The notes: generated from the sequence alone by a model not told the origin. A stretch of DNA of 64,000 bases from Tricharina praecox (GCF_024521635.1 NW_026250433.1:1-64000); one strand, 5' to 3'. Shown: positions 1 through 64,000, counted from the first letter of the stretch. A program made the numbers and translations.

Positions 1-643
1 GCCCATACAAAACAAGCAATTAAGCGAGTGATGAGTGGATTCCATGCTCGGTTTCAGTTGCCGGGAGTACACGTACACTGTGCGCTTCTGGAATGAAAAT
101 CATTTACGCTCAGTGAGCTGTGAGCAGCCATCGGGAGGGAAAGCACAGGAACTCCGAGTCCCACGGTCATCATCCGGGGGGCAAATACGGACTGGTCGCC
201 ATCTCATCCTTCTTCTTCTGCTCCGTGACTGAGCCTTGAGGTCGTCCTTGTTCATACTCCGCAGCGGAGGCTTTCCTCTCCACATAGCATCCCCAATACC
301 TCCACCGTCTTGACCACATCACATCAGAAGACTTCCTCTTAAGTTCTCCATATGCACGCCGTGCACCGTCTTGATCCCACGCCACACCTTTCGCACACGC
401 CAGTTATTGCATCCTCCACCACTAATACGGTATGCAGCACTCGTCACGCTGAGTCACGGGGGAGATACTCATTCACCGCCACGCACGCACGTTCGTCGAA
501 ACAAAACGGACTGATCAGTCGTGAGTCCGGCAACAACCAACGTATGCCATACTAGTACAGCACTGCTGTTCAAGAGAACGGTTTCCGGAGCGGATTATGT
601 AACAGACAGCTTCGTTTTCAGAAGTCAAGTCGGGGGTTGATCG

Positions 644-644
<1 letters not shown>

Positions 645-675
<31 letters not shown>
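645..675. repeat. Poly-C homopolymer (31 nt)
   Basis: Uninterrupted C run; poly-G on the minus strand. Confidence 0.95.
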
Positions 676-676
<1 letters not shown>

Positions 677-858
677 AATCCCCGATACGTTGCGTGGGTG
701 CGTGTATCCGCTTTGAATGCTGACCAGCAGGAAGACTACCTATGCCGTCGAGATCCGAGGAGCTCGATGCCACGACGGGCCCTACGGCCACCGATACCCT
801 TGCGCCTGCCGATTCTATTGCGACCAGAGTGCGGTGGTGAAGGTTGGCGGTATGTAGT

Positions 859-1095
859 CAGTGTTCGACATAGTCCATTCCGTCCGTCCTGAGCCTCGGA
901 CTGGACAGGACTGCATCTTGGCAGTCTGTCTAGGAGCGGTGTTCGGACGGACTAGTCCAAAAAAATCGAGGGCAGGGCGGACTGCAGTCGACTATAGTCC
1001 GCACCCAGTTCACGAAATCCATGGACTGGACGGACTACTTGTACGCAGTCCGTCCAGTTCAGACTGCAGTCCGGACCGGACTATGTCGAACACTG
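859..1095 (+). mobile_element. hAT-like MITE, copy 1
   Basis: TIRs CAGTGTTCGACATAGTCC...GGACTATGTCGAACACTG, many GGACT/AGTCC subterminal repeats, no coding capacity. The CAG start and 8-bp target site point to hAT. Confidence 0.85.
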
Positions 1096-1614
1096 GCTGC
1101 ATTTCCCCGCACCTGAGGATGAGGATTCTTCGAGCCACGGAGCAAGGATGCGGATCGGGTAGTGGTAGATATAATACAACAACATCTCTAGTAGTTGCTA
1201 GGGATTTGTTACGGATTGTTTTGAAGACCGGTCACCAAAAGATAACTGCGCCCGGGTTTCAGAGGTGATGCTGCGCCCTTCCCAACAATACAGAACTGAA
1301 ACAGCTTTTTGAATCTTGATGTTCTCGAGTCGTTGATTTCGATGCTGGGGTTGCGAACCTGTGCCTAAGTAGCAACATCGTCAGGTCCGTCTCTCCCGAG
1401 AAGCGTGCGAAATCTCTCCAGACTCCAGTGCACAGGTACGGCGGTAGAGTACCGCCGGTGGATCGCTTCATTGCCGCTCGAAGTTGCCATGGGAGTCGCC
1501 TGGTACCCCGCAATATATGATACAACATATCCAAACTCCGAACCTCTTCTATATCACGGCCCAGTCAACTTACCTTCATAGTTCACCCAAGAGTTAGCAC
1601 CAAATACATTATGT

Positions 1615-1828
1615 CAGTGTTCGATATAGTCCGGTCCGGACTGGACGGACTGCGTAAAAGTATTCCGTCCAGTCCATGGATTTCGCGGATTGGGTGCGGA
1701 CTGCAATCCGTCCTGCCCTTGATATTTTTTGGACTAGTCCGTCCAAACATCTCTCCCAGACGGACTGTCAAGATACAGTCCAGTCCGAGGCTCAGGACGG
1801 ACGGACTGGACTATTATGTCGAACACTG
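1615..1828 (-). mobile_element. hAT-like MITE, copy 2 (inverted relative to copy 1)
   Basis: Reverse complement aligns with 859-1095 end to end; substitutions are mostly transitions, plus a few short indels. Confidence 0.85.
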
Positions 1829-2015
1829 AATGCAGCACCGATTGATGGCTTGTGCATGCGGAACTCGTTGTTGGTGGAATAGGAAATTGTTTCTGGGCTA
1901 CCCATCCGTACTCTCCATAGCACCTAGAATATCCACGTGAGCATACCTCCAGAAGTACTATCGACAAGGGTGGCTGGTTGAGCTGTTGGAATAGTACCGT
2001 TTACCGATATTCCGC

Positions 2016-2152
2016 TAGAGAGGTGGTATGCCTGTGGAATTGGCCTGCCTGTCGAACCCGCTCAGACTTTAGGAGAGGAGTTTATGGATGATTGGTTAGC
2101 GTCTGAGCGGGTTCGACAGGTAGGCCAATTCCACAGGCATACCACCTCTCTA
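2016..2152. repeat. 52-bp inverted repeat with 33-nt spacer
   Basis: 2016-2067 is the reverse complement of 2101-2152 with a single mismatch. Confidence 0.95.
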
Positions 2153-2373
2153 ATCAGGCAACTTGACGGTGTGCGTAAGGGCAGCTACCCAGTGGAAAGC
2201 TTCTGTAAGTGCCCACAACATGTGGCGCCGCGCCGCCGTCAGCCACTGGTGCGTGAGTGTTGGTAGACTTCCTGTAGAGTAATGGTACCCGTATTGTGCC
2301 TCTGGTTTCAGAGCCGGATCCCTGGTAGCGAGTATACGAGAAAACATTCCGGTCTGACCACAGAGAAGGTGGC

Positions 2374-2433
2374 GAAGAAGAAGAAGAAGAAAAAGAAGAA
2401 GAAAAAGAAGAAGAAAAAGAAGAAGAAGAAGAA
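2374..2433. repeat. (GAA/AAA)n trinucleotide microsatellite
   Basis: About 20 GAA/AAA units. Confidence 0.95.
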
Positions 2434-2880
2434 GCGTCTCTTGAGTCTTGAGTACGACTGGTAGGGTTGCCAAGATCGTATCTGCATGGACGGGAGGTTC
2501 GGTGTCCCCGTAAGAAGGGCGGGAATCTTCAAGAAAGAGCAAAGTAGAGTACTCTACTAGAGTACCTACCCTGTTGTGTAGCCTGAAAGTCTCATGTAGC
2601 GAACAAATCACAGCCTTCAAATCCTGTGTGACGGTTCCGAAGGCTGCGTTTATACATGAACTGGCAGCTACACGAACCCGAACGAGGAACCAGAGGCGCC
2701 TACATAATAACTAACAGACAGTCTAAGTAGACTTTGGTCCCCGTGCGCCTCATATTCTGGTCCTTGGCCATGGCGATCATTCCAGGCCTGGAAATGGGGG
2801 CTGGGATTCGTGTCGACAGTGAAAATATATGTTGAGAGGAGACCCGTCTCCTACCGTACACCGCAGTGTCGCCCCGGCTC

Positions 2881-3683
2881 ATCCCCTAGTAAACGGCAGT
2901 CCCTTATTGATGCGTTTGTCCGTTCCATTCAGCAACATTTCGGACTGTACTTGATACGAGCGATACTGGATGTCGAACAGCCCCGCCACCGTGGTGTTCT
3001 CGCTCGTAGCACTTTGCCAGATGTCGAAAATACCCGCGGGAATTTCTGCGGTCACATCTAGATTTGGCCCACGGGTATTCGTTCCATTTGCGGTCCTTCC
3101 CGGCGGCCACGACTGTCCCGGGCACGGCATCGAAAACGCGCCACACAGCCGCGTGAAGCCGTACTCATCCCTCTCGGGAATGCCGACACCGAACGGGCCA
3201 TCGTCGCGCACATACTCGAAGGGGCGGACCCTCGAGTGCTTCCCCGCAATCTGCTCTGAGAGGCCGAGAGGCGTGACTACTCCGGCAATAGCCAGGAAAA
3301 CTAGCCCGAGTGCACTGAATATCCGCAGCGCGGTCACCCGTCCGTTCACGTTGTGGAAGTTGGTCGAGTCCGCGGACAGGATCGTCGGCCAGAACGTGGC
3401 GTGCACGAAGCGGCAGACGACGGACCTAAGGAGCTTAGAGGTTGATCGACATCGGGCTGCCGCCGGATGCAAGCACGTACCATGTTGCGGCCGTGTTGCC
3501 TTTGTTGAGCACTCCGGCTAGGACAAATACCAGCAGCAGTGGAAACGTGATTTGAGCTTCGGATTCGGTCGGGTCAGTCCTGGGTACATAGTCGTCGGGG
3601 ATGGTGAGATGGAGCGAGTACAGACCGATGAGGATTGCAAAGTTGATGGCACCGGACACTTGACCAACCGTGATGTCGGTCAT
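2881..3683 (-). pseudogene. 5' part (codons 1-226) of a fungal multi-TM membrane protein gene, lying in an inverted segment
   Basis: Exons 3683-3626, 3556-3481, 3425-2881 with canonical GT/AG introns: MTDITVGQVSGAINFAILIAQITFPLLL...NTAATWSVV...AGVVTPLGL...GLFDIQYRSY...LPFTRG, then TGA right at the breakpoint. Confidence 0.85.
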
Positions 3684-3700
3684 CTTGCTGCAGAGAGGCT

Positions 3701-5347
3701 CCTTCCGCATGTTCGATTCGCTGGCTTTGAATAACAGATACGGTATCATCGAGGGCCTAGTTGTTGACACCATAAATGGCGGCATCGCATTCCGTAATCA
3801 TACCATCCCCACAGGACTCTCGCAGGGCGGCACATGGAAGGAAGACCTGCTTTGGGTCACGCCGGACACCGAGTGCGTCAACATGAACTTAACGCTCGAG
3901 TTCGTGATGCGAGGAGAGCTCGGCGGGCCGGGGCACTACGTCACCCTGCGGGATAACGGGGGGTTCAAGAACTTGGTCAAGGACTATCAATACATCGATC
4001 TTAACGATACGCAGGCTCGACCGACACTTGCGGGCCGCGCCTGGAAGGCCGCTTCGTTCAATAACCTGCTGTTGATGAGGTACTTGAACTTGACACGTAC
4101 CGGAGTGATACCCGAGACCTTCAATATGACCGGTGAGCTGGGAAAGGCCCGGTTGGATCCGTATCAGCTTCGCATGCACGATACCGGCCTTAATCCTCTG
4201 CCAGGACTGCCATTCAACGATGAGCTCGACACCGGTAAGCCTAGGTTCTACATACTACCGTGTATCCTTGTATGTGCTTTGATGCTGATGAGCGTATGGG
4301 GATAGATGCCATTGCGGAAGGATATGGAGGTGCAGACATCGCCAGCATCAACCGTATCGCAGCGAAAGTGGGTCTCTTGATGGGCATGGCCAGCCCTCTC
4401 GGCAACAACATTGCGGCTTCGATACGGCGAGAATCCAACACGAACTGGAAGCAACCGCTCTACGTCTGCGCCTCCGCACTGAAGGCTTCGGTGCAAGAGG
4501 TGACCTTCGCCGTCAACGGCAGTTCCATCTCCGACATCCAAGTCATGGACGTTTCCAAAACAGCCCGAGTGAGACTCTGGGCAGTGGAAGACAGCGGGTA
4601 TGCCATCGCCAACATAGACCCAATGTGGGGACTAGTCTCGGACGAGTGGGAGGACGCACCGGGCTGTCAATTCTCCGCAGCGACCGACTGTACCTCCCAG
4701 CCGGCGCGGGAGGAACCTTCTCCAGCGGCATCTCATACCAGCCGGATGCGATGGCCGGCACCCACGGGCTGCTCACCGTTCTGAGCGAAACATACACAAA
4801 AGTTCTGACCGTCGGCGCGCTTTCCGCGCCCGAATACCTGCCGGACTACACCGACTTCGTCAGCTACCCGATGTACACACGGTGGCAGAACCTGTCGAAG
4901 AGCACCGAGTCCGCCACACTAATCTTCAACCTCCTCTGGACGGACATCGCCGCGAGCCTGGTGACGGGCAGCAAGCCTCATCTCGCATCATCATCAACAG
5001 CATCCGCTGACCCCTCGCGGCCTGTCCTCGTCTTCGAGCGTCGCATCAAATACGACCTCCGCTACGCGATCCCGGCGATGCTCTTCGCGGCGCTATGGCT
5101 GGTCCTCGGGATCGCGTTCCTGCTCGTCCTGCTGTTCGCTGGCACCAGAGTTGCGCATATCACGCAGCTGCTCAATCACACCGCCACCGGAAGGGTCGTC
5201 ACGAACATCGTCGCTCCGGATATGGCCCCGCCTGGGGCGCCGACAAAGGAGTGGGCGAAATCCGCCGGCGTGATGAGTTTTAGGCTGGAGAGTGAGAAGG
5301 TTGCCGTCGAGAGGGTGGAGGGGTGCCTGCCGGCGAAAGGGAGTTAG
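3701..5347 (+). pseudogene. 3' part of the same membrane protein gene (about 751 aa if restored)
   Basis: (S)FRMFDSL...EGLVVDTINGGIAFRNHT...WKEDLLWVTPDTECVNMNLTL; intron 4235-4305; 1-nt frameshift at ~4661-4663; C-terminal TM (YAIPAMLFAALWLVLGIAFLLVLL); stop at 5347. Confidence 0.85.
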
Positions 5348-5779
5348 GTTGCGTACTTATACTTGGTTGGAAGGGGCGGATTTAATAAGATGAGATGTGG
5401 TGCGGCATCCAACGGTAACCAGTGGCCGTGGCCGTGGGAGGCAGGACGGATACGGTATAAATCGCTTATGTAGCGCAAGATATTCAGAGTAAATAAATGA
5501 TCCCAAAGCTTTAAATGTGGTCACTCCCGCCGCAAATGTTCATATGTACTCACTCACTACTCAGTCAATGAAGGCAGGTGGCAATGGGTGGTTTCTGTCA
5601 CCATGGATTTATATTTGTTGAAGTATTTGGGTAGAGAGATGGTGATATTCTATTCGGTACAGAAAGAAGTAGATACTGGTATTGCAATATCTCCATCTGA
5701 TTCTGGGATGGTGGATGGCTGAGAACCTATGTAGTTCGAAAGTCTGGGGAAATCGGACCACCCTCTCGGAACCGAATGC

Positions 5780-8330
5780 ATAACTTCGGTACTCTATATA
5801 GAGTAGCCTCGCAGTTTTCCAACCAATCAGACCCCACAGGCCGATCGTTAACCGAACCCACACCCATACAGGGCTCAGATACGTAGCGTCATTGATGATT
5901 GCAGGCGAAGATGCCAATGCTAAAAACAACCTCATTGCAGCACCGGGCCCAAGTTAACAATATTAAGGAACTGCATATTGTCGACTGAGCCACAACTTCA
6001 CAGATTAATCTGCGGACAACCACCAGTACATCGTTGTCAGAAAATAAGAGCGGCGTGCTGTTGAACATCTGGGATTTCGGACGGGTCATCGGGGGAGATG
6101 AGCGTTTGCTTCCGGCTGCGGCTTTGGTAACCTTCAACTGGTCAGAAACCCCAGGTTGAAACTGAAAATGTAGCTGGTACCTGAGCAGTGTGGGACGCAG
6201 CTGGAACTGGCGTCTTGGTAGCACTTTTCGACCCTTGGCTGCGGACCTTGGGCGGATTTTTCGCCAAGACGTTGGGACTGGCTGTCGTACCTGGGGCTGC
6301 AGGGGGGACCTGTTTCTGTTTTGCTCGTCGATTCTGTTTTGTTTTGGTTGCTCGTGTTCTTCTTGACGGTTGTACGACGATGCGGCGGCGGCCAAAGTTG
6401 GCCGATCTGTTATATTTATGTCGGCGGGTTTGTCTGTCTCTCCCTCATCCTCCATCATCACTATTCTTCACCTATCGATAGTTCATCACTTGATTTCTTT
6501 GCTGCTTGCTTTCTTCAAGTCGGCCGACGGCCGCTCCGGCTCCTGCTCCCTCACTGCCAACCCAACCACAACAATAATCCGACATCATCAATGATCCCAA
6601 TAATACCTCCCGATTACCCACCCTCATACATCACATTAATCCCTGCCAACAACCCGAATCCTTTGGTTCGGTTACTCACCATCTTCCGAGCCCTCCGTAC
6701 CCTGATATTGAGCGGAGGATAATAACCGCCTACTACGCCCGCCACGCACGGGCCAAATGCATCCAATGTCGGTTGGTTCCGGATACCGAACGTTTTCCTT
6801 TTCCGAAAGTGGCACGAAATATGCCTGGCGAAGCAATTATTGAGTTTGCTCTACCGCGGTTGGTGAGTTCTTCCTTCGGTGCCTACCTATCCCACCGTCC
6901 TCATGCTAATTGCAATAGCTTCTACCACCTAGCATCGCACCGCAACCTCCCCCGCTACCGGTACTCCCGGTCTTCGCCGTACACTGTGTGTCCTGTGTCG
7001 TTCCGTTTCACAATGCTATTCGCAACGGAGGTTGGCTTCAGTGGATTGCAAAGGGCTTTGGCCCTTCCTATGATACCTGGGAATGGGCTTCGGCCCTGCC
7101 CACGGCAAAGGGTTTTGCGCTGCCGACAATCCCCGGTCAGACTACGAAGGCCGGCGGAGCACCGATGCCAATCGCAACGAGGTCCATCTGTCGGCTGTGC
7201 TTCACGCATACCTGTCTCACAATCCTCTTAATTAGGTGCAGAAATACCCCATATGTATGTAGAACCTGTTGTTGTTCTACGTTCAAACGGCTGATAATTG
7301 TTTCGGGGATAATAAGATCCTTTGCTTCGCGCCCGATTGGGTGGGCATCGCTGCTTCCACTCCCACCTGACTGCCTCTCTGTCTGGTACAGAAAACAAAC
7401 CTCACAAAGCAAAGAAGTTATACTGGACGGTGAGGATGGCTACTCTATATCCCTGGGGCTTCTCGCCACAGGCCAGGTCTGGATGGATGCGGGAAATCAG
7501 GGGGGGCCGCCGAATCATGTATCGAATATGTCGTACACTAGGCCGGTCTTTTACATCGCGAGCGCCGCCTACTCCGCAGGGCTTACTGAAGGAGAGCTCT
7601 GCCACTATCTTAGCAGTGCGTCAATTCGCACCCTAGGACCACCACCCATCCCGCCTCGCACGAGCTCACTTCCACCTGTTACTGGCCGGATGTACAACAT
7701 GGGAAACTGGAGCTCCGTCTCCCTGATTTCATCGTTGTCTTCTGGACCCAGCATGATGAATTTGGTTAGCATCTCATAAATCCGGCATGCACACCAACAA
7801 TCCTGCAAGAAGAATTGAGTTTTGGCTTTTTAGTCGCTTGCATGTGGAGTGATTGTTTTTCTTATTTTTCTTTAGCACATCGAATCTGAATAGGAGGATG
7901 GTCTTGTTCATCTCCCATTGTGCCTGAAGATATTTTTGTCTAGTGTGAGAGATTCATTGTAATAAAAAGGCGTGGATACTTGGGAGAATCGAGAGTAACT
8001 CAATATCATGGTCCGGCGACAATAATACCAGTAGTAGATACTGCGCCATATCCCTTTGAATGTTTCCACTGAGTCGAGGTACGGCACGGAGGGGGTGGAG
8101 AGACAGGTGGGTGGAGGCAACTTCATAGTGTGTACGTTCTGATGTCGGGCTGACGTCAAGTGGTATGGTGAGGTAACTGTGCGGCCGACTAAGAGATCCC
8201 TCGCCACTGCCGTACCACCTATGCCCGTACCACAGGCCAGCCTCCTTCAGCCGGCTGATGTTACCGGTTTCTAGGCTTTGTTGAAAATAAACCAAGCCGA
8301 GTGATTTATGGTGAAGATCGGTGATGAATT
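5780..8330 (-). mobile_element. Heavily decayed Helitron-like Rep/PIF1-helicase relic
   Basis: Across shifting minus frames, in the expected order: RAVPRL..QYLLLVLL (~8070), RLNVEQ (~7285), GIVGSAKPF (Walker A-like, ~7125), PTSVANSI..TGHT (motif Ia-like, ~7025), VRC*VVEAIAISM (Walker B-like, ~6925), LNIRVRRARKMVSN..GLLAG (~6690), QFL/LLTWA and FACNHQ*RYVS (~5970-5880). Many stops. Confidence 0.55.
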
Positions 8331-8451
8331 GCCGAGATTTCTCCGGCAAGATGTTACACGAGGTCACGTGTGACCAATCATCGTCCCATTGGTTTTCCCC
8401 ACCATCTTCTCCGCCAGCGCTCCTCGCACACGACCATCACCATCCTCGACC

Positions 8452-9733
8452 ATGCCGCCAACTCTCCATCTTCGGCTACCGCCACCGCCCCTGAAGTGCC
8501 TCTTCAACTTGCGTAGCCAACGCCATGCCGTGCGGCACTCCTCGACTGCTGCGTCCACGCCCCCACCGTCGCGACGGCGGCCGAAAACTGCCATGTTCTT
8601 TCCAGGTAGAGTACCCATCCCACGCACGCACGCACGCGCGCGCTCCTCTGTGTGCCAGGGCTCCCTTTGCTTACACATGTCATGGCGCAACCACAGGCCA
8701 GGGCACGCAGAAAGTCGGGATGCTGACGCCACTGCTGTCGGCGTTTCCGCGCACGGTAAAGCCGCTGTTCGAGCTCCTGGACGACACGCTGCCGCCGGCG
8801 GACGGGCAAGCGCCGCTATCGCGGATCATTGCCGAGGGGCCCAACGAGGTCATCACCGCGACGGAAAACGCGCAGCCCGCGATCCTGTTCACGTCGATCG
8901 TGATCCTGCGGATCCTTGAGCAGGAGTTCAACCTCTCGCCGCGCGCGCAGACAGACTTCTTTCTCGGACACTCGCTGGGTGAGTTCACGTCGCTGGTGGC
9001 TGCGGGCGTGTTGAAGCTCGAGGAGGTGCTGCGGCTTGTAAGGCGGCGCGGAGAGGTCATGCGGGACTGCGCGATCCGCGCGTCGATACCGGAGATGGAG
9101 GGCGGGCCAGGCGAAACGGGAATGGTCGCGCTGCTGGTCGAGCAGAAGTACCTTCCCGGGTTAATTGCGAGCGTTGATAGCTTCATGCACTCGGAGACGC
9201 TGCCGAATGATGAGTTCCTGAGCATTGCGAATATCAACTCGTCCACGCAGATCGTCCTCAGCGGCCACTTGAAGGCGATCAATATGTGCATCTGCCACAT
9301 TCGGAAGTTTTCTGGACATGACCCGCGCGCGCTGCGTCTTAATGTCTCGGCCCCGTTCCATTCGATGGTTATGGCGCCTGCTGTCCCGGTCGTCGCGAGG
9401 ATGCTGCAGGAGATGGAGGTCGTCTTCCCCCCGCCGGATGGGGCGGAGGTGATCGCTAATGTTACTGCAAAACCTTACGAGTCCGCCGAGCAGTTGAGGC
9501 AGCAGCTGGCGATGCAGTGCACAGCGACCGTCAAGTGGGCGGAGAGCATCAAGTATCTCGATCTCGAGCGGGACGTGGCGCGGTGGATCGGGATTGGGCC
9601 GGGTAAGGTGGGGCGGAACTTGGTGGGTCGCGAGGTTCGGGGCGGCATGAAAAGAGTCGTTGGCGTCGAAGGTAATGACGCCAAGAACCTTGAGGATGCC
9701 GTGAAGGCGCTTGAGAGGATGGATGTCGATTAG
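8452..9733 (+). CDS. MCT1: Malonyl-CoA:ACP transacylase (FabD-like, mitochondrial), 396 aa
   Basis: Exons 8452-8605 and 8697-9733. FPGQG, GHSLGE, ANINS, SAPFHS motifs; Arg-rich presequence-like N-terminus. Confidence 0.92.
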
Positions 9734-10051
9734 TGCGATCCATGTTCTCTATGATGGGCGTTTCGATCGACCGGTGGACTTCTGCAAACTTGCATTGCGT
9801 TTCTTTAGATGTTTGGCGTCTTGGTGGAGCATATATTGAGTGATTTTCCTTTTTTTTCTTTTGGCTATGATAGTGACGGTTGGCACTTTCCTTCTCCTTC
9901 TTACTTGGCTCGAGTGGATAACCCTTTTACTTTTGCTTGTATTTTTACTTTCTCCCACTGTTTTAGGTATATATACCAGCTCATCACGAAATCTAGCTGA
10001 TGAACACATATGCTTGACGCACACAACCCTCTCCCATCTCTCCCACTCTAT

Positions 10052-11004
10052 CTATCTGAGCATGACCATCCCTCCATTGGCACACACAACCTGGCCGGTA
10101 CAGTACTGCGCATCGGCACTACAAAGCATGCCGACAATCCCCGCCACCTCCTCGGGCGTTCCCCAGCGCCCTCCAGTCCCCGCGTACAGGTCCACCCGGT
10201 CCTTGTAAACGCCCGCCTTCTCGGCCGCGCTCAGCTGTGCCAGCGGCGTCAGCTGCAGCAGCGGCCGCATCTGGTCGTGGAACTCGGGAGATGTCGTCCC
10301 GTACCTGCCCATTGTTCATCAGCCGCCTATCCTTCAAGGGGGGGAGGGGGGCAACTCACATCCTAGTATCGACCGGCCCGGGATTGATAGCATTAACGGT
10401 GGCCCTCTCGGCGAGCTCCCTCGCCCACGTCCTCGTCATAGCCTCCAGGGCGGCCTTGGTACCACCATAGACGCTCTGCGCCATGAGTCCCATACTCGCG
10501 CTGATGCTGCTAACATTCACAATCCTGCCTGAGCGGTCCTTCGGCAGGGAGTTCACGGCCGCCTGCACCAGCAGCAGCGGACCACGGACATTGACGTCGT
10601 ACTGCCGCGTGAACTCGTCGGCCGTTACCGCACCAAGGTAGTGGTTCCCTGACGTGCCAGAGTTGTTGATGATTATGTCGATTTGACGGCCGCCGGCGGC
10701 AGCGATCACGGATGAGGGACCGCTGACGCTCCCAAGGTCCGCACAGATGATGGAGACGGACACGGATGGGTATTGGCGTGCCAGGCTGCTGTGTACTTCT
10801 TTTATTGCCGCGAGAGAGGTGGGAGAGCTGTGGTTTAGCAGCAGCGAACACCCCTTGCTGGCCAGGTTGTGGGCTACTGCCGCGCCGATTCCTGCGCGGG
10901 GGTTAGCAGAGGCGGGGAAGGGAGACGGCGGGATACATACCACGCGAGGCACCGGTGACGATGGCGAATTTTCCGTCGAGGGAGAGGGCGGCGGCGGTGG
11001 ACAT
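10052..11004 (-). CDS. Classical short-chain dehydrogenase/reductase (FabG-like)
   Basis: TGASRGIG (spanning intron 1), NNSG, NVSS, YGGTK, NPGPVDT; two GT/AG introns. Confidence 0.9.
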
Positions 11005-11468
11005 GTTGGTTTCGTTGTTGCTTTTGATCTGGCAATTGGAATGGCTTCTTCGGTAGGTACGGCGGTTTGCAGGGCGAGCGGGCAATGGGGGGTTCAAATA
11101 CCCCGTTCGACAGAGATTATTCCTGCCATTGCTACATACGCTCCAGCACGCACCAGCAATGGATCAATGCTCATCATCGTCGTCGCCGCCCATCTCCCCG
11201 CTGTGAATAGGCTGAAAGAACCCCCACTATTTAGCGTGCCCCGCATTAATCTACCGTAGATATGCAGATACGAGCGATCCCTAACCCACCTCGATATTGC
11301 AAGAAACGCGTGGGCTTATCAACCTTCCGGTGCATGCTCGTCCGCCCTTGCAGCGCGAGGAGCCATGCGTTCCGTGGCTATATAAAGCAAATATGTATGA
11401 TAGATAGGTAGCTGGAGATGGACAATAAAATCGATGCTTGCATTTCAATTGACACTACAACCCTGACA

Positions 11469-12798
11469 CTACAACTTCGACTTGAAGCCCTCCCACGTCA
11501 ACTGAGCCGCCTTGAGCGACAACTCTGACGGCGGGCGACCACTGCCGAAATCAAACAGTGGGCCATCATGGAGTTCTATCGGGCCGACATACAGCTCCGC
11601 CCTGACACCGGATCCCGCACGGAACGACTTCTCCCACTCGAGGACGTCGTCGAGGAACACCTCCCTGCCGCCGACCGTAGTTCCCACGAACTTCACAGCC
11701 CGGTCCATTCCCTGCCACCAGCTCTCGGGCGCCCGCTTCGGCTCGGCGTGGTACCGGCCCGCGGCGAGCTCGGCCGCCGGTGCTTCAAGACCGATCGCCT
11801 CTTCGCCCCAGTACCGGAGGAGGTGCGGCGTAACGTAGTCTTCGCGCCCGAATTTGGCGAATGCCGGCGCCGATTGGTCGAAGGTTACCCAGGGGGAGAC
11901 TAGGATTGCCGCTGCGAGGGGCGATGAGAGCGGCAGGACTGGCGGAACGGAGGGGTGTGGGTGCATGATGTGAGACAGAATCGAGAGAGTCAAGTGGCCC
12001 CCGGCGGAGTCTCCGCCCATGGCGATCTGCAAGACTTGTTAACGGAGAATCAAATCGCCAAGAGAGTGGGAGCGTACGTTGGACGGTGAGCAGCCGGCTG
12101 CTAGCAGGTGGTTCAGAGCCAGCACACCCTGGTGCAGTGGTACGGGGAACTGCTTCTCGGGGCCCAGAGCTGTCGTTCATCAGCAACCCACGATACTTGC
12201 TTAGCGCTAGGACTCGGGAGGGAGGGTGCAAACAGTATTCCAGTATTGCAACCGAGCACTCCTGCCCATACTTCTCGATCTCCTCCCTAATAACCCTTGC
12301 GAACGAGCAATGTCCGGAGTTGAGAGGCAAAATGAACCCGCCGCCATGGCAGTACAACAGCACCTTCTTATTTGCCGAATCGGTCTTCTTCCACGGCTTT
12401 CCGATCCACAGCAGCCGTGTCTCGACCCCGTCAACGCATATGTCCTCCACGGCTGGCTCGTAGCTGCTGCCCAGCTGCGGCTTCAGCTTGAACCATGCCA
12501 TGTACGTGTCGACCGAGGGAGCCATCTTCGCCTGCGCCTGTCGCGTGTTGGTGCGGCCGAACATGGAACGGATCACTGCCGCGTTGACTTGGACTGGCTT
12601 CGGAGGCAGGGTAGACGGGGAGTAGATGCTGGCCGTTATGGACTTTTGGATAGTTGCCCGGACTTGCTGCTGTCAGTGATGGGCATCCGGGAAGGGTCTG
12701 GATGGGGGGAGCATACTGGCATCCGCAACTGCCAACGTCCAGCCGAGCTTCTCGGCGATCGTGAGGGAAACCGGCGTGTGGGACTTGAACGACGACAT
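11469..12798 (-). CDS. Alpha/beta hydrolase, HSL-like esterase/lipase
   Basis: HGGG oxyanion motif, GDSAG nucleophile, SPW, C-terminal LHD; about three introns. Start at 12798 (MSSFKSH) is inferred. Confidence 0.85.
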
Positions 12799-13629
12799 GG
12801 TGAGCTGTAAAGAATGCAATGGATGGAGTTGCAATGCTCAGGGGAAGTGAGGATCGAAAGGGAGCGAGGTACTCGGTAACCTCTTAAGTAGCATCACACT
12901 CACTGCTCCATCCTTAAGCTCGGTTAAGTTCCGATCCATAAGATGTGTCCCGCCCGCCAAGGCTCAGTGGTTATAGTTCCTCGCCTATCGAGCCATATCA
13001 TAGAAAATCCGGGGGACGGGGTTGGAACTATGTCCGCAATCGGCGTTGCTTCCCCATTAAAGCATCGCGGTCGCCCGGGTAGGCGCGAATCATGCAGCCA
13101 TCCGCTCAATCCGTCTGGGCAGCTAGCTAAAGGGTGTCACGGGCTACCTAGGTGGTTACTCTGTTTCCCGAAAGAGTGGTGCATCTACATACAAGATGCA
13201 GGTATATAGAGTGTTGTATTATGGCCGGGGCAGGAACGGAACATTCGTGGATGGATGCATAACGCGGGGTGCATGAGAGATGCTTGCTTAGTCACGCCTC
13301 CAACGTTTCGGCTTTGTCCTCGACTCCTCGCCCTAGTTACATATGCCCTTCCTACTCTCTGTAGTCGGTCCAGTGATGAGTTATAACTACGGCACCGTGT
13401 GCTGAGAAGTAATCCGGCGCGCCATTCGGACGTCCAGTGTTGGGCCGTTGAAGCTCTAATGAGGAGGTGTCGTGAGGCTAGGACATGGTACTTTTGGCGT
13501 GGCCGCCAGCGGTGGTCTCAATGGTTACACCAGTCTAGGTACTCTACACTTCACTCACCGCATGCAAGAGGGCCCCCACGCACTCCAATTTCACAGCAAG
13601 AGCTCCGCCTGTCCGTCGTATACCTATCA

Positions 13630-14860
13630 TAAGAATACTTCATACAACATCAGGCCGGAGGAAAGGAAGGATGGCATTGCAGAGGATCCACAGACTGACT
13701 GGCCAGATTGGTCTGGTCCCCGGCCAACTACAGACGTGCCGTGGCAGTGTGCGTCCGGGCGGTGACCATCTACGACGCGGAGTTGGGGCGGAAAGGCACA
13801 GGAGTGCGGGGAACACACGGCAGGGCAGGGCAGACGACATGAAGAGGCTGGTGAACACGAGGAGGCGAGGGCGATAACGGGTTGCGGGATGCTGTCGATC
13901 CACTAATATAGCGGCCTCGCCATGGAGTCGGGCCTCAGGCCAGCACATGCTCAGCTCGACAACAGAACTAAGCGACGGCCCCATGGGGATCAGACTTAGG
14001 AGCCTCTCGGAGGGCGACCGGGCCAAGCTTATCTAGCGGAGGCACGTAACGGTCCGGCGCAAAATCGACAGCGCACCGACATTGGCGACTGAGTCCGAGA
14101 AGGTGGGCCTGACCAGACAAGCGGCCACTTCGACGATGAAGTTCATCTCCGAGGACCGGGAGTCAACGAAGCACGCGACAAATGACCCAACAGAACATAC
14201 CTACTCTCACTGGGCAATGACCAAGAACCACCCGTCGGCGAAATGCTGGTGGTGTCGGCACAAGACACGAATGCGGGAGCACTTGCTTAAGAGCTATCTG
14301 CAGTGGAGACCTTAGCAGAAGGTCCTATGGGCGGAGGTACAAAAGATTACCGGACGAGGGGAGGACAGGTTGAGATCAGAGACCTCTTCGCGGACCGGGA
14401 GTGCAGCGCGGCCATCCTCTGGTTCCCCGACAAGATGGAAGTAGGGCGGTGAGTCCCTCCTCTTGGGCTGGAAGATAAACCAGTATCTTGAGATAAACTT
14501 TTGACATAGTGACTGCGTCGATGGAACCAGAATGTCCAGTCTCGGGATCAGAGAGGCTAGATGCGAGAAGGGCAGCGGAGGGGAGAGTATCGGATGAGAA
14601 GAAAGAAGGAGAGAATAAAGCCCCCGTTGTTTCTCGCACCATCAAACACGACGGTGGATTGGGAGGCCATGAAGGTAAGGGCGGAGGCGATACGACAGGG
14701 CGGGCAGGAGCAAGAGCAGGAGGTGGCGGCAGACTTAGTGGAAAACAGAGAGGAGGCGTTGGATTTCTCGATGGCATTGATGGGGGGGGATAGGATCGGG
14801 ACCGGATTCTGACGACTTCCCACTGTCTCCTCTTTGCCCTTATTTTCTTTGTTTTCTCGC
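13630..14860 (+). mobile_element. Decayed non-LTR retrotransposon (LINE), RT C-terminus and Cys/His tail
   Basis: Frameshifted fragments MALQRIHRLTGQIGL..CVRAVTIYDAEL, MESGLRPAHAQLDNR, KCWWC..REHLLK..W..QKVLWAEVQKITGRG, resembling fungal LINE ORF2 ends. Confidence 0.7.
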
Positions 14861-16222
14861 TGATGTGGCGAGCGAGAGCGTGGATATCGAGCTCGCGGCG
14901 CCGTGAGTGAAGCTGGGATAGAAGATATCTGGATGGCTCTGTGGGTCTTGCGGTAGAGTGAAGCTGAAGGCCCAGTGACACACTGGGACCTCAGAGTTCT
15001 GCGGTCTGACAGCTTCAGTAGCGGTATGAGACAGACCTCAGACCTGTGCGCTACTCTGCTCTGCTTGTATCCGTGCGGATTTCCCACTACAGCGATTCCA
15101 GGCTATGGTGACGGTAACGTATGGCCACAAGTATCCTTCGAATCAAATACCTGTTCGGACCCTGCTCTCGCTACGACACAGCCGAGCCCTTCGACAAGGT
15201 TCAGAGCGAAGTATGACGGATCGCCACCGCGCTTGTCGGCCCTTCTTCTCCTACACTTGATCTATGTACGAGTACTGTGCGAATAAACATCTACGCCATT
15301 TTAGCTGCCGTGAGGATGAAGGACCGACACGACTGCGCCTATGTACAAGCTTCGGATCATGTCTCAGACAAACATAGAGTCGAGGGAAGCTTAATCCAAG
15401 CGACTTCTGAGATATCCTATGTATCATACTAGTACTGGCGCTCCACCATACCTACTCTATTTTGGACCTTGGTTTGTCGCCACAATTCATTTGCAGGAGC
15501 CATACTGGAGTCTTAGACAAATTGTCAGTACGCCTCCGCTGTCGCAGTGCAAGATACGTGCCCATCTCGTTCGTATGTAATTCCTGGAAAGTTGGCCTCA
15601 GGCGTTTCGGGCAGGCAAAGTGCTGCTCTGGAGATCGATTGGTGCTTTGCCTGCTTTGCCTCCCCTGCCGCGTGTCGACGGTCGGCAGCCAATGAACCCG
15701 GGCACCGAGTGACAGCAGCAGCATAAATGACGTAACCGCCCAACATAGCAACTCCCATCATCTCGCGATATTAATTGTGTGTCACCACTCGTGGCCCATG
15801 ACGCTGGGTTAGGGGAGGGAGGGGGAGCAGCCCCGTATTCCGGAAGGTTCAAGGAACGAACGAAAGCTCGGCCACTGATGACGGTGCCGATGCTGTGGCT
15901 GCCATCATGCGCAGGGATGAGACCGCGGCAAATCACCATGATCGATCGTTCATGGCCTGTAAACCAGTTTCGCCAGCAGCCTGGCGGGCGCGAAGAGCAG
16001 GAGAGGGTTTCGACGGCCAACAAGCGGGTTTCGAGACCAATATTGAGGGCGTATAAAATCACCCTCCAGTCCTTCATCCATTTGATCTTTTCTTCTTCTC
16101 ATCAGCATCAGCATCGATACCAAACATCCAAAGATCAGATACCATCCTCACAAACATCAACGACCATCTTCCCCAACACACAAACACACAAACACAAACA
16201 CACAAATACACAACCCACAACC

Positions 16223-16588
16223 ATGCGCCACTCCACCCGCACCACTCCCGTCGTCCGCACCCGCAAGCCGAGCCTCCTCTCGCGGCTCACGCGGCCCCGT
16301 CCGGCGACCGCGACACGGGCGCCCCGCGCCCGCCGCACCTACGGCCGCAAGCCTCGCACTGTCCTCAACGCACCGGCCACCACCACCGTCACGCACCACC
16401 ACCGCCGCAAGCCCTCCATGGGCGACCGCATCTCGGGCGCGCTGTTGAAGCTCAAGGGCACGCTCACTGGGCGTCCCGGTCAGAAGGCCGCCGGCACTAG
16501 ACGCATGAGGGGCACTGATGGAAGGGGGGCGCATTCGCATGTCGGCTCGACTACCACTACGACTACTACTAGGCGCAGAAGATGGTAG
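16223..16588 (+). CDS. Small basic fungal protein of unknown function (121 aa)
   Basis: ACCATG context, TATAAAA at ~16053, CA-rich leader. RKPSMGDRISGALLKLKGTLTGRPGQKAAGTRRMRGTDG resembles a conserved ascomycete hypothetical family. Confidence 0.8.
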   Translation: MRHSTRTTPVVRTRKPSLLSRLTRPRPATATRAPRARRTYGRKPRTVLNAPATTTVTHHHRRKPSMGDRISGALLKLKGTLTGRPGQKAAGTRRMRGTDGRGAHSHVGSTTTTTTTRRRRW

Positions 16589-17079
16589 ATGGTAGATGTC
16601 GCGGAGGGATACATAGGGGATGATCTGTACTTTTACCTGTACTATTAGTTTCTTTTGTTTTTTTTTGGTGCTTTGTGGATAGCGACCGGTGGTTTTTTGA
16701 TTTGACGACTTATAACTTTTTTTCTTTTTTTTTTCCTGCGATATTTTGGTTGAGAAGGAATTATACTTTATTACTGTCACTCTTTTCGGCCTATCGTGAC
16801 GAACATTCGGAGTGATATTTTGTAATTAAAGCGAGTGATATCCTATGTACCCATGTACATTCGCTAAACAGCCTGTTTCACTTGACTGCATCATTTCCTT
16901 GGCGGCAGCTAGATGCCTGTCACCATGGCCACGCGTAATGATCCTTGCATCTAGAGCTCCTTCATCTAATACATGTATCTCGCCGCGCCACCCGTAGGAG
17001 TGAAACCATAGTTAGAGCTCTTGACAGTGTATACCAGCAGCGGATTCCAACATTTTTTGCCGGCGTTGCCAGATGAGCC

Positions 17080-19143
17080 ATGAACATGATTCTACGAAAT
17101 GGGCGTCCCAGCCACCTAGCGATAACGACCTTTGCCGCCGCCGTATTTATTGTTTGCCTCCTAACGGTCCACGTGTTCCGCTCCGGCGGGCCCAGGAAGG
17201 TCATTTCCGGCGTCGTCTACACGCATGGAAACCAGATGGCACATGGCATTTGGCCGCCGCCGCCGGACCGCCGCTGGGAACGCGATACGAAGGAGTACAT
17301 TCTGGACGACGCTTGGGATGGCGAGGCGCCAGTGCAGTCGAGGTATTATAATTGGTCGCTGACAGAGGTCGAGGGGAATCCTGATGGTCTGTTTACTCCC
17401 TCCCTCGGATCCAGGGCTGGGCGGGGCTGACGGAAAGCAGGAGTATACCGCACGCTCATCGCGATAAACGCACAGTTCCCCGGGCCGCTGGTGGAAGTGA
17501 ACGAGGGCGACACACTGATCGTCGATGTGCACAACCATCTCACCAACAGCACATCGCTGCACTGGCACGGCTTCCCGCAGAACGGGACGAATTTCATGGA
17601 CGGCACCGTGGGCGTCACCAACTGCGCCATCCCGCCTGGCGAGAGCTTCCGCTACGAGTTTAAGGCCGACGGGCTGAGCGGGACGTACTGGTATCATGCA
17701 CACTTCTCCACCATGCGGACGGATGGATTGTTTGGGCCGCTGGTTGTGCATGAGAGAGGGGGCGGGAAACGTGCGGAGGGAACAGATAGAGTCGTCATGG
17801 TGCAGGATTGGTATCATGACCTTTCCGCCGCGCTGCTGCCGTGGTATCTTGCGCCCGGAAATGAAAACGCCGAGCCGGTCCCGAACGGTGCGCTCATCAA
17901 TGGCCGGGGCAGGGTCAACTGCTCGATGGTCGCCAAGCAGTATCGCTGCGATCCGTCGGGAGTGGGACTGGAGGTGTTCAACCTCGACCAAGATTCACCG
18001 CACAAACTGCGCTTCATAAACGTCGGCGCATTCGCCGAGTTCGATATCGACGTGGACGAGCATTCCGTCTCGCTAGTCGAGGTAGACGGTGTATCCGTGG
18101 TTCCCCACAGCATAAACCGTCTACGCATCAACGTAGCGCAGCGGTACTCCGTCGTAATCCCGTCGCAGCCGCGCAACAGAACGTCCTTCTGGCTGCGGGC
18201 CCGGATGCTCGCGCACTGTTTCGCCGAGATCCCCAAGGAGCTCGAGCTGGAAGTCAAAGCCATCGTCAACTACGGCACCTCTTCCCCCTCGCACCCAGAA
18301 TCGAAAGGATGGGCGGACGTATCCCCACTGGAATGTCAAGAAATGAACCTGACCTCCGTCGTCCCACTGCACGTCCTCCCTGCGGCGCCGGCGAAGGCAG
18401 ACCTCCTCGTCCCCCTGCGTAGCAACTTCGAGATCGGCGCGTACCAGCTCAGCCGCGGGATGTTTAATGGCACTTCGTGGAGACCCGAGAAGATGCCGAC
18501 GCTGATGCAGGCCATTGCCGGATTGACGGGCGGCAACACGTCGTTCACAGAGCCGAGGAATACTGTCCTCGATAAGGCCTACGACGTCGCGCACCAGCTG
18601 GTCGTCAAGATCGACAGAGGCGCAGTGGTCGATCTGCTCATCGACAACTACGACGACGGAAATCGTTTGCCCTCCCCCTCCCCCATCCTAATTCCTCCCC
18701 CCGACTCTTCCCCCGCTGATAGAGAGAATAAGATCCATTCCACCTCCACGGCCACAAATTCTGGGTACTCAGCGGCGGCACCGGCTACTACAACATGAGT
18801 AACTACGGGAGCATCGACGGCACGAACGCACTGCGCCGCGACACGGTAACGATCGAAGCGTTCGGCTGGGTGCTGGTCCGGTTCGTGGCGGATAATCCGG
18901 GGTTGTGGGCGTTGCATTGTAAGTTTCCTTCCCCGCGGGGTGTGACTGAAGACGGAGCATTGATTGATTGGGGGGTGTCTAGGTCATCTGGCGTGGCATG
19001 CGGAGGCGGGGATGTTGATGCAGTTTTTGGTGGGCGCGGAGACGGTGAAAGAGTGGGAGGTGCCGACGCAGGTGGCGGAGATGTGTAAGCTCTCCGAGAA
19101 GCAGAGGGGCGGGCCGATGAGGGATGAGGACTTTTATTGGTAG
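17080..19143 (+). CDS. Multicopper oxidase (laccase/ascorbate-oxidase-like), 625 aa, N-terminal signal/anchor
   Basis: Exons 17080-17386, 17441-18664, 18733-18918, 18983-19143. Copper motifs HWHG, WYHAH, HPFHLHGH, HCHLAWHAEAGM (axial Met). Confidence 0.93.
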
Positions 19144-19959
19144 ATGTGCGGATACGGCAGTGGACACGCGCAAAGAAGATATTGAGTAATTTATAGGCAT
19201 GCTTTACGATCGAGATCGCGAAAGAAAAAAAATAGTGGACCAAGTGACCACCCATGCTTCTCTCTTGCGGCGGGTTGATAGATGTTTTTATTAAATACAT
19301 ATTCGACTGTGATGGTCATATCGGAAGGAGTTATACCGTTTTACGATGGCATTTTCCCAAAAGAATTAGTTCACGACAGTGTCCGGTTCGAATCCCGAGG
19401 AGCTCATGTTAGCTGGTGCACGTAAGTCACCCGGCTATGGGGCCTAAGCACCAGAAAGACACTTCAGGTCGGCAACGACGCAGAGAGTTCTGGCCTCGGG
19501 GTGGCGGCGCTGGATCGCACGGTCGTGGGCTTTGGGAAGGTGACGTGGTTAGGTGCCGCGACTTCTATTTTCTTTTGGTTTTTTTTTTGGTTTTGTTTCT
19601 TTTGAAGTTTTTTTAATTTCCTGGAGGAAGAACTCGTTTCTGCAACAAAAACCAAAAAACCTCAACCTGGGCACTGCTCGATGTCCTCCCCCAACCAACC
19701 GGCCGGCTCATCAAGCAGTATTCTCAAATCAACATCCGATGCTGCGTGGGCCCGCAGGCTGCGTATATAGGACCGCCATTAAAAACATTACCACCACTGC
19801 GTTGCCACCGCATCAACACCAAACCAACTAATATCACCAACCCATATCGCCAACCAAAACCAACCATCGCCCAGAAAAAGAATGAAAAAGAAAGGTCAAA
19901 TACACGTACACCTCCAAAACACAGAACACATAACCAAAAGCTCTAGATCCATCACCAAG

Positions 19960-20016
19960 CCTCACAGCCGCAACCGACCCACGGATCCCTCACAGCCGCA
20001 ACCGACCCACGGATCC
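19960..20016. repeat. 28-bp tandem duplication
   Basis: CCTCACAGCCGCAACCGACCCACGGATC twice, abutting the stop codon of the minus-strand gene. Confidence 0.9.
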
Positions 20017-21441
20017 TACAAAGTCGAATCCGTAGCAGTCGTCGGGTACGAGTCCGCACGGGTCTCCCACGTAGCACCGGGCGCGGGGCTCCCCAGCTCG
20101 ACGACAGGGCTCTGCTGCGACCTCCGGTAGGCCTTATCGTCCGCAAGGACGCCGGGGGGGAACGCGCGGGGGTCGGGCGAGTAAGCGCGATATCCTATCG
20201 GCTCCGCGTACAGCGGGGAAATGGGCTGCGACTGCGGCGACATGGGGGGCGCGTAGGCGAGGGTCGGCGGCGGCTGCTTCTCGTAGATGATTGAGTGGTG
20301 CGGGGGCGCGGGTGGTGCTGCCGCTGTGGCGTCGGAGTGGTGTCGGCGCCCGAGGTAGAAGAAGAGGCCGCAGATCAGCGCGATCACGCCGACGGCGCCG
20401 ATGGTGATTCCTGCTATGCTGCCGGTGCTGAGACCGCTGCTGCTGCTGGATGCGGTCGGAGAGGCGACCGCAGTCACGGTCGTTTGTCCCCCCAGCGTGC
20501 CGGTGCTGCCCGGGAGCCCTGTGCTGCCTGTCGGCACGGAGGTCGGCGCTGGCGGAACTACGCTGTTGTCGGATTCTGAGGGCCAGTCTTCGCCTGGCTG
20601 AAGGACGAATGTGCCAGGTTTCTTGGCCGCCGCTTGGTACCCTGCTATCGGAGTGTCGGATCGGGGATTGATCACGCCGGCCATTCCCCACTGAGTACTG
20701 ATGTTAGCTGAGGCCCGGGAACGGCGGAGGAGTGGTACCGACCACATTACAGGAATCTGGAGAATGTTAGCAACGCTGCGAACAGCTCCGAACTGGGGAC
20801 GAGTACTAACCTGGTGCCGAGCAGTAGAAGAACATCGGATTTGTGTCATTGACCAAGATGCTGAATGTCGGAGGCTACGACGTTACATCGGTCAATACGG
20901 GATATCTCATCACCGCAGACTTCAGGACGGGGGTGGACAAACATTGCGTTCGATCGTCCTTACTGGCCTGAAGCCCGAGAAGAATCCCGTGACCTGTGGT
21001 TCGAGCTTCTCGTAAGGTACACATGGCTGCACCCACGAGCCGCGGACCACGGAATGGTTCGTAGGATAGAACTCAAAGACTATACACACACGAGACGATC
21101 AGCAACTGTTCCCTCAACCTTCTAAATCCACCAACAGCCCGGCCGGGGACAACAAACTGATAGTATCTCCAATCGCGGCCGTCAACTGGTCCGGATCGAA
21201 CCTATGTGCGGCCTTTTTTTTTTTTTTCGCACTCGCGCATCAGCCATCCATCCAGCCATCCAGCCAGTTTCGGGCTCCCCGCCTCCCCCCCTCCTCCTCC
21301 ACGATGGTGATTCACCTTTCCAACCGTAACGACATGATCCGCTGCGGCGACGGCCATCACGGCCACGGCCAGCATCAGCAGAATCGCATTTTTCGTCCTC
21401 GAGCTCGTCGTCGTCGTTGTGGTCGTCATCGTCATCTTCAT
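20016..21441 (-). CDS. Cupredoxin-like extracellular Ser/Thr-rich single-pass membrane protein
   Basis: Signal peptide, HVVTVG, FDPDQLTAAIGDTI, FEFYPTNHSV, FYCSAPDSCNVWGMAGVINP, S/T stalk, TM (GITIGAVGVIALICGLFFYL), Pro/Tyr-rich tail; about five introns including a 14-nt exon at 20743-20756. Confidence 0.85.
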
Positions 21442-22712
21442 GGTGGTTTGTTGATGCAGGATGAGTGTATTCGTCGAGTGGAACAAAGAAAGATTGGAAT
21501 TAAATGGCAGGAATCGAGGGGGGCGGGCGGGTGAGGGGGGGAAAGAAGGACAATGGGTAGGTAGATAGGTCAATGGCCAGGCCACGAAGGGCCAGGCAGT
21601 CCATCCACCAAAAACCTGCTAACTACCTTCATAACGCCCCTCTCTACCCACCACCTTTCATACATACTAGACGGAAGGACGGAAATCGATTTGGACTCGT
21701 GTGGTCGCTGGATCCGTGTGGTCGGTGTGGTCGATGGAGGCGGGGGCGAGTGTAACCAAAAAAAGGCTGCATATCTAACACCCCATACCTACTAGTTCCT
21801 CTACATAGCCACCTCTTGAGCCTTCGTTTCGCCCGATCTGCGATTCTGTGTATGATAGGTCCCAGAAGCGGCTTTTCCACCTTGCTTCGGGTATGTAGAG
21901 TAGGCATGCAGTGGTGTCAGTGAGCACTGAGCCCAAGATGCCGGCCATTCGTGAATCGTGCTCGTGGTAGGCTGGTGCAACCGAAGAGCCATCCCATCCC
22001 TTCGGCTTCGGGTGGCATTGCGGCTTGCTCGTATGTAGATATTGTATAAGTGGGGATTTCTCAGTCCTGCCAGCCAGCAAAGAGAAGAGTCAACGAACTT
22101 TTGCGGCGGGCCTACTCTCCTCTACCGTACATACTCTAGACGAACAGATCTGATGTGCGTGCGTGCGTCGTGCGTGACACAAGAAGGGCTAGGCAGTGGG
22201 CTGGGCTGGGCTGCAGTCTACAGTCTGCAGTCTGACCTGGCGGTGGTGGCACAATTTCGTTTTCGGTTGCGGCCTGGAGTCTGTGGAAGAGAAAGAGGGG
22301 TGGGAGTCTGGGAGAGGGGGCTGGAGAAGCTGAAACCTGGGATGTGGGTGGGTGGGTGGGTGAATGGGTGGGTGAATGGGTGGCCAATGCACTCTGACTC
22401 TGGCCGATTTGCACTGCAGAGGAAAGCCCATTGTGACATCCCCATCGATGCAGCCGCCGTGTTCACCCGTCTAGACTCTACTCTGCTCCACTTCGGAGGC
22501 CAGGTTTCTGGTTTCTGGTTTCTGGGCCATGTGCATTTCGAATTCGGTGGGGGAAACAGGTAATTATCAGCATGCTTCTTATGTAGAAGAAGAAGACTTC
22601 CAGAACATTTGCCACCGGGATACGGTACGGTATCGTACTTTACCTACCTAGAGTATCTATCAACTCGGGCCCAGTGACCAGTCACGGCCTCACATTCACG
22701 GCTGCGAAGATG

Positions 22713-22802
22713 TTGAAACAAACATGCTGAAGTGGCACAGACTTGAAATAAACATGCTGAAGTGGCACAGACTTGAAATAACCATGCTGAAGTGGCACAG
22801 AC
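22713..22802. repeat. 30-bp minisatellite, 3 copies
   Basis: TTGAAAYAAMCATGCTGAAGTGGCACAGAC three times head to tail. Confidence 0.95.
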
Positions 22803-24391
22803 TACTAGTACAGTGGCAGTGGTGATCGGTTGGTGGCATTGTGGCATAGGGAAGTTCTTTGACTTCTGTCTCAGATGCAACAAGGAATAACTAACCCCAA
22901 GAATCTGAAATCGGATGCTTAGAGCTTAGAGTTGATTAGCGTGAGTGCTCCCTATCATAAGGAGTACGAGTAGTGAAGCTTCGCTCAGAGACGAGGCGCG
23001 TGGTTCTCGCCGTCGGACAGGACGACGAGCATACTCTACATGCCTACGGTACTCTATTCATATTTCCCCCCGTATGTAGCAGGGTAGAAGAGGTGAGTGA
23101 GTGGTAAACGTACCGTATTCGTCCCATCGTATTTAGAGTACAACCTTGAACACGCAAGTCCACTCGCGAACTCTATTCTCACTCCTCACGAGTCACTGCT
23201 CAGCACCCATGTCTCTCGTCTACTCGTCCCGTATGTGTGCACTGCGCACCTACCTACCGCAACTCGTATATGGTTTATGGCTAGAGTACCATCTCGTACC
23301 GAGTCTTGGGGAGCTTAAGCCTTAGCGAAGCTGATCCCTCCACTTAAAGTCCACGACCCCAAGAGTCCAAGTTACCAAGTAGGTATTTCATACCGGTGTG
23401 AATGCCACGATCTCATGCAAGGGCGCGGGTATAGCTTCGCGGAGGGTGATGCGAGGAGGGGATAATATACTCTACCGGTATGAGGAGAGGCGAGGAGGGG
23501 CGGAGGTATGAGGTATGAGGTATGAACGCGCAAACACCTGCGTTTCTTGTTTCCTGCTTTTGCCGGAGGGGTTTGGTTTCGGCCCTCGGGCCCGTAGATA
23601 TCGAGGGAGTTGTCGGTTATCTACCGTGGAGACATACGGCGGTGAGGGAGGCAGCATTCATCACTGACCAGTGACCAGCCTCAAGATTGAAGACATTCCC
23701 AAGAATAGGTACCGTATTTAGAGTATCTACAAGCTTGGCCCTCCAGACTCCAGAATCCAGAGTCCAGAGTCCAGAATCCAGAGTCCAGACTCCAAGTCCA
23801 AGTCTTCACCACCGCTCAATGAAGTGCCCATGCCAAGCATAGTTACTAGATACCTCGTTAGAGTAGCCAACCAGCGGCACAGCCTGCTGACCAGGGTAGA
23901 TAGGTGCGTCGCCAGGTGATCTTTACGGGAGTCCCCCCAGCGTTCATCTCCACATCGCTGAGAATGAATTTTGCGTGATCTTGGTGAGCTCGAGTCGTAG
24001 ACTCGGAGCCGAAATGCAATTTCTTCTTCTTCTGCTTCTTCTCCTTCTTTCGAAATATCGAAGCAAGGTGGAATAGGTACCGTAGATTGCTGGAAAGCAT
24101 GGGAAGATAGGTACCTGGCCACGGTGTGTGGAGCAGAAATGTTGTCAGAGCTTTCCCTTCATTCCGGTGAAGCATCAGTAGTCACTCTTTCCTTCCACAT
24201 CAACTCGTAATGCGGTTTAGTTATCTGCTCCAAGTCCCCACACCAGATCACAAAAGTTTTGGTCCAGACTCTACGCATGATGTGACAATAACTCTGTCGG
24301 GACGGGGTTACACGAAACACATGCTAGTCAAGGCTGAAGATAGCGCTACTAAAGTTATCATACATTACGTCAAGGTATCGTCTACATACGT

Positions 24392-26849
24392 TCAAAACTC
24401 AGGAGTATCATAAGTCCCCTCCACATCCTCTCCGTTCGCCATGATGTACTCCCTCGTTTCATCGATCTTCTTCTGTAGCTGCTTCAGCAGATCATCCTTC
24501 CGGCCGGACTCTACGCCCGCCTTTTCGACCGCGTGCATGGCGACGTGGTAGCGGCTGACACCGTTGACGAGCAACATATCGAACGGCGTCGTTGTCGATC
24601 CTTGGGGCATTCATCAGCAAATCCATTATCCGTCATCTCAGGAGACGAGCCGGGGACAAACCTTCCTCCCTATACCCAGCCACCACCATCCTCTCGGCCA
24701 CCCTGTGCCGTCCAAACACCAATCCGGCAACATCGTTGACATAGCCGTGATAGTTCACGACGATTCCCTTATCACTCGTGAAGAGCTCATCGAACCCCTC
24801 GTCGGACAGCGCATGCGGATGGCTTCCGGTCGGCCCGAGCACCATCAGATCGGTAACGTTGACGACGCGCACTCGGATCTCCGGCGCCAGCTTCCGCAGC
24901 AGCGCGGCTGCGGCGACAACTTCGAACGTCACTTCCGTTCCGATGCCGACCAGGACCACGTCGGGTGATTCTACCGAGGCAAACTTCCACGCCGATGCGC
25001 CGGCGCGGCAGTGGGCGTCCGCCGCTTCGGGCGAGAGCCAGACGGGCGTCGGCTGTTTACTCCCGACCATGAGATTGGTGTAGTTCTTGCTGTTGAGGCA
25101 GTGGCGCATGGTGGAGAGGAAGCAATTCGCGTCCGGCGGGAGGTATACGCGGGCCATTTCCGGCTTGAGGTTCAGCACCGCGCCAATAAACGACGGGTTC
25201 TGGTGCGAGAACCCATTGTGCTCCTGCCGCGTCCACGTCGAGGTCTCGAGGTAGTTTATGCTCGCGTTCTGGTTGCGCCATGGCACTTCTTTGGCTAGCT
25301 TGACGAATTTGGAGTATTGTACCATCATCGTGTGCACTATGCCCAGGAAGCTCTCGTAGCTGGGGAAGAGCGCGGTGCGCCCCGTCAGCGTGTAGCCTTG
25401 GAGCAGCCCCTGGCACGTGTGTTCGCTCAGAATCTCGATCACCCGCCCGCCTTTGGCGCGGGAAAATTCGTCCCACTGGAAGTTTCGGCCCGTGTGGGAG
25501 AGCACAGCGGAGAGTTTGTTGCTTTCCAGCTCGTCGGGGGAGAAGATGCGGATTCCCTTCGGGTTGGAGGTGAAGACTTTATCGAGGTACTCGCCCACCA
25601 CTTTCATGGACGACGCCTGGCTGCCTTTTTCGACACCGAAGGAACGCCAGTCCGGTGCGCCGATAGGGTTGTACCCGTTGTAAGTGTCTTTCAGTTGGCC
25701 GATCGGTTGAGTGGGGATGAGATCCAGGATTTCCTGGACGGGGGCACCAGAGTCGTCGAACAACGTAGCGGGATCGTACGACCGCAGCCATCTCTGCACC
25801 ACTTGCCGTCCTTCGTTGTCCTTCTTCGCGTCCGGGATCGGGACCTGATGGCTGTGGAAGCTGCCCTCAATAAACTCCCCCTTGTACGTCTTTGGCCCCG
25901 TCCACCCCTTCGGCGTCCGCAAGATCAATACTGGCCACCTCGGTTTCACGATCGGGGTTCCCTCCCTGGCCGTCTTCTGGATCTTCCTGATCTCCGCCAC
26001 TGCCCAGTCCATACTGGCCGCCATGTCGGCATCAACTTCGTCCAACACCTCACCTACAAACCTAACCTGATATCCATAGCCGGTAAACAACGCAACGAGC
26101 TCCAGATCATCCATACACCCATAAATCGTCCTCTCGCTGATCTTGAACCCATTGACATGCACAATCGGAATCACCCCGCCACTTTCCTTGGGATCGAGAT
26201 ACTTGGCCGCATGCCACGCAGTCGCTGTCGGGCCCGTCTCCGCCTCTCCATCGCCCACAACGACAGTAACCAGCAAATCGGGCTTATCCATCACCGCACC
26301 GAAGGCGACGGCAAGCGCATACCCCAGCTCTCCGCCCTCATGGATACTCCCCGGCACAAGCGCATTGATATGACTCGGGAAGCCCCCTGGCGTGGAAAAC
26401 CCCGTGATCAACGCCTCGAGCCCCTTCCTATCCCTCGAATATTGAGGATAGAAGTGCGCTAGAGACCCCTCCAGCCACAGCGAGGACAATATCCCGGGAG
26501 CGCCGTGGCCGGGACCAACGACGTAGATCATGTCGCAGCCCGTGTTCTTTACCACCCGGTTGATGTGCGCATATACCAGTGTCAGCCCGGGACAGGTTCC
26601 CCAGTGTCCGAGCAGCCGCGGCTTGATGTCGTCGGATGTCAGGTCAGAGGTGACCAGGACGTTGCGGCGGAGAAAAATCATCGCTGCGGCGATGTAGTTT
26701 GCTGCGCGGCGGAAGCTGCGCAGCGAGTGCGCTTCGGAGGGGGTCAGGGCATTTTCGAGGGGGAGCTTGACTGAGAGGCCGGCCAGTGAGGAAGGGAGGG
26801 AGGAGGCGAGCGGCGCCGGGTCGGCGTGGTCGATTACTTCACCGGGCAT
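24392..26849 (-). CDS. xfp: Xylulose-5-phosphate/fructose-6-phosphate phosphoketolase, 798 aa
   Basis: Exons 26849-24662 and 24600-24392. GHWGT, GPGHG, HEGGELGY, GDGEAETG (ThDP), SEH, RQEHNGFSHQ, EEGSTTTPFDM. Confidence 0.96.
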
Positions 26850-27113
26850 GTTTATTTTTCGCGGCCGTGGGTGGTATGTATTGGTGAGTTGGGTTTCAGT
26901 TCGCAGTCGGAATGGAGGGAGTTGTACGTTTTATTCACGGGTTTGAGGTATGGAGAATCGTAGGTACTCCGGAAGATTTGGCCTGGCGTTTGATATGACG
27001 TTGTTTCTCTATCTTTCGTGATCGACATCTTGATCGTCGTTTCATGTATTTGGCGCCGGCTTCCCGGAACCCCGGTCACGACACGGGACAGCACTCCATG
27101 CCGTATGTCAATC

Positions 27114-27121
27114 TGACGTCA
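27114..27121. promoter_or_regulatory. CRE/ATF palindrome TGACGTCA in the xfp-ackA bidirectional promoter
   Basis: Exact palindrome plus four more TGACG half-sites within the 427-bp intergenic region. Confidence 0.5.
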
Positions 27122-27276
27122 CTTGACGGCTACTCCAAGAATAGTTTCATAGTTGACGGAATATTTACACGCCTATCATTTAAGATACCAGGTAGAAATG
27201 ATAGCTTTAATTGTTCTCGGTCGCTGGATATTCACAGTAAGGTGCTCTTGACGAAAAATCAATACGATAATCCAGC

Positions 27277-28644
27277 ATGGCCGACGACGCAAAGCCCCAC
27301 AGTAAAAAATCCCGCCTCATCCTTTCCATCAATGCCGGGAGCAGCAGCGTAAAGCTCTCGCTATACTCAGCGACGTTCGGCAGTGAGCCGGCTCCGCTGG
27401 TATCCTCTTCCATATCGGGGCTTACATCTCCACCGGCGGTGTTCTCCTATACCCACGTCTCGTCACCAGATTCGCCCTCGAACATCAAGAAGCAAGAGCT
27501 GAAGGATATCACCTCGCAAGATGCAGCGCTGCAGCACTTCCTCGAGCACATGGCGGCCGACGGGGCGCTGAAGGAGCTCGAGAGCGGGAGCGATATCGAC
27601 CTCGTGTGCCATCGCATCGTCCACGGCGGGGATTTCGACAAAGCCATGGTGCTGAGCAAAGAGACGATCCGGGAGATTGAAGATCTGACCGAGCTTGCGC
27701 CTCTGTAATCACTCCCTCCCTCTCGCACTCCTCATGTGGCCCGTAACTGACGATGTTTTTTTGTTTGCAGCCACAACGCCCCCGCCCTCGCCCTCGTCCA
27801 CATCGCCATCTCACAACTCCCGCATGCAAAGAACATCGCCTACTTCGACACGACCTTCCACTCGACGCTCTCGCCGGCAGTGCGCAGCTACATGGTCGCG
27901 CCCAAGAACCCAAAGGTGCGCAAATACGGTTTCCACGGGATCAGCTACTCCTTCATCCTGCACTCGGTAGCCGAGTACCTCGACCAGCCCATCGAGGAGA
28001 CGTCACTGATCGCCCTCCACCTCGGCTCTGGCGTGAGTGCGTGCGCGATCAAGAACGGCGCTAGCATCGACACCTCGATGGGGCTGACACCGGCGGAGGG
28101 CCTGCCCGGCGCGACACGCAGCGGGACCGTAGATCCAACGCTGGTCTTCCACACGACGTCGTCGGCGTCGTCGCTATCGCGCGCGAGCACGAGGGATATG
28201 CATATCACCAAGGCGGAAGACGTGCTGAACAATCACTCGGGGTGGGCCTCGCTCGCGGGCACGACGGATTTTTCAGAGATAGTTGCTGGGTGGGAGAAGG
28301 GCGGTGAGAAGGAGACGTTGGCGTTCGAGATCGTCGTGGATAGGATAGTGGGATATGTTGGTAGCTACTGGACGAAGCTGGGAGGCGAGTGTAATGCCCT
28401 GGTCTTCTCTGGGGGGATAGGTGAGAAGAGCTGGCAGCTGCGTAGGGAGGTCGCCGCGAGGTGCGCTTGTCTCGGGTTCAGGATCGAGGAGAGGAGGAAT
28501 AAGAGTGCGGAGGACAGGGAGGGGACGGTTGTGGGCATTGGAGGGGAGAGAATGGCGGATGAGGGCGGGAAGGTTCTGGTCTGTAGGACGGATGAGGAGG
28601 GGTGGATGGCCATGGAGTGTGCGATGGATGAGAGGTTTTGGTAG
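27277..28644 (+). CDS. ackA: Acetate kinase, 433 aa
   Basis: Exons 27277-27704 and 27771-28644. NAGSSSVK, HRIVHGG, LAPLHN, FDTTFH, YGFHGISY, HLGSG, DTSMGLTP, FSGGIGE, TDEE. Confidence 0.96.
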
Positions 28645-29758
28645 ATGTCCTGTGTATACGTCTGGGAGACTTTAAGACCTCGATCCCGCTCATACAGAGA
28701 AATCCCGGAGATCGAATCAAAGAGCTTTCCGTACACAAACCCAGTGTCTCCGTAAAGGGCCCTATTCTTCCATTCGGAGACAAAACCACTTTTGTAGGTT
28801 GACTCCTTTCATTTCCATGTGAACACTCCGCCAAGTACCAGTAGGGCGGACGGAAGGCCTCTTTGATGCCGGAGATCTCTTACGGATACACATGTTGGGT
28901 TAGACGATGCTCTCCGCTCCAATTTATTGTGCTATGATAAGTCGTAACCACCTCCATTTCGCCGTACGTTTTTTTTGTTGGACTGGACTGACCGATGGTG
29001 CCAAGCCAGTTGCTCTCCACACAAAATTCACTCTATCTCACTCATCCCGCTGCGTTGGGACTGGTAGTTCGTGAAATTGTAATGAAGGTAGTGACGATTT
29101 AAGGCTTCCTCCTTGGACATATCAAGTAACTTTGCCACTCTCAAGGTGGAGGGGAGTACCTTCCAGCTTATTTTGATATCTGGGGCCTCATAATTGGTGG
29201 CGGTTTTCTGGTTCCACTGCGGTGCAGTAGTGCCGTTGTTCGGAAGAGGACGCTGATTCATGGATTCCCACTCGAACAGCCAACTCCAAACAGTCTTCGG
29301 AAGAATTGGTCAGAGTACCGGGTACGAGTCAGGCCTGCTTAGCGAGATATGTAGTCGCAATAACCGGTGCCGTTGAACTAAACTACCTACCGCATAGGTA
29401 CATCATGTCCCGATTCGGCAATCTCGAATGCCCGAGTGACATCGTGTGGACGGCTAGGGACAGTTGAATCGTCACCGTTATTCTCGTGATACTTTCAACT
29501 TGTGTCTTCCTCGACTGGTTCTTCCAAAGCACGTTCAGGCTAGTCGTACTCGTCGACCGCACACAAACCCAATCAAATCGCGACGCCGATGCAACTGCAT
29601 CACGGCCGCCAATTCACCGGGACGACCTTTCCTTCCTTCCTTACCTTCACCACCATCACAAACGACGATTCACCACCGCCTGCGACGACTCAGCACCACC
29701 ACCGACTAAGACGATTCATCAACGACGATTCAGCGACAATCCTCCTCTAACCGCAAAA

Positions 29759-31043
29759 ATGGAAGCTTCTAACCGCCTCATCCGTTCCACGAGCGACAAG
29801 ATGCAGTCGATGCGCGTAAGTTGAACTTCCACTTCTACTTCCACTTCACTTCACTTCACATCTCTTCACATCGCATCGCATCACATCGGATCGCATCACA
29901 GTCATGTACACACCTGCGGAAGATCACCTTGCTGAAACTTCCCTCCAGCGCCGCATCTCGGATAAATTCTCCAAGTCGCCAGCTGGTAAAGACGACAACA
30001 TCGTCAAATCGAACTCAGAGTTCCACCCGGCTCCGGCCCAGATGCTCGTCGGAGTGAATCAGGATCGCATGCAGAAGACCCTCGACGCCTGGCTGATCTC
30101 GCCATCGGAGCACGGCTCCCTCTCCCCCACCACCACCCGGTCCTCCACCTCCACCGTAGCTACCACGTTCAACCGCTGCAGTAGCGATCAGACCTCGTCC
30201 ACCACCGGCACTACATTCCACCGTCGCCGCAGCGACCAGACATCGTCGGCCACCAGCACGCCCAACAACCGCCGCAGCAATCAGACCACGTCGACCACCG
30301 CCACCACCAACAACAGCAACAGCAAGAACCGCCACAGCAACAGCAAGACCACCGCATCCGCGTGCAGCAGCGACCTCAGCAGCAGCAGCAGTTCCTACTC
30401 GGTGTTCCCGAAGCCAGTCACGCTGGTGCCCGCCCCCAAGAGCATCCCCTACCAGCAGCTGTTGCACCAGTGCCGCGTGCTCCGGCACGAATGGCTCACG
30501 AGCCTTTCCAGCCTAGTGATGATCGCCGAGATGGGGGCGACGGGCCTAGAGATCCTGATGGCGCGCGCCATCTCCAGCGGCGGCACCATCACGTACGAGC
30601 TCAACGGGCTGGTGCACAGCTTTCGCGTGGTGCACACGGCGGTGCCGCGGCCGACGACGCAGCACACAAGGGTCGAGCTCCCCGCGCCGCTCACCGCCGC
30701 AGGAGCGTACTCGCTCGCGGAGTGCTGTGCCGCGTGGGCCGGCGTCGTCGCCGCGCTCGACGATGGCTTCGAGAAGTGGCTCGCTGTGTCCCCCGAGGCG
30801 GCCGTCGACGGCGCCAAGGGCTGTCTTAGCAGGCTGATGGCTATCCGCTCGGCGGTGGTGAGGACGGCTCCCAGGACTGAGGAGGGACCGGGAAGGAGGG
30901 GCGCGGAACACGACGCGGAGATCCTGCTGCAGAAGGGTGTTGTTGCGGATCTCAAGGCGAAGGTCGAGTCGGCCGGAGCCGAGTTCTTACGCAACATCCG
31001 GAGCGGCGAACTTCCGGGGGACCCGCAGGTGTTCACGACGTGA
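29759..31043 (+). CDS. Hypothetical protein with Ser/Thr-rich N-terminal half
   Basis: Exon 29759-29815, GTAAGT intron to 29948, then a long GC3-rich ORF to 31043. No recognised family. Confidence 0.7.
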
Positions 31044-31288
31044 TGGTGTGTCGGGATGTTTCCCCGGGCGGTATATAGCCAATTTTTTTTCCCACGTATC
31101 ATTACCCTATATGGGAAATGTTTTTTTCTTTTTGTTTTCAATTTACAGTGCTGCACTAGGAGAAAAATAGAAAGGTACACATGTTCTTTACGTGCCACAA
31201 TGCAAAGGTTTAGTTTGTTTCACAGATTTTCATTCGATCCCCCATCGCTGAGCGCTAATAGTACAGGAAAGCATCGCTGAGCCCGCGC

Positions 31289-31727
31289 TTACTTGGCTCC
31301 CATCTGCTCCAGCTTCTGCTCAGCACGGCCCTTGGCCTCGTCGCTGACGTTGGGGTTCTTGAGAGTAGCCTTGTAGCCACCTATACATCTCCACTGTCAG
31401 TGATCGATTCCTTTTACGAGTGGAGTAAAAACAGAGAGGGTGCATACCAATGACGTTGCCCGTGTTCTTGGAGCCGTCGTCGCCGCTGCCGCCGGCGGAA
31501 GACTTAGTCTCGCTACCGAGCTCGTCGAGGACCTGGCGGGAGTGCTCCTTGGCCTCCTCTGAGGTGTTGGGGTTCTTGAGGTTAGCCTTGTGGCCACCTG
31601 TGGATATGCACGAGCAGTCGTTAGCAAGAGATCTTCAGCTTCAAAGGAAGCGGGAAGGAGAGGGAGAGGGAGGCGAGCCGATGACGTTGCCGGTGGAGCG
31701 CTGGTTAATGGAGTCGGAGGTATCCAT
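31289..31727 (-). CDS. con-6: Conidiation protein 6 (Con-6) family protein, 96 aa, two Con-6 repeats
   Basis: Exons 31727-31679, 31597-31448, 31380-31289. GNVIGGHKANLKNPNTSEEAKEHS and GNVIGGYKATLKNPNVSDEAK. Intron 1 needs a GC donor. Confidence 0.88.
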
Positions 31728-32185
31728 CTTGTTTGATTCTTGTTGTATTGGGTTGTATTGGAAAGGGAGCAGGTGGATTTGCGTTGTATATAGATGTGGT
31801 GAGTGAGATCGAGTGGTTGATGGAGGTTGGAAAGAAAGGACGAAAAGCTCCACCTTATATTGATTCGCGAATGCCTCTCTCCTGCAAGATCATCGTCCGT
31901 GACGTCGCAATCACCTCAGCGGCTTGCGGGGGAACAATCGCGATGCATCATCACCATCAGCATCAGCATTACCATCGCCAATGAGCACGTACGGTATCTA
32001 CGGTGACGATGGCAACGAGGGAGAGCGGAAGTGATGCCCCGAGCTGAGACAGCGATTGCCCGCAAAAAAAAAAAGTGCACACGCCACGATTAAATCCGGA
32101 GAGTCATGATGTATTCTCTTCGCTGCTTCTGGTGTCGTGGTTTGTATGTAGTGTAGCGTGAGCACGTTGCTTGCTTGCGCGCATG

Positions 32186-32193
32186 TGACGTCA
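32186..32193. promoter_or_regulatory. CRE/ATF palindrome TGACGTCA upstream of the first Con-6 gene
   Basis: Exact palindrome ~460 bp upstream of the ATG; near-match TGACGTCG at ~31900. Confidence 0.45.
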
Positions 32194-33158
32194 AGACTAT
32201 TGCGCCGGAGCCAATGAGCGGCGATAGCCTTAGTTAGCCTTCCCGTTGCTCTGCGTGGCGGGATGTAGATCCCCCGCACGGCGCACGCATCTCCCTTATG
32301 TAACTACTAGTTAGTACCAGCACAGAGTCCAACGCCGCAAGGCGGGAAACTGTACATAGATCACGTATGCGTGCGGACAAAGCGCCGGGGTGCTTTCTTT
32401 AGCCCCGATCATGGCATCGCCGACCACTGCAGCGGGATCTTCAATATTTCAGAGAAGGAATCACCGGCTTAGAAGGTGAGATACTGATCTCTGGGCTGTT
32501 TCCGGTCTGGGCGTTTGCTCACAGGGCTCTGCGCCGGACAATAGTCCGGACCACCACCAGCTGGCCTGCGCAGCCGAGTTTGAAGCGGCTCGGAATGCCA
32601 GCGGCGCTGGAAACTGCCTCCATACAGCCCCGGTATGGTGGTGGTGCGGCGGTGCCAAGCAACGCTGAGCCAGCCGAAGCACCGGCGAAATCGCGCCAGG
32701 CCTGTGCTCTGATGTACCCAGCTATGCCTCGGCACCGTGCGTACCGATCCCCCGTGGAAGGAGCAGCGGGCCGATTCAATGTGGCCGGAAGCTAGCAAGG
32801 CAATCGCATCACGATATCACCAGCTTAGGTACATGATAGTGTCCTTGCGTGCCCCACTTACGGAAGATCGGAGAGAGGGCCATTGAGCCGTCGGACATGG
32901 TGGATCGGGAGAGGGGGAGTGGGGCAAGTGTAATCTTCTCGTGCAACGACTCCAGAGCAGGTTACAATATAGGATTTACTGTATAAAACTTGTCATGATA
33001 CGAACGGTCGGATGAAATAGGTTGAAAATTACGGGCCTCAATCCCAAGTATTACAGAGTCTGCTAATTACAATAAAGAAAAAAATACATTTCCACCCCTT
33101 TCCGTCTTTCTCGCGTACGTTTTATAATCGTACACTCCTAGGAGACCTCCTGGTGCTC

Positions 33159-33565
33159 TTAGAAGTCCTCACTCTCCAACCTCTCCTTAGCACGCTCCTT
33201 CGTCTCTGGCTTTACATTGGGATTGCTGATTGTGGCCTGGGGAACTCCATTAGCCAGTTATCTCACTCGCAACCGAAAGCTAGGATTATGCTCACCTTGA
33301 GCCCGCCCTCAACGTTCCTAGGGTTGGGTTCGCCCCCGTGCGAAGCGGCAGCGGAAAATTTCTCGGTATCGCCGCCTTCGAACTCGCGGTCGAGAACCTC
33401 CTTCGAGTGTTTCTTCGACTCTTTCGAAGTATTGGGATTGTTCAGGTTCGCCTTGTGGCCGCCGATGACATTCCCGGGGTTCGGCATTGCGGCGAGCGGA
33501 GCGGTCGAGAAGCTGCGGATGGCGTTGGTTGCGGCGGGGATGAGAGATTGGACGAGGCGGGACAT
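33159..33565 (-). CDS. Con-6 family protein with mitochondrial-presequence-like extension, 115 aa
   Basis: Exons 33565-33296 and 33236-33159. MSRLVQSLIPAATNAIRSFSTAPLAA then MPNPGNVIGGHKANLNNPNTS...NVEGGLKATISNPNV. Confidence 0.88.
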
Positions 33566-34099
33566 TGTTTTGTTTGTCGGTTTTCTGAGTGCGAGGATTC
33601 AGTCGATGAAGGGCCGATGCTGAGAGGGATCCGAAGCGGGATATTTATGCTGCCAAACAATCAGTGAGGTAATCGTGATTGCAGGCCGTAGTTATGCGGC
33701 CATGACGAAGATCACGTGCATCGGTTGATGTAAGAATGATGAAAGTTGGGTTCCACCGGCGAACGGCAAAACGCTGCTGCCTCCATGTAGTCTGTTCTGC
33801 GAAAGGTCGGGTAGAGACAAGAGTGTAGAGTGCCGATTGTATGACACGTGCTTCGATGAACATATGTACGTACAATTCCAGTAAATACATGAGCGCGAGA
33901 AACAGCGATGAACGCTAACTAAATGTGAGAAACCCCCCATACTCCAAGCCATCTTCTCCGAATCATCCAATACAGCATCAACACGCTGAGCCAGCTCACA
34001 GTGTTAATCCGATACGCACACGAGCTAGTGTTTCGTTTGCGATTAGCCATGGATTGGAGCTCGAGAGGCTGAGTAGGGACTTACTCTAATTTACAGTTC

Positions 34100-35501
34100 T
34101 TAGCGGCATGCGTACCACTTGGATGAACAGGCACTGACCGAGCGGCCAGTGTGAAATCTGTCATTCACCGCCACCGCAACATTGTACCATGAAAGACCGG
34201 CCGTCCTTTGAGTCTTCATGAATATCTCCTCTTCGCGCGACCACCGGGCACCACTCGAAGTGCTGGGAGGACAGCCTCTGCTGGAGAAATATGGTGTCGG
34301 ATATTCGAACTCCAATTGGCGTCGATTCCGCCTTTTCTCTTCCCTCTCCTCTTTCTTCCTCTCCTCTCTCCTCCTCTCCTCTTCCCTCTCCTCTTTCTTC
34401 CTCTCCTCTCTCCTCCTCTCCTCCTCCCTCTCCTCTTCCTCCCTCTTCTCTCTCCTCCTCTCCTCTCTCCTCCTCTCCTCCCTCTTCCTATCCTCTATCT
34501 GCCTCTCCCATTCAGCCTCGGCCTTCATCCACTCCTTCTTGATCCGCTTTCTTTGTGCCTTCCTGGCCGCTTTATCTTTGTCTGAGTTTTCATCTTCGCT
34601 CTCGTCTGAGGATGAGTCTGCGTTTTCATCTTCGCTCTCGTCTGAGGATGAGTCTGCGTTTTCATCTTCGCTCTCGTCTGAGGATGAGTCTGCGTTTTCA
34701 TCTTCGCTCTCGTCTGGGGATGAGTCTGCGTTTTCATCTTCACTCTCGTCTGAGGATGAGTCTGAGTCCTCCTTCTTGGGTCTTTCCTCCTCTGTTCTTC
34801 TGAGCTTTTCGGCCTCCTGCTCCTCCTTCCGTATTTCCTCCTCTGTTCTTCTTATCTCCTCGGCCTCCTGCTCCTCCTTCCGTATTTTCTCCTCTGTTCT
34901 TCTTATCTCCTCGGCCTCTCTCCGCCGGCTCTCCTCCATCTTCTTCGGCAGCGCCTCGTTATTCTTCAACTTCCCAAAAAGCATGTCGAATATCTCCTCG
35001 GCCCTCGTCTTCGGGTTCTCGTTGGCCGCCGCGTTCTTGGCTGCGTCGCTCGCCTTTCTCTGTTTCTCCCTCTGCGCTGAAGCCGCCTTCTGCTCGGCGT
35101 TCTTGTTGCGCTCATGTTCTACCGTGCGCCCTCATCAGTACCGCACCCACGACGAATGAAAAAAAAAGGATGAATCATGACCAACCAAGATCCCACTGTT
35201 CTCCCTTAATCCCACTAAACCCACATCTGATCTCATAGTTTCTCCTACTCTCGGGATTGCTGAGGCACTGATATGCTTCGTTGACCTTTTTTTCTCCGTC
35301 AGGTCGCCACAGCCACCACCCCATCACATAGTGCAAAGCCACCTTCTGGAAAAGCTGAGTACACTCCCTCTTCTTCGACGCGGGGCAACGATCCGGATGT
35401 GCCAACCGGGACGCGGCGAAATACGCCACGCGGATGTCGCGGGGGCTGCCCGAGGGCGCGGCGCCGAGCGTGCAGTAGTAGCAATTCGGTTGGTGACGCA
35501 T
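34100..35501 (-). CDS. J-domain protein with charged tandem repeats and a C-terminal Myb/SANT-like motif, ~425 aa
   Basis: Exons 35501-35343, 35285-35186, 35118-34100. YYCTLG..AHPDR..FQKVNEAYQCLSNPESRRNYE; 5x DSSSDESEDENA; WSREEE..GLSW..VA..RSVSACSSKW. Confidence 0.75.
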
Positions 35502-38500
35502 CGTGTTGAGTCGTTAGGTTTCTGTTCTGCAGTCCGATTTGCAGACGGATGATCGATACGGTGTGATGAAAACACCCCCCAAGGAAAAGCTAACCAATAT
35601 ACAGGTTCCACGGGGCGATCTGAGCCTCAAATACAAGCTGATAGAGTCCTGCCCCAGCTGGCCCCATCCCATGAAGTGGAGTTTCGATACGGCAAGGATG
35701 CAACCCGCGAGTGAGCACCCGTGACCCTCGCTTCGTGCGGCGCTTGGGGATAAATGCGTTCCCCATGGTGCGGCAGCTGCAGTGGCTGGAATGTGATGTG
35801 CAGTCTACGGGAACGCGAGCGCCGTGGGTGTGGGTAGCAGAAGATGGGTAGGTAGTCACGTACATACGGTACCTCCGAGTTATCCGTTGCTATATCGGGT
35901 ATTATCGGCCTGCCAGAGCGCAGCGGTGCAGTCTAGTCCTCGTGCTGAACTGAGTTCTGACTGTGTAGGATATCGGAATGCCAGGTGCAGCCTGCACGAC
36001 GGAATATGGTACGTGGGTCTGTTTTATAATTGGTGTAGTAAGGCCTCGGCAGCAAAGTCGCCTGTGTAGTGTGGAGATCCGTCGGCGTCTTACTGTTTAC
36101 ATTCCAGCAGAAGCCACGATGTCGGCAGATCCTGGAGAGCAGGCTGAAAACTTATGGACTGATCTCTGACTCTGAGCTCAGCCTTCAGAGTCTCGACTCG
36201 AACTTTTGCAGAAGCAAAAGTCCAAACGTGGGCTAACTATAGGTACATGCGATCACAGGGCCACAGGCCCCACGTTGGATGTTCTGAGCTGCCTACTGCC
36301 AAGTGGTAATCTCCCTCGGGCTTTAACCACGTCTCGAGGAATGACATTCAATAGGTACCTACTTCTTAGGTAAACGATTCCAGAAGCCACAGCCGCCGCC
36401 ACCACCACAACCACACGATGTCGCGGAAGACATCATGGGGCTTCCGGTCCTGTAGCCGCTCCGGAATCCGGATGGATGGATGGATGGTTGCCATGGTTCG
36501 ACTCATTGATGTTTCACGTTGATGGACAGATACCTAGCGCAGACAACCGAGAGACGGGACCCGCGCGGCAATGAGGCGAAGAGACGAGGCATACCTACGG
36601 GAGCCAGTACCAGGGACCGCGGGAGTAGGGGACCGCGGGAGTATGGGTTCGCTAGAGTAGAGTATTTGTAGCGCTCTTTGCTGCCTCCGGCGGCGGACCT
36701 ACCGCGGCTGGTCCGCTGTGGCTGTGGCTGTACTCTACAGTACATCAGGGTGTGGGCTGTACTCTACATCATTTACCTACTCTAGACCCAGCAGCGCCTG
36801 CTCCTTCGGCAGTGGGCGCTGAAGAGCTATCTACCGTACTCTACTTACCTGTCGAGGACGCCAGCCCCACTCCCTTCCATTCTTCCTCCTCTTCTTCTCT
36901 CAGCTGTCGTACTCCACCTGTCGAGAATGCCAGCCCCACTCCCTTCAGACTTCCATTCTTCCCCCCTCTTTCTTTCAGCTGGCGTTACTCGTTACAGCAC
37001 ATTCATGCTATGGATAGACGGTATCTACAGTAATAGTGGTAGTCTAGAGTACCATAGGTACTTCGTGAACCCAGAGCACGGTCCGTTGACACAGTACCGT
37101 ACCGTACATACCATCGCAAACAATATCCGCCACCCTTGCTGTAATAGCCACGTTCAGTTACCTACTGCATTCGCACCGCCGGTCTGGTGGGCGGCTGGAG
37201 CTTGGATTGGTTTGCCCTAGTTAGTTAGGTACCTAGTGCTACGATGTGCAGGCGAAACGCAACGAGCGGCGAGCAGCGGGGCAAGGCGCACTTTGTTCAA
37301 CGGAAGTTATCGATTAACAAGCCCTGAACAGTGAAGACGGCCACGATACATACTCTACAGTCGGAAGGTTCCATCACTATATCCAGCAAGTGCTAGGTAA
37401 TCTACCATAGGTATGGAAGATTGGAGTGATGTGTGCACGCGGGCGCGGCGACACGGACACTCGGTCATTGAAATTGGGATGTATGTATGTAGTACTGGAA
37501 GTGTGCAACAGGCAGAGTTCTCGTTCAATTGACGGCCTAGATAACGTAGATATCGTATCGCATATATTCCCACCGTCCAACAACAATGACAACAATAACA
37601 ACAACAACGACACCATAGTCCACCCGCCCGCCAGCCTCGAGAGAACAACAGCCCTCCACTTCCACTTCCGCTTCCGCCTTCCCGACCGACCGACCGCAGT
37701 CCTCCGACACAACAAAAAGAAAAGAAAAGAAACCCCCACCCCTCCCACGAGTATGTGACTCCCAGGAGGTGGAAGAAGAGGAGGTGGTGACGGTGGTGGT
37801 AGTAGGTGATGCTGCCGGCAAGGGCTGATCGAGAGCAGCGGCGAATTGAGGTTGATTCTTCAATGGCTATCGATTTGACAGTCGTTATAGAATCGAGCGA
37901 CGTCGTGAACTACCAAAATTTGGTAGTCATACCTACTCGAAGAGTTCGAGTATATAGGTATTCCAGTTTTGGCTAGCGATGCGCAGTCAAATCGGCGTCG
38001 GAGAAACTCGCACTACCAAGTTGGTAGTTCGAGAATCGCACGAGCGCGCACTACCATGGTCATTAGTAGTGGGCTCGTTCATCTTCGCAGATCTGCGAAG
38101 TGTGTCGACGCTGTCGGACGCAACGACGGAGTGCGTCGACGGTACCACCGTGGTGGTGGGTGTTGCTAGGGGGGGGGCTTCGGGTTTCGAAGTCTGCGTG
38201 AAGAGGGGGGGAATTTTGGGCGGCGGAGAGCGCCATTTATCGCCTGGACGGGTGCGCGGAAATCGGCTCATTCCAGAGTGAGGGGTTTGTTGTTGCTACA
38301 TACATACCGTACGCCGTACGTACCACCACACCGCATGACTGCGGCAAGAATGGGGCTGTATCACGTTTGCGGGGGTAGGTGGTTATGTGCCCCCCATCAT
38401 ACATACCACAGTCCAGGGAATACCATACTTGGCACTGCGCACAGTGTGTTATCTACAAATGTACCCATGCGCGGTCCTCACTTCCATCATCCATGATCAC

Positions 38501-39296
38501 TTGCCGTGCGGGATCAAGGGCGAATCGGCGATAGCTTTTGCGCTCGTGATGTCCCAGCTACCTAGGTAGTTAGCTAGTTGACTGCTGGAGTCTGGAGTCT
38601 TGGATTTTATTTTTGAATGCAAAATGCTACATACTGGCTTCGGGACGGACCGTCTTTCGCGCCTGTGCCTGTGATCTCGGCGTACCAGTATGACATCGCC
38701 ACATCCTGATAATGGAGAACATGAGTGCACGGTACATACTAGTACTGAAGTGGATGATGAGCTATATTGGCGAAGACAGAGAAGGGGACATGGGGAGGTA
38801 AACAGACGTCGTCTATATAATATACTCTACCTACACGAGGCTGGAGAATACCGTAGCGTGCTCACATTCACCACAACTCTCCGACCAGTGGGTCATGTTA
38901 TTCACCACTTGACGTTGTCCTTCTTCGCCAATTCCTCGGCCCTATCGCAAAGCTTGGTACGGAACCCACACTTCACTGAGCCAGCCTACTCATGAGGTCG
39001 CTGCTCGCTTGCCCGGAGCCGGTCAGCTACTTGTCAAGTAGCAAAGTTTGCGATGAGGTTGAAGCATATACTTTCCCCGGGTTTTAAAGTGCGTTGGTGT
39101 CGTTGTTGGTGTTGGTTTTCAGAGCCCGTTGCGCGGTTACAGTCAATTCAACGGCATGACACCCCTGGATCAATTACTAGTAGCGGCTCCATCATGTCCC
39201 CGTATTAGTAGGCGACCTATGTATGACATAAGCTCGCCACGTCTCCGTCGTCCTCGCTCGCAGTCGACCACCCAACATCCAAAAGTACACAGCAAC

Positions 39297-40148
39297 ATGT
39301 ACCTCACGATCCCGCAAACCCTCCTCTCCGTAGGTGTTCTCTTCCTCCTCGTGGCCATCCCCACGCATGCCCGCACCACCACCACCTCGCAAGAGCGAGC
39401 GCACTTCATGCGCGCAACACTGCACACGCTGCAAGGCCCATGCCCGCGGAACCCATTCACCGCGCTGATCGTGAACCACACGGCGTCGCCGGCGACAATC
39501 GTGTGCACGGGTAGCAACAGCGCATACGCCGACGGCTACCATCCCGTGATGCACGGCGAGATGGCCGCAATCATGAATTGCTCGCGCTTGCTAAGCTCCA
39601 GGGAGGCCTGGGCAGATTTGAGCATCTACACGGATGCTGAGAGTTGTCCTATGGTTGGTTTTGCTCGAGGGAGAGGGGGGAGGAGGAGGAGGCACGGCTG
39701 AACGCGGGGGTGCTGCTGCTGATGATGGTGATGGTGGGCTTACATACGACGATATGCAGTGCGCCGCCGCCATTCGCTGGGCTGGCATGAGAGAGTACAT
39801 CTACGGCACGTCGGTGGCGACGCTGCTCGCCAATGGTAACTACCTATCTAGGCACTGGACGCGTGCCACCCCACCACTTCGGAGGAGGAGGAGGAGGAGC
39901 TGACGGACAATTCCCTGGTCCCAGGATGGCCACAGATCACGATCGATTCGGACGAGCTGTTTGCGCGGTCCACGATGTTGACGCCGCAGACAGAGTTGGT
40001 GTCCGATGTGCTGGCAAACGAGACGGATCCTATGTTTGCGTGGCAGTTTCGGCCCCAGGCTGAGTGTCCGAAGGGCTGTCACAGGGCCGGGACCGATTGC
40101 GTTCCGGTGGGCGGGGAGGACACTCCCGTGCCGAAGAAAGAACTGTAG
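39297..40148 (+). CDS. Cytidine-deaminase-fold zinc deaminase-like protein with signal peptide, 218 aa
   Basis: Exons 39297-39653, 39760-39835, 39925-40148. PF..LIV, HGE, AESCPMC motifs; ends ...VPKKEL. Confidence 0.88.
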
Positions 40149-40422
40149 CGTAGGTATGTATGATAGCATGTGTATATGTCTGGAGGATTTCTTTTCTGTT
40201 GGTTGGGGACTGACCAACAACTGAGCCATACTTTTGGGGGCCGTGCGGGTGCTGGTTGGGGGACCTCTTGAAATTTCTCCAGGTATCACCACACCCAAGT
40301 AATAGCAATGCATGCAGATGCGGCGAGGATGCCGACCCCACTACCTATATGAGTACCGTGTACTCAGTGTACCCCACAAATGACATTTATTCATAGGAAG
40401 CGGGGAAAAGTGATATCATATA

Positions 40423-41440
40423 TGTTCTAGCCTGCCGGGCAAAATGTGTTTTTTATAAATAGACTGGCCCGGGGGGCAAAAGACTGGATATGCGATCTGA
40501 CCGGACTGCCGAGTCAGAAAATATTCTGGACAGACCAGTCTCTGCACATACTTTTTAACCCGATAGACCGGCCTGCTGGGTGATTTTGGTCGCCTGGCCA
40601 GTCCACCGGGAATATTTTACGAGTAGACCAGCCTGCCGGAAATGATCTATGTGCATGTCTGTGGGCATCACATTTACGGCGATGGATTGAAGTATATCAG
40701 CAGTCAATAATGTACTATCGAGTCAACGCCCAAATCTTTACACAGACCTCATGTGAATCTACACGTTATTGTCCCCTCAGCCGTGCACCCTAGCCGTGCA
40801 CCCTTTTTCTCTTACTCAACACCCGTCCAATGTCTTCCTTAGCTATTCCCTTGTAGGCTCAGCCCCCCCCCCCCCCGAATACACATACCGCCACAGAAGA
40901 CCGTCGTTATGTTGCCAGTACGCCGCGCCCGTTTCTGGCTGGATGCTGTTTGGGCACCTAGGAGGAGACTGCGGCGGCTAGTTGTGGGTGCTGGTAAAAC
41001 AGCGGCGACTCGTGGACTGTTCTCAGTTCTGGCAATCATTACTTGAAAGTTCGGCAGAGGCATCTGTAGCTTCTGCTATCGCAGTAATGACGGTGATATG
41101 TAAAGGCATGTATGATGCTTGAAGATGTGAAGCCGAATATCAAATGTGTCAAACCTGATATTTGTCGATTCATGGTGGCAAGAGGAACAGCTCTTTCATA
41201 GTAGCAAGAAAAAGATTTTTTCTAATGGCACCACAGAAGGTTTTAGTTACCGAGTAGCGCCGGGAACCTGCGAGCAGACTGGCCTCCTCACAAATATGCG
41301 GGCAGACCAGTCTACTCGCAAAAACGTTTCCCCACTGTTCGGTCACTTCGTATGTCCAGTCACTTCGTCTGGGGGCCGGTCACTTGGTCTGGTGGCCGGT
41401 CCATTTTTAAAATACTAGTTTTTCCCGGCAGGCTAGAACA
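40423..41440. mobile_element. Non-autonomous TA-flanked DNA transposon (~1 kb)
   Basis: TIR TGTTCTAGCCTGCCGGG...CCCGGCAGGCTAGAACA with TA on both sides, imperfect inverted similarity further inward, no transposase ORF. Confidence 0.75.
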
Positions 41441-42961
41441 TATATATACCAAGCAGAACCACAAATCCAACAATCAGGCACTTTTCCGTCGTGAAACTGG
41501 TGGTGCCGAATAAGCCTTGAACTCGTCGTGAATCTTGGGTCAGTTCGATTGGTCTTCGGCGAACGCCTCCGCGCTCGAAATCAAGAACCCTTACCACGCT
41601 CTCGTTTCTGGTTCGGCCACATAATACATATTCCTGTCTCAAGAATGTGCACAGTGCAGTGTGATGCCAAGATACATGATTACCGTACATACATGCGGCC
41701 AAGGGGCTCCCTGCCCGTTGTGCCCCGCATCTCGCACATGCTCCAGGGTAGATTACTTTCAAGAACATATTCTAAGTGTAGGGGTAGCTAGAGCGATAAC
41801 TAATCGGTTGGACGGGAAGTGCTTACTACCAGATACCCTACATACTCCAGGCAGCTGTTGGTAGGCACTCTATGGCGAGTCCTCGTAAGGAAGGTGGGCC
41901 GAAGAATGTCCGGGGATTAGAGAGCTCGAGCGTGAGTGATGTGGGGGGGTGGGGAGGGGGAAAAGAGGATAAAAGCCCTCCACAGGTCCCCACTCCTTCC
42001 TTTCCTCTTCACGCAACCTTTGATCCCCCTCAAAGCTGATATATTTTCCCTTGGTGCCTGGGGAGACCCCACTCCCCGGCTGTCGAACCTTTTATGTTGT
42101 GTCCGAAAGGTTCAATGGAGTCACCAAAGCTACCCCGAGTCTGCTGCTGGACTACCACCATGTGGAACGACACAGACCCGAACGATGTCTCCCGCCCCGC
42201 TGCGGGGGATTCAGCACAGGGCTACATCCGTGGCCCGACCCCACTGCTGCTTCGAACTCATCGGAGCGATAAGATACCGTACGCCTGCCGCCCTCATCGG
42301 CATGATACGTATTTCAATAAACAATGGACATTGGACAATGGACAATGAACAGTCAAATGCCCTAACCCGGCATGATCGGTCAATTAAAAAATCAACCCCG
42401 CCGCTGCCCACTCTCAGCTCTCGCCGGCAGCACCCTCACACCCATCACAAAAAAAATCTCCTTCTTTTCTCTTTTTCTTTTCTCGTCGAAAGTCGGCAGT
42501 ACTAATGGGCAGGCTTGGAGGAGGGAGTCGGAGGAAGGCGTTCTGCAGGAGGGATTTTTGTTCAGTTTAGTCATCAGGAATGCGGAGTCGACGCCGTATG
42601 GAATAAGAGTCTCTGTTGTGGAAATCGTCGCGTGCCTCAATTGTAGAAGTCAAAAGCAGTGAAAGACCAACCCGAAACTAAACCTTTGCTTCCTATCAGA
42701 GCATTCCGTCTCATTCGGCATTTTCTAGTACCCGTAAGATCTAAACCAATCCCCTCTCGCCGATCGACGAGAACGTTACCATCGCCAACATCAACGTCAG
42801 AAGAAACATTTACACCTCGATACCCCCCCCCCCCCCCACCCCAGTGACCCCAACCCCGCCAACACCAAATTAAATTCCCTCACCACGTACATACACGATA
42901 CTGCAAAACAAATCTATCCCGCTTGCCCCCTCACTCCAAATCGCCAACCGCAGTGCACTCA

Positions 42962-43618
42962 CTACGCATGCCGTGTGGCCCTTTTCGCTCTCGGGCTCGC
43001 TCTCTCTGGCGCCTCCACTGCCTCGGGGACTACCATAACCCCACCCAGCTCCACCGGCTTCCCGTAGTGCAGCGTCTGCTCCGCGCGACCGCCACCACCC
43101 GCCCTCCGCCGCCGCCGCCGCCGGAGGAGCCAGAAAAGCACAAAGAGGAGTAGCGCGACGCCCACGCATCCGGCGATCGTCACGCCGACAACCGTAGCGG
43201 TTGTTGGGGCGGCCGCGGACGGTGGATCGTTCCGGCCCCCGCTCCCGCCGCCCCCGATTATCCCGCCGTCGCCGAGGTCACTGCTCGATGGAATGGGTAC
43301 CACGAACGTGTTGGTCCCTGACGGCCTAAACGTCGAAAACGGTACCTCCACCACCACCACCGATGGCGTGCCTGTGGCCCTGGAAGACGTGAACACCCCG
43401 ACGCTAGTGACCACGTCCGTCGCCGTTCGAGTGATGCGAGATGTAGAGGTGAATATCTCGCCGTCGACGGGAGCGGGGCCGTTGTCGCACGTAGACGTCG
43501 ACGAACAATGCTGCGTGAGCATGCAGCATATCGATCCACAGTCGATTGGACAGTTCTGCGGGTTTCTTCCGAGGAGCAATCGATGTCGTGGTAATGTACT
43601 AGTAGCCATGGGATCCAT
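42962..43618 (-). CDS. Cys-rich, Thr-rich single-pass membrane protein (ends uncertain)
   Basis: NCPIDCGSICCMLTQHC, S/T stalk, TM VVGVTIAGCVGVALLLFVLFWLL followed by poly-Arg. No clear signal peptide; extra exons possible. Confidence 0.6.
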   Translation of the reverse strand: MDPMATSTLPRHRLLLGRNPQNCPIDCGSICCMLTQHCSSTSTCDNGPAPVDGEIFTSTSRITRTATDVVTSVGVFTSSRATGTPSVVVVEVPFSTFRPSGTNTFVVPIPSSSDLGDGGIIGGGGSGGRNDPPSAAAPTTATVVGVTIAGCVGVALLLFVLFWLLRRRRRRRAGGGGRAEQTLHYGKPVELGGVMVVPEAVEAPERASPRAKRATRHA

Positions 43619-43959
43619 TCGGCGCGGGAGGGGGGGGGTGGGGGGGATCAGAGATCACAGTCTGCGCATGAATGGCCCCTTATGTACTCTACTCTACCCC
43701 GACCTTACATGCGCAGGCCAGCGAAGTACACGTTAAATCCCAGTGGCTGGTAGTTACATATGTGCTATAGCTAAATATGAAGAAAAGCAAATATACATAC
43801 GGGCCTATTTTTCGGCAGCGTCAGCCAACCGGAACTGTCCTGTCCAGAGCGCCACAGAATCACAGCATATCACGGTAGAGTATATCACGGCTCATCACAT
43901 GACTCGCCCGGCGGCTGTGGCTCAGCTGAAATTCACCCAGGTCTGACATATCAATGCGT

Positions 43960-44260
43960 CCGTTTCTACATATCCTCCCGTATACACGAACTCCAATTTC
44001 TAATACTCAAGGCTTGTCCGCCGGTCCACCGGCTTTCCACCCACCTCTGTCCGTTCATTCTGGCCCCGGTACCCCTCGGGAGCCTGCCGCCCCATCTTCC
44101 AGTCCTGATCCATCTGTATATCGTCTTACTTCGGGTGTAGGGGGACCTAGGTTGCTCGCCGTATGTTTTGCTTCCTCCCTTCCCTCGATGATGAAGTTCA
44201 TCGTAGGGACTCTCGCCTCCACAGCCGTGGCCCGTGGCAGCGTAAGACGCGTCACGTGAT
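43960..44260 (-). mobile_element. Short LINE RNase H relic
   Basis: IIEGREEAKHTA...RRYTDGSGLEDGAAG matches the YTDGS RNase H motif, then stops. Confidence 0.45.
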
Positions 44261-47200
44261 ACTACCGAGTGATATGTAACTAGTGCTGCCTCCGTCACGC
44301 CAAAAACAAAAACAAAAACCATCACCACCCCCGGTGGGTAGCTTGGAAACCCCAAAAGTTGAATACAAAGGTCTTTCACCCAGGTTGAACCCGGAGCTTT
44401 CCCCCAGCCCCCCTCGCCGATTGCATGGCCTAGTATACCACTAGACCACGCGGGTGTTTTTTCCGTGCTGGAAACTTGAATTCGATGCCCATAAAATGGT
44501 CGGTGCCCCCGCGACAGATAAGGTGCGCCACAACGCTTTCTGCGTTGAGCGAGCGAACAACTTCATGCCGTGTGCTTTGAATGGATTTGATGCGACGTCT
44601 TTATGCGTTTGAACGAACGATGAAGACAGCGCGGTAATCACGGCGACCCTTTTAGAGCTACTTAGGGCCTATTTATAGCCTATTGATCCACAATCGATCA
44701 GACAATTCTGTGCCTCTCTTAACTATTATCTTCCGGATACGCAGCATCACTCGTCTCTCGAGTGACTGTCTATGCGCCGTTTTCTGCGTGGGGACGTCAG
44801 AGCCCACCGCTCTGCACCGTTAAATACTGGCCGTAATTCAGCGGGTTGGGGTGCAGATGTGGGGGTAAGGGGCTGGGCTCGGCGATACTAGGTATATACA
44901 TCCTCCTGGCTACGATGCGTAACTTTCTGGCCATCGACTCGAGGGGCCAAACGTTGTAGTGCCATAGCTTCATCTACCACTACGTATTCGCGGGGATGTA
45001 CTATAGAGCTCTGACCACACGTAATGTTTCGAGAGTTTCAAAACGGAACTGTCGGCGAGGAAACCTACATATCTCATCTGTCCCAGGAATACAGTACTAC
45101 CTACCTAACCTAGTACTTGTCGGTCTAAGTCACAGTGCTGCATTTATGGAAGTTTATCATCCGTACCAAAACTGTATGTACGCATTTCGAATTTAACCAT
45201 AAACTTTATATTCTTAGCCACCCACCTGTGTCGAGGCATAGCAATGGCCTGCGTAGTCGGTGATCTCAGTACTCGCCAAAGTGCGTACTCCTGTAATAGA
45301 TGGCGTATTACTACGGTACTTCATGGATTTGATTCATGTACATGCGTAGTCTACATCAGAAACTATCGTATGTAGCTGTTGCTTGACAGCACGACCGTCC
45401 TAGATATATCATAGTTGCCCCCTTCACTCCCTTGTATGTAGGTATATATTACCAGCTCCTGAGCTCTCCTGTAGTATCCGACTATTCTTCCGCTTCCTCG
45501 TCCTCCTAAGAAGTATTCATTCTTCCCCTGCCTCAGCTCCTCCTCTGCATCCCCGCCATCCACATCCTCATCTTGGCCACCCTCGTCCTCGCTATCTTCA
45601 CCATACCTAGGTGTCTAGCCACCATCGTCCACCACCGTCCACCCGCCATTTCAATCCGCAAGGAACAGCCTGGCGTCAAAACGGAGCTCGGAGCTCACGC
45701 CGTTGCCGCCAGAGCCGCTGTCACTGTCACTGTCACTGTCACTGTCACAATCACCGTCCAGAACCGACTTGAGCGGCTAGCCACGCATGCCTTAGCCCTA
45801 CATCGGGGCAGGGCATTTGCAGAATTCTGCTGCGGCTTGTACAACACAATACATATTCCGGTTACTTAGTTCGGGAGGGCCACAGCCCGTGCGTGCCGGA
45901 TCTGGTCGGTCGGTCGGTCGGTCGGTCAGTCGGTCGATGCCTCGGTTGGCAGTTAGCGGCTGGCGGAAACATTCGGCCTGTTGCGGTCTCTTACATTACA
46001 ATCAGAACCGCCAGCGGGCCCTCCCACTCTCACGCCCTCCCGCAGCCATCCGCGCCCATCCACGAGAGGCTCGCTAACTAACGCGCGCCTGCGGTAATCC
46101 GGCGGCGGCGGCGGGAAAGCGGCCGCGCCCCGCAGCAGCTTAATTAGCGCAGCCGATGGTATTAGTCGTAGTATCCGCGCGCCGGCCGAAAGCGCAATCC
46201 GCCGTCACGGGCATCGCGGCATCGCGAGCGGCGGACTCCCAGTTCCGTATGCAGCCTCCGTGACTTCGTCCTTGTCGCCATACTCCCGCGCACCCTGGCA
46301 GCGGCGGATACGGATACGCATTCGTGGACGATCATAAGATCTCACTCTCGTATATGCCGAGATAAGAACGCTTGGAGCAACAGTAAAAGCGTCCGGAGCA
46401 ATCACCGTGTGTACAAGTTTCTGGGAATCCCGCGTCGCGCCGCGGCAAATGCGCGAGCAGGCCCCGAGTCCCCGATTGGCGGTCAAGCTCGAGTGAGCAG
46501 TAATGAATTATGACCTCCGCCGTGCCCGACCCGTTGCGCGCGAGCAGTCAAAACTACACGGCGCATGCCGTCTCTACTATAGGGATTCCTCCCCCCTCTC
46601 CTCTGACCCTAGTAGGTGGGCAAGACCGGTACCCGTCCATATCTATTGCCTCCTCGCCTCCTCGCCTCCAATTAGAGCCTTGGAGCTTTGGAGCCTTGCA
46701 TTGTGCACCGTCAGGCGGGCCGCCGAACACGCGAACACAGTACACTCGAACCGTCGCTCGAACACTGTGAGCGCACGACAGCCCGCACCCACCCACCCAC
46801 CCAGATCCACACGGATCCACACGGATCCGTGCGGAGTCGTAAGGAGCCATGCTGAAGACATGCTGACGCCTGAAACCCGAAGCACCCCCGAGTCCCGAAC
46901 CAAGCACCTACTCGGGCCCGTTTAAGGCAACCAGCTAGCCGAATACCCACCGTCATGTAAATCACGGCGTCCGGGGGGCCGCTAGAGCGTAGAGGCCAGA
47001 TTGTACATGTCCCCACTGCATCGTGGTAGAGGGAATTCCTTCATACGGATCCCCACCTCGTCGTTACTCGACGTTACTCTGCTGGGGGGCTGAGGTGCGG
47101 GCTAGAAGGAGACCCACCTAGCTATGACACCTATTACGAATACTTCCAACTCATAACTCACAAATCCTCTATACCTGAGGGAAAATGTATGATATGTATG

Positions 47201-48172
47201 ATATGTATCATACGTCTGAAACTTCTGCCCATATGATGTACCAATCGCATTCCGCGGCGTGCGTGCGTACTGCTGTGCGGCTGAGTCGTGTGGGAATCGA
47301 GAATTGAGGAACACACATGCTATCATACATGTGATGAAAACAAATGAATGCAAGTAGTAATGCCGTCTCGGTAACGAAATGTGCACTGCAGAGTGCGCTG
47401 ATCCCGCTCGTTAACGCGCATCTTTGGTGTAGGTACTCTACTTACTTACATACGAGCACCACTGTTTTCCCCAAGAAACGTACATACCAGTACCTTCTCC
47501 CAGAGTACTCTACAAGACGCCATCGCAATCGATTGCTGTTACCCCCTTCATCACAACAACAAGAAGAATTATACAATACGATTCCAGCGGTTGATGGAAC
47601 AAAATCAAAACTCCATTTGCTCTGTAAAAACAACCCCAAGTACCAACCAACCAACCAACCAACCAACCTCACACGGACCCGCAACACAACCAAGATGAAT
47701 CCCTAATGAGAAGAAGAAAAAAAAGGGCGAAAAGTATAGAAAAGCAAAAGCAAAGAGGCAAAGAAACCCCCGTTGAAAACTTAGCATGTGGAATGAAAAG
47801 CGTGGGTAACAAAACCAGGAGAGCAAGTACTTGTGAGAGATCGCAAGACAAATCAAACAAGAAAAAACAACCGTCAATCCCCAAAGTAAAGAATTAGAAA
47901 GACAACCCAGAAGAAAAGGAGAATGGTAGAAAGAAACAAAAAGGGAAACAAAAAGGGAAACAAAAAAACATATACAAGCTACAATAAAGTAGCAGATGCC
48001 GCTCGATCAGACCAGCGGAGAAAACATCAGTCATTCTCGTTCCCCCCGTCTACCCAGTTTCTTGTCGATTCCCCTGCTCTAGGTACATCCCTCATACAAG
48101 TCGTCCAACTCAAAAAGAGTCATTGATACCAGAGCACACGGCAACCTCTCACCAGGTCCGGTGCCCTAACCG

Positions 48173-50932
48173 TCACATGTCAACGCCATTGTGGTAGATA
48201 CCACGAATGACACGAGCAGGGTTACCAGCAACGACGGTGAAAGGCGGGACGTCCTGTGCGGATTGCATGTCAGTTAATTGTTACTCTTGACGGGGTCGGA
48301 AGCGGATGTGACTAACCCGTGTGACCACACTTCCAGCTCCGACGACACTTCCTTTTCCGATCGTGATGCCACCCCTGAGAGCAAGCGCCACATTAGCATA
48401 CATTCCGCCACATCATTGCCCGCAATAAGAGGCTAACTCACAATACGATGACATTTCCTCCCAACCAACAGTCTTCCTCGATCAGAACCGGCTTGGCCAT
48501 CTCTGGTCCCCGGGCTCCATTGCGTTTCCGCGGGTCGATGGGGTGGGTCGCAGCGTAGATGCTGACACCGGGCGACAGGATCGTGCGCGCTTTGATGGTC
48601 ACGTTGCAGCTGTCCAGGATCGTACATCCAAACTCGATGTAAACGTTCTTTCCCAGACGAATGTTGTAGCCGTAGCTGCACGTGAACGGAGCGTCCACAG
48701 TGACATCTACGATATCACTCTGGTATCCATTGTCCGTGACGTAGGTGATGGCACCAGGTGTTCCAGGGGCAGCCCCAGTGCTCACCACCTCCCACTTATT
48801 TCCCGGTCGCAGAATATCGAGGAGCATTCTGCCCTTCTCGCCCTCCGACACTTGGCTGTTTGGGTTCGACGCGATATTATTGTATCTCCAGCAAGCCGCC
48901 TTGCAGGCCTCACGTTCGGCGACCAGCTCGGGCGAGCTAGCGTGGTACAACTCCGAGTTGATCATCTTCTCCTTCTCCGACCTCGGACGAACCATCGCGC
49001 CGGATGCCGCAGTCAATGCTTGGTGCGAGGAAAACGACACACGACGATCCGAACCGCCCATCGTAGGACTAGCAGCTACGTTGGGATTGACGTTTGGGGT
49101 GCTGTTGTTGTTGTTACTGCTGCTGCTGTTGTTGTTTCCATTCTCGTGTTGTGGGGTAGATGCGGAAGGCGTAGGACCGTTATCGCCGCGTAGAGGCAAG
49201 TAGGCGTGGTTCGCAGACCGTGGAGACATGCCGTCTTGCGTCGGTGTTGCGTTTCGACCGCCAGAGAGCTCATCAGCGCGCGCGTGGTAAGGACGGTCCT
49301 CCATTCCCATCCGATGGGAAGCGCTCGTGGGCGTCGAGACGGGGATGGTATGTGTGTGGATTGGGGAGTCCACCATGGGTTGATCTTCCTTCGACTGAAT
49401 ATATGGTGGTCCGGTAACAACTGAGGGAGGTATCTGCTTGCCCGGGGGCTTCTGCCAACTGACTTTACCTGAATAACCTTCACAAACGAAACCTCCACGT
49501 TTGCAATTAGTACCTATTGAAAATGTCAGTAGATGTAGTTGACACCCAGCTTAGATCGACAGTAAATAAGAACAAACACGGGATAGCAGTCTATAAAGGA
49601 AAGAAGTGAAGGGCTGGATCAAGGGCTGAGAGAGTGTGTCCGTGCATTGTTGGTGGCGGTGGTGGTTGCGGGATGGGGAGGGGGTAAGACAGCAAGGTAC
49701 AGGATGATAAGGCGTTGGGAAGCGATCGACAATGAAATAGCCGCCAGAATTGCTCGCGCCGACCACAACAACGAAGGGGGGAGGGGGGAGGGGGCGTATG
49801 ATGGCTAGCTAACGAGATACCGTAATGACACGGCGGAAAGACACGACCGATTTTTTTTATTTTTTTTGCAACTCATGCAAAGCGGAGGAAGAGCGGATTA
49901 AGAATGAAAAAGAAAAGAAAGAGCAAAAAGCAGTAAAAAAAATATTCTATTTGGCTAAAGGAATGGAGGGGAGGGGAACTGACATTCTGGCTTGCCTTCA
50001 TCACACTTCTTCTTCCGTCGGCGGCAGGTGATACAGCCAGTTTTGGTTCGGTTGCTGAACACTCTCTTTCTTCGCTTCGGATCCACACGCACACCGGTTA
50101 TAGGGTCCATCTGTAGGCTCTGTGGATGTGGGGATGTCTCTTCCATGGTGTTCCCTCGCACACTCCTATCCCCGTCTTCGGACATTGCGTCCATGCGATG
50201 TAGACCGTGCTCGGGCATTGGCATCGGCCCCATTGCCGCCTCGTGGGCAGCCAGATGATGATGCTGGGTCTGCGTCACAGGACTCACGGATCGCTTCCTC
50301 TTCTGGCCGGCCAAATCCGATCCGAGTGCTTGCCATGGATCGTCAGCGGTAGGCGGCGGCATGCGCGGAGAATTGGACCGAGAGCGGTCGTGATGGGCGT
50401 ATCCGTTTCCGTTTCCGTTGACGGGCGTTTGAGGGTTAGTGCTGGCGTTGGGAGCGCTGGTGTTCGGGGTGGAGCTGGTGTTCGGAGCGCTGGGGGTCGG
50501 AGCACTGCTTTGGTTCGGAGTGCCATGATTCGTAATGTTAGGGTTTGGGGCGCTGGGGGCGTTGTTGCCGTTGCTGCTACTGCTGCTGCTATTGTTATTG
50601 GCAACCGGCGTCGGCGTGCTGCTGCTGCTGACACCGTTGCCATTGCTCGCTCCGTTGTACGCAACAGTAGGTGCCTGGCGGGCGGCAGGCACCGGCGTCG
50701 ACGGGGCCACAGTAACTGGTTGCCCACCACCGAAGATGGTTGTAGGATTGCGGATGGGCGCTAATGGCGAAGGCGCGGGTGCGGGTGCGGTTCCATTCGT
50801 GGGTGAGCCATCGGAGGACGAGCGGCGAGCAAAATTGTTGGTTGTGTTTACCGCCGTGAATTGCTGGGGCGGAAGTGGCTCGCCGCCATGTGCCGGCGAA
50901 GTAGGGCCGGGTTCAGTACCATCGTTGGACAT
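48173..50932 (-). CDS. Zn(II)2Cys6 transcription factor fused to a maltose/galactoside O-acetyltransferase (left-handed beta-helix) domain, 719 aa
   Basis: Exons 50932-49984, 49513-48442, 48374-48317, 48253-48173. CITCRRRKKKCDEGKPECTNCKRGGFVC; EKEKM..ELY, PFTCSYGYNI, YAATHPID, CWLGG, GAGSVVTRDVPP..VAGNPAR. Confidence 0.92.
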
Positions 50933-52228
50933 TGCGTGAAGCCTCACTGAGAACGTCCGTGCTCTTTCTCTCTGTTTCTCTTTCTCTCTTTCTCTCTCAC
51001 ACACACTCTCTAACACTCTCTGTTTCCCTCCTTCTTCAATTGCCACTTTCCGAGGTGGCTGGGTGTTGTAAAGTTAAGGACGCAAGATCAGCTGAGCGAA
51101 TGGATGTAACAGTCAAGGGGGGGCTGGGATGGGGTGGGCGCGTTCGATGATAGCTGGTGGTTGTTGTGGTGGTGGTGGTGGTGGTGGTTGTGGTGGTGGA
51201 GGAGGGTTAAGCTTGGAGGAGGTTGCGTTGTGATATAGCGAAGCGCGAGCGGGAACGACTTAAATAAGTAGTAGCGAAGCCCGGAGTACAAGAGTTGAAG
51301 ACGGCGCGCGCGTGAGTTTCTGGTTGCAAGTACAAATGTCTGCAGCAGCGGAAGCGTAATGTCGGTACCGGCTTGCCGGATGCCTTTAGCAAGGAGCGAG
51401 CGTTGACTGGTAAGAATAGAAAAGTGTCTCTCTTTCTTTCTGTCTGTCTGTCTGTCTTTTTTTTCCTTTCTTTCCCTGTGTTCTGATTTCTCCGTGATCT
51501 CTGGGAACGCGAAGGAAGCGGGGGACGCAGAAACGGGGGTGGGTGTGTGGGAGTTGAAATGGGGTGAGAGAAGAAGAGTTGGGGTGGGCGGGCAGACGAG
51601 GCACTTTTTCAGGGTGGTGAATTGGGGGTGGGAGGGACGGGTGGGGAGTGGAGGGAGAGGAAGGGTGGGTGGTGCTGGTACTGGTGGTGCTGCTGGTGGT
51701 GGTGGCCAGCAAGCAGTGGGTGGAAGGATGAATGAGTTGAGTAGAGTTAGGTTTTCGAGGAGAGGGCGGAAAGGCGGAAGACCAAGCGCTGAGGGTGGGC
51801 GGAAGAGGATGCTCTGTTGTGCAGTACTTGGGCGCGACAGGATTGGTCGATGCAGTTGCATGGTAAGCGGACCCGACCGGCTGGGCACACGCAATGACCC
51901 GGCGCTGACCCCCCGCCTGACCTTTGCCGGGGCAGGAGCGCGCGACTCGGGTCCGACTCGGGTCCTGGACCGAGCAGGACAGGGATCGAGTCGATGGGAC
52001 GCGCGGTGAACGGGGCGCGGAAGGGAGAGACGAGAAGAGCAGAGACGGAGAGAGAGCGACACTAGGCGGCAAGTGAGGAAGATGGAGAACCGGGTGTCAA
52101 AGACGTCAGAGTTCGCCGCGAGCGACAATTAGCACTGCACAGGTATAGGTAGTACAAGGGTGGTGGTGGTGATGGTTATCGCGGGCGATTGAGCGGTTGG
52201 CATTCAGGGCTTTTCCCGCGGTGAAAGC

Positions 52229-52386
52229 GACGGACCGCCAGGCAGGCGAAAGTGGTGCAATGGGCGACCGCAGTGAACAAGACAGACCGCCAGGCAGGCA
52301 AAAGTGGCGGAATGGAGTGGACGACCGCTGCGAATAAGACGGACCGCCAGGCAAAGTGGAGTGAACTCTGGAGTGGGCGACCGCAG
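52229..52386. repeat. Three degenerate 52-57-bp tandem units
   Basis: GACRGACCGCCAGGCA..AAAGTGG..GGRCGACCGC units starting 52229, 52281, 52338. Confidence 0.85.
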
Positions 52387-53850
52387 CCGTAGCGGTGTGC
52401 AATGTGTGGCCAACCTGGCGGCTGATGATCGATGGCATCATCGCAATACGAGAAGAATGAACGCGGGAGGATTCACAGGCACGTATGTACTCTACATACA
52501 TACTGGTACGTACCAACTGACCCGCAGGAGCTGGCACTGAAGACAAACGAGCACTTGGATCTGGCGCAACAAAGTACCGGATCTCGCTGGTACGTATGGC
52601 GGGTGGGTATGTACAGTACTCGCAGCTGGTAATCCTTCCGGGACCAGACCAGACCAGCGCACTCACTCACACACCATACACGCACACACACACACACGGA
52701 TAACACAGGTTCTGAAGACTCAACATACAGAGGACGCTGCGGAACAGGTTTGTTAGTTCGACTATCAAGCGCTTGCATGCGACTGACGACGATGCTGCGA
52801 AAAACCGTTGAAGAATACCATCACAACCTTGCGGATTCTGATCACATTCGCCCCGCTCCATCTACACACCTTTCGAATAGCGCACGACGATTGACCGGAG
52901 CTTCTTGCTTGCCAGCTTCCTTCCTTCCTTCCTTCCTTCCATCCATCCATCCATCCATCCATCGTTCCCTTCCCTCCATGGGTAAACGGGTTGGCGGGTA
53001 CAGAGCCCAACTCGACAGCCAACGGTGGCGATGTGTGGGGGATAATGGGGGGGAGGGGGATGCGAGCGTGTGTGAGAACCAGAGTTGGTGACTTGGATCG
53101 ATCATGCAAGAGCAGCGAAAATGGGCAAAGATTGCAAGGGCAAAACACCTAGACGCTGCGCGGATATCTCAGCTGAGGGCACGGCAAGAGTGTTCCATGT
53201 GACCTGCTGGGGGGGGAAGGGCTAAACTCGGTCGGGCAGCGCAGACCCGCCGCCGCCTCCAACACGATGGTTAATACCGGTAATCCAACCTTGTCTGGCC
53301 GTCCAAACATCCTGTCCCCCCCTCCCCCTATGCGAGCGAGAATACCGGTACTGGCTACTACTCTGGAGTACACCCTCCTCATTGTCGGTCGAACTTGATG
53401 GAAGGCGCGGGGCGGAGTCTGGCGTTCTGGCGTTCTGGCGTTCTGGCGTTCTTTCCCCCCCTTCCATGCGGTGGTCACCGAGCTGAACGCCCGAGTAACG
53501 TAACGAGAACGTCAACCGGACACCATTAGTCGCCACTCGGGAACGAAACGAAGAAACAGGAAAACTATCCTCCGTACGGCACGGTTAGTCGGCGCGATGA
53601 ACAGGATACCCAAGTACCTGCCTAGCGTTCCCTGGACTCCCGTCTCGTCCCCCCACTCCCCTCGCCTCAGGAAAGCTGACATATCGCCCTTGTCCGGCGG
53701 CCGGTCGGTTCGTGCCGCGGATCGCAATTAGGACTGCCCTCCCGCGGGAAGTGGTGCGTAGGCCCATCCTCCGTCCCAGTTCGCCGCCGCCGACGCCGTG
53801 CGACTGTGGAAGCGACCGACTCCCGCTTGACTGAACAACGAAGCCCCGAA

Positions 53851-54050
53851 CGGACAGACGATCAGACCTGATCTCCGCGCGAGTTCTTTGTGCGGCTACT
53901 TTCCACCAGCCCGAGCGGACTGATGATCAGACCTGATCTCCGCGTGAGCTCTCCGAGCGGCGACTCGACTGCCCACCAGCCCAAGCGGACTGACGATCAG
54001 ACCTGATCTCAGTGTGAGTTCTTTGAGCGGCGACTGTCACTCCCCACCCT
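53851..54050. repeat. Three 65-70-bp tandem units, each with the palindrome GATCAG-AC-CTGATC
   Basis: Units start 53851, 53916, 53986; invariant core GATCAGACCTGATCTC. Confidence 0.9.
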
Positions 54051-54801
54051 CCAGCAGCGCTTTCCCGAAGTATCGTCTCGAGTCTCGACTGGCTGAAGGC
54101 TGGGTCGCCAAATAGTCTGCAGCGAAAACACAAGCGTACATATGCAATGCATGCATCCTGCCAGCCACGCCTGCGATTGGGATAAGTCGACGAGATCAGA
54201 TCGTATGTATGTATGATTGTATGCAGTCATTTTCTCTCACGTACACTAAATGCCTATGTGTGTGTGTACCACGAGTGCGCCTGGCCGGAACTGGACGAGA
54301 GGAAAGAAAAGAAGGAAATTTAAGAAAGACAGAAAGAAATAATGTGGAGAAAATCGAAAAGAGAGCAAAGGGGTGCGGTCCGAACTCCACGTCTGGCGAT
54401 TGTCGCGGATCATCATTGCCCGTTGGCTAGGAGCCATCGGCATAGCGTAACCAGGTTCGCGCAGCACCACCACCGCAACCACCACCACCAGCATCACCAC
54501 CAAGCAGCACCACCACCACCGCAGCTTGCAATCCGCAACCAACAATCCACAACTCACAACTCACAACAACCTACAGCTCACAATAATCCACAGCTCACAA
54601 TAATCCACAGCTCACAACCCACAACAACTCACAACACTACACAATCCAACCTGACGACGACGACGTGTCACCGCGTCTGTGCCGGAGCATCACACCTGAG
54701 GCGCAAGTAGAGTGGGTACATGTAGCCCACCTACCTACTTGCATGTGCCTTGCGCTGCCTCGAAGTTTAGGTCGCTGGTGCTGGTGCTGTTGTTGTTGCT
54801 G

Positions 54802-54802
<1 letters not shown>

Positions 54803-54841
<39 letters not shown>
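54803..54841. repeat. (TAT)n microsatellite
   Basis: About 13 units. Confidence 0.95.
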
Positions 54842-55395
54842 CATGATTATCGCTCTATTTTCTGTTTGCCGCAAGCGTTATATCCCGTGCACGCAGCGCC
54901 CATCGCTAATTTGTTGGTTTTCTTGATCGCCTGCCAACCGACCTCTTGCAGCCGGCGCTGTTGCAGCGACCAACCAGTGCGGTCGTACGAGTCGACGGTG
55001 CCGCTTTCCCCCAGGCATGCGATCCGAAAATGCCACGTAAAGGCGAGAGCTTCCGTGTGTGTTCGCGCCGATAAAAATGAAATAAAAAAACGTTTGTTCG
55101 CTTCGCTGTTCTTTCGTCGAAGTTTCTTCCTTCATCGACCCAGGCCGGGAAGCCATAATTTAGATGCTCTAGATACTCTATGCTCACTCACTTATTCTAC
55201 CGTAGCCGTCGCACACGTGAAGCACCCACCCACCCCCATCCCCCCGCACGGGCACGGGCTGGTGCTTTCCCAATCGGTAAACGCGATTACCGCATGACCA
55301 ATGAACCCAAGAAACCCTCACCGTAATCTCCCCCCTCCAATCGGGGCCCAGACTCACTATGTTTTGCTTGCTCCACCCCTCCCCCCACAGACGTC

Positions 55396-55657
55396 GGGGG
55401 TTGGACTCGGAGCATCAGCCAGCCAGCCAGCCAGCTCCATCGGGGGTTGGATTCGGAGCATCAGCCAGCCAGCCAGCCAGCTCCATCGGGGTTGGCTCAA
55501 TCGCTGCAATCAATTCCTATCGTACATGCCTATCCGTCGTTCGGATCCTCACTACTGCAAACAGGACAGGACAAGACAGGACAGAACAGGACAGAACAGG
55601 ACAGAACAGGACAGAACAGGACAGAACAGGACAGAACAGGACAGGACAGAACAGGAC
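55396..55657. repeat. ~46-bp tandem duplication followed by an (ACAGR)n pentamer array
   Basis: GGGGTTGGAYTCGGAGCATCAGCCAGCC...CTCCATC twice plus a partial copy; ACAGG/ACAGA array at 55561-55657. Confidence 0.9.
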
Positions 55658-58600
55658 CAACTCAGCCTGGCAGCTCTCTTGGGATCACTGTCCCGCCCTT
55701 TCGGATGGCCCGATCGACCGACCGACCGACTGACTGCATCGAACCAGAAACGACTGGCCAACGCGACTGACTGGCTGACTGGCTGACTGGACCGACCGAC
55801 TACTGGCTCGTCGTCGTCGAGCAGAACGATTAGTCACACGAACTCAAGTTATCTTCATACCTCCTACATACATTCTTCATCCACCCCACCTATGTAGAGT
55901 AGTTTCCATGCAGCCCATATACCCACATACCCACCTACCTACTTCTCCACATAACTACGTCCCAACTACATACCTCCTACATATCCTCTAGATAATCTAA
56001 AGCAGACATGCCTACCTACCTACTCTAGCGCACACCGCTTCCCCATCCTTCGGAACTGACGAGCGGCATACCGGTACCCCCCCTCCTCTCGATGGCGGTT
56101 TGAACTTTTTGGCCTCGTGCCTGACGAGTCCTCCTAGGTTTCCTACGCTTCCCTTTGGCTATCTGGCTGGCTGGCTAGTTGGCGGGCGGGCGGGCGAGTC
56201 GGCAGTGCTGCGCCCAAGAAAGACATGTTTCGCGGATTTGCCCCCCATGTCTCCCCCTCGAGCACACACAACACACGACGCGGCTGTTTCAGTGGCACAG
56301 CCTCCCAACTACCCAAATACACACGCACGATTCCATCGGGCGGGCAGGCATGGGTGATAGGTAGTAGCATAGAATAGCTAAGCGTGCGCGGCGACGACTC
56401 ATTCCTGCAAACCCCCCCCTCCGAAGCGTGTCAGCCGTTCGTATCCGTCGTAGAGGCGTCTGACCGTGATGGACCACTGGGCAGTGCCGAGCAGTCGTCG
56501 TCGTCTTCGTCGTGTGTGGTGTGTGGTGTGTGTGTGTGGAGGGGGCGCTGGGGGGGTGGTTACCGCCTGGCGCTGGATCGACGCGACTCACGCACGCAAC
56601 CCCCCTTTCCGAGGCGCACCTTTGGCTGCTGCTGCTGCTGCTGCTTCCTGGTCCCATGCTCCTGCTGCTGCTGCCCTATGCTCGCGCCACGGCCTTGCAC
56701 GCACAACGTGAGGGAGGGGGGGGAGGGGGCCGCACGTAGAGTACCATACATAGAGTAGAGTGCCTCGTATATCGAGCTTATGGCTCCCACCAAGAGACAC
56801 GAAGGATAAGCGAGGAAAGCGACCTGGCGAGGTGTTGCTCTACTACTAGTAGTATAGTACCCGAATGATGCTCTTTGTGAACCACAGTTTTGGCGCAGAT
56901 GGCGAGCTGAGGACTACCCACCTACCAAGTGTATAGTAGCAATAACCAAGCAAGTACATAGCAGCTGAAGAATGTCACCGTCGAGTATCTACCTACCTAT
57001 CTCCATCCCGTTGGTCCCGTTGGACTCGCTGGCCACCGCCGCCGCCGTCGTCTCTGGCTGGCTGGCTGGCTGTCGGCACTCGACGACGATTTCGGATCTG
57101 CAGCAGTCCGCTTGCATGCAGAATGCCGGTTGAAGGTTGCTTTTCCGAATCATCACCAACCAACTTGCACACACACAGACTCACCAAGCGGGTATGTGGG
57201 TAAGGGTGGTATACGATGCCGAATATGACAAGATTCCGACAGTAGTATGTACCGGTGGCTATCAGATGGCACAAGTTGCTGTTTCCTTCGTCTTGTTGGA
57301 GTGATGGAGGAGCTGTCGGCCGCGGGAGAGAACGAATGTGGTTAGCACTATAGTGGGCACCAACGTTGGCGGGCATGGCGGGCATGACGGGATCGTCTTC
57401 TTCGTCTTCTTCGTCTTCTTCGTCTTCTTCTTCTTTCTCGATCACCGTCTACAAAATAGACGGTCAACCCACTATCTCCGCTCTCCCTTCTGTGTGCGCT
57501 TCCTTTCTCGTCAGGCCTGCGGATGCATTGACAAAGAGCCCTCGCAAAACCGTCTTCTTCTTTTCCTCCGTCTTCACGAGTGTGTATTATGTCGCGTAAA
57601 GTTTTGCCGACACCCAGACCCCCCGACCTATGACCTCTGACCGGAATTTCGGTCACGGCGACCCGGGCGACGAACGATTATTTCGGCCCGTCCTCTTTCT
57701 CTCTCTCTCTCCTCGCTCGGCGTGAGATGACAAAAAAAGAACACCAAACCGAAAAGACGGCGCAATTTCACAATCTCACCGAAGCGGTTCACGAGGAACT
57801 AGGATTGCCGAGATTCATAATTCGTCTCTCTCTCGCGCGCGCGCCCGGCGTGATTGATGGGGTGAGAGCCTAACCAGAGGGAGGGAAGGGGTGTGATAAT
57901 ACACGGTGACCCGCAATATAGGTTTGGGTGTGTGTGTGTGTCTGTGTGTCTAGACCCGACAAATCACTTCCCTTCTCCGGTCTTCATCAGTGGTGCCCCG
58001 CGAGTGCTGGGTCCCTCACCCCCCCCCCCCCTCCCCTTCTTGAGTCTTCACCCTCGGCTTTTTCTAGCTTTGCATTTCACCCACGGCGCTACGCCTCGAA
58101 TCCGGCAATCGAGCGGCTTGCACTTCCGCTTTTGGCGCCGTCTTCCTTGTCCTACCTAAGCATGTACGCAGTCAAAAACCTTCAGGAAAGGAAGGAAAAG
58201 CAAAAAGAAAACTTTCTCTCCACCTAGTTCTCGATCTATCTCTCGTGAAGAGAGAAAGAGAGGCAGAGAGCGCGCGCCCGCAGTTCGCTTCCCTTTCCGT
58301 GGCTCTGTTTCCTCACACTTACTTCATTCCCCTACCTGCGTACTCTATGCATCCCCCCCTCCCCCATCGCATTTACATATGTCCACTGATTTCGCAGTCT
58401 CAAAACTACGCAAAGCCATCGCAGCGGCTGCGTCCAGTCCAGCGTACGTGACGCGTGATGTGTGTGTGTGGGGGGGGTGCATTTAGCCCCTTCGCCCTCC
58501 GCCCCCCTATTCCCTATCCGACAAGATCCAGCACCCTCTCTCCCCAACGCAACCCAACCACAGCGCATCCCCACTGGGTCACAATCTCGGTCACAATTGT

Positions 58601-61020
58601 CACACCACACACCCGCATCGCCAGCCTCCTTCGAAATTCGTCACGGAGAATGCCGCACTCGGAGGAGGGGGGGGAGGGAGGGACCGTCGATCAATTGCCG
58701 CCCTGCCCAAAAATCCGCAACTCCCCCCCTCCCCGCCTCCACCCCTGGACTGAGTGCGCTTTTCGTTGCGGATTAGCGTCGCTGAGTGGCGCCGAGCGCA
58801 TGTCCAATGTGCGACAAGCACAAACTAGGAACTCTACCTACATATGCTACATAGAGTACGGTAGAGTAATAATCGGTCGGCCCTGAGCCTGAGCTTGAGC
58901 CTGAGCCTGAGCCTGAGCATGAGCTTGTGCCTTTTGGCTCGAGAGGAACTCAGCCGCTGGAGGGAATGGAATGGAATGCGACAACCAAGTCTGGTCCTTG
59001 TGGGCCTTCTTGCGAGTCCGTCGTCGTCTGTCCGTGTGGAAAGAAAGAAGAAAAACCAACAATCGCTCCTCCCCACGTACACACGGGACTGGCGAGGACG
59101 AACCAATGCGGCGTGTGTACAAGTGCCGTGTCGGTGCCAGTGGAGTCGCCCATCCCTCTCCTCTCACACCAAAGGCGAGGGGAGCGGCCGGGGGATGGAT
59201 GGGAAACGAGGTTCGCGGGTATATTATGGCGAGGATCCTACCTACACTCGCGACACCGCGGTCCCGAACTCCGGTGAGGATGACCGCTTGGGTGAGTCCC
59301 CGGCATTCAGTGGCGCGTCGGGCGCGTTAGATACGCTGAGCAGTGAGCGTGCCGTGCCAAACTTCAGAGCTTCCTAGGTACTTGGGTACATGGGTAGCAC
59401 GGCCACCAGCACCAATTGTACCGGTATCTATGGTACTTGTCGTATGTACTCGTACATACATGTCCGAATTACGATGCTACATAACGAGAGTACATACGAT
59501 CGATTGAAGGGAAAGGGAAAGGGAAATTCAACAAGCCCACTTGCGCTCTTGCGGTCTCACCCGTGTACCGAGGGGGCAAATCACAACTCCTCCGTATCGC
59601 AACATTACCGTATCTACCGTATTCTCCAGGCCCACGATGGCGACAGGGCCGGTAACTACATACGGATTTTGCCTACATACCCACTCACCCACCTACATAC
59701 CGACCTACATGCACACCCATTGGCGCGGGCTCTGATCCGACAAGATTTCGGGGACGGGTGGCAGGCAAGTGCCCATAGCGGCAGTTTTTCTCGCAGCGCT
59801 TTGCGGCGGCGGCGGCGGCGCGGACGAACCGTCTCATCAATGAGGATACACGTTCCTTATGTATGTAAATAAAACTAGTAGACACACACAGGCGGGGCGT
59901 GGCGTGGCGTTCGCAGGTCTCACTTCCCAACTTCGCTCCCCCCCCTCCTCCTCATCCCTCCCCACCACCTCCCTCACTCCTTGCCTCTCTCTCTTCGGCT
60001 TTTCTTTTTGCTTTTCTTTTTCTTTTTACTTCTTCGTCTTCGACTCTTTTGGTTTAGGCGTATTCGTATGCAACACACTCCTCACGAAAGAACGAACGGA
60101 CGGACGGACGATGGCGATGATGGCTGATTCATGGCTGATGGCTGCTGAACAGCACAGCGCAGCGCATACGTAGTCCGGTCACTGGCTGGTGTGTCCGGCT
60201 GGCAGAACGATTGGCCGAGCATGGGGGGGAACGAAACTACTTCTTACCTAACCATACTGAGTAGATACTAGTTACAGCAGTAGCAGCAGCAGCCCCCCTT
60301 CCCCTCTTAGGACTTAGTTAAGCCCTCTCGCATATATACATACGCCAACTTCCGCGCAAAGTCATCTAGCCGCTGAGGGCCCCGCCAGATCGGATATAGA
60401 GCAGAGTAGAGTACGCCTTGGGCTGGGACGACGGGAGAGGAAAAACGAAACGACGATAACGACGACGAGGAGGACGAGGGCGGGGACGACAAGACGGCTG
60501 GAGGAGGGGAGAGTCATGCGCTCATGAACTCGGATAGTTAGTGGTCGGTTGGTCATATCTACGGTGGTGGTGGTTGTGGTGGTTTCGGCCAACAAGTGCA
60601 AAAATCCAAACGCACGGACATAGCTTGCGGTATTGCAACACTGCAAAACTAGAGATAACTGACGACCGGCGACTGACGACTGACGATTGACGACTGACGG
60701 GAGTCTTGGCCGTGGTTATCCAACGTATGTAGAGTCCGTACATATCATACCTACAGACGAGAGCTCTACACACATACCAACCGCCGTGATCCATCACCGA
60801 CCCAATTATCGCACAAGTGCATAACCACAAACCTACGTATCGAACGCCCGTTGCATTTCCCACGGCATGGCTACCGTATCGAGGACATTTTCCCTAGCTA
60901 GTTGGTCCCCCACACAACAAAGAGCTCAAAAAAGAAAGCATAAAATACCCAAAAGGTGGGCACTCGGTTAGATAGATAGGGATCGCTGTGCATCCTCCCC
61001 TCCTTCTCTCCTCCAACTGC

Positions 61021-61488
61021 GTATGGTTGGGGACCCCTAGAGCCGATGGGGTGGGATATTCGTGGAAAAATCGAATTAATTACAAAACGGGTAATAAATA
61101 GCGATTTGTGAGATTTATTTAGCAAAAATAGGCATTTTTAATTCCATTTTAGGCCTATTCAGACCAAATATCAGCCCAAAAAGGTTCTTGGCTTACCCGA
61201 TTGGCTGTCCATGGGCCCAGAATGGGCAAATTCAGTGCAAACATGGGTGAATTGGGTGACAACAGGGGAGGGACATTGGGTTGGCCTCCATACAAAATGA
61301 GTTATTTTCTAAATTCTTCTTCTCCACAACCACGCGTCTTAAAATTAATCGGACTCTATTCAAATTACGGCCATGCGATTCTCTATCGATTAATAGAGAG
61401 TTTTTGTTCAAAAAGCTTTTTTGGTGGAGGAGATAGGTGTCAAAGTTGGAGGTGTTTTTCCATCGAGTATATGCGTCCCCAACCATAC
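61021..61488. mobile_element. AT-rich MITE-like element
   Basis: Imperfect ~29-bp TIR (GTATGGTTGGGGAC...GTCCCCAACCATAC); interior more AT-rich than the flanks. Confidence 0.6.
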
Positions 61489-64000
61489 TCGTATGTATGA
61501 TATGTATGGAGGCGATGCACTAGTAGAGCAGAGCAGAGAAGCTCTCGTGGTCCTCGGTCGATATTGCGCTGCGGTCCAGATGGCGATTATTATCTACCGT
61601 ATGTAGGTATTCTTGCTTTTGCAGCCGCGACTGCACCATCACCACCACCACAACCACACGCAACAAGCCGTCGTCGTCGCCGTCGTCGTCGCACCAGCCC
61701 CCCCACTGGCTGGTTGGCCGACTGGCTGGGCCGGGTGGGCTCACGGTCCCTCCCTCGTCAGGAGAATAGGTACCGGTAGTTAATCTTCAGTCCCCAATTC
61801 CCAAGTCCCAGGCAACTGCCTACGGTACATACTACTTCTCGGTCCAATTCGCATGAGATGAACCCAGCGATCGGAAAGGGGACCGGGGGACGGGGAGGGA
61901 GAGATTTGTATTGGGTATCCACTTTACTATACCTATACTATATGTATGTCGAGCAACTCCACTCCACTCCACGTAGGAAGAATGGAATGGAATCAATCGG
62001 ACGTTTATCTAATCATTAACAGTGATTAACAGTGATTATTGATTAATCCGTCGACCGGAGACTCGAGAGGTCATCCCAAGTCTATCCCAATCCCAGCTGT
62101 ACTGTACTGTACAAAACTGCACTCTACTGTACTGCTGTATATAGGCGAGCGAGCGAGCGAGCGGCTGGAGAATAGCCACTCCACCTTTACCTCCACAATC
62201 TCGATCCCCATCCCCCGGGCTGTATCCAGCAGGCAGGCAAGCAGGCAGGCAGGGGTTGCAGGAAGCGGTGGGATGTGGATGTGGAGTGGATGTGAGGAGA
62301 AAGTGCTGAAGATCCACCACCACCAGCAGCAACCAGAAATCACCAGCAACCACCAACACTGCGAGACTGAAAGACCAAGAGACCGAGAGATCCTGCAGCA
62401 TCAGCAGCCGTCCTAACCAGCCAGCCAACCAACCAACCAACCCTCAACTAACCAACCCTCAACCAACCAATCCTCAACCAACCCTCAACCCTCAACCAAC
62501 CCCGGTCGCGATCAGTACTCAACTACTGATGGGCGGGGATTCACGCGCCACCTGTGATTCTGTGGAGATTTTGTTCGAAGTCCGAACCCTTGCCTTGCCT
62601 TGCCTGCGGAATATACCTACTTTCTCTCTGCTATACCCAAGCTCCAACGGTATACGAGCGTCCGCCGGCTGTGTGTACTCTGCGTATGATATGCGGGCCA
62701 ATTTAGCCGATGCGTGTGTGCAGCGAACACCTAGGCACTCTATGTCCGCTCACTCGCGAGTCGCGGTTGTGTTAGGAATTCTTTTTTTCCCGCTTCTCTT
62801 CTCATCTCATCCCATGGCTGCTGTTGGCCTCTCCTCTCCTCCCCCCGCAGGTTCGGACCACTTTGTCTTGGGGTGGAGGCGAAGGGAGGGAGGGGTGCTG
62901 GGGCGATCCTTTGCTCCAGGGGGGTGGTTCTCTTTTTTTCTCTCTTTCCCCCCGATCCGACCGGCGACTAATTACCCACTTACCTAGAGAACCTACGTGC
63001 CACTCTAGAGAGAGTACTCTACATGCGCGGCGAACGAAGAGAAGAGAACGAGGAGAACGAGGAGATGTACGGTGCATGGCGCATGCATGCTGAAGTTACA
63101 GATTCAGGTTCAGGTTCAGGTTCGTATATACCCCGCGGCGCGCGTGGGCTAGGTACTCTAGTTACGCACTTACGCACGCCGCTAGGGAGAGTAGGCGGAA
63201 TGTCCGAAGCCACTAGAGTAGTTCGTTAACTAGGAGCGAGCGCGCAGGCACTGCTGGGAAATTCGAGGCGGTAAGGCGCTTGTGCTTGTGCTTGTGCTTG
63301 TGCTCGGGCTTGGGAGGGCGCGATGGGTGCGATGGCCGATGGCCGATGTTTCAAACTTTCGACGAGCCAAGGGAGGTGGCCTGAAATGAAGGAGTTCGAA
63401 GCGGGTGCATTTCGTATGCCCTTCGCGCGCACACAGCGCACATGACGCGGAACGTCCGGGAAACGACCGACGGCCGCCGACTAACCAACCAATTAGGCGC
63501 GAATGGAACGGGGGGGCAGGTACTAACTACGGTAGTATGTATGATAGATGATTCCTCGCCCGTGCCGTCATCATGGATGCCTAGAGTATATAGAGCCTTA
63601 GACGGTGAGGTGAGTGAGTGAGTGACCGAGCGAGTGAGTATTCCGCAATCTACTCTAGCAAAACGCTCCCCCTTGCCGCGGTCGGCTGCTCCACGTTACA
63701 TAGAGTACCTACACACCGGATACGACGAAGCGATGTGCCGCTCGAAGCCCCGAACCCTTGCAAGTTGCCCCTAGTGGCAGTGGGGGCGCGCTCCTTGTGC
63801 ACGCCTGAAGGCTGATACTCTACAGCTGATACAATTGAGCCGACGTCGAGCAGAGTATCGCCGGTCGAGGCGGGTGCGCTTGGGGGGTGTGGTGCCCTAG
63901 TACTAGCAGCTTCCTTCCCCCCAAGCCCCGTGAGCAGTGGGGCCAGTCCAGCACTCCGTCTGCTGGAACTTCCATTACCAGCTCCGTGGGGGGAAAGGTG

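Follow-up and report, generated by a model that had tools for sequence, protein, structure and literature searches.

An 820-bp block of the Tricharina praecox genome lies in reverse orientation inside a gene, so that the beginning of the coding sequence is now on the minus strand and the remainder on the plus strand. We put the probability at roughly 85% that a homology-free, base-precise intragenic inversion with two breaks disrupted this gene and turned it into a pseudogene that is now decaying. The block occupies positions 2881 to 3700 of a 64,000-nucleotide stretch (NW_026250433.1:1-64000, hereafter the window). The locus would offer a clean natural example, in a fungus, of an intragenic inversion that is base-perfect and independent of homology, with the order of events still readable.

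Layout and homologues of the divided gene

The minus-strand exons add up to 679 nt, which corresponds to 226 codons plus one base, and the remaining 525 codons are located on the plus strand from 3701 onwards (Table 1). In the present arrangement, the minus-strand frame runs ...ACT AGG GGA T and then meets a TGA at 2881-2879, and the plus strand from 3701 reads CC TTC CGC ATG TTC GAT.... When 2881-3700 was flipped back, the frame continued across the joint as ...LPFTRG-S-FRMFDSL..., and the edge of the block was 17 nt from the ATG (3684-3700). An initial annotation of this DNA had described the same exon arithmetic, the same two frame ends and an ATG 17 nt within the segment, all of which match the sequence. 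Its statement that flipping restores one reading frame held across the joint and failed over the full 751 codons in this strain, in which a base has been lost at 4661-4664. The ancestral nucleotide state was reconstructed by flipping the block in silico rather than observed. The 23 residues of intron 1 are absent from the homologues (residues 1-67 of Nex1 align to residues 1-44, and P0021 gave the same result), indicating that intron 1 is real.

Table 1. Features of the divided gene. Positions are counted from the first base of the window; X1 to X4 are the public runs described in the text.
Feature	Position	Strand	Description	Basis
Inverted block	2881..3700	none assigned	820 bp; now runs on the minus strand from 17 nt of 5' UTR and the ATG through exon 1, intron 1, exon 2 and intron 2 into the first 545 nt of exon 3	sequence, homologue alignments, computed frame
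Exon 1	3626..3683	minus	58 nt, ATG at 3683-3681	sequence; P0007 and P0021 begin alike
Intron 1	3557..3625	minus	69 nt, GTCTGT..CCGAAG, in phase	alignment and computed frame; 23 residues absent from homologues
Exon 2	3481..3556	minus	76 nt	computed frame
Intron 2	3426..3480	minus	55 nt, GTACGT..CCTTAG	sequence and computed frame
Exon 3, first part	2881..3425	minus	545 nt; last base T (2881) is base 1 of the split codon	
Exon 3, second part	3701..4234	plus	534 nt; opens with CC completing TCC (Ser)	
Intron 3	4235..4305	plus	71 nt, GTAAGC..ATAG	absent from X2 and X3 contigs, present in X1 and X4 DNA contigs
Last exon	4306..5347	plus	TAG at 5345-5347	tblastn and computed frame
One-base loss (frameshift)	4661..4664 (GGG run 4661-4663)	plus	base missing from the window, X1 and X2; at this site X3 carries an additional G and X4 an additional A	
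Six-G run	3958..3963	plus	X4 has five, an X4-specific frameshift	one contig, depth 5.13, possibly an error
Remnant of original 5' UTR	2869..2880	plus	X3 contig starts at 2869, X2 contig at 2872	
TATA-like ATATAT (putative promoter)	2825..2830	plus	~40 nt upstream of the RNA-derived contig starts	pattern only

The two halves were searched separately, with exon P0001 as the query for the C-terminal half and exon P0003 for the N-terminal half. Among 821 candidates, the C-terminal half matched 14 proteins of 313-2000 aa at E ≤ 0.001. Its E values to family members ranged from 1.5e-33 to 2.1e-13, and the best non-self match was P0007 (55% identity, E = 1.5e-33). The N-terminal half matched 397 representatives at E ≤ 0.001 (205 at E ≤ 1e-10), mostly proteins of ~800 aa aligned at approximately residues 46-215. 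In BLASTP comparisons with 61 homologues of at least 600 aa, both halves matched in 60, with the N-terminal half always ahead of the C-terminal half; the sole exception, P0017, had no match to the N-terminal half. Exactly one residue separated the two alignments in all seven homologues that reach the joint (P0015, P0016, P0040, P0044, P0074, P0124, and P0156), which corresponds to the single split codon of the window (T at 2881 plus CC at 3701-3702, Ser).

A tblastn comparison of six homologues with the whole window gave the same two-strand colinear picture and found no second copy of the gene within the 64 kb. In P0040, for example, residues 45-225 matched the minus-strand stretch 3424..2882, and residues 225-358 the plus-strand stretch 3697..4104. 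The family consensus at the joint, ..NG..Y..G.YR.L......VEGLVVD...GG.GFRNHT.P, is matched by ..NGTDKRINKGLPFTRG-S-FRMFDSLALNNRYGIIEGLVVDTINGGIAFRNHTIP in the window, and the ..G-x-Y-R-x-L.. portion of the consensus crosses the joint, where the window has RG-S-FRMF. These alignments confirm that the two predicted halves are consecutive parts of one gene, the match being far beyond chance. The initial annotation had stated that both halves resemble consecutive parts of one membrane-protein family and had suggested a BLASTP search for colinear homologues. The resemblance was borne out, the family being one of Ascomycota, and the search returned such homologues, with a constant one-residue spacing.

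As judged from its sequence, the predicted product is an uncharacterised Ascomycota membrane protein of ~750-800 aa that belongs to no Pfam family. Three family members and three pieces of the window had no Pfam match at E ≤ 1, and a search of the Atlas returned Ascomycota 'hypothetical protein' clusters and nothing else. Members of the family include P0007 from Pseudogymnoascus, P0012 from Lasiosphaeria hispida, and P0016 from Lecanicillium saksenae. The window copy shares with this family of ~800 aa the N-terminal helix, the motifs WPTIL, TPLGL, FDIQ.R, EGLVVD..GG.GFRNHT and PLWG, and the C-terminal helix, but differs from it in being split by the inversion and frameshifted, and its best relatives are only 45-55% identical. 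No intact close relative (>55% identity) was found; among proteins of 313-2000 aa, the only one more than 55% identical to the C-terminal half was the window's own deposited 537-aa model. No unflipped full-length protein was on record in the protein searches with either half, and searches of the JGI metagenome_contigs with P0003 and with P0001 yielded no relative.

The AlphaFold model of the homologue P0023 (38 sequences; pLDDT 76.9, pTM 0.71) showed N- and C-terminal helices and a strand-rich middle. A Foldseek search of the PDB with the whole-protein model gave no matches at E ≤ 0.001, and VIA-align with the same model returned helical-bundle rows only, with Z ≤ 9.5, which is within the background for helices. 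In P0023 the break corresponds to a position near residues 240-245, within a strand region of the ectodomain with pLDDT of 81-85, and in this model neither half would form a complete domain.

The computed inverted homology at the breaks was 0 nt outward and 1 nt inward, in agreement with the 1-bp inverted microhomology noted initially. GGCTC occupies 2876-2880 and 3697-3701, that is, both present joints, again as first described. No inverted repeats flanked 2881 and 3700 among the 25 longest of the 30 inverted pairs found or in the breakpoint homology count, and repeat or transposon copies in opposite orientation at both breakpoints were not found, which speaks against ectopic recombination between such copies as the origin of the flip. 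The breakpoints had been described as free of transposons, which agrees with the absence of flanking repeats, the MITE-like copies of this region being 1-2 kb from the left break. No bases were duplicated at the breakpoints, and the joint had no additional residue relative to the homologues. The restored joints read GGCTC/AGCC and GGAT/CC, and each lies at most 1 nt from a short palindrome (GGCTCAGCC with 4-nt arms and GGATCC with 3-nt arms), as had also been seen before. Positions of these types make up 2.3% (4-nt arms) and 7.5% (3-nt arms) of the first 20 kb, giving a product of 0.0017 that is post hoc. The palindromes were noticed after the fact and are treated here as unexplained.

Several repeat-like elements are present to the left of the block. 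Two MITE-like copies of ~230 bp with terminal inverted repeats (CAGTGTTCGAYATAGTCC...) are located at 859-1095 and 1615-~1830; they are in opposite orientation, ~520 bp apart, and both lie on the same side of the block, upstream of its left break. A near-perfect hairpin at 2016-2152, with 52-nt arms that are 98% complementary and a 33-nt loop, may be a miniature transposon.

The flipped block in independent samples and the decay of the gene

Six public runs contain the stretch, and four of them (X1 to X4, from three studies) were compared with the window over 2301-5400. All comparisons used contigs, not raw reads, and 2301-2442 was left out of the contig comparison as repeat. An (AAG)n-like microsatellite is located at 2364-2435, where the contigs seem to be cut. 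X1 is a soil metagenome flagged as a potential origin of the DNA, and X4 is another soil sample from the same study. X2 is from organism A and X3 from organism B; these two runs are not recorded as RNA, and the absence of the 71-nt intron from their contigs is our sole ground for describing them as cDNA-derived.

The X1 contig covering 2817-4404 had no differences from the window and bridged both joints. The right joint was bridged in its flipped form in all four runs, namely by this contig, by an X2 contig in which 2872-4233 is joined to 4305-5400, by the second of two X3 contigs (2869-3407 and 3500-4050), and by an X4 contig (3590-3772). At the left joint, the flipped form was represented by 64 letters in X1, 9 in X2 and 12 in X3, and X1 alone bridged it by at least 31 letters. 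The uncovered positions were 3408-3499 in X3 (including intron 2), 2780-3074 in X4 (including the left joint), and smaller holes. The only joint in any run was the 71-nt skip at 4233/4305, which is an intron. A strand-change joint was found in none of the four runs, although an orientation present in a minority could have gone unseen, since rare variants are lost from contigs. The flipped form is the only form in the public data examined and is fixed in all samples seen. Further X1 and X4 contigs matched the 31 nt at 5103-5133 alone and were unlike the sequence on either side; they may represent a related gene of another organism or a short repeat shared in the C-terminal helix region.

Differences from the window were found at 4854 in X1, at five sites in X3, and at 12 sites plus two indels in X4, indicating that these three are not copies of the assembly and represent other strains or samples. 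X2 had no difference from the window and may come from that very strain, in which case its independence would be technical, not biological.

A second lesion is present in the plus-strand half. When the block was flipped, the three introns were removed and one N was inserted at 4661-4664, the computed frame gave 751 codons and a stop, with no internal stops. Without a base at this position, the flipped-back gene of the window strain ends at a TGA at 4782-4784. The extra base of X3 (G) or of X4 (A) in either case gives Gly and an in-frame ..APG LSILRSD... Consistent with a lost base, residues 417-540 of P0025 aligned by tblastn to 4305-4658 and residues 541-757 to 4658-5329 in another frame, the two segments being contiguous in the protein.

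Since the flip is common to all samples and the frameshifts are not shared by all, the flip preceded the frameshifts; its presence in every sample seen further indicates that it predates the split of the samples. The computed coding sequence has 13 distinct SNP sites, of which 11 were nonsynonymous, roughly as expected from unconstrained change, the SNPs and the X4 indel being small in number and read from single contigs with depths of 2.4-6.4, in which errors are possible. The gene has been drifting as a pseudogene after the flip, and strains carry different one-base frameshifts. Both half-frames remain stop-free, suggesting that the event is young or that some constraint persists.

Transcription and the deposited gene model

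The X2 and X3 contigs are without the plus-strand intron at 4235-4305, indicating that they were derived from spliced RNA, and the X1 and X4 DNA contigs retain it. The X2 contig runs through the flipped block with both minus-strand introns retained, and the X3 contig retains the 69-nt minus-strand intron and has a hole over the other. The starts of these contigs at 2869-2872 are a weak hint of a transcript start, as contigs show neither start nor strand; the X1 DNA contig extends leftward past these positions. The splice patterns suggest that the old promoter, which is outside the block, still yields an RNA with an 820-nt antisense leader. On this RNA, 10 ATGs precede the annotated start at 3673, which makes translation of the C-terminal half unlikely. 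The minus-strand ATG (3683) and the first in-frame ATG of the plus strand (3709) are just 25 nt apart, leaving no room for a promoter of the N-terminal half. We infer that translation is improbable for both halves.

The plus-strand half is 100% identical to P0006, a 537-aa 'hypothetical protein BZA05DRAFT_174896 [Tricharina praecox]', which is composed of 3673..4244 and 4306..5347 joined via a 61-nt intron (4245-4305). The donor of this intron sits 10 nt downstream of the donor in the RNA contigs and was not seen in them. It shifts the frame by one and so offsets the lost base at 4661-4664, masking the deletion. P0006 is a chimera: its residues 191-310 are a wrong-frame, Arg/His-rich stretch. 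With the RNA-supported splice, the frame from 3673 runs for 346 codons before it stops at 4782-4784. The minus-strand half was represented in the protein library by a 175-aa ORF (P0020). The expectation that automated annotation would call two divergent genes here was half borne out, namely by the 537-aa model for the plus-strand half. As a lesson for annotation, adjacent divergent gene pairs that match consecutive parts of one family could be scanned to catch such cases.

Origin of the inversion and comparison with known systems

In the history that we favour, one break would have occurred in the 5' UTR, 17 nt ahead of the ATG, and the other within codon 227. The 820 bp would have been rejoined in the opposite sense, every base being kept once and none added, and the ends would have offered no usable homology. 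The homology of 0 and 1 nt at the joints favours two double-strand breaks followed by blunt end-joining over a template switch. The promoter, left outside the block, would still fire, giving an RNA in which ~10 nt of the old UTR are followed first by the 820 nt in antisense and then by the C-terminal two thirds of the coding region. The gene would afterwards drift, with separate frameshifts arising in different strains. The clean gene-killing inversion, one of three explanations offered in the initial annotation, is supported by the colinear homologues, the independent contigs and the later strain-specific frameshifts.

The dead gene could also have arisen through a replication template switch, in which a stalled fork changes strand. 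Such an event would be compatible with the absence of lost or gained bases, and GGCT(C), common to both present joints, could have been used by the nascent strand. However, template switches of the FoSTeS/MMBIR type have microhomology of at least 2 nt at the switch points, and short template switches usually involve tens of bases, whereas the homology at the actual switch points was 0 and 1 nt and the block is 820 bp long. These values make the mechanism unlikely rather than refute it. A quite improbable reading is that the locus holds two working divergent genes, the minus strand encoding a short membrane protein from the N-terminal part and the plus strand a protein truncated at its N terminus. 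In favour of this, open frames persist on both strands, RNA is made from the locus, and each half is represented among protein sequences, by the deposited 537-aa model and by the 175-aa ORF in the library. Nevertheless, the RNA contig retains both minus-strand introns, the two ATGs leave no promoter room between them, and ten ATGs lie upstream of the annotated start. The RNA-supported splice truncates the plus-strand frame, the frameshifts vary among strains, and the break falls inside a confidently modelled strand region.

Misassembly can create small inversions, and the window has long homopolymers, such as an uninterrupted run of 30 C at 646-675. An artefact of the deposited genome, the second of the initial explanations, is nonetheless refuted by the same arrangement in two soil metagenomes and two cDNA-like runs from three studies, with X3 and X4 carrying their own SNPs and indels, and its remaining probability is negligible. 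The third was a reversible or polymorphic ON/OFF switch, in which part of the cells or strains would have the ON form. A back-flip would restore the joint, the flip being base-precise; the restored joints are near short palindromes (with the post hoc frequencies given above), and a rare form could escape the contigs. We found no support for this reading and regard it as extremely improbable: the strand-change joint was absent from all four runs, no inverted repeats flank the block, and no unflipped full-length protein is on record. In addition, a back-flip in the window strain would still meet the frameshift at 4661-4664, X4 has a frameshift of its own, and nonsynonymous changes prevail among the coding SNP sites.

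Recombinase or transposase families were not found at E ≤ 1e-5 in 85 of the 90 ORFs of at least 140 aa in the 64-kb window, the other five being the locus itself, and intron-split genes could be missed by this search. The neighbouring genes are metabolic (acyl transferase, short-chain dehydrogenase, multicopper oxidase, phosphoketolase, and acetate kinase). The phosphoketolase (XFP_N, XFP, XFP_C; 24636-26930, minus) and the acetate kinase (27271-28641, plus) form a head-to-head divergent pair. A flip that was not random, in which a nuclease, topoisomerase or transposase-like activity made paired cuts at preferred dyad-symmetric sites (GGCTCAGCC, GGATCC) and might still flip the block back rarely, is very improbable; if true, it would represent a eukaryotic intragenic inverton without inverted repeats. 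The end-joined inversion opens no new kind of biology, which would be the case only if the switch reading were true.

Invertons have inverted repeats at their ends. The available portions of a study of bacterial invertons, including intragenic ones, describe them as enzyme-mediated and reversible (PMC10028968). As in those systems, a block inside or before a gene has changed orientation here and altered the product. Unlike bacterial invertons, the present block is in a eukaryote, was seen in one orientation, and has neither inverted repeats nor a recombinase that we could find. We do not class the locus as an inverton: the searches for inverted repeats at the block ends and for a recombinase among 85 ORFs of the window were both negative, and the contigs of four runs, which could miss a rare second form, showed the flipped orientation alone.

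In Drosophila, as far as described in the accessible parts of Ranz et al. 2007 (PMC1885836), inverted duplications were found at 17 of 29 inversions and repeats at 2 of 29, and under the staggered-break model the stretch between the staggered nicks ends up duplicated in inverted orientation. Consistent with the inversions reported there, the present one arose without repeats or transposons at the breakpoints. In contrast to what that model describes, nothing was duplicated here, the inverted homology was 0 and 1 nt, and a single residue lies at the joint.

Close parallels are in human disease genes, where gene-disrupting micro-inversions and intragenic inversions by non-homologous repair are described in the available parts of reports such as PMC7690134, PMC8421701 and PMC13484493. 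In both settings, a short intragenic piece is reversed, the rest of the gene and its promoter stay in place, the transcript is non-colinear, and the protein is, or here would be, lost. The present inversion differs from the cases described there in that it is found in a wild ascomycete, is fixed in the samples seen and lost zero bases, and in that its ancestral form would have to be read from homologues of at most 55% identity. Among the papers that our literature searches listed, none reported such an inversion in a fungus, and the titles and abstracts of those listed for the Tricharina praecox genome contained nothing on this locus, which does not show that no report exists. Gene-inactivating micro-inversion is a known kind of mutation, found here in an unusually clean form in a wild cup fungus.
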